In this document: positions 1-32,686 of the stretch, piece by piece
How the letters are laid out: each line of letters opens with the position of its first letter
How positions within the stretch are numbered: position 1 is the stretch's first letter
Virus record (IMG/VR): IMGVR_UViG_3300005263_000073
Coordinates: 1-32,686 of that record
From: a virus
Taxonomy: Duplodnaviria > Caudoviricetes
Strand: one strand, 5' to 3'
DNA: 32,686 bases
Program-made: the position numbers and the translations under genes
The notes under the pieces: model-generated
What the model was told of the DNA's origin: nothing
Databases searched by the model: none
Seen by the model: only the letters and a program-made list of their open reading frames with translations

Positions 1-198
1 ATGAGCTTTAAACAGCTGACCCCGTTCGGTGTCAAAGTCAAAATGAAACTGATTGAAATACGGATGACCCAGAGTGAATTTTGTGAGCTTCACAAAATCC
101 CTATGAACCGGTTCAGCGAGATCCTGTATGGAAGCCGTCCTGGTACCAAATACCGGGACCTCATAGCTGCTGTTCTTGACATCAAAGAAGCAGCTTAG
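1..198 (+). CDS. Ner/Cro-like small HTH transcriptional regulator
   Basis: 65 aa, XRE-like HTH (MTQSEFCELHKIPMNRFSEILYG); position upstream of the transposase matches Mu ner. Confidence 0.75.
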   Translation: MSFKQLTPFGVKVKMKLIEIRMTQSEFCELHKIPMNRFSEILYGSRPGTKYRDLIAAVLDIKEAA

Positions 199-215
199 AA
201 AGGAGATGAAACATT

Positions 216-518
216 TTGCCTATGAAATTAAACCGGGCATCCCAAAAAGTGACGGATATCAGAGTCCAGATCGCGAAGGCAGACTTTATGGTCGAATACC
301 TGCAGGCAGAAATCCTTCAAAAGAAAGAAGAAGTACTGGCGATCGAGAACGATATCACAATTTTAAAAGCAAAGCAGCAAGGCATCAATGAAATCCTAAA
401 CACCGTGCAGGATGAACTTGAAAAACGTCTGACCCTGTTATTTGAATTACACAAAAAGGATGAAAAAGGCACCGTGCCGGTAGCAACAGCACAGTGCCAG
501 GAAACTAAGGTCGGTTAA
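216..518 (+). CDS. hypothetical coiled-coil phage protein
   Basis: AGGAG SD at 201-205, TTG start at 216; heptad-like helical sequence. Confidence 0.65.
   Translation: MPMKLNRASQKVTDIRVQIAKADFMVEYLQAEILQKKEEVLAIENDITILKAKQQGINEILNTVQDELEKRLTLLFELHKKDEKGTVPVATAQCQETKVG
463..498 (-). terminator. minus-strand intrinsic terminator
   Basis: Inverted repeat GGCACCGTGC (468-477) / GCACAGTGCC (489-498) with AAAAA at 463-467 (U-tract on the minus strand). Confidence 0.55.
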
Positions 519-533
519 AACCGACACAGAAAC
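463..533 (-). ncRNA. putative ~70 nt antisense sRNA (OOP-like)
   Basis: Bounded by a minus-strand promoter at 540-568 and terminator at 463-498; contains the palindrome GTCGGTT-AA-AACCGAC (510-525). Confidence 0.4.
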
Positions 534-539
534 ACTTTA

Positions 540-568
540 ATTCTACTACGTAAACTAGGCATCGACAA
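540..568 (-). promoter_or_regulatory. minus-strand sigma-A-like promoter
   Basis: Minus strand reads TTGTCG-N17-TAGAAT (plus strand cgacaa 563-568, attcta 540-545). Confidence 0.5.
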
Positions 569-588
569 CCAGGGAAGGAGGAAAGAGT

Positions 589-2643
589 TTGCCTGAAGAT
601 ATCTTTCTCACAATAGAAGAAGCCGCCGACTTGGAAGGCGTTAAATATAACACCTTATTGCATAGAATTCTCAGGAATCCTGAAGATTTCAACACAAAAT
701 CTATTATGGCTAAAAGCGGCGGCAAAGAGCGTGTACTGGTCGGGCTATCTTCCCTTAGTCCAAAAGCTCAGAAAGCATATGCCAAAAGTCAGACGGACGG
801 GATCATCAAGGAAATGATTGAAGATAAAACCTCCGGCAGCGTGCCCTGGTACATGGAAGTTGATCTTAACTGGTATATAGAAAACAACAAGCAGCAGTTT
901 TATGAAGCTGTAGAACTTTGCAACCGGATTGGTGAATTTATCATGTACCGGGGCAATAATAAAACCGAATTTGCAGAAAATCTTGCAAACAGTCTGGGGA
1001 TCAGTCAGCGGTCACTGTACGACTACTGTAAAAAATACGCCGAAGCTAACGCCTGGGCTGAGAAACAAGCCATGAAGGACGGGCAAAGCCACGATTACTT
1101 CAAAGTCCTGGCACTCTGCAGAAAGCCAAGCCAAAGATACAAATTTCCATCCCTTACCCTGGAAATGAGATCATTCATTAATAACCTTTGGTACGACAGA
1201 GAGTTTGCCCAGAATCAGGGGACCGTGGAAATGGCTTACACCAGGCTTGAGAAACAGGCTGCAGCATATAGCTGGGGAATCCCTTCCTACAGCACGGTTG
1301 CAAGGTATATCCAGTTCGAAATGAATGTCAACATGGGAGAGCCTGTCAGATATTATCAAGCTAACGGGGAAAGAGGCTTTAAGAGGGACAGAATGGTCAA
1401 AGCATCAAGAAATACTAAGGCGCTCCCGGTCATGGGCCTGATACAGGGCGATGGACATACTTTCGACTGCTGGGTGAAATACACCCATCCAAACGGTAAA
1501 GTATCAGCGATAAAACCGGTACTGGTCGGATTCGTTGATACAAGAACCAGAGTTCTTGTAGGAAGAAGAATCTGTCACCACTCCAACGCGCAGGTGATCA
1601 GACAAACGCTCATTGACATGATTTACACCTACGGAGTACCGGAATACATTCTGATCGATAATGGTAAGGATTTTACGGCCAAACAAATGACCGGTCGGAA
1701 TAGGAAAGATCGTATCAGCTTTGACAGTGAAACAATCGGATTTTATAAGAGCATCGGCATTAAAGATGATACGCGCAGCTTACCCTATCAACCTTGGTCA
1801 AAAGCCCAGGTGGAAAGACTTTTCGGAACCATATGCAGTAAATTTACAAAATGGCTGAGCAGCTACACCGGTACCCTAACGGGCCGGAGAACCGCTGCAA
1901 AGATCAATAAAGATATTCCAAAGCTCTTAGAAAAGGATCAGCTACTTTCCATGGAAGAGTTTGCAGCCCTATTCGACAAGTGGGTGAAGGAAGAATATCA
2001 CCAGGACGAACATAAGGGCCTGAAGAACATGAAGGAAGCGTACGGGAAGCCGATCGAGTTGTTTGAAAAGGCCGAAGAAAAATACATCAAAGCTCCCCCG
2101 CCCAGGTCCTATGCGGCAATGCTCATGATGAAAGCGGAAAGAGTCCACGTCTACAATATCGGCATCCGGAAATTTGGTTATGAATACAGGGCACCAGAAC
2201 TTTGTGACTATATTGACAAGAAAGTAGATATTAAATGGGATGAGAGCGATATCACCAGGCTTTATGTCTACACCCCGGAAGGCCAAAAAATCTGCGAAGC
2301 GGAAAGCCAGGAACTGCTGCTGATCGCCCCCAAAGTACCGCAAAAGGCTTTGGAAGAACATATGAAAATGCAGAAACAGCAGCTTAAGAATATCCGGGCA
2401 AGGGCTAACGAATACACCACTCCCCTGGAAGAACTGGCTGAGAATTACAACGGTCACAAAAGTACTTTCGGGTTTACGATCGGCAATGAGCCGGCGAAAA
2501 ATGACAAGCTCATAACCCTGCCGACAGATAAACAGTTCCGGGATGACACGATGGAAAAGAAAGCGCGGAAATTGCGTAAAGAAAACGGATATTTCAAAGA
2601 GCAGGCTGAAGAAGCCCTGCAAAAATTAAGAAATTTGAGTTAG
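589..2643 (+). CDS. Mu-like DDE transposase (MuA) with Mu transposase C-terminal domain
   Basis: 684 aa; N-terminal HTH, catalytic motifs QGDGHTFD / LIDNGKDF / KAQVERLFG, C-terminal VDIKWDESDITRLYVY; strong SD AAGGAGG. Confidence 0.95.
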   Translation: MPEDIFLTIEEAADLEGVKYNTLLHRILRNPEDFNTKSIMAKSGGKERVLVGLSSLSPKAQKAYAKSQTDGIIKEMIEDKTSGSVPWYMEVDLNWYIENNKQQFYEAVELCNRIGEFIMYRGNNKTEFAENLANSLGISQRSLYDYCKKYAEANAWAEKQAMKDGQSHDYFKVLALCRKPSQRYKFPSLTLEMRSFINNLWYDREFAQNQGTVEMAYTRLEKQAAAYSWGIPSYSTVARYIQFEMNVNMGEPVRYYQANGERGFKRDRMVKASRNTKALPVMGLIQGDGHTFDCWVKYTHPNGKVSAIKPVLVGFVDTRTRVLVGRRICHHSNAQVIRQTLIDMIYTYGVPEYILIDNGKDFTAKQMTGRNRKDRISFDSETIGFYKSIGIKDDTRSLPYQPWSKAQVERLFGTICSKFTKWLSSYTGTLTGRRTAAKINKDIPKLLEKDQLLSMEEFAALFDKWVKEEYHQDEHKGLKNMKEAYGKPIELFEKAEEKYIKAPPPRSYAAMLMMKAERVHVYNIGIRKFGYEYRAPELCDYIDKKVDIKWDESDITRLYVYTPEGQKICEAESQELLLIAPKVPQKALEEHMKMQKQQLKNIRARANEYTTPLEELAENYNGHKSTFGFTIGNEPAKNDKLITLPTDKQFRDDTMEKKARKLRKENGYFKEQAEEALQKLRNLS

Positions 2644-2659
2644 ATGGAGGAATTTAGAG

Positions 2660-3619
2660 ATGGAAGTAGCAGCCATTTATCCAATAATCACCGGCGATCA
2701 GCAGCTGATCGACAAGGCTAATGAGTATATCAAGGCTAAAGGAATCAGCAAAGAAGAGTTTGCCAAAGAGATTAGCTATTCAAGACCGGCGGTGTCTCAG
2801 TTTTTAAACGGAAAATACGAGTCAAAATCCGGAGATATCAGAGAGCGGATCGCCGCCCACCTGAATATCACCCAGAACAATTCTTCGATCCTGAAACCGG
2901 TAGAAATCAAAAAGCCATCCTTTTTTGAGAGCCGGGACGCAGCCAATATTATTGGTGTCTGCAATTCATGCCAAAAGTACAGCGGACTTGGCGCTATCGT
3001 TGGCAAGAGTGGGTTTGGAAAAACCTTCACACTTGAATACTACGGAAAATTGCCGAAGGTAGCCTATGTTGTTTGTAATGACGCCATGAATTCCAAGGAC
3101 CTGCTGGCGAAGATTGAGCGGTCCATCGGGCTGCCAATCGGAACGGGAACCAATGACATGCGTGCCAATAAAATCTGTGAATTCTTTGATATCAACCGGG
3201 GCTATCTGCTCATTATCGACGAGGCCGACAAGCTCCTAGGAAAATACACCCAGAAGAAAATGGAGATCCTGCGCGGTATTTTTGACGGGGCAAAAGTCGG
3301 GATGATCGTAGCCGGCGAAGAGCAGCTGGAAAGCCTGATTAAATCCTATATCCCCCGGTTTGCCAACAGAATAGAGTTCTACTACAAAATGAAAGGTCTT
3401 ACAGCAGAGGAAATCAGAGAATATCTGGGAAGCCTGGGACCAGAATTCAGCGAAGACGTAATCCAGGAGATCATCCGGCGCGGCACCAACCTAAGAACGG
3501 GATGCTTCAGGCTCTTTGACAGGACATTAAACAATATCCTCCGGATCCTGGATGGAGACGCAAGCAAGCCGGTAGCTCTGCAAGTCCTGGATAAAGCCAG
3601 TGAAATGATGATGCTGTAG
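2660..3619 (+). CDS. MuB-like transposition AAA+ ATPase with N-terminal HTH
   Basis: Walker A GKSGFGKT, Walker B LLIIDEAD, directly after MuA. Confidence 0.93.
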   Translation: MEVAAIYPIITGDQQLIDKANEYIKAKGISKEEFAKEISYSRPAVSQFLNGKYESKSGDIRERIAAHLNITQNNSSILKPVEIKKPSFFESRDAANIIGVCNSCQKYSGLGAIVGKSGFGKTFTLEYYGKLPKVAYVVCNDAMNSKDLLAKIERSIGLPIGTGTNDMRANKICEFFDINRGYLLIIDEADKLLGKYTQKKMEILRGIFDGAKVGMIVAGEEQLESLIKSYIPRFANRIEFYYKMKGLTAEEIREYLGSLGPEFSEDVIQEIIRRGTNLRTGCFRLFDRTLNNILRILDGDASKPVALQVLDKASEMMML

Positions 3620-3631
3620 GGAGGATTTTAG

Positions 3632-3787
3632 ATGAAGCACGGCAAGAACCCGACTAGAAAACAAAAGGTAATGCTTAAGGACTCCGGTCTTAATCCGGAG
3701 AACTGGTTGGTAGTTCGAAATACTGCCGGCCAATTGCAATTGATTAACCGAGCAACGGGCAGGCAGCGGGTGATCCTGTATGGCTGA
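3632..3787 (+). CDS. small phage protein (DUF6906-like), 51 aa, not in the ORF track
   Basis: SD GGAGG, ATG 3632; MKHGKNPTRKQKVMLKDSGLNPENWLVVRNTAGQLQLINRATGRQRVILYG; overlaps the next start. Confidence 0.75.
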   Translation: MKHGKNPTRKQKVMLKDSGLNPENWLVVRNTAGQLQLINRATGRQRVILYG

Positions 3788-4196
3788 AAATGAGATTCTT
3801 GGCAGTAAGAATATTGAACAGCTCAGGGACGCTATTGAGCACATTATAAAGACCTGCAGCCTGGATAAAGAAGAGCTTGTCTATAAAGAAAAAGAGCTGC
3901 AGGACCTGCTCCATGAAATAGAGTTTTCCGAGAGCTGCGACAGTAACTACTTTGAAGCCTTTATCTTTAAACTTCAGCAGCACCGGCGGGAACGACGGAA
4001 GCTGAAGGATGAACTGTTTATCATAGAGCCGGTCGCGGAGCTGCTTAGAGAAAAATATCCCAACCTGATTAACGACCTTAACAAGGTGCTGGGCAGATGC
4101 CGCAAGGGTGAAGAAAACATCCAGAACAGGATCTACACTCCCAGGACAACAATCTTGAGGCAGCTCTTGGAAAATGAGGATTTTAAAGAAGCTTAA
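3780..4196 (+). CDS. hypothetical phage protein (coiled-coil, QDLLHEIE...RRKLKDE...YTPRT family)
   Basis: 138 aa ORF translationally coupled within the early operon. Confidence 0.75.
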   Translation: MAENEILGSKNIEQLRDAIEHIIKTCSLDKEELVYKEKELQDLLHEIEFSESCDSNYFEAFIFKLQQHRRERRKLKDELFIIEPVAELLREKYPNLINDLNKVLGRCRKGEENIQNRIYTPRTTILRQLLENEDFKEA

Positions 4197-4212
4197 TGCA
4201 AGGAGGGTGTCA

Positions 4213-4557
4213 ATGAGAACCATATCAATTGATATTTCTGAACGGTTGGAAGAGTTGCTGACTCAGTTTCATCATACGGATACGATGGCAACGAACAGGC
4301 CCCTTTTCATCGTCCGGGACAGATTGGACTGTTGTGAAGACTGCGATCCGGATTGTGACGGCGAACGGTGTATGGAACATGTTGATAAGTCATTTCATTT
4401 CTCTTTGGAGGAGGCCCGAAAATACCTGGTATATCAAGGGCATAATCTTTCAGATCCGTATATTTTTGGTCATTCTCCAGGCTATTCCAATGAAGGAGAC
4501 TTTATCCCGTTTTACGATCTATTGAAAAGCATTGCCGAAAAGCTTGAAAGAAGGTGA
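4213..4557 (+). CDS. hypothetical phage protein, weakly Ead/Ea22-associated domain-like
   Basis: SD AAGGAGG before ATG 4213; motifs TNRPLFIV and YLVYQGHNLSDPYIF; Cys/Asp-rich insert. Confidence 0.65.
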   Translation: MRTISIDISERLEELLTQFHHTDTMATNRPLFIVRDRLDCCEDCDPDCDGERCMEHVDKSFHFSLEEARKYLVYQGHNLSDPYIFGHSPGYSNEGDFIPFYDLLKSIAEKLERR

Positions 4558-4838
4558 AGGTATTGTCCCGGAAAAAGAACAAGAAAACCAAGGCTCAGGA
4601 TAGATTCCTACGCGAACAAGAACCGGTTCAGGATATACCTCAAAGTCAGTATTCAAATCCCATTATTGGGTTGGCTAGGTTATTTGAATTCCTTGGAAGC
4701 TGCCAAAACTTCCCGGTAAACGTGAGGGCTGCAGCGTGTGTTTCCGGAATTCCCGAAGATGAAGTACGCAGAATTCTACAAGGTTCCCTGTACTATTTTG
4801 TTTGGAAAGACGATATTTCAAACTGCCGAACGGCTTAA
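4554..4838 (+). CDS. hypothetical phage protein (possible C-terminal HTH)
   Basis: GTGA overlap with the upstream stop; VRAAACVSGIPEDEVRRIL resembles an HTH. Confidence 0.55.
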   Translation: MKVLSRKKNKKTKAQDRFLREQEPVQDIPQSQYSNPIIGLARLFEFLGSCQNFPVNVRAAACVSGIPEDEVRRILQGSLYYFVWKDDISNCRTA

Positions 4839-4850
4839 GGAGGAAAAACG

Positions 4851-5735
4851 ATGTTTAAAGTATGTATTGACCCAGGACACAATGAAATTGGAGCAGATAC
4901 GGGTGCCAGATCCAAAAATCTGGTCGAGGAGATTCTGACCATATTGATTGCGAAGAAGATTAAAAAAGGGTTGGAAGCCCAGGGTAACTTCACAGTAATA
5001 ATGACTCGTGAAGGCCAGACTGTTAACGGCCCAGCCACTACCCTTCTCGACTCACTGCGAACCAGGTGCAGGATAGCGAATGAGGCCGGCGCAGATCTGT
5101 TTGTATCGGTCCATATCAATGCTGGCGGCGGTACAGGCTCCGAGGTGCTTATCTATAGTGCCGGCGGCAAGGCTGAAGCTTGCGCCAAGATCATGGCCCC
5201 GCTGATTGCCGACGCCGGCTCTTGGCCAAACCGGGGAGTCAAAACACAGAACGTCCATGTTTTGAGAGAAACCACCATGCCGGCTATCCTTACTGAAAAC
5301 GGCTTCATTGACAGCGACAAGGATTATCAGAAGTTACTCAAAGACATTGTCCTTCAGGATATCGCCGACGCCCATGTACTGGGAATATGCAATTTCTTTG
5401 GTGTCCAGTTTAGAACTGCCACAACAGCTGCAGCAGCAGTCACGGCATCGACACCCCGGGCCGCAGCGCTTCCTTTCCTGATTATATTCTCAGGTGAAGC
5501 TGAATACCGGGTAATGCCCTATTTACAGGAAGTCATGAAAGCCCCGGCAATTCCCCTGGCAGCCATTTCTGAAACAGTGGTCAATGCGTCCCAGAAGCTT
5601 ATCGGGATCGGTGGAGAACCTGAAGATTATGTGCTCGCCGGCAAGAAACTCACCCTATACAAGCATTTCACCGGCAGTGGCCGGATAGAGACCGCTGAAG
5701 AAGTGATCAAGGCCGCCAAAGGAGGAGTATCATGA
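4851..5735 (+). CDS. N-acetylmuramoyl-L-alanine amidase (Amidase_3) endolysin with C-terminal cell-wall-binding domain
   Basis: IDPGH, FVSVHINA, PAILTENGFID zinc-amidase motifs; Ala/Thr linker; CTD ending TGSGRIETAEEV resembles clostridial endolysin binding domains. Confidence 0.92.
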   Translation: MFKVCIDPGHNEIGADTGARSKNLVEEILTILIAKKIKKGLEAQGNFTVIMTREGQTVNGPATTLLDSLRTRCRIANEAGADLFVSVHINAGGGTGSEVLIYSAGGKAEACAKIMAPLIADAGSWPNRGVKTQNVHVLRETTMPAILTENGFIDSDKDYQKLLKDIVLQDIADAHVLGICNFFGVQFRTATTAAAAVTASTPRAAALPFLIIFSGEAEYRVMPYLQEVMKAPAIPLAAISETVVNASQKLIGIGGEPEDYVLAGKKLTLYKHFTGSGRIETAEEVIKAAKGGVS

Positions 5736-5916
5736 GCCAGCTGGATAATACCCTCAAAAGAGAAATCCTTGAAAGATCCTGCAAAGGTTCAAGGAAGACG
5801 AAGTGCAAAGAGCAGAAACCCTGAATGATATCCTCCGGGTTCTAAGATCAACCTGCGAGAACTGTCCACACCGTACCCGGAGGCCAGAAAGTCTGAAGAA
5901 CGCCGAAACATGTTAA
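5732..5916 (+). pseudogene. small gene apparently split by a 1-nt frameshift
   Basis: SD GGAGGA + ATG 5732 gives MSQLDNTLKREILE; the -1 frame from ~5773 continues KILQRFKEDEVQRAETLNDILRVLRSTCENCPHR... to TAA 5914-5916. Confidence 0.45.
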
Positions 5917-5958
5917 GTGATATCGAAGGAGAATCTTAATTTTAAGGAGGGCGCAAAA

Positions 5959-6120
5959 ATGCCAATGACCGCTAAAGATATAACCCAGTGGAACTACGTT
6001 CCGGTTAGAAAAATTCAGGAAATGCACAATCTGACCGGCGCTTGTTTTGAAATCAAAAACGGTACAATAATAGATTTTTTCTATGAAAATAAGGCGGAAG
6101 GAGCAAATGCAAATGGCTAA
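5959..6120 (+). CDS. hypothetical small phage protein
   Basis: SD AAGGAGG before ATG 5959. Confidence 0.6.
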   Translation: MPMTAKDITQWNYVPVRKIQEMHNLTGACFEIKNGTIIDFFYENKAEGANANG

Positions 6121-6379
6121 ATCAACAAATGTTCGAAACAAAATGATATCCAAGAACGGCGGGATAACCATCCCGTCTGACATCCGGCGTGAATATAACA
6201 GCTTCCTTGGGGGTGAGGCTGTTGATCTGGAAGTCCAAGACGGAAAAATCATCCTCTCCCCTCATACCCCAAGGTGTATGTTCTGCGACAGTATTGAGGA
6301 TGTCAAAAAATTTGAAGACCGACAGATTTGCGGGGCATGCATTGTCCGGATGTCAAAGGAGGCGAAGCCCAGTGACTGA
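6113..6379 (+). CDS. AbrB/MazE/SpoVT family DNA-binding protein with AbrB C-terminal CxxC..CxxC domain
   Basis: KNGGITIPSDIRRE...VDLEVQDGKIILSP swapped-hairpin motif plus CMFC...ICGAC as in Firmicute AbrB/Abh. Confidence 0.85.
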   Translation: MAKSTNVRNKMISKNGGITIPSDIRREYNSFLGGEAVDLEVQDGKIILSPHTPRCMFCDSIEDVKKFEDRQICGACIVRMSKEAKPSD

Positions 6380-7031
6380 AAATAAGATCAAGGCCATGGT
6401 GGATGAAATTGCCAAATGGTCAAAGCTTTCTGATGAATGCAAGCAGGAATTAGAGAGACTGAAGGGTGAATTTCAAAAATTAGGGGCCGATGCGCTCAGC
6501 GATACAAAACTCAAACAAGTTGAATTCTGGGGAACCGGCAATGCCAAAGTTGTTGTTACCCATAGTGAAACTGTCAAGGTTTTCTCTCATACCTTCCTGC
6601 TTCAAACGCTGGATCAGTTGCTTAAAGATTTCTCTAAAGAAAAAATAACCTATGAGTACTCTGATCCGTTTAAACGTATTCTGGCGGCTATCTGCCAGGG
6701 AAACTACGTAGAACAATCCTTGGATGAGGCGATCTCGCAAATTACCGAGGATGACAAAACTAAAAAGGCCCTGAAAAAGAAACTGAAAGGCAATTGGGAA
6801 AAGGATATTCAAACCTTGATGAGCCTCACCAGTATGAAGGGAAAAGAAGCAGAACACTATGCATATTTCATCCGGGAAATCATTAACTGGGAAAAGATAG
6901 TTCACCTTTTAGAAGCCGCCGGGCATCATAGGAATACCAATGATTTTGACATAGCGCTTAAAGCCATAAAACATGCTGTTATCGTTGAAGAAGGAGTAAA
7001 AGTCGGGATCGAAACAGATGAGGTGGCCTGA
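6372..7031 (+). CDS. hypothetical phage protein at the Gam-like position
   Basis: SD AAGGAGG, GTG start 6372; helical N-terminus; lies just before gemA as gam does in Mu-like phages (function inferred only). Confidence 0.7.
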   Translation: MTENKIKAMVDEIAKWSKLSDECKQELERLKGEFQKLGADALSDTKLKQVEFWGTGNAKVVVTHSETVKVFSHTFLLQTLDQLLKDFSKEKITYEYSDPFKRILAAICQGNYVEQSLDEAISQITEDDKTKKALKKKLKGNWEKDIQTLMSLTSMKGKEAEHYAYFIREIINWEKIVHLLEAAGHHRNTNDFDIALKAIKHAVIVEEGVKVGIETDEVA

Positions 7032-7032
7032 T

Positions 7033-7473
7033 ATGGCCAGAGCAGTATTGAAAGATCGCAACCAAATGATCAGACAGATCTGGGGGATGGCTAAAAACGA
7101 CCTGGGCATGACTGAAGATGATGTCAGGGCCGCAATGTATCAGGCAACCGGCAAAGAAAGTATGCGGATGTGCGATGACAAGGAACTTTACCAGATATTA
7201 TGCCACTTGGGAAGAATAAAGGATTTGCAGAACACCCCGCCGGGTAAAGCAACTCCCCAGCAGCTTTGGAAGATCCAGCAGCTGGAACAAAAGCTGGGAT
7301 GGACCAATAATCCAAAACGCTTAAGAAAATTCATGGAAAAATACTCAGGCGTTGAAAAGCTGGAATGGCTGGAATTTGAACAGGCATCCGGGCTGATTGA
7401 ATCTCTGAAAAAAGTGCTTAGACGGGAAACACGCAGCAAGAAAGATTCGCAAAAAATCCTGCAAAAATGTTGA
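7033..7473 (+). CDS. gemA: Mu gp16/GemA (DUF1018) regulatory protein
   Basis: IWGMAKNDLGMTEDDVR...TGKESMR and RLRKFMEKYSGVEKLEWL...ASGLIESLKK signature; precedes mor. Confidence 0.85.
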   Translation: MARAVLKDRNQMIRQIWGMAKNDLGMTEDDVRAAMYQATGKESMRMCDDKELYQILCHLGRIKDLQNTPPGKATPQQLWKIQQLEQKLGWTNNPKRLRKFMEKYSGVEKLEWLEFEQASGLIESLKKVLRRETRSKKDSQKILQKC

Positions 7474-7518
7474 GCTTGACTTTTCCCTTTCAAATCCTGT
7501 ATAAAGGAGGTAATTGGT

Positions 7519-7839
7519 TTGACCTATGAAGAATGGATGGATGAGATAATAATCGAAGACCTTCCCTCTTGCTATAGAGAAATGGTTGAATTGATAGGAT
7601 TCTCGAATACCCTGAAGCTTGCCGATAAATACCAGGGAACCGGATTTTACTTTCACAAGCTTGACTCAGCCATCCAGGAAGCCCGGAATAAAAGGATCAA
7701 GGCAGAGTTTGACGGAAGTAACCAAAAAGATCTGGCAAGGAAATACCGGTTATCGGAGGTATGGATCCGGCAGATATTAGCTGACCAGGGATATGATGAA
7801 AACCAGCTCACCCTATTCGAAAATGCCCAAGCTTTATAA
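7519..7839 (+). CDS. mor: Mor/C family transcription activator
   Basis: ARNKRIKAEFDGSNQKDLARKYRLSEVWIRQIL HTH signature; SD AAGGAGG. Confidence 0.92.
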   Translation: MTYEEWMDEIIIEDLPSCYREMVELIGFSNTLKLADKYQGTGFYFHKLDSAIQEARNKRIKAEFDGSNQKDLARKYRLSEVWIRQILADQGYDENQLTLFENAQAL

Positions 7840-7850
7840 ACTAAATTTCT

Positions 7851-7879
7851 AAAGTACTTTTCTCGAAGACTTAAGTCTT
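7851..7879. promoter_or_regulatory. dyad-symmetry sites, candidate Mor-dependent promoter region
   Basis: Perfect palindromes AAAGTACTTT (7851-7860) and AAGACTTAAGTCTT (7866-7879) directly downstream of mor. Confidence 0.45.
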
Positions 7880-7889
7880 TGCAATATAC

Positions 7890-7920
7890 AATCCCAGTAT
7901 AAACTGGGATTTTTTATTTT
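7890..7920 (+). terminator. intrinsic terminator closing the early operon
   Basis: AATCCCAGT-ATAA-ACTGGGATT followed by a T-rich tract. Confidence 0.8.
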
Positions 7921-7945
7921 GCTTAAATTTAAGGAGGAATGCCCG

Positions 7946-8422
7946 ATGCCGGCGGAAATCACTACCCTGATAACCCAAGTATTATCCAATCTGGCCCTTG
8001 TAATTGTTGCCCTTTTGGGAGCGTTGATCTCTTTGTATGTCAAGAAAGGGATTAAGAAACTCCAGGCCGAGACTCAAAAGATTAATGATGAAGCAACCAG
8101 AACTGTTTTTGATGCTGCGCTCAGCAGGTTGAATGATGTTGCCTTAAAGACGGTCAATGCGATTGAGCAAACGACCAAGAAAGACATCCTGAAAGCTGTA
8201 AGCGATGGAACGGCCAGCCGCGATCAGTTAAAGAATCTTGCTTTTGATGCTTATGAAGAAATAGTAGCAACTCTCGAACCGGAATACAGGAATCTACTCG
8301 AAGGCTCGTTGGGTGACGCCCAGACCTATATCATGAACCTGATTGAAGAAAAGCTTGAGGAAATCAAAACCAAGAAATTAGTTATCGATTTGGGGAATAC
8401 CTCCCCTGAAGTAACCGTTTAG
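7946..8422 (+). CDS. phage holin (LL-H family-like)
   Basis: Single N-terminal TM helix, then a helical domain (VNAIEQ...IEEKL); first gene after mor; SD AAGGAGG. Confidence 0.65.
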   Translation: MPAEITTLITQVLSNLALVIVALLGALISLYVKKGIKKLQAETQKINDEATRTVFDAALSRLNDVALKTVNAIEQTTKKDILKAVSDGTASRDQLKNLAFDAYEEIVATLEPEYRNLLEGSLGDAQTYIMNLIEEKLEEIKTKKLVIDLGNTSPEVTV

Positions 8423-8429
8423 GGGGATA

Positions 8430-8756
8430 TTGATGGACGTCGAGCTGTACAAAGTTGCTGTGGGTGTCTTGGTCGGAATTCTGTCATCGGGACTGGGTAT
8501 AATCAGTTATTTCGTGAAGGACACACGTTCCAAGATTGATAAAAACATCGAAGAAAATGAAAAACAGGTTGAAAAGCTCCGGGATGAATTTGCGGCATTT
8601 AGAGCATTCCTTCCCCGAGAATTTGTAATGAGGGACGATTTTATCCGTTCTCAAGCATCCCTGGATAATAAGGTAGATACCATTAGCAGGGATATCCTGG
8701 ACATAAAAGAAAGCATTGGAAAACTGTTTGGAGGTGAAGGAAACTGTGCTAATTGA
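8430..8756 (+). CDS. membrane-anchored coiled-coil protein (Mu gp25-like position, lysis-associated)
   Basis: N-terminal TM helix; LPREFVMRDDFIR motif; coiled coil. Confidence 0.65.
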   Translation: MMDVELYKVAVGVLVGILSSGLGIISYFVKDTRSKIDKNIEENEKQVEKLRDEFAAFRAFLPREFVMRDDFIRSQASLDNKVDTISRDILDIKESIGKLFGGEGNCAN

Positions 8757-9045
8757 TGCTCGCGAAATCAGAGGCAGAATACTCAAAATCTTAAATGTCG
8801 ATTACAGCAATGGCGCTAACGATCGGACGATCGGACTGACACTCAATGATATCCATTATTCGGTATCTCCCGCCGAAAAAGATGCCCATATACAGTTCCT
8901 TATCGATCTGGGTTATATCCAGGCAGAGGAAATTAAGAACGAAAAAATGGGCCTGTGCATGAAGGTGCTGAAGCTCACACCCAAAGGTAAAAACGTCGTT
9001 GATGGATATGAGCCGGCTGATCCCGGAGTGAAAGTCAAATGGTAG
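8746..9045 (+). CDS. Mu gp26-like winged-helix protein
   Basis: SD GGAGGTG, GTG 8746; RGRILKIL...LTPKGKNVVDG...DPGV pattern; synteny before gp27. Confidence 0.7.
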   Translation: MLIDAREIRGRILKILNVDYSNGANDRTIGLTLNDIHYSVSPAEKDAHIQFLIDLGYIQAEEIKNEKMGLCMKVLKLTPKGKNVVDGYEPADPGVKVKW

Positions 9046-9584
9046 ACAACAGACGAAAGCACCATAAAGTCACCACATTCCCTAGTGAAATCAAGGAAGC
9101 TGTAGACCGGCAGCTGGTTTCCGGTAAGACCTATAAAGAAATTGTTGGTTGGCTTAACCAAATGGGCCATAATATCGGGATGAGTTCAGTCCAAAGATAT
9201 GGGAGCGACTTTCTTACGAAACTGGAAAAACTCAAGCTTATCAAGGACCAGGCTAAAACGATCATCGACAGTAACCCGGAAACGCCGGCCACAGAAATGG
9301 CCGAAGCGGCCAACCAATTAGCGATTCAGCTAATCACTGAAAAACTGATGGAAGTTGAAAACTTGGACGGGGCAAAGATTACTGAAATATTCAAAGCATT
9401 GGCCCTTCTGGAACGCAGCGCGACCTCCAGGGAGAAGCTCAAATTCGAGTTTGATAAAGGTCTCAAGGCAGCCACCAATAAGGTTAAAGAAATGCTCCAA
9501 AAAGAGATCGAGGGCGATCCGGATCTCCTAGCTAGGTTGATCCAGCATGTGGATGCCATCCAAAACCGGACTGCGGAAGGTTGA
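9039..9584 (+). CDS. DUF3486 / Mu gp27-like terminase small subunit
   Basis: RRKHHKVTTFPSEIKEAVD...TYKEIVGWL...SSVQRYG N-terminal HTH signature. Confidence 0.85.
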   Translation: MVDNRRKHHKVTTFPSEIKEAVDRQLVSGKTYKEIVGWLNQMGHNIGMSSVQRYGSDFLTKLEKLKLIKDQAKTIIDSNPETPATEMAEAANQLAIQLITEKLMEVENLDGAKITEIFKALALLERSATSREKLKFEFDKGLKAATNKVKEMLQKEIEGDPDLLARLIQHVDAIQNRTAEG

Positions 9585-9588
9585 TAGT

Positions 9589-10116
9589 ATGGCAAATGAA
9601 AACCTATGGTATGTCCTTCAGGTCCGTACCGGGAAAGAAGCAGATATCAAAGCCAAGATTATAGAAGAGTATGCGGCTATCTCAAAAGACCACTACCGGC
9701 CCATCGCATTGGTTCCGGAAAGAAAGCTGATCGAGCGAAGACAGGGCCGGGAGTTCCGGATCACAAGGACCATGTTTCCGGGATATGTTTTTCTGAATTT
9801 TGTCCTCAATGACTCAACCTATTATCGAATCAAGCAAATACCGAATATCATCCGGTTTCTGGGTACCACTAGGCCAACGCCGGTACCGATCGAGCAGATG
9901 CAGCCAATTCTTAGAATGTGTAGCCTTGGAGAACTAATCGATATCTCGAAGGTCAGCATCGGCAAAACAGTGGAGATCGTCGAAGGCCCGCTGCAGGGAT
10001 ATGTCGGGAATATCGTCAGCATTGATAAACGCAAGAAAAGAGCCAAAGTCAGATTCCAAATCTTAGATGAAACCAAAGAAATTGACTTAGGGATTGAGGT
10101 TGTAGGCAGCAACTAA
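9589..10116 (+). CDS. loaP: NusG paralogue, LoaP-type transcription antiterminator
   Basis: WYVLQVRTGKE and MFPGYVF NGN motifs; KOW VEIVEGPLQGYVG followed by the basic IDKRKKRAKV stretch typical of LoaP. Confidence 0.8.
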   Translation: MANENLWYVLQVRTGKEADIKAKIIEEYAAISKDHYRPIALVPERKLIERRQGREFRITRTMFPGYVFLNFVLNDSTYYRIKQIPNIIRFLGTTRPTPVPIEQMQPILRMCSLGELIDISKVSIGKTVEIVEGPLQGYVGNIVSIDKRKKRAKVRFQILDETKEIDLGIEVVGSN

Positions 10117-10254
10117 CCCCCTATTCTACATTCAGCAGAGTAATATTGCAGACTGTTGCGGCGTCGTAATAGAGCTTTGCGATTATTGTTTTAAGAGCAT
10201 ACCGGCACTTTAAGGTGACGGATGGCGAAGCTATGCCAAATTGGGGGTGTGGTC
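10117..10254 (+). promoter_or_regulatory. structured cis element / leader RNA between loaP and terL
   Basis: Several stems found by eye, including a GCATA/TATGC-closed junction containing GCGAAGC; CCCCC/GGGGG could close the whole element. Confidence 0.5.
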
Positions 10255-11982
10255 TTGGGCTTACTTAACGATCTTATTAAACAGAATAAAACCGAAAACG
10301 AAAAATCTCATGAGGATATTCTTGAGCTTAAACGGCTTATTGGTGAATATATCAACAAAGATGATTCTCCTGAAAGAGTAAAGATCAGGCAGGAATTCTT
10401 AGATGGGAAATCTTTATCAGGGGAAACCGGGATCCGCAGGAAGCTTGGTGCCATCGATCTTGAATTCTTTGGCCGGGCATACTTCCCCCACTACTTCTTC
10501 CGTCCAAGTCCCACCTTTCATCGGGAACTGGATCAGATTTGGCATAACGGAGTTTTAAAGGCGTCATTTCCTACTTCCAGAGAAGAGTCTCAGACCATCA
10601 GCAGGATGAAGGGTTCTAAGTCAGCTTTGGCCGCCCCGCGTGGTCATGCCAAGTCGACAAATGTAACCTTTAAAGATACCATCCATGCCGTGGCTTACGA
10701 ATACAAGCATTATATCCTGCTTCTCTCCGATAGCTCCGATCAGGCGGAGGGCTTCTTAAGCAATATCCGGGAAGAGTTTGAAGAAAACGAAGCCATCCAA
10801 GAAGACTTTGGCGATCTGTCCGGTAAGATCTGGCGTAATAATGTCCTGCTGACCGTGACCAACATCAAGATCGAGGCGATCGGCTCCGGTAAGAAGGTCC
10901 GTGGACGGAAACATAAAAACTGGCGTCCGGATCTCATTATCCTGGACGATATTGAAAACGATGAAAACGTCCGTACCCCTGAGCAGCGCAAGAAACTGGA
11001 AAACTGGTTTTACAAGGCTGTGTCCAAAGCCGGGGATGATTATACGGACATTGTTTATATCGGCACCGTCCTTCACTATGACGCTCTGCTGATGAAGATA
11101 CTCCGCAACCCGGGTTATATGACCATTAAATACCAGGCGGTTATTTCCTTTGCTGTCAATAAAGGCCTTTGGGACCAGTGGGAACGGATCTATACCGATC
11201 TGGCTAATGAGCAGAGGGCAGCCGATGCGCAAGCCTTTTTTGAAGTGCATAAGGAAGACATGCTGGAAGGCACCAAAGTTCTCTGGGAAGAGAAACTTTC
11301 CTACTATGACCTGATGGTCTCCAAAGTGGACGAAGGTGAAGCAAGCTTTTATTCTGAGTTTCAGAATGAGCCGATCAATCCGGACGACTGCCTATTTAAT
11401 GAAGAATGGTTCGATTTCTATAACCCTTATACGATTGACTTCAAAGTTGGCTTTACCTTCTTTGGCTTCGTGGATCCGTCGCTGGGCAAGAGTAAAAAGT
11501 CAGACTACAGCACGATCATTACCTTAGCCAGAGAGGATAGCACTGGGTACCTTTACGACCTTGACGCCGACATCGAGCGCCGGCATCCGGATAAAATCAT
11601 CCTGGATGTTCTGGAAAAAGAACGCTGGCTGCGGATAACCTACGGTAAAGGATACAAGAAGTTCGGCTGCGAAACCAACCAGTTCCAATTTTTCTTAAAA
11701 GAGCAGCTGGCAAAAGCCAGTGCCAAAGCTGGATTATACCTGCCGATCGAAGAAGTCAACCAGACAACGAACAAAGAGCTGCGCATCGAGAGTCTGCAGC
11801 CGGATATTAAGAATAAGTACATTAAATTCAACCCGGCTCACAAAACCCTGCTTGAACAGCTCAAATTCTTCCCGATGGCGGCTCATGACGACGGTCCCGA
11901 TGCACTGGAAGCTTGCCGGACATTAGCCGGTGGAAACAAGCGCAAACTGAGGACGTTAAGCAAACGCCTGTTGGGATTGTAA
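10255..11982 (+). CDS. terL: phage terminase large subunit
   Basis: Walker A APRGHAKS, Walker B LIILDDIE, nuclease VDPSLG and HDDGPDA; likely TTG start 10255 after SD GGGGGTG. Confidence 0.93.
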   Translation: MGLLNDLIKQNKTENEKSHEDILELKRLIGEYINKDDSPERVKIRQEFLDGKSLSGETGIRRKLGAIDLEFFGRAYFPHYFFRPSPTFHRELDQIWHNGVLKASFPTSREESQTISRMKGSKSALAAPRGHAKSTNVTFKDTIHAVAYEYKHYILLLSDSSDQAEGFLSNIREEFEENEAIQEDFGDLSGKIWRNNVLLTVTNIKIEAIGSGKKVRGRKHKNWRPDLIILDDIENDENVRTPEQRKKLENWFYKAVSKAGDDYTDIVYIGTVLHYDALLMKILRNPGYMTIKYQAVISFAVNKGLWDQWERIYTDLANEQRAADAQAFFEVHKEDMLEGTKVLWEEKLSYYDLMVSKVDEGEASFYSEFQNEPINPDDCLFNEEWFDFYNPYTIDFKVGFTFFGFVDPSLGKSKKSDYSTIITLAREDSTGYLYDLDADIERRHPDKIILDVLEKERWLRITYGKGYKKFGCETNQFQFFLKEQLAKASAKAGLYLPIEEVNQTTNKELRIESLQPDIKNKYIKFNPAHKTLLEQLKFFPMAAHDDGPDALEACRTLAGGNKRKLRTLSKRLLGL

Positions 11983-11997
11983 CCAGCCCCATATTTG

Positions 11998-12087
11998 CCC
12001 TGTAAGCTTTTGAAAATACAGGGGGTAACTTACCTATGTTTAAAAATTGGTAACGCAAAATAACGCGGATTAACGCTAAATTAACGC
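11998..12087 (+). repeat. hairpin, dyad and 4x TAACGC direct repeats upstream of portal
   Basis: CCCTGTA/TACAGGG (11998-12023), GGTAA-C-TTACC (12024-12034), TAACGC at 12051, 12061, 12071, 12082. Confidence 0.8.
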
Positions 12088-12114
12088 AGGTTGATAAGGA
12101 GGGTAATCCTCATT

Positions 12115-13497
12115 ATGGATAATATTGAAAATTTCCCACTAAAACCGCCACGGATTTTTCTGTCTAAAGATACGATCATGACCCCGGCGCTTCTGGATCA
12201 GCTGATTCAAAAGCATAAACTGTTTGCTCTTCCCAGATACAGACTGCTGCAGGAATACTACGAGAAAGAGACAAAAATCACCAAGCGGAAAATAGCTGAT
12301 CCGGAAAAGCCGAACAATAAATTGGTCAATGACCATGCCGGATATATTATCGATGTGGCCAGCGGCTATTTTATGGGGAAATCGGTAGATTATAACTCCG
12401 ATGATGAAGGCTTGATTCAGGAGCTGGACAACATATTTAAAGCTTGCGATGAAGGCAGCAACAACTATGAAATAGCTAAACAGGCTGGAATCAAAGGTCA
12501 CTCCTACGAATTGCTGTATATCGATGAAAATGCCCGTCCGCATTTGAAATGGCAGGATCCAAAAGAAACCATTGTCGTATATGACGACAGCATTGAGCAT
12601 GCTATTTTATTCGGGATCCGGTACTACTTGACGGATAACCTTTTGACAAACACACAAAAAGAACATGCTGAAGTTTATGACGCCAAAAAAATCCACGCCT
12701 ACAGCAAAGAAAATGACGTCTGGGTTTTGACTGGTGAAAAAGAACACTACTTTGCTGGTGTTCCGATCATTGAGTATCTGAACAACGAAGAGCGTCTGGG
12801 GGATTTTGAAGGTGTCCGTACCTTAATTGACGCCTATGACAAAAGCGAATCTGATACCGCCAATGATACAGAATACTTTACAGATGCTTATTTGGTGCTG
12901 GCTGGTTATGGAGATACGGACAAAGAAGACATAAAGGAAATGAAAGAAAACAGGGTGCTTCTGGTGGATAAAGAAGGATCCGCGCAGTGGCTGATTAAAG
13001 AGATCAACGATGCATCGCTGGAAAATACCAAAGACAGGCTGCAAAAAGATATCCACCGGTTTTCAAAAGTTCCGAACCTCACGGATGAGGCTTTTGCTGG
13101 GAATCTTTCTGGCGTGGCCCTGGGATTCAAACTTTGGGGCTTGGAGCAACTGGCTACCATCAAGGAACAAAAATTCAGGCAGGCTATCCGGCAGCGGATC
13201 CGGCTCATCGTTAGCTTCTTAAACCTTAAAAAAGGCACCAGCTATGATCCGGAAAAAGTCAGAATGAAGTTTTACCGGAACATTCCTAAAAACGTCCTGG
13301 AGGCCACCGAGATTGTATCCAAAGTCAGCGGTATCATCAGCCGGGAGACCCAGCTTGAGAACCTGCCGATCGTTGAGGATGTCAAGGATGAGCTGAAACG
13401 CATCAAGAAGGAACAGCAGGAACAACTGGACGGACTGGGCTTTGATACTTCAACTCAAACTGACCAATCAGAAAATTCGTCGGCAGGTGAATCCTAA
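12115..13497 (+). CDS. phage portal protein, SPP1 gp6-like
   Basis: KPNNKLVND, VPIIEYLNNEERLGDFE...LIDAYD, FAGNLSGVAL motifs; SD AAGGAGG. Confidence 0.93.
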   Translation: MDNIENFPLKPPRIFLSKDTIMTPALLDQLIQKHKLFALPRYRLLQEYYEKETKITKRKIADPEKPNNKLVNDHAGYIIDVASGYFMGKSVDYNSDDEGLIQELDNIFKACDEGSNNYEIAKQAGIKGHSYELLYIDENARPHLKWQDPKETIVVYDDSIEHAILFGIRYYLTDNLLTNTQKEHAEVYDAKKIHAYSKENDVWVLTGEKEHYFAGVPIIEYLNNEERLGDFEGVRTLIDAYDKSESDTANDTEYFTDAYLVLAGYGDTDKEDIKEMKENRVLLVDKEGSAQWLIKEINDASLENTKDRLQKDIHRFSKVPNLTDEAFAGNLSGVALGFKLWGLEQLATIKEQKFRQAIRQRIRLIVSFLNLKKGTSYDPEKVRMKFYRNIPKNVLEATEIVSKVSGIISRETQLENLPIVEDVKDELKRIKKEQQEQLDGLGFDTSTQTDQSENSSAGES

Positions 13498-15059
13498 TGG
13501 ATATGAAGGATCAGTCCCGTGATCGGGCCGAAGAGTATTTCCTGAAGTCTGAAAAGGACCTGGAGAAGATCAAACGTCTTTACCAGTTATCCCTTGCAGA
13601 TATCGAAAAAGAACTTTCTAAATTCTATGCCCGGTACGCTGTGGAAAATCAGATCAGCCTGGCTGAAGCCCAGAAAGTACTCAATACCAAAGAGTTAAGC
13701 GAATTTCGTCTGAGTTTTGAAGAATACCTGGCTATGGCTCAAATCAATACAGACGGCAGATACGCTAAGGAGCTGGCGAATCTCAGCAAGAAAGTGCAAA
13801 TCACCCGGCTGCAGTCCCTCCAAGCTCAGATTCAAATGCAGCTTGACGGGATGTATGAAAAGTATCAGGAAGAAACAGCCGATATTTTGGGAAGTACCTA
13901 TGAGGCGAACTATTACCGATCGATCTATGAAATCAACTCCAAGCTTGGCATAGGTGTGGACTTTGCTTTATTGAATCCGGAGCTGGTGGAAAAAGCGATC
14001 AACTTCCCTTGGTCCGGAATGAGTTTTTCCGAAAGGATCTGGGGGCAGAAAGACCGGCTAGTAAGTAATATGCAAAATGTCATTTCCCAGGGGTTGATTC
14101 AGGGGAAGTCGATCCAGAAGATGACGGCGGACATCTCAAGGAGGATGGAAGTCGGTTACGCCGACGCACACCGCCTGATCATGACTGAGACCAGCCGTGT
14201 AATCAATCAGGGTACCCTTGATGGATACAGAAAAAGTCTGGTTGTAGAAATGTATGAGTACCTAGCGGAATTGGATGTGCATACGTCGGATATCTGCCGG
14301 GGGCTTGACGGTCAGAAGTTTAAAATATCTGACGCTGAGATCGGGAGTAATTATCCCCCCACTCATCCAAACTGCCGCAGCACAACTGTTGCTTATTTCG
14401 GGGATGATTCAGCGGCCAGGGTCGCCAGGGACTTCACGGGTCAAACCTATAACGTGCCGGCGGGTATGAAATACCAGGAATGGTACGATACCCACGTTAA
14501 AGATCAGGTTTCAGCCTGGCTACGAGAGCAGGATCCCAAAGCCCAGGAAAAGTTCTTAAAGGGTAAGCAAAAGCGGATTCTCTTCCAGGCGGGGATCCTT
14601 GAGGAAAAAGATTTCCACAGATCCTTACAGGAACTGCAAAATAATGGTATACTAACCATAACGGACGGCACTGTGAAACACGCTTCCAAAGGCGTTTTTA
14701 CTGAAGTTGGACATCGCCTTAAGGAAGGCGGCCATGGACAAGACAGTCTGGACTACATGAAAAAGCATAATATCCAGTATAATCTTACAAAGACCTTTTC
14801 AAATGGGGTCCGGATCGGCAATGTTCCTGGTCATAAAAACAAGTTTAAAACAAAAGGTGACGGCCAATCATGGTTTCCAGAAGACTGGCCCGAGGATAAA
14901 ATCCAGATAGCCGGTACGTACGTTGCCAACCAGCGAAAGCCTGGGGAACGTAAAGTATATGCAAATTATGAAAATGTGAGGATTGGTGTTATCTTTGATG
15001 AGAATGACAAAGTAACAACAATCTTCCCGGACTTCAGTCAGGATGATATTAAGAAATGA
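13497..15059 (+). CDS. minor capsid protein (SPP1 gp7/MuF) with C-terminal EndoU nuclease toxin domain
   Basis: MuF motifs FSERIWG, RLIMTET, YPPTHPNCRST; C-terminal H..G...GGHG...SWFPEDW...TIFP bacterial EndoU signature. Confidence 0.88.
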   Translation: MDMKDQSRDRAEEYFLKSEKDLEKIKRLYQLSLADIEKELSKFYARYAVENQISLAEAQKVLNTKELSEFRLSFEEYLAMAQINTDGRYAKELANLSKKVQITRLQSLQAQIQMQLDGMYEKYQEETADILGSTYEANYYRSIYEINSKLGIGVDFALLNPELVEKAINFPWSGMSFSERIWGQKDRLVSNMQNVISQGLIQGKSIQKMTADISRRMEVGYADAHRLIMTETSRVINQGTLDGYRKSLVVEMYEYLAELDVHTSDICRGLDGQKFKISDAEIGSNYPPTHPNCRSTTVAYFGDDSAARVARDFTGQTYNVPAGMKYQEWYDTHVKDQVSAWLREQDPKAQEKFLKGKQKRILFQAGILEEKDFHRSLQELQNNGILTITDGTVKHASKGVFTEVGHRLKEGGHGQDSLDYMKKHNIQYNLTKTFSNGVRIGNVPGHKNKFKTKGDGQSWFPEDWPEDKIQIAGTYVANQRKPGERKVYANYENVRIGVIFDENDKVTTIFPDFSQDDIKK

Positions 15060-15069
15060 GGTGAGGATC

Positions 15070-15375
15070 ATGGTGGATAGTGAAAAACTTAAAAGACTTA
15101 TTCGGGAGTTCAGAAAGCTGGATATTAACGATCCCGCCGCCTCTGAATACTGGGAAGCTTTCATTGAGGAATTGGGATCAGAACATGAAACTATCGAATT
15201 TTTATCCGGGGCAAGTAGTGAAGACTTGTTTATATTAAGCTCGGTATTTGATGATCTGTCTTTAAAATTCCAAAGCCCAGAATTTATCAAATTTCTCAAA
15301 AGCCTGGCTGAGGATCACCCTGCAGCGGAAATGGATGTCGATATTCAATTCGCGGAGCAGACTCTTAACGGCTAA
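15070..15375 (+). CDS. putative immunity protein for the MuF-EndoU toxin
   Basis: Small acidic helical 101 aa ORF directly after the toxin domain with SD GAGGTGA; not a structural gene family. Confidence 0.7.
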   Translation: MVDSEKLKRLIREFRKLDINDPAASEYWEAFIEELGSEHETIEFLSGASSEDLFILSSVFDDLSLKFQSPEFIKFLKSLAEDHPAAEMDVDIQFAEQTLNG

Positions 15376-15412
15376 GATAAGACTATTGCTGAATCCAATA
15401 AAATAACGTTAT

Positions 15413-15444
15413 ATTATTAAAGCCCTTCGAGGGCTTTTAATAAT
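15413..15444 (+). terminator. intrinsic (probably bidirectional) terminator inside the head operon
   Basis: ATTATTAAAGCCCT-TCG-AGGGCTTTTAATAAT. Confidence 0.7.
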
Positions 15445-15520
15445 GCCCTTTTAAGTTTAAAGGACTGACGCTCTATGCGAAGGTCTTTTTATATTTCCCA
15501 AAAAAGAAAGGAGAATTCCC

Positions 15521-16126
15521 ATGAGTGAGACTCAAACTACCACCCAAGTACCAGGAGCAGCCAATCCGGAGGGAGCAGCAGCTCAAACCTCCGCAAATCC
15601 TAACCCTGGTACTGGCCAGCAGACAGATAAAACCTATACCGCTGAGGAGCTGGCACAACAAGTTCAGGACCAAGTCCAAAAAACCCTTGCTACAGAAAGA
15701 GAAAAATGGGAAAAGGATTCTGAAACCAGAATCTCCACAGCAGTTGCTACGGCCAAAGACGAAGCTGCCAAAATGGCAAAAATGACGGATGATGAAAAAG
15801 CCAAAGCCGAGTTTGAAAAACAGAAAGCGGATATTGATGCTAAAGCCCAGGCTCTGGCGATCAAAGAAATTCGTATGGATGCTGCTTCCGTGCTTACTGA
15901 GAAGAAGCTTCCTGTTGAGGCGCTTGATTTTGTAGTCGGAAACGACGCAAAAACCACCACGGAAAACATCGATAAGTTTGCCAAGGTCTTCAGTGATGCG
16001 GTCCAAAAGGCCGTGGAAGACCGCTTGAAAGGCACGACTCCCAGTGGTGGATCCGGCGGCGGAGCAGACACGTCAAAAATGACCGACGATGAGTACTACA
16101 AATGGCAGGCTTCCCAGAAGAAGTAA
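15521..16126 (+). CDS. capsid scaffolding protein (DUF4355)
   Basis: KTYTAEEL, AKMTDDEKA, VQKAVEDRLKGTTP motifs; immediately before the major capsid gene. Confidence 0.88.
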   Translation: MSETQTTTQVPGAANPEGAAAQTSANPNPGTGQQTDKTYTAEELAQQVQDQVQKTLATEREKWEKDSETRISTAVATAKDEAAKMAKMTDDEKAKAEFEKQKADIDAKAQALAIKEIRMDAASVLTEKKLPVEALDFVVGNDAKTTTENIDKFAKVFSDAVQKAVEDRLKGTTPSGGSGGGADTSKMTDDEYYKWQASQKK

Positions 16127-16176
16127 TGAAAACTGCCTAAAAAAACATGGAAATTAGAAAGTGAGGAAAAAACACT

Positions 16177-17313
16177 ATGCCAAATGAATATGTTACCATG
16201 CAAAACATCGCCCGTGAGGGGCTGCCGATCCTGGCAAACAACCTGGTATTCCCTAATTTGGTTTACCAGGATTATTCCGCAGACTTTGTCGGCAAAGGAG
16301 ATACCATCCAGATTGAAAAGCCGCCAATCTATGAAGCAGATGAATTTGATGAAGTTGCCGGAATTCAGATTCAAGCCACTTCTTTTGGCAAGGTACCGGT
16401 TACCATGGATAAAGTCGCAGACGTCTCTGTAGAAATTTCATCCAAGGATCTGGCTTTGAGCCAGCCGGAATTCAACCGCAAGGTTACAGAGCCGGCCATG
16501 GTCGCTCTGGCTGAGAAAATCAACAAGGACGGTCTGGAGGTGTATAAGGATATTCCTTACTACAGCGGAGCAGCCGGAACCACACCAAGCGCAGTGATTG
16601 ACTTTACGGAGTCCAGAAGAAACCTTACCTTGCGCAAAGCTCCGGATCTTCTCCGCCGGGCCGTATGGGATCCGTACGCTGAAGCTAAGTTTTTAGAGTT
16701 GGAAGCCTTTATAAACGCCAGTAAATCCGGTACGACAGAAACACTGCGTAATGGAGCGATTGGCCGGGCTTTTGGTTTTGAAAACTTCCAATCTCAAGCA
16801 GTCCGGACGCATGCTGCAGGCGGGTATACGGCACTGGCGGATGTTTCTGTTACTGCCGGAGCCGCCGGAGCGACAACGATCACTCTGACAAGCGCTGCAG
16901 GTGTCAACATAACCAAACTTCTCAAAGGGGATCTCTTGAAGGTGGACGGTCATACTTATGTCGTCACCGAAGATACGGCCAACGCGGTTGCCGGAGCGAT
17001 AGCCGCCGTTAAGGTCTACCCGGCGCTTCATAAAGCATTTGGTGATATGGCTTCAGCTGCGGTTACCTTCCCGGATGTCGCGGCCAGAGCGCATGTGGCC
17101 AACTTGCTTTTCCATCAGAAAGCATTCGCCTTTGTTACCAGGGCAATGCCTATTCCAGCAGGGATGGAAGCTTATGTTACCAGTTATAATGGAATCACCC
17201 TGCGGGTAGTCCAAGGATATGACATCAAATCTAAAAAGTTCCTCATGTCCTTTGACGTACTGTACGCCTACAAAACGATCTATCCGGAACTGGCTGAAAT
17301 CCGTCTGGGATAA
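16177..17313 (+). CDS. major capsid protein (P22 coat protein family)
   Basis: NNLVFPNLVYQDYS..F..KGDTIQI, PAMVALAEKI, NLLFHQKAFAFVTR, SFDVLYAYKTIYPELA. Confidence 0.9.
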   Translation: MPNEYVTMQNIAREGLPILANNLVFPNLVYQDYSADFVGKGDTIQIEKPPIYEADEFDEVAGIQIQATSFGKVPVTMDKVADVSVEISSKDLALSQPEFNRKVTEPAMVALAEKINKDGLEVYKDIPYYSGAAGTTPSAVIDFTESRRNLTLRKAPDLLRRAVWDPYAEAKFLELEAFINASKSGTTETLRNGAIGRAFGFENFQSQAVRTHAAGGYTALADVSVTAGAAGATTITLTSAAGVNITKLLKGDLLKVDGHTYVVTEDTANAVAGAIAAVKVYPALHKAFGDMASAAVTFPDVAARAHVANLLFHQKAFAFVTRAMPIPAGMEAYVTSYNGITLRVVQGYDIKSKKFLMSFDVLYAYKTIYPELAEIRLG

Positions 17314-17379
17314 AAGCCTTTATAAAATATTTCGGGGCTAGGGGTCTTCCCTGCCCCTCCATTGAGGAGGAAAAAGCAA

Positions 17380-17658
17380 ATGAAATGCCCGTTTTGCAAA
17401 CAAGACTTCAGTGATAATACGGCAGAATTTCATATTCCCTGGTGCAAAGAACAAAAAGCCGCCAACAAGAAGGCAGCAAATACCGGGGAAAACAAGGATC
17501 CTGACGGCAATCAGAAAAACAAAAAAAACTCCGGTGAAAATGTAAATACTGCTGGTACTGGTGAGAATGTCAATGCTGAGCCTACGGTTGATCCTGAAAG
17601 CGGTACCCAAAACAACGGAGAAAATTCTACTCCTCCGGGAGATCCGGAAACCAAGTAG
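17380..17658 (+). CDS. small C2HC zinc-finger protein with disordered tail
   Basis: SD GAGGAGG; MKCPFC-x11-H-x3-C followed by Asn/Glu/Gly low complexity. Confidence 0.65.
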   Translation: MKCPFCKQDFSDNTAEFHIPWCKEQKAANKKAANTGENKDPDGNQKNKKNSGENVNTAGTGENVNAEPTVDPESGTQNNGENSTPPGDPETK

Positions 17659-17667
17659 GTGTAAACC

Positions 17668-17985
17668 ATGACAATACTAGAAAGACTGAAAGGCCGTTTG
17701 GGGATCACGGATGAAACACAGGATTTTTTGCTCAATGACTACATTTCAAGCTACACCGATGCGGTTTTAAACTATTGCAATAGAGAAGACCTGCCGCTGC
17801 GTCTAGAGTATGTTGTCCTGGATCTTACTGAACGCCGATTTGGCCGCCGTGGCAGGGAGGATATCCAGTCGCTTTCCCGCGGGGATTATAAAGTATCTTA
17901 TGCGATCAGTCCCCAGGAAGCTCAGGATGAGCTGCAGCCGTACGAAAAATCCTTAAACAGGTTCAGGAAGGTGAAACTCCTATGA
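17668..17985 (+). CDS. head-tail connector (SPP1 gp15/HK97 gp6-like)
   Basis: LERLKGRLGI...VLNYCNREDLP...SLSRGDYKVSY...LNRFRKV. Confidence 0.88.
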   Translation: MTILERLKGRLGITDETQDFLLNDYISSYTDAVLNYCNREDLPLRLEYVVLDLTERRFGRRGREDIQSLSRGDYKVSYAISPQEAQDELQPYEKSLNRFRKVKLL

Positions 17986-18332
17986 TTGAACCGATTGAAC
18001 TGACCTACACTGATCGCTGCAGCATCTGGCGGGAAGTAGAAGAAACTGACGAATATGACGAAACCTCTTTCAAAGAAACGCTCATCGCTGAAAATATCCG
18101 ATGTGCCCTTTCTAAAAAGAATCTCGCAAATATTTCTGCAAAAGACAACGCCGCCAGCCTGGAATATGATGTGGTCCTTTTCTGTAATCCTGCCGTCGAT
18201 ATCCAGACCAGCGACGTAGTCAAGGTAACCCGCTTTAGTCGTGAACAGCGATTCAAAGCGGGTCAGCCTGTACTTTATGACTCTCACCAGGAAGTAGGGT
18301 TGATTGTTCATGACGACAAAGTACGAGTTTAA
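17982..18332 (+). CDS. head closure protein
   Basis: YTDRCSIWR...NIRCALS...LFCNPAVDI...YDSHQEV; synteny. Confidence 0.75.
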   Translation: MIEPIELTYTDRCSIWREVEETDEYDETSFKETLIAENIRCALSKKNLANISAKDNAASLEYDVVLFCNPAVDIQTSDVVKVTRFSREQRFKAGQPVLYDSHQEVGLIVHDDKVRV

Positions 18333-18744
18333 GGGAATGGATGACTGGGAAGATGATCTAGAAAGGCTGGCAAAGAAACTGCCTCAAGAGTTGGAAAGGT
18401 TCCTGCTCCGCCTGGCGTATGAACTGCAGCGCCGGGTTAAGTTTAAAACCCCGAAAGAAACCGGCTATTTGAGAAACTCCTGGCAGATCGGAGAAGTCAC
18501 CCGGCAAGGGGATCGCCTGCAGATAACCGTCTATACCAATGTGGAATACGCCTTGTTCGTGGAAAACGGCCACAGGCAGACCAAACGCAGGGTCCCAATT
18601 ACCGCAAAGGACGGCACGGTCACTATGGTAACGCTCAAAGAAAGATTTATCGAAGGTAAGCATATGATGCAGTTTGCCATTGATGAGCTGGAAGCAATGC
18701 TTCCGGCCAAGATGCAGGAACTGCTGGAGGATGTGATGGCATGA
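18310..18744 (+). CDS. HK97 gp10 family neck protein
   Basis: TPKETGYLRNSW and NVEYALFVENGHR motifs. Confidence 0.9.
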   Translation: MTTKYEFKGMDDWEDDLERLAKKLPQELERFLLRLAYELQRRVKFKTPKETGYLRNSWQIGEVTRQGDRLQITVYTNVEYALFVENGHRQTKRRVPITAKDGTVTMVTLKERFIEGKHMMQFAIDELEAMLPAKMQELLEDVMA

Positions 18745-19175
18745 TCAGTTTTAAAGCAATGCAAAGAGCAATTACCGCCAAGCTTACAGCTGCGGTACCG
18801 GGAGTCAAAGTCTATACAAACGACATCGAAAAGCTTAACCGGGAGGCTTTTTTTATTGCTTTCCTTCCAGTCAGACAGCTGCCTGTAGATGATCTTCATG
18901 TCAATAAGGTTTTCCGGACAATCATTCGTTACTTCCCGAATTTGCAGGATAAAATGCAGGACAGAATGTATGAGGTTATGGATATCCTTAGTCAGGAGTT
19001 TACCACGTTAAGGGTTGAGGACCGGGTTATCACCGTTCATGAAGAGACGGAAAGCAATATCGTAGACAATATCCTGCATTTTAACGTTTCTTTTGAATTT
19101 ATCGATCTTATCGGATCCGAAGAGATAAATGATCCGATGGAAACTTTGGATCTAAATTATGAGTTAGGAGGATGA
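18741..19175 (+). CDS. tail terminator protein
   Basis: Synteny before the sheath gene; IVDNILHFNVSF...METL motif. Confidence 0.75.
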   Translation: MISFKAMQRAITAKLTAAVPGVKVYTNDIEKLNREAFFIAFLPVRQLPVDDLHVNKVFRTIIRYFPNLQDKMQDRMYEVMDILSQEFTTLRVEDRVITVHEETESNIVDNILHFNVSFEFIDLIGSEEINDPMETLDLNYELGG

Positions 19176-19180
19176 TTACT

Positions 19181-20590
19181 TTGCCTATAGGATTGCCTCA
19201 AATTGACATTGAATTTAAGAGCCGGGCTGATACAGCGGTTCAACGAAGTGCCAGGGGTATTGTGGCGTTGATCTTAAAGGACAATACCAATACAGGTTTT
19301 GATACGAAGGAATACAGCAAATTTGCTGATGTCATTGCGGCTGATTGGACGGCCTCAAACCTGAAATTTATTGAAATGGGGTTTCAGGGGAGTGCTTCCA
19401 AGGTCATTTGCGAACGGTTAGCCACCAACGCGGTGGACGACAGTGCCGCTCTGGAAAGGCTGGCAATTAAGAAGTGGAACTATGCGGCCATTCCGGGAGC
19501 TACTGCCGCCGGCGCAGCTGTGGCAGCATCGGCAGTCATAGGATCCGGAGATAATGGAACAGTGACAGTCACGGTCGCCGCTGCGGGCCGAGCCGGAAAC
19601 ACCTACACCATACAATCAGTGACAGCCGGGAATATTTCAGCAAATATGTCTGTTGCCTTAAATGGCAGCCAATTGGTGGTCACACTGGGAACCGATGCCG
19701 CAGGCGCTTTGGATCCGGCGAAAAACACAGCTACTTTAATCGCCGCCGCCATTGATGCACTGGCTCAGTTTACAGCAGTTGCTTCAGGTACCGGAGCCAC
19801 GGCGCTGGATGAGCAGGAGGCCCAATTTGCCGGCGGCGTGGATGCCGGGGATGTGGTCAGACATTTTGCCTTGTCCGACTGGATTAAGGATCAGCGAAAC
19901 AACAAGAAAAAGACCTTCAAAGCAGTGGTTTACAATGTCCCGGCAGATCATGAAGGGGTTATTAACTTTGCGACTCCCCAAGTGACAATTGATGCTGCCA
20001 CGTATACCGGAATTCAATACACTGCCAGAATTGCCGGTGTTCTGGCGGGTCTGCCACTGGATAACAGTGCAACCTATTACACTTTGGACGAAGTTGACAA
20101 CTTTCAGGAAAGCCTGGATCCGGACGGCGACATTAACGTCGGCAAGCTTATTCTGGTCAAAGATAATGGTGTGAGAATTGCCCGTGAAGTCAACTCCAAA
20201 GTGACATTTACCACGGCCAAAGGTGAAGATTGGCGGAGCATCAAAAACATTGAGGGTATGGACATGATTACCGAAGACATCCGGGATACCTTCAAGTTAA
20301 CCTATACTGGCAAAGTCCCGAATACTTACGCCAATAAAATGATCTTCGTCTCTTTTATCAACTCCTACTTTTTAGGGTTGGCCGGTACTGTTCTGGATGA
20401 TGAATATGACAACCTGTCAGATATCGATACCGTGGCCCAACGGGCATGGCTTATTGCCAGTGGTGTCGACGTCACAAATTTAAGCGACATGCAGGTCCGT
20501 AAATACAACACCGGAACCAAGGTATTTTTAGCGGCCAATATCCAGCTTTTAAGCGCCATGGAAGATTTGGCCTTTGTTATTGAGATTTAA
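19181..20590 (+). CDS. contractile tail sheath protein (XkdK/phiCD-type)
   Basis: GLPQIDIEFK...RSARGIVALILKD, ADHEGVINF, ARIAGVLAG, AMEDL; start at TTG 19181 by SD spacing. Confidence 0.92.
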   Translation: MPIGLPQIDIEFKSRADTAVQRSARGIVALILKDNTNTGFDTKEYSKFADVIAADWTASNLKFIEMGFQGSASKVICERLATNAVDDSAALERLAIKKWNYAAIPGATAAGAAVAASAVIGSGDNGTVTVTVAAAGRAGNTYTIQSVTAGNISANMSVALNGSQLVVTLGTDAAGALDPAKNTATLIAAAIDALAQFTAVASGTGATALDEQEAQFAGGVDAGDVVRHFALSDWIKDQRNNKKKTFKAVVYNVPADHEGVINFATPQVTIDAATYTGIQYTARIAGVLAGLPLDNSATYYTLDEVDNFQESLDPDGDINVGKLILVKDNGVRIAREVNSKVTFTTAKGEDWRSIKNIEGMDMITEDIRDTFKLTYTGKVPNTYANKMIFVSFINSYFLGLAGTVLDDEYDNLSDIDTVAQRAWLIASGVDVTNLSDMQVRKYNTGTKVFLAANIQLLSAMEDLAFVIEI

Positions 20591-20606
20591 GCGGAGGTGA
20601 AAAACA

Positions 20607-21053
20607 ATGCCAACAATAGACGGCAGACGGGTTTTATCCGGGACGTATGGCCGGGTCTGGTACAATGGCGATCTTTGGATGGAGGTCCAGCAATTTGAAG
20701 CCAAGGTTACCGCCGAACGTGAGGACGTGCAGATCGGTCTGAGTATGGATACCAAGATTAACGGACTGCGCGGAGAAGGAACGCTTCGGCTCCTGAAGAT
20801 CTATACCCGGACCAATAAAACCGTACTCGAAGACTGGAAAGCCGGTCGGGATCCGCGAGGCACATTAATTGGGGCCATTGCCGATCCGGACGCGGTCGGC
20901 GGCCAGGATGAGCGCATTCAAATCGACAATGTCTGGTTTAATGAGCTTACCCTGTTGTCTTTTGAAAAAGGAGCCGGTAAAACTGAGCAGGAAATCCCGT
21001 TCGGGTTTACCCCGACTGAAACCAGGTACCTGGATACCATTGAGGTTATGTAG
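20607..21053 (+). CDS. tail tube protein (XkdM family)
   Basis: SGTYGRVW, DPDAVGGQDERI..NVWFNEL, EIPFGFTP. Confidence 0.92.
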   Translation: MPTIDGRRVLSGTYGRVWYNGDLWMEVQQFEAKVTAEREDVQIGLSMDTKINGLRGEGTLRLLKIYTRTNKTVLEDWKAGRDPRGTLIGAIADPDAVGGQDERIQIDNVWFNELTLLSFEKGAGKTEQEIPFGFTPTETRYLDTIEVM

Positions 21054-21091
21054 CTTCTAAAAAGTACTTTCAATCCGAGAGGAGTTTATGT

Positions 21092-21475
21092 ATGAAAACC
21101 AAAACAGCAAAAATAACTGTTTCAGACCTGATAAAAAACGCTGATGCCATTCGGCAGGAGAAAAAACAGTGCAAAACAAAGGAACTTTACGTCAAAGGCT
21201 TAGACGGGGCGATAACCATCTCCCAGCCTACTGACGAAGTCATTGAAGATGCCTTGGAGCTACCTGGCAAAGAAGGAGATCGCTATCTTCTGTACAACTG
21301 CATTGTAGAGCCTAACTTGAAGGATAAAGAACTGCAGGCCGCTTTTCAGTGCAAAGATCCGTTGGATATAATCCATGCTTTGTTTACGCAAAGCGAGATT
21401 CGCGCCCTGTCTTTGGCAGCGCTGGATCTGGCTGGCTATGGTGATGGAAGGGTCGAAGAAATAAAAAACTCATAA
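21092..21475 (+). CDS. tail assembly chaperone (XkdN-like)
   Basis: LYNCIVEPNLKDKELQ...EEIKNS; between tube and tape measure genes. Confidence 0.88.
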   Translation: MKTKTAKITVSDLIKNADAIRQEKKQCKTKELYVKGLDGAITISQPTDEVIEDALELPGKEGDRYLLYNCIVEPNLKDKELQAAFQCKDPLDIIHALFTQSEIRALSLAALDLAGYGDGRVEEIKNS

Positions 21476-21693
21476 CAGGTGATGAAGATCTTTACCTTCT
21501 CCATCACCTGTTTAAGAGATCCAGTGATCCTTTGGAATTGAAGGCCCTTCCCCAGAGGATCCGGCAATTGAGTTATCGGGAAAAGCTTTTTTTGCTGGCT
21601 CATTTTGAACTTGCTAATGATGAAAAGAAGCACGAAATGGAATATATGGGATTGCAGCAATTGAAGGCGATTAAAGGACTATTTTCACGATAG
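21463..21693 (+). other. programmed -1 ribosomal frameshift and extended chaperone frame (gpGT-like)
   Basis: Slippery A AAA AAC at 21463-21469; 11-bp stem 21474-21484/21502-21512; -1 frame open to TAG 21691-21693. Confidence 0.85.
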
Positions 21694-21719
21694 TCCTTGT
21701 TTCATAAAGGGGTGAGACT

Positions 21720-23297
21720 GTGGCTAGAAAAATGGAAGGTCTTATTTCGCTTCGAGATAATGCCTCATCTGTTCTGGACAAAGTCCGGCGTAAGCAAAAA
21801 CAATTTAAAGACGAAGTACAAAACACCGGAAGCGTTCTGCAGAGTGTCTTTGGCAAGGATATCAAAAACAAACCTGTTTTGAGTGCTCTGGCTGGAGTGG
21901 AAAAAGGCGTCCGGAAAGTCGGCAGTGCGGTAAAGACTGTCGGCAGCATGGTAGCCAAGCCGGTAATTAAAGTTAAGGATCAGGCCACAAGTGGGATCAA
22001 AAAGATTACCGGCTCTCTGAAAAGCCTTAAAGGGTTAGCTGTCGCAGTCGGGATCGGAGCCGCCATCACCGGGGCTTTGTCCAGCGGGGCCATGTTGGAG
22101 CAGCAGCAGGTATCGATGCAGCATTTTATCGGTGTAAATAACGCCGGTATGAGCCAATCTGCCGTACAACAAACCTCTGATCAGTATTTGAAAGACCTGC
22201 GACAAAATGCCAACGTCACCCCTTTTGGCACAAGTGAAGTGGTATCTGCCGGAAGCAGGGCGATCAATGTCGCCGGGGGCGATACCAAAAGCGCTATGGA
22301 AATGGTCAAATTGGCTGAAGATATGGCGGCGCTGAACCCTGAAAAGTCCTTATCTGATGCCATGGAAGCTTTAGCTGATCTCAAAGTCGGCGAGACTGAG
22401 AGAATGAAAGAGTTCGGCTTTAAAATCAGCCAGGACGACATTAAAAACGCCGGCGGGATTGACAGTGTCATCCAAAAACAATTGCAACCTTTCTTCAAAG
22501 GCGGCGCTGAAAAACTCTCCACTACCGGGGCCGGGCTTTTTTCTAATATTACTGGGCAAGCAGGAAGTCTTGTTCAGGACATGGGATTATCAGCACTCGA
22601 AGCACTTAAACCTGTCATGCAAAGCGTAATTTCCGTGATGGATCAATACGGTCCGGCAATGTCCAATATGGCGGCATCTGTCGGAACAGGAATTACCACG
22701 GTTATTCAGGCTGTAGGCAGGCTCAAGGATTGGATTAGTGAAAAGTTTGGTTTTATCTTAAATGATACCGGTAACCTTTCTAAAGTCGGAGGCACTGTCC
22801 TTTCAAATCTTGGAAAGGTATTCAGTACAACATGGAGCGTCCTTTCCCCTATCCTGGATGGAGCAGTCAATATTGTCCGGCTTCTTTATGAAACTTTCAT
22901 GTGGGCTTTTCCGGGGATCCAATCGGTTCTCAGTACTGTATGGGATGTCGTGGGACCAATATTAGAAAAACTGGGATCAGGGATTGGTTTTGTGGCCGAT
23001 AAGATCGGCAATCTGGCTGATTGGGTAGCCAGTAAACGCAGCGGTGGTAAAGCACCTGCCAAAAACGCTTTGGGAACATCCTACTTTTCAGGCGGTGCAA
23101 CTTGGGTGGCAGAGCATGGACCGGAGTTAATCTCATTGCCAAGTGGAAGTAAAATTAGCACGGCTCAGCAAACCAAAGCAATGTCCGGGGCGAAAACTCC
23201 AACGGTTATTATCAATATCAACGGCTCGAATTTGACTCCGGAGCAGGTCATCGGTGTTTTGGTACCGCAGTTGAAGATTGCTATGGCGAATATGTAA
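21720..23297 (+). CDS. tape measure protein
   Basis: ANVTPFGTSEV, GETERMKEFG, Trp-periodic helical repeats, NALGTSYFSGGATWVAEHGPEL. Confidence 0.9.
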   Translation: MARKMEGLISLRDNASSVLDKVRRKQKQFKDEVQNTGSVLQSVFGKDIKNKPVLSALAGVEKGVRKVGSAVKTVGSMVAKPVIKVKDQATSGIKKITGSLKSLKGLAVAVGIGAAITGALSSGAMLEQQQVSMQHFIGVNNAGMSQSAVQQTSDQYLKDLRQNANVTPFGTSEVVSAGSRAINVAGGDTKSAMEMVKLAEDMAALNPEKSLSDAMEALADLKVGETERMKEFGFKISQDDIKNAGGIDSVIQKQLQPFFKGGAEKLSTTGAGLFSNITGQAGSLVQDMGLSALEALKPVMQSVISVMDQYGPAMSNMAASVGTGITTVIQAVGRLKDWISEKFGFILNDTGNLSKVGGTVLSNLGKVFSTTWSVLSPILDGAVNIVRLLYETFMWAFPGIQSVLSTVWDVVGPILEKLGSGIGFVADKIGNLADWVASKRSGGKAPAKNALGTSYFSGGATWVAEHGPELISLPSGSKISTAQQTKAMSGAKTPTVIININGSNLTPEQVIGVLVPQLKIAMANM

Positions 23298-23313
23298 GTC
23301 GGGAGGAATTATC

Positions 23314-23712
23314 GTGAGGAAAGTCTATATCAGTACGTACAACCGCAGTCAGGTGATCCTTCTTCCGGTTCCTCCTGAAGTTTCTCAATCTAATCCAAGC
23401 AATAATGAGGTGTTCAAAGCCGGTGGTGGTGAGCTTAACTTGCCCGGTATAAAGGGACTGAAGCAGATCACGCTAAAAGGATTCTTCCCGGCTTATCAAT
23501 ATCCATTCGTTCAGTCTTCGGCTTATACGCCGAATGGGCTTGTGGAAGTGCTGGAAGGGTTTCAGGCTAAGCAAGAGCCAATCCGGCTGGTCATTCCGGA
23601 AGATAATCTGAATTTGCCTGTCCTTATTGACAGTTTTGAATACGAAAAGCAAGCGAACAAAGACATCGAATATACGCTGAAGGTTTCTGAATTCAGAATT
23701 CCGGGGGTGTAA
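23314..23712 (+). CDS. tail tube initiator / XkdP-like protein (no LysM)
   Basis: LPVPPE...GLKQITLKGFFP...PIRLVI...IDSFEYE...DIEYTLKVSEFR; GTG start after GGGAGG. Confidence 0.75.
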   Translation: MRKVYISTYNRSQVILLPVPPEVSQSNPSNNEVFKAGGGELNLPGIKGLKQITLKGFFPAYQYPFVQSSAYTPNGLVEVLEGFQAKQEPIRLVIPEDNLNLPVLIDSFEYEKQANKDIEYTLKVSEFRIPGV

Positions 23713-23713
23713 G

Positions 23714-24703
23714 ATGGCAATTAAACTCTATGGATTGGGAAACGGAAAGTTCAAGCCGGTTTATGCCGGTAACATTGCCTGGCAAAGCGCAGCGGATACG
23801 CTCGCTCAGCAATTAGACTTTTCAGCGTCGGTTGGTACCGCTCTTTCAAAGTACTTTTCCCAGCCGACGCTTGGGGTTGGTTCAATTGTCAGTCTGCAAG
23901 GGAAAAATGAGATTTTAAGAGGTATCGTGATCAAGGAAAGCCGGACTGGAGAACTGACGAGATCATATACATGTTTGGATTTTGGGTTTTATCTGGGGAA
24001 AAGTCAAGGGATCTACCAGTTCAATAAAATGGCGGTCAAATACGCCATTGGCAAGATTCTTGAGGACTTTAAGATCAAACATAACATCTCTAATGAACTG
24101 TATAAGGTATTTGTCACAAAGATTTATAAAGATGTTGTGATCAGCGATATTCTTAAAGACCTCCTGGATCTGGCCTTTAAAGAAACCGGCAAGAAGTACA
24201 TCATGGAAATGAGGGGAGATACCTTCTTTGTCATTTTGGACGATGCCAGCCTTAAAATCGCGCCAAAGATCAAGCTGGCTGCCGCCACACCTGAAGTAGT
24301 TATTTCAAATACGATCAGCAGCCCGACACGGGAATTGAGTATTGAAAACATGAAAAACATTGTGGTGATTACTTCCAGTGATGAGGATAAAACCGGCATC
24401 CTGGCTGAGGTTCAGAACGATGCGTTAATCCGTAAGTTTGGCCGCTTGCAAGAAGTGCAGAGTGTTTCAGATAAAGATAAGGCTCAGGCAAAAAACATGG
24501 CTCAAAACTTGCTGGTTGAGCTGGGAAAAGTTGTTGAAACCAGTTCCTTTGAGGTCGTTGGGCATGAGGACCTGCGAGCATACCGAAGGCTTGATGTCAA
24601 CGAACCAATTACCGGGCTTACAGGAACCTTCAGAATTGTTACAGCCAGTCATAGTTATTCCGAAGGGATTCATAAGACGGCCCTCCAACTTGAATTAACC
24701 TAA
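23714..24703 (+). CDS. baseplate hub protein (XkdQ/YqbQ-like)
   Basis: SIENMKNIV...IRKFGRLQEV...SHSYSEGIH; synteny. Confidence 0.82.
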   Translation: MAIKLYGLGNGKFKPVYAGNIAWQSAADTLAQQLDFSASVGTALSKYFSQPTLGVGSIVSLQGKNEILRGIVIKESRTGELTRSYTCLDFGFYLGKSQGIYQFNKMAVKYAIGKILEDFKIKHNISNELYKVFVTKIYKDVVISDILKDLLDLAFKETGKKYIMEMRGDTFFVILDDASLKIAPKIKLAAATPEVVISNTISSPTRELSIENMKNIVVITSSDEDKTGILAEVQNDALIRKFGRLQEVQSVSDKDKAQAKNMAQNLLVELGKVVETSSFEVVGHEDLRAYRRLDVNEPITGLTGTFRIVTASHSYSEGIHKTALQLELT

Positions 24704-24719
24704 AAAGGCTGGTGATCAT

Positions 24720-25052
24720 ATGGCAGACGATATTAATGAACTGGCAAAGATTTTCAAAGGATTACAGAACAGGCCCTATTCAGGACCTTCAATCGGCACT
24801 GTTTTATCTCCCCCGCCCGATCTGAAAGTCCGGCTGGGAGATAAAATCATTCTTACAATGGATCACTTAATAGTCCCTGCACGTCTTTGGCCGGATAATG
24901 TGCAAACGGTGGATCTGGTAGGAGTCATTTCTGATGGTACCCTAACATTTAAGAATACTTTAGTTTCAGGGGATGAGGTAATACTTCTCCCCAGCGCAAA
25001 CGAACAAAAGTATTTCTTAATCGATAAGGCGGTGACGGACATTGCTACCTGA
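24720..25052 (+). CDS. baseplate spike DUF2577 (XkdR-like)
   Basis: IGTVLSPPPDLKV...GDEVILLP...QKYFLIDK. Confidence 0.85.
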   Translation: MADDINELAKIFKGLQNRPYSGPSIGTVLSPPPDLKVRLGDKIILTMDHLIVPARLWPDNVQTVDLVGVISDGTLTFKNTLVSGDEVILLPSANEQKYFLIDKAVTDIAT

Positions 25053-25488
25053 AGATGCGGGTAATACAGTGACTGTGATTAGTGAAGATACGCAAGAATT
25101 ATTGCAAAAAGAAAGTTTCCAGTTCAATTTTGCGTCCGGAGAATTTAATCTGATCGATGGCAAATTGGTTTCAGTCTCCGGCCTGGATGCCCTCAAAGTT
25201 TGGATACAGAAGATCATTAAGACGGAAAAATTCAACTTTAAGATCTATTCCCGAGACGGCCAGGAAGAGTACGGTGTAAGCATCCGCGATCTGATTACCG
25301 GAAAGTCGCTTGACAGGGATTTTCTGAATGCTGAGTTAAAACGCGAACTGGATCAGGCTCTGTGCAGGAATGCACTTATTGAATCCACTTCAAACTATCG
25401 GTTGGAGCAGGTCGGGCGACAGTTAAAGGTCACCTTCCAGGTCAATCTGGTAGATAACCTTTCTTTTGAACAGGTGGTGAATTTTTAA
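25042..25488 (+). CDS. DUF2634 (XkdS-like) baseplate wedge / sheath initiator
   Basis: GLDALKVWIQKIIKTEKF..IYS...YG...ELKRE. Confidence 0.85.
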   Translation: MLPEDAGNTVTVISEDTQELLQKESFQFNFASGEFNLIDGKLVSVSGLDALKVWIQKIIKTEKFNFKIYSRDGQEEYGVSIRDLITGKSLDRDFLNAELKRELDQALCRNALIESTSNYRLEQVGRQLKVTFQVNLVDNLSFEQVVNF

Positions 25489-26531
25489 TGGCTGATGATA
25501 AAGACACAATACAAGCGCGCATGCTTTCGGATATCCCGGATCAGTACGATAAAAACGAAGGATCCTTCTACTGGGATAACACCCGATCGGTAGCGATTGA
25601 ACTTGAAAGCAAGTACAGCGAGCAAGAAAGCATCCTGGATCAAGGCTTTGCCGAGACCGCTGCAGATGTTTATCTGGAAAGAAAGGTTGCAGAACAAGGG
25701 ATATCAAGGAAGTTGGCAACGTACGCCAGTGGAACTGTTAAAATTACTGGTAATGTTGGGACAACAATAGATGCTGATATAAAGGTTGCCTCAGATGCTT
25801 TAACTTTCACTGTTAAGGAAACGAAAGTAATTCCTGCGGCCGGATATGTGGAAGTACTGGCCCAGTGTGATACAGCCGGCAGCTCGGGAAATGTCCCAAC
25901 GGGAGCAATAAAGTCTTTCCCTGTGACCATCGCTGGGCTGACTTTAGTCACAAACGAGCAGCCCTTTACCGGTGGTTATGATGATGAAACAGACGAAGCC
26001 CTCAGAAAAAGATACTTTACGAAAGTCCAAAAGCCAGCGACATCGGGGAATGTTTATCAGTATGAACAATGGGCGGAAGAAGTTTCCGGAGTTGGCGGAG
26101 CTAAGGTCTTTCCTTTGCATGCCGGGCCTGGGACGGTAAAGGTCGTAATAATGGACGCAAATAAAAAGGCAGCACCCTCTGCTTTAATAACCGGTACCGA
26201 TGAATATATAGAGTCGGTGAGGCCGATCGGAGCCACGGTCACCGTCGCCAGTGCTACAGAAGTGGCGATTAATATATCCGTCACGTCGGTTTTAGCCGAG
26301 GGTTTTACCATAGAGCTGGTGACACCGGCGTTGGAAACGATGATTGAAGAATACCTTCAAAGCGTTGCTTTTGTTGGAACCATGGTCAGTTACGCGATTA
26401 TCGGGAGTAAGATTCTGGAGACTACCGGGATTGAGGATTATTCAAATTTGCTGGTTAATGGTGGGACAGTGAGTATCACCCTTGGGGATGAAGATATTCC
26501 AGTTCTGGGCACTGTTACAGCTGCACTATAG
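25488..26531 (+). CDS. baseplate J/gp47 family protein (XkdT-like)
   Basis: DKNEGSF, GGYDDETDEALRKR, SGNVYQYEQWA, GPGTVKV, RPIGATVTV. Confidence 0.93.
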   Translation: MADDKDTIQARMLSDIPDQYDKNEGSFYWDNTRSVAIELESKYSEQESILDQGFAETAADVYLERKVAEQGISRKLATYASGTVKITGNVGTTIDADIKVASDALTFTVKETKVIPAAGYVEVLAQCDTAGSSGNVPTGAIKSFPVTIAGLTLVTNEQPFTGGYDDETDEALRKRYFTKVQKPATSGNVYQYEQWAEEVSGVGGAKVFPLHAGPGTVKVVIMDANKKAAPSALITGTDEYIESVRPIGATVTVASATEVAINISVTSVLAEGFTIELVTPALETMIEEYLQSVAFVGTMVSYAIIGSKILETTGIEDYSNLLVNGGTVSITLGDEDIPVLGTVTAAL

Positions 26532-26544
26532 GTAGGGTGAGTAT

Positions 26545-27090
26545 ATGGGAAAAGTAATCGATAATATGCCCAGTTATTATGCCAGTTCAGTGGTAATGAC
26601 AAACTTAACAGATGCTGAAGATAATGAATTGACAAGGTTTGACCAGGATATTCAAACAACGCTGGATCAGTTTTTTGTCAATACTGCTGAATACACGCTG
26701 AACCGCTGGGAAAAAGAATTCGGGATCAGGACTAATCCATCAAAGCCTTTGGCTGAGCGTCGGGCTGTAATAAAGTCCAAGATGCGCGGATCCGGAACAG
26801 TCACTGTTTCTCTTATTGAAAATGTGGCCGAAAGCTATGATGGTGGAGATGTTGCAGTTACGGAGCAGCCTGAACTCTATCAGTTTACTGTTACCTTTGT
26901 TGATACCAGGGGGATCCCTCCTAACTTGGATGATCTCAAGGAAGCAATTGAGAAGATTAAACCAGCACATTTGGCTGTGATCTACTCATTCTCATATCTT
27001 GTCTGGAATGAACTGGATGCCAAAGCTTGGACATGGGATTACCTTGACGCTCAGAATCTTACATGGGATGAATTGGAGGTGTTGCAATAA
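26545..27090 (+). CDS. DUF2313/YmfQ (XkdU-like) baseplate protein
   Basis: QFFVNTA..LNRWEKEFGI, IEKIKPAHL. Confidence 0.88.
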   Translation: MGKVIDNMPSYYASSVVMTNLTDAEDNELTRFDQDIQTTLDQFFVNTAEYTLNRWEKEFGIRTNPSKPLAERRAVIKSKMRGSGTVTVSLIENVAESYDGGDVAVTEQPELYQFTVTFVDTRGIPPNLDDLKEAIEKIKPAHLAVIYSFSYLVWNELDAKAWTWDYLDAQNLTWDELEVLQ

Positions 27091-28724
27091 TGCCGGAAAA
27101 TAGTGCTAAATTAAACATTCCCCTGCCTTTAGGAAATGAAAGTGTATCGAGACAAGCAATCCGGGAAATGTTTCAGGCTGTGGATGATAATGCGACACCA
27201 ATTGCTGATAATACAAAGCAAATCCCTCACCTGGGAACTACGACAAACAACGGAAATGATTACAGTGTAACGACTACTGAAAATATTCTTGCCAACCAGA
27301 AATTCACCGTCACATTCAATGCCGCTTCAACAGGAGCTGCCACGCTGAATGTGTCCTCTATAGGAAGCACCAAGGGAATCAAAAAGCCTGGTGGAAATGA
27401 TGCAAGTATCAAAGTGGGCGTTTATACCTTATTCTATGACGGAATAAATTTTCAGTTATTGGGTGAAGGGGGGGAATATGGAACAGCTGCAGCCGCGCAG
27501 GTTCCAACCGGTTATACCCTAGGGACCGAAAACGGTATTATAAATGGATCCATGCCGAATAGAGCAGGGGAAACAGCAGCTTTATCAAGTGAGGTATCTG
27601 GAACAACTTTGAAACTGCTGCCTTCTGATGGGTACAGGGATGGTGTGGATGACAAAGTAACAATTACTGATGCTAACTTTACGGAAGCAAATTTAAGAGT
27701 TAATAAAACTGTTTTAGGGAAATCTGGAGGTACTTGCTACGGGTCTGGTGATGAAATTCCTTGTACAGCTTTATTCCCCACTAACCCTTTACCAATAATA
27801 ATCGCTGCAGTAACTATCAGTACAAGCTCTTTTATATGCGACGCTGGTATTATCGACCCTTCTGATAATAAATGTATATTTTCCTATAATGTTGGTACAA
27901 GTGAGTATAAAGTTGTAAAACTTAAAGGTAATTTTGTTTTAGATTCATTATCAGCATCAGTTTATGATTACCGTGTCGACACTGTAACAAACCCGATAAA
28001 AAATTTATGCCGAATCGGTTCTACTATGTTTTGTTCTTATTTGGGATATCTTAACACTTTTAATCCATCAACAGGAGTCAAAACAGCCACAGCCATAGGT
28101 GCAGTATACGCTGATACTGATGGCGAATATCTATATGTTTCCAGTGGTACGACATTTGCAAAATATGATGTTAATTTAAATTTACAATGGTCAATAACCG
28201 TTTCCCACAATCCTGTGGTTAAAATGTCTTTCAATGCTAACTATATTGCTTTAGCAAATTCAAATGATGGTGTGTATACCTTAGTTAATAAAAGTACTGG
28301 AACTATACACTGGTCTGTTGATTTTGGTTCAGGAGGTGCAATAGTACTTGGCACAGACTGTTTTTACGCCACTACAACATATGGTGCTTCTGGTGTTGTT
28401 AGAAAATACACTCTAAGTGAAGCAACGCCTGTAATAAACACCTATCTTTGGACGTTAAATTCTGTGCCTGGCTATGATTTATTTATTGCGCCAACAGGAC
28501 AATTATTTAAATCTACTACCGGAGGAAGTAGTGGTATGTGTGGCGGTGTGTGGAACGAAATCGATAAAATAACTGGTACAGCTAGTTCGACATCGTATAT
28601 GGGTACAGGGGATAATTACAGTTATGTTTGTGAACAAGGTAAATATTTGTTCGTGACATTAGACGTTACCGGTGCAACAACAGGTTTATTTTGTAAACTA
28701 TTATTCAATTATAAATTGCTATAG
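27090..28724 (+). CDS. tail fibre / receptor-binding protein with beta-rich C-terminal domain
   Basis: Follows the baseplate; conserved YDGINFQLLGEGGEYGTA and GSMPNR fibre motifs; C-terminal propeller-like repeats (NLQWS, GTIHWSVD). Confidence 0.8.
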   Translation: MPENSAKLNIPLPLGNESVSRQAIREMFQAVDDNATPIADNTKQIPHLGTTTNNGNDYSVTTTENILANQKFTVTFNAASTGAATLNVSSIGSTKGIKKPGGNDASIKVGVYTLFYDGINFQLLGEGGEYGTAAAAQVPTGYTLGTENGIINGSMPNRAGETAALSSEVSGTTLKLLPSDGYRDGVDDKVTITDANFTEANLRVNKTVLGKSGGTCYGSGDEIPCTALFPTNPLPIIIAAVTISTSSFICDAGIIDPSDNKCIFSYNVGTSEYKVVKLKGNFVLDSLSASVYDYRVDTVTNPIKNLCRIGSTMFCSYLGYLNTFNPSTGVKTATAIGAVYADTDGEYLYVSSGTTFAKYDVNLNLQWSITVSHNPVVKMSFNANYIALANSNDGVYTLVNKSTGTIHWSVDFGSGGAIVLGTDCFYATTTYGASGVVRKYTLSEATPVINTYLWTLNSVPGYDLFIAPTGQLFKSTTGGSSGMCGGVWNEIDKITGTASSTSYMGTGDNYSYVCEQGKYLFVTLDVTGATTGLFCKLLFNYKLL

Positions 28725-28737
28725 GGGGTAAAAATAT

Positions 28738-29406
28738 ATGGGATATTATATTAAAGTTGATGAAAACCAATCAAATAAGATAGTCTATTCTATTTCTCAG
28801 GATACCTACAACGGTTTATCTGAAGAAGATAAAATATCTTTAGGAAGTATATTTTTAATTGATAATATACCTGAAGCACCTAGACAGGTTGGAAAGAATG
28901 GGCATACTCACTGTGACCCAGTGACTAAAGAATTTACTTTTTCGTATACCGACATACCTTTAACCCAAGAACAAGAATTAGTTAAAATAAAACAACAATT
29001 AGGAGAGATTCCCCCAATCACTTCCCCTTCAACCTTGCAAGATTACCAGACAAACAAAATGTACGAACTTTCAAAAGCCTGTGAAGAAGAAATTCTTGCA
29101 GGTTTTTATTCAACTGCAAGGGGGATATCGGAATGGTTTACGAACAGCCGGGATGATCAGAATAACATCATTGGTCAAGCCGCCCTTACTTCCCTTAATC
29201 CGGTGATTACGCCGCAATGGAAATCAGCGGCAGAAAGCATCTGTACTGATTTCACCTTGGCGCAGATTACGCAGCTGGCAACCGATGGGGCGATCTTCAA
29301 GACTGAACGGATCAAGACATTTGAGACTTTGAAAGTTGCCGTAATGGCCTGCACTGCGATTGCAGAAGTGGAGGAGATAACATGGGTGCAAAAAGTCTGG
29401 TCTTAG
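28738..29406 (+). CDS. tail fibre assembly-type protein (DUF4376-like C-terminus)
   Basis: ELSKACEEEILAGF...DDQNNI...EVEEITW; follows the fibre gene. Confidence 0.7.
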   Translation: MGYYIKVDENQSNKIVYSISQDTYNGLSEEDKISLGSIFLIDNIPEAPRQVGKNGHTHCDPVTKEFTFSYTDIPLTQEQELVKIKQQLGEIPPITSPSTLQDYQTNKMYELSKACEEEILAGFYSTARGISEWFTNSRDDQNNIIGQAALTSLNPVITPQWKSAAESICTDFTLAQITQLATDGAIFKTERIKTFETLKVAVMACTAIAEVEEITWVQKVWS

Positions 29407-29822
29407 GATTGTTGATGGGTATGGTTTACTTCACGCTTGAGGGGTTTGCCAGGGGATGGACAAATATATCAATGCTCTTTGTCGGCGGGATCTGCGCGGT
29501 ATTAGTTGGCCGGCTAAACGAAAAACCCCGGTATTATAACCTGAAAATATGGCAGCAGGCCTTAATCGGGGCGGTCATTGTTTTGGCCGTAGAATTTTGC
29601 TCCGGGATGATCTTAAATGTCTGGCTCGGCCTTGGGATTTGGGACTACTCAAACCAGTGGGGAAATGTTTTAGGCCAGGTATGTCCAAAGTTCGCATTAT
29701 TATGGTTTGCATTGATGCCGTTTAATATTTGGTTAGATGATTGGTTGCGGTATAAGTTTTACCAGGAAGGAGAGTTGTACAGTCTTAAGGAAATCTATCT
29801 GGAATTGATTACAGCTCAATAG
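29382..29822 (+). CDS. phage membrane protein (often annotated as putative ABC transporter permease)
   Basis: Four hydrophobic segments; RGWTNISM, EFCSGMILN...IWDYS...GQVCP motif. Confidence 0.75.
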   Translation: MGAKSLVLGLLMGMVYFTLEGFARGWTNISMLFVGGICAVLVGRLNEKPRYYNLKIWQQALIGAVIVLAVEFCSGMILNVWLGLGIWDYSNQWGNVLGQVCPKFALLWFALMPFNIWLDDWLRYKFYQEGELYSLKEIYLELITAQ

Positions 29823-29979
29823 ACTCAAATGGTAACATTGGAGCTGCGTAATAGACGCATTTTGCAAATTAGATAAATGGAAGAAGTGTCAAAAGTGGAG
29901 GAAAACGAAAACTTTATCCATAACAAATACGGATACTGCTTCTATTTTATGAGCCATATAAGAATGGAGGTGAGAGAAC

Positions 29980-30459
29980 ATGAAAGAATATATCGGAGTA
30001 AAGTTAATTAAAGCTGAACCCATGAATTTGATTGATGCTGAAGAAAAGCTTCAGAGAAAAATTAAGCCTGGTAATGAACTGGGTTATTTTGTAATTTACC
30101 AAGATGGTTACACGAGTTGGTCTCCAAAAGAACAATTTGAAGAAGCTTACAGGGAAACTGATGGAATGACCTTTGGCCTTGCAATTGAGGCGGCCAAACA
30201 AGGATTTAAGATTGCTCGTGCGGGATGGAATGGCAAGGGAATGTTTGTAGTTTTAATGGATGCTTTGAAACTTCCACCACATTCAAGCCAGGAACCTGGT
30301 GCAAAGGTAAATGATCGGACGGCAAAATATATCGGAGAAAATACTCCCTTGAAAAGCCAACCTTACTTTGCAATGTGGACGGCACAGGGAAAATGGCAGC
30401 CTGGATGGTTAGCTTCTCAGGCTGATATGTTGGCTGAGGATTGGATGGCTACAGTTTAA
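29980..30459 (+). CDS. tad2: DUF2829 / Thoeris anti-defence 2 (Tad2)-like sponge with an extra N-terminal domain
   Basis: MTFGLAIEAAKQG.KIARAGWNGKGMFV...W.ASQADMLAEDW DUF2829 signature; N-terminal YIGVKLIKAEPM...DGYTSWSPKEQFEEAY; SD GGAGGTGA. Confidence 0.8.
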   Translation: MKEYIGVKLIKAEPMNLIDAEEKLQRKIKPGNELGYFVIYQDGYTSWSPKEQFEEAYRETDGMTFGLAIEAAKQGFKIARAGWNGKGMFVVLMDALKLPPHSSQEPGAKVNDRTAKYIGENTPLKSQPYFAMWTAQGKWQPGWLASQADMLAEDWMATV

Positions 30460-30477
30460 TTATACGAACTAATTAAA

Positions 30478-30512
30478 ATACCCAGGGATAATTGATTTTT
30501 ATTCCTGGGTAT
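30478..30512 (+). terminator. long hairpin after the last phage gene
   Basis: ATACCCAGGGATAA...TTATTCCTGGGTAT inverted repeat; no strong U-tract on the + strand. Confidence 0.55.
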
Positions 30513-30555
30513 GGTACATAAAATAAGTAATAAACAAACATATTCAGTAAACTAC

Positions 30556-30604
30556 TTTTGCAAAAACGGGTGCGAATTTTTGCGAAAATTTTTGCGAAGC
30601 TACA
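30556..30604 (+). repeat. prophage right end (attR) with putative transposase-binding repeats
   Basis: TGCAAA 30559, TGCGAA 30571, 30581, 30593, ending CTACA with terminal CA 30603-30604; host reading frame begins at 30605. Confidence 0.8.
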
Positions 30605-31705
30605 ATAAACAATATTGTAATTATTTGTGATAAAGAAAATAATATAATAACATTTAATAAAGAATTTTTCATTACGTCAGGTGCAATCGAGGATGAATTA
30701 AAGGGCTATAATCTTATTGATTTATGTAATATGCTTTCTGTTGACCCCAATGAAGTAATGGGAATCAAAGAAAGATTATTGTCACAAAATGCCGAAAGAT
30801 TTGAATTTTCTATTCTTAACTTTAATCAGGAGAAAAAAATCCTCACCGGCAGTCTTTCACCGGTCTCCAACGTTGAAAATGAAATAATAGGATATATACT
30901 TGTGGCCAGCGATATTACTGAAAGAGAAGAAATTCGCAGTCATATGGAACAACAGGAAAAACTGGCGGTACTTGGGCAGATGGCAGCCGGAATTGTTCAT
31001 GAAATAAAAAATCCTCTAACAACAATTAAAGGATTCAATCAAATAATACTTAAGAAAACAAAAGAAGCTTCTACAAGAGAATATGCTGATATAATCGAAG
31101 ATGAAGTAAATCAGGTAAATACCGTAGTCACTGACTTTCTGGCTTTTGCCAGACCGAGGAAACCATCTCTTAAAGAAATATCGATCAACGAGTTGTTTAA
31201 ATCAATAGAGATCATGATAGAAACGCAGCTTTTTATTAAAAGAATTCTGTTTGAATTAAAGCTTCCTTCAGTCGAACATACTGTATTGGTAGATGACAGT
31301 CAGATTAAACAGGTTATCATCAACATTATTAAAAATGCCATAGATGCCTTGGAAACCGTTGAAAACCCGAAGCTCAACATCAATGTAAATTTCTTGAAAA
31401 ACAACGGTGAAATGAAGATAAGCATTAAGGATAATGGCAGGGGCATCTCCGCTCAGGACATAATGAAATTGGGAACTCCCTTTTTCACGACAAAAGAAAA
31501 GGGAACGGGGCTGGGGTTAAGCATTTGTTATCAGATTATTAAGGAGAACAACGGTATAATAACCTGCGAAAGCAAACTGAATGAGGGAACAACATTTAAC
31601 ATCGTGCTTCCATGCACAGAAAGATGTCAACTCGGAACAGACACTCTCCCCTTGGATAATTATTTTAATATCCACTGCTTTTCTGCATCGACGACTTCAT
31701 CATAA
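30605..31705 (+). pseudogene. 3' part of a PAS-domain sensor histidine kinase interrupted by the prophage
   Basis: From 30605 the frame reads INNIVIICDKENNIITFNKEF (PAS start) into AAGIVHEIKNPL (HisKA), QVIINIIKNA, DNGRGI, PFFTTKEKGTGLGL (HATPase); upstream in-frame stop at 30548-30550 and no start codon before the junction. Confidence 0.85.
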
Positions 31706-32686
31706 TCCAAACAGATTTTTTACTTCAAGCGCAGTGTTAATATCCATGTTGGTCAGCATAACCAGTTTTAAATCATTTTTTTCTTCAGGTGTCAGCTCTT
31801 TATATTGACTCAGCACGCCTGCCGCTTTTTCCTTGTAGGGATAACCGGGATCCTGACTCAGACTGTTTACTGTACTTCTCATGGTACCGACAATCGCTTT
31901 TTCATCAGAGGTTTTAACCTTACCGTATACTACTCCCAACTGGCTTTCAACCTGTTGCAGAAGAGCATTTTTTTCAGTGTCAGTAGCCTGTTCCTGTTCG
32001 ACCTCCTCATTCGAAGAATTATTACTGTCATTACTATTGCTGCTGTTGCTACTACCAATATTATCGTCAATGCCATTATTGCTGTTATTTGAAATATTAT
32101 TGTCTGACTGTCCGGCAGCCTGGTCTCCGGTCTTTTTTATGCCAATGATTACTTTTCCTTCAGAAATCGTAAGGGTTGTGATCTCCAGAGGAAACAGTAT
32201 CTTTTCAAAAATAATGCTATCGTCTGTTACTGTTACCCCTTTACGTTCCGGGTTTCTCAGTTGGTTCAAAAACAACCCTTTGGGCAGTGGTATCCGGCCC
32301 ACTTTCAATACCTGAGGAGTGAAGATTACGTTCCCTTCGCTGAGGGTCAATTCCCCACGGGAATATATCTGCATCATGACGTTGGCTTTCAGTGAAGAGG
32401 TTACATACATTTCGACCATTCCATCTCCCGGGCTGACATACAATTCATCAATATGTGGAATGGAATTTTTACCTGTATAAAGATCAATTATGCTGTTGAT
32501 TTCCGCCTCTGTTAGTTCAACAGTTCCTCCCTGCTTTTCAGCAGCCCGCAGCTTTTCGACCACCTGAACAGTGGAAGCACTTGCTGTTTGAGGAATATCC
32601 TGCTTCAAAAAAAGAAAACCGCCAACAATAATCAAAATTAAGATAAGAATAGCGGCTATAATCAGTACAATTCTGCCTTTTGTCAT
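31700..32686 (-). CDS. host membrane-anchored hypothetical protein (weakly DUF2140/YpmS-like) with Asn/Ser-rich linker
   Basis: 328 aa; N-terminal TM helix, LTEAEINS and LKVGRIPLP motifs; convergent with the kinase, overlapping by 6 nt. Confidence 0.8.
   Translation of the reverse strand: MTKGRIVLIIAAILILILIIVGGFLFLKQDIPQTASASTVQVVEKLRAAEKQGGTVELTEAEINSIIDLYTGKNSIPHIDELYVSPGDGMVEMYVTSSLKANVMMQIYSRGELTLSEGNVIFTPQVLKVGRIPLPKGLFLNQLRNPERKGVTVTDDSIIFEKILFPLEITTLTISEGKVIIGIKKTGDQAAGQSDNNISNNSNNGIDDNIGSSNSSNSNDSNNSSNEEVEQEQATDTEKNALLQQVESQLGVVYGKVKTSDEKAIVGTMRSTVNSLSQDPGYPYKEKAAGVLSQYKELTPEEKNDLKLVMLTNMDINTALEVKNLFGL

Follow-up and report, generated by a model that had tools for sequence, protein, structure and literature searches.

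The window, that is, the whole stretch of 32,686 nucleotides analysed here, carries a gene for a NusG paralog directly ahead of a long operon of virion genes, and the question that this locus raises is what the 138 nt between the two are for. The DNA is a Mu-like prophage: A first set of genes (transposase, MuB-like ATPase, gemA, mor and holin) is followed by a Mu-type terS, the NusG paralog and terL, and the head and tail genes after terL run on the same strand up to about 30.4 kb. The spacer between loaP and terL holds a conserved element of two hairpins and a GGCGAAGC box, and its parts and immediate neighbours are as follows:

9039..9584, + strand: Mu-type terminase small subunit, terS (PF11985, phrog_426)
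9589..10116, + strand: loaP, LoaP-class NusG paralog of 175 aa with NGN and KOW domains (NF033641)
10117..10121, + strand: C5 run immediately 3' of the loaP stop codon, complementary to the Shine-Dalgarno (SD) sequence of terL (pairing probability 0.84)
10144..10171, + strand: P1, bulged hairpin with a UGCG (UNCG) tetraloop at 10157-10160 (folds, likeness to dfn by eye, covariation)
10145..10193, + strand: alternative 16-bp hairpin with a U-rich tail, terminator-like and lineage-specific (-14.2 kcal/mol)
10172..10201, + strand: linker (alignment A4, RAGATH-28 consensus)
10202..10221, + strand: P2, variable stem-loop ending 2 nt ahead of the box (pairing probability 0.98)
10224..10235, + strand: GGCGAAGC box (10224-10231) plus TATG, ops/opsX-like (box conservation, pyrimidine-purine step)
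10243..10247, + strand: SD sequence GGGGG of terL, 7 nt ahead of TTG 10255 (sequence)
10255..11982, + strand: terL, terminase large subunit, first gene of the head/tail operon of about 20 kb (phrog_38)

Translation of terL most likely starts at TTG 10255, as judged from the SD sequence and from alignment with the N-termini of relatives. A promoter scan of the spacer returned none near consensus, and the head/tail operon is the presumed target of the antitermination element. Elsewhere in the prophage, an amidase endolysin (4851-5735) is encoded in the early region, some 2 kb away from the holin (7919-8422), with gemA and mor between them, and a strong terminator-like hairpin (7890-7911) stands ahead of the holin. 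The Mu F-like minor head protein (13497-15059) has a C-terminal bacterial EndoU nuclease domain (PF14436) and is directly followed by a 110-aa ORF (15043-15375) without assigned function; the two resemble a MuF toxin-immunity pair. At about 30545-30610, in the gap that separates the last phage gene from a histidine-kinase gene (30731-31705), short TTTTGCGAA-like repeats occur that are possibly transposase-binding sites of the prophage end.

The identification of the upstream gene as loaP, made in the earlier note, is borne out by the protein, which scores 164 bits against NCBIfam model NF033641 (cut-off 125) and stays under the respective cut-offs of the nusG, UpxY and RfaH models. Its best PDB match is 8F5G (E 2.7e-31; next NusG E 1.5e-18), which we take to be the LoaP-RNA crystal structure. 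Both E49-R50 and the segment IDKRKKRAK match 8F5G, and by their numbering they presumably correspond to the RNA-binding residues E40, R41 and I143 of Bacillus velezensis LoaP; R50 is present in 38 and E49 in 27 of 42 LoaP relatives. The nearest named protein comes from Dehalobacter sp. TeCB1 (82%). In INPHARED, 23 records match the window LoaP, and because all of them do so at no more than 33% identity, the collection contains no cultured LoaP-type phage. In a NusG-rooted LoaP tree, 38 chromosomal LoaPs are nested among 30 phage LoaPs with modest (unstarred) support; since the AU test (p 0.43) leaves monophyly of the phage LoaPs standing, a phage origin of chromosomal LoaP is at most a possibility.

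The spacer folds differently from what had first been proposed. All pairing probabilities were computed on the fold of 10117-10254, which as a whole is slightly better than that of shuffled sequences (z = -1.8; 8 of 200 shuffles equally good). The stem segments quoted in the earlier note all lie where it had placed them and are complementary. Two of these stems, CAGCAG/CTGTTG (10133-10158) and TCGTAA/TTGCGA (10164-10182), nevertheless pair with probabilities of 0.002 and 0.000, respectively; each consumes half of P1, a hairpin overlooked in that reading, and we rejected both for their near-zero probability and their incompatibility with the covarying P1. The helix GCATA/TATGC (10197-10236), which was to close a three-way junction, was also discarded: Its pairing probability is 0.000, it does not covary in 42 homologues (61.1% paired vs 62.1% in shuffles, 425 of 500 of which are as high), and L001, the nearest relative, has a U-U mismatch inside it. 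The CCG...CGG stem within this junction, our P2, was recognised correctly, as it is conserved and pairs with a probability of 0.98. GCGAAGC is a stable mini-hairpin, and one had been assigned to GC-GAA-GC (10225-10231): This segment does lie in the conserved GGCGAAGC box, but as RNA it pairs at 0.017, and as DNA, calculated with the parameters of ViennaRNA, it was not predicted to fold into the mini-hairpin. The proposed C5/G5 pairing is probable (0.84) but confined to the window lineage, the C5 run being kept in L001 and missing in the other viral loci inspected.

P1 is closed by U10156-G10161 and G10155-C10162 and has two bulges on its 5' side. In the window lineage it can be extended to 10135-10180, which yields -16.5 kcal/mol and a z of -2.5, whereas the 28-nt core alone has a z of -0.2. 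The linker carries a purine-rich motif, GG..AYA (columns 41-47 of alignment A4), which is found in most members, conserved without a consistent pairing partner, and degenerate in the window. The distance from P1 to the box is 64-77 nt in 40 of 42 copies.

The element depends on loaP. From loaP loci gathered in viral, genome and metagenome collections we scored a strict two-part pattern consisting of the P1 core and, 45-100 nt later, the box. Of 88 viral loaP loci examined, 64 distinct ones remained once 22 duplicates and 2 short loci had been removed, and the pattern follows 51 of these vs 10 of 1674 background windows; in the genome collection it is present at 17 of 80 loci, and in the metagenome collection at 4 of 71 (9 left out). 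Scans that used the DNA alone lead back to the same gene: In the first, 11 of 25 matches sit 9-13 nt past a loaP stop codon and the other 14 look like chance, and in a second, with another pattern, a NusG paralog lies upstream in 70 of the 80 matches examined (120 were returned). When the second scan was reduced to 55 non-redundant matches, 45 passed, in 4 more the paralog gene overlapped the element, 2 lacked upstream DNA and 4 were chance-like. A covariance model of the element, R1, was applied to 64 loci chosen by terL and found it at all 20 loci with loaP, several of which equal or resemble training sequences, and at none of the 44 without loaP, which have no training overlap and include one with only 215 nt upstream. 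Among 28 non-redundant viral loci, 25 have a Mu-type terS immediately ahead of loaP, and 20 have terL as the downstream ORF.

R1 also finds the element in bacterial genomes. With 26 candidates scored per genome and one training genome in each sample, it was detected in 5/5 LoaP-positive Bacilli genomes vs 3/146 others (one of these with a split loaP), and in 9/25 LoaP-positive Clostridia genomes vs 5/125 others. A loaP-like gene lies within 1.5 kb in 11 of the 25 genome-sample loci, and most of the remaining loci lead polysaccharide or polyketide genes; four have no recognisable P1. Chromosomal copies head polysaccharide, PKS and NRPS genes, which are the known LoaP target classes. Many chromosomal loaP genes, including most of those in spirochaetes, have no adjacent element, and among 13 further loaP flanks R1 matched in only 4. 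At one locus (L378, G248:C9:62377-62889) loaP is broken into two halves on opposite strands and the downstream element is still there.

The earlier note had tied its proposal to conservation at homologous loci, and there the element is conserved and P1 covaries. Across 42 non-redundant copies with a mean identity of 54%, the P1 pairs are formed in 82% of cases vs 57% in shuffles that keep the relatedness among copies, and 0 of 500 shuffles are as high. The P1 closing pair and the box both belonged to the selection pattern. Because the closing pair was selected for and shows no more than four changes over the LoaP tree, it is the outer P1 pairs that carry weight, and these show changes on both sides across copies. 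In 30 held-out copies, all less than 80% identical to the training sequences and freed beforehand of 4 chance-like rows, pair -4/+11 is formed in 24 where 11.3 are expected. In the wider family, two extra pairs (A-U, U-G or C-G) close the UNCG tetraloop, and an alignment fitted to the covariance model, which leans towards that model, has compensatory changes in both helices. As RNAalifold predicted no pairs on alignment A4 (MAFFT), probably owing to register shifts caused by differing bulge sizes and P2 lengths, we counted pairs on named structures instead. In two copies of one genome (L406, L409) a GGUU loop replaces UNCG while the remaining element is intact, possibly a specificity variant. 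Some chromosomal copies (L362-L365, L367, L369, L370, L374-L376) have an AAAAT(C) motif about 15-25 nt 5' of P1, which is possibly a promoter -10 element starting a transcript just ahead of the hairpin.

In the second half of the element it is position rather than sequence that is kept in P2: Its sequence varies freely, and its end stays 2-3 nt before the box. Relative to the box, 28 of 42 copies have this end at -3/-4 (shuffles 8.6 +/- 2.2), and the same register recurs in 25 of 30 held-out copies (shuffles 5.7 +/- 2.2). The box itself is near-invariant; of its eight bases, the central one is substituted most often, in 12 of 62 rows if 3 gaps are counted, much as the opsX core GCGNAGC is described with a variable centre (PMC11685472). 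A pyrimidine-purine (Y/R) step follows 10-11 nt after the first G of the box in 42/42 copies (null 19 +/- 3.3) and in 28/30 held-out copies, and these positions lay outside the selection pattern. The consensus pause of RNA polymerase has G at -11/-10, a pyrimidine at -1 and a purine at +1, and the window sequence has this geometry. We accordingly predict from the sequence a pause with the RNA 3' end at U10234, G at -11 and -10, and the end of P2 at -14, where P2 would act as a pause hairpin. Several Bacilli polyketide leaders, and by eye also dfn, have a degenerate box, and the box does not appear to be always needed, because some copies (L226, L269, L056, L024) keep P1 and lose it. Loci that keep P1 and the linker and have lost the GGCGAAGC box (L226, L269, L036, L052, L056, L076, L043) provide natural controls for its role.

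The statement that the spacer belongs to no named RNA family does not hold: Rfam RAGATH-28 (RF03052) matches it. The Rfam search gave no match at gathering score for the window, which aligns to the full RAGATH-28 model with 18 bits (E 0.4; cut-off 45.3), and among 20 loci scanned with this model, 7 of 12 viral loaP loci pass gathering at 52-80 bits, all passing loci being viral. Because 18 bits are below the cut-off while seven relatives pass, the window element is, by sequence, a divergent relative of RAGATH-28 and not a formal member. Both have two hairpins, a purine-rich linker and the tail GAUGGCGAAGC, and in the RAGATH-28 alignment the window shows a paired P2 and then exactly this tail. 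The first-hairpin loop of RAGATH-28, UUGAUUCGUC, is absent from the window, which has a U-G closing variant with a UGCG loop; the two variants have G, UNCG and C in common. They also differ in how they are drawn and classed: In Rfam, P1 has an unpaired 10-nt loop that hides the UNCG tetraloop and the entry is typed "Gene; sRNA", whereas the wider family has two more pairs and reaches chromosomal operon leaders. The motif reportedly goes back to Weinberg et al. 2017. The main text of PMC5737381, whose supplement describes most motifs, does not contain the name RAGATH-28, and the literature searched, which lies outside the Weinberg 2017 supplement, Goodson 2017 and Elghondakly 2021 and 2024, held nothing that links RAGATH-28, phages or the GGCGAAGC box to LoaP.

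The closest functional parallel to P1 is the dfn/mln LoaP system of Bacillus velezensis (PMC12691694), in which a LoaP-class protein is paired with a bulged UNCG hairpin that has the same inner pairs. Compared by eye, the dfn hairpin (PMC12691694, supplement) and P1 agree in outer stem, bulge, 2 bp, bulge and UGU-UNCG-GCR, and fold, by-eye comparison and covariation all give P1 the dfn-type arrangement of a UNCG tetraloop on a short stem with 5'-side bulges; by analogy, P1 would be the RNA ligand of LoaP. On visual comparison, a P2-like stem is also present in the dfn leader, as is a degenerate box, which lies 75 nt past the loop and just ahead of the mapped pause bracket; this bracket starts 2 nt past the site predicted by the box rule, and the mapped pause is reported to be specific to B. 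subtilis polymerase (PMC12691694). In that report, a downstream pause aids LoaP and is speculated to allow loading time, and LoaP is described as antagonising NusA at intrinsic terminators. The window differs from dfn in that protein and site are on a phage, on one transcript and ahead of virion genes, and in that its box is an intact GGCGAAGC; the published dfn model has no ops-like site, and the window has a leader terminator only as a candidate.

The box, in turn, resembles the sites of two other NusG paralogs. The opsX of Bacteroides UpxY, which recruits a NusG paralog, is described as a pause hairpin ending at -14 to -9 together with a GCG..AGC non-template hairpin (YGCGNAGCR; PMC11685472). 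The window shares the GCGNAGC core and a hairpin end in this range (P2, at -14), whereas the flanks of its box (G, T) differ from the Y and R of opsX; moreover, opsX sits before its gene and is read through DNA, with no upstream RNA ligand. RfaH, too, operates without an RNA hairpin, and it acts against Rho with ribosome coupling, whereas LoaP is reported to oppose NusA at intrinsic terminators. In the register that we assume for the ops 12-mer, ops and the window box share the GGCG start, the AGC end and a Y/G step 11 nt from the first G. The ops core GCGGTAGC (PMC11685472) is replaced by GCGAAGC in the window, the loops differing by one base, by which that of the window is shorter.

The earlier note had proposed a loading site with an ops-like box, and this part of it stands on conservation, covariation and co-occurrence with loaP, even though most of the fold drawn for it was wrong. 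The element shows an anatomy of P1, linker, P2 and box, covaries, keeps a fixed spacing and depends on loaP, and the spacer is probably the loading site of the prophage's own LoaP antiterminator. Loading would proceed in three steps, for which our confidence differs. Very probably, LoaP would bind P1 with its UNCG loop on the nascent RNA, the mode of binding published for the dfn hairpin. About 70 nt further on, and here the balance tips only slightly in favour, the polymerase would pause at GGCGAAGC-N-Y/R; P2 would be the pause hairpin, and the box, exposed in the non-template strand, could fold a GC-GNA-GC mini-hairpin as in RfaH ops or Bacteroides opsX. The tethered LoaP would then, with good likelihood, transfer to the paused complex and suppress NusA-aided termination over the head/tail operon. 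Because LoaP is encoded just upstream on the same transcript, such loading would constitute a self-reinforcing late switch.

The target terminators are the weak link of this mechanism. Within 160 nt after the element, terminators occur in 16 of 42 copies in sense vs 10 in antisense orientation and 8.5 in shuffles, a weak enrichment, and in the window none was found within 160 nt downstream of the element. The read-through candidates in the window are 10145-10193 and 15459-15495. The stretch 15412-15495, which separates the head-protein genes from the scaffold gene, has two strong hairpins, of which one is accompanied by a U tract; these are candidate internal terminators of the late operon.

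The principal alternative dispenses with the predicted pause: LoaP would bind P1, and the box would work as RNA, be it as a boxA-like host Nus site, as a second LoaP contact or as part of a junction, and not as a pause or non-template DNA hairpin. We consider this unlikely. The conservation of the purine-rich linker motif without a consistent partner fits such a scaffold, as does the linker of several chromosomal copies (L046, L053, L055, L177), which by eye can pair with bases 3' of the box, and so does the report that pause signals of B. subtilis differ from the E. coli consensus (PMC7819879); however, the closing helix lacks covariation across the family, the fixed P2 end and the Y/R step suit pause geometry, and LoaP is reported to have required no further factor in vitro (PMC12691694). 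The alternative hairpin at 10145-10183 with its U tract suggests another role for P1, in which LoaP would mainly capture P1 and thereby block this terminator-like fold in the window lineage. P1 and this hairpin are mutually exclusive and within about 1 kcal/mol of each other in the full spacer, the hairpin is the strongest of 16 terminator-like sites in 7401-30800, and the segment is identical in L001. Only these two near-identical spacers show it, however, the other members having the purine-rich linker there; its tail is imperfect, so that a stricter terminator scan omits 10145-10193; and P2 and the box are left unexplained. A search for closer relatives of this lineage-specific fold returned only L001 and one chance match. 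As the main function we regard such a gate as quite improbable, while it could be an add-on to the loading site.

Two further readings place the element at the level of translation or of a separate RNA, and to each we assign hardly any probability. The earlier note had also considered a translational switch for terL, in which the C5/G5 pairing or the 5' arm of P1 would hide the SD sequence until LoaP or the ribosome terminating on loaP frees it. The SD sequence of the window is indeed mostly paired (unpaired probability 0.17), the C5 run follows the loaP stop codon immediately, and in L280 and L014 SD accessibility rises from 0.01 to 0.27 and 0.22, respectively, when P1 is forced; in the window, however, forced P1 shifts it from 0.17 to 0.22 only, a gene start lies within 45 nt in only 7 of 42 elements, and the element is conserved even where the next gene is 130-680 nt away, so a switch of this kind is not general. 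For a stand-alone sRNA or the start of a leader peptide one can cite the sRNA type of RAGATH-28 in Rfam and the ATG or GTG that precedes GCG in 34 of 42 copies, where a reading RTG-GCG-AAG is frequent, yet the element depends on loaP, and a long operon always lies ahead of it. A leader peptide from ATG 10222 in the window was rejected, and leader peptides are excluded, because the frame is not conserved: The frames span 2-100 codons with no conservation past the third residue, three stop at codon 3, and eight copies have no start codon.

We return to the reading of the spacer as a loading site for LoaP. What is new in it is a LoaP ligand hairpin joined, to judge from the sequence, to an ops-like predicted pause on a phage, which would tie RAGATH-28 to a testable function. 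Tentatively, and with somewhat less than even confidence in the combination as a whole, RAGATH-28, the dfn hairpin and the window spacer may form one family of LoaP utilisation sites in which a UNCG RNA handle is followed, some 70 nt on, by a pause of the ops type with its non-template DNA hairpin, and which Mu-like Firmicute phages would use for late antitermination by their own NusG paralog. On the same joint reading, the GCG-N-AGC pause box would be common to RfaH, UpxY and LoaP, having decayed in dfn, and the chromosomal LoaP regulons for capsules and antibiotics may descend from a phage module. The 2025 reconstitution paper does not settle how LoaP transfers from the RNA hairpin to the elongating polymerase and speculates that a pause helps (PMC12691694). 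A conserved pause hairpin and box at a fixed distance from the ligand hairpin make this question testable on a 100-nt template. The model of the element helps to find LoaP-controlled capsule and antibiotic operons far from a loaP gene. If the proposed mechanism is true, the orphan motif RAGATH-28 would gain a function, and Mu-like Firmicute phages would gain a processive system of late antitermination.
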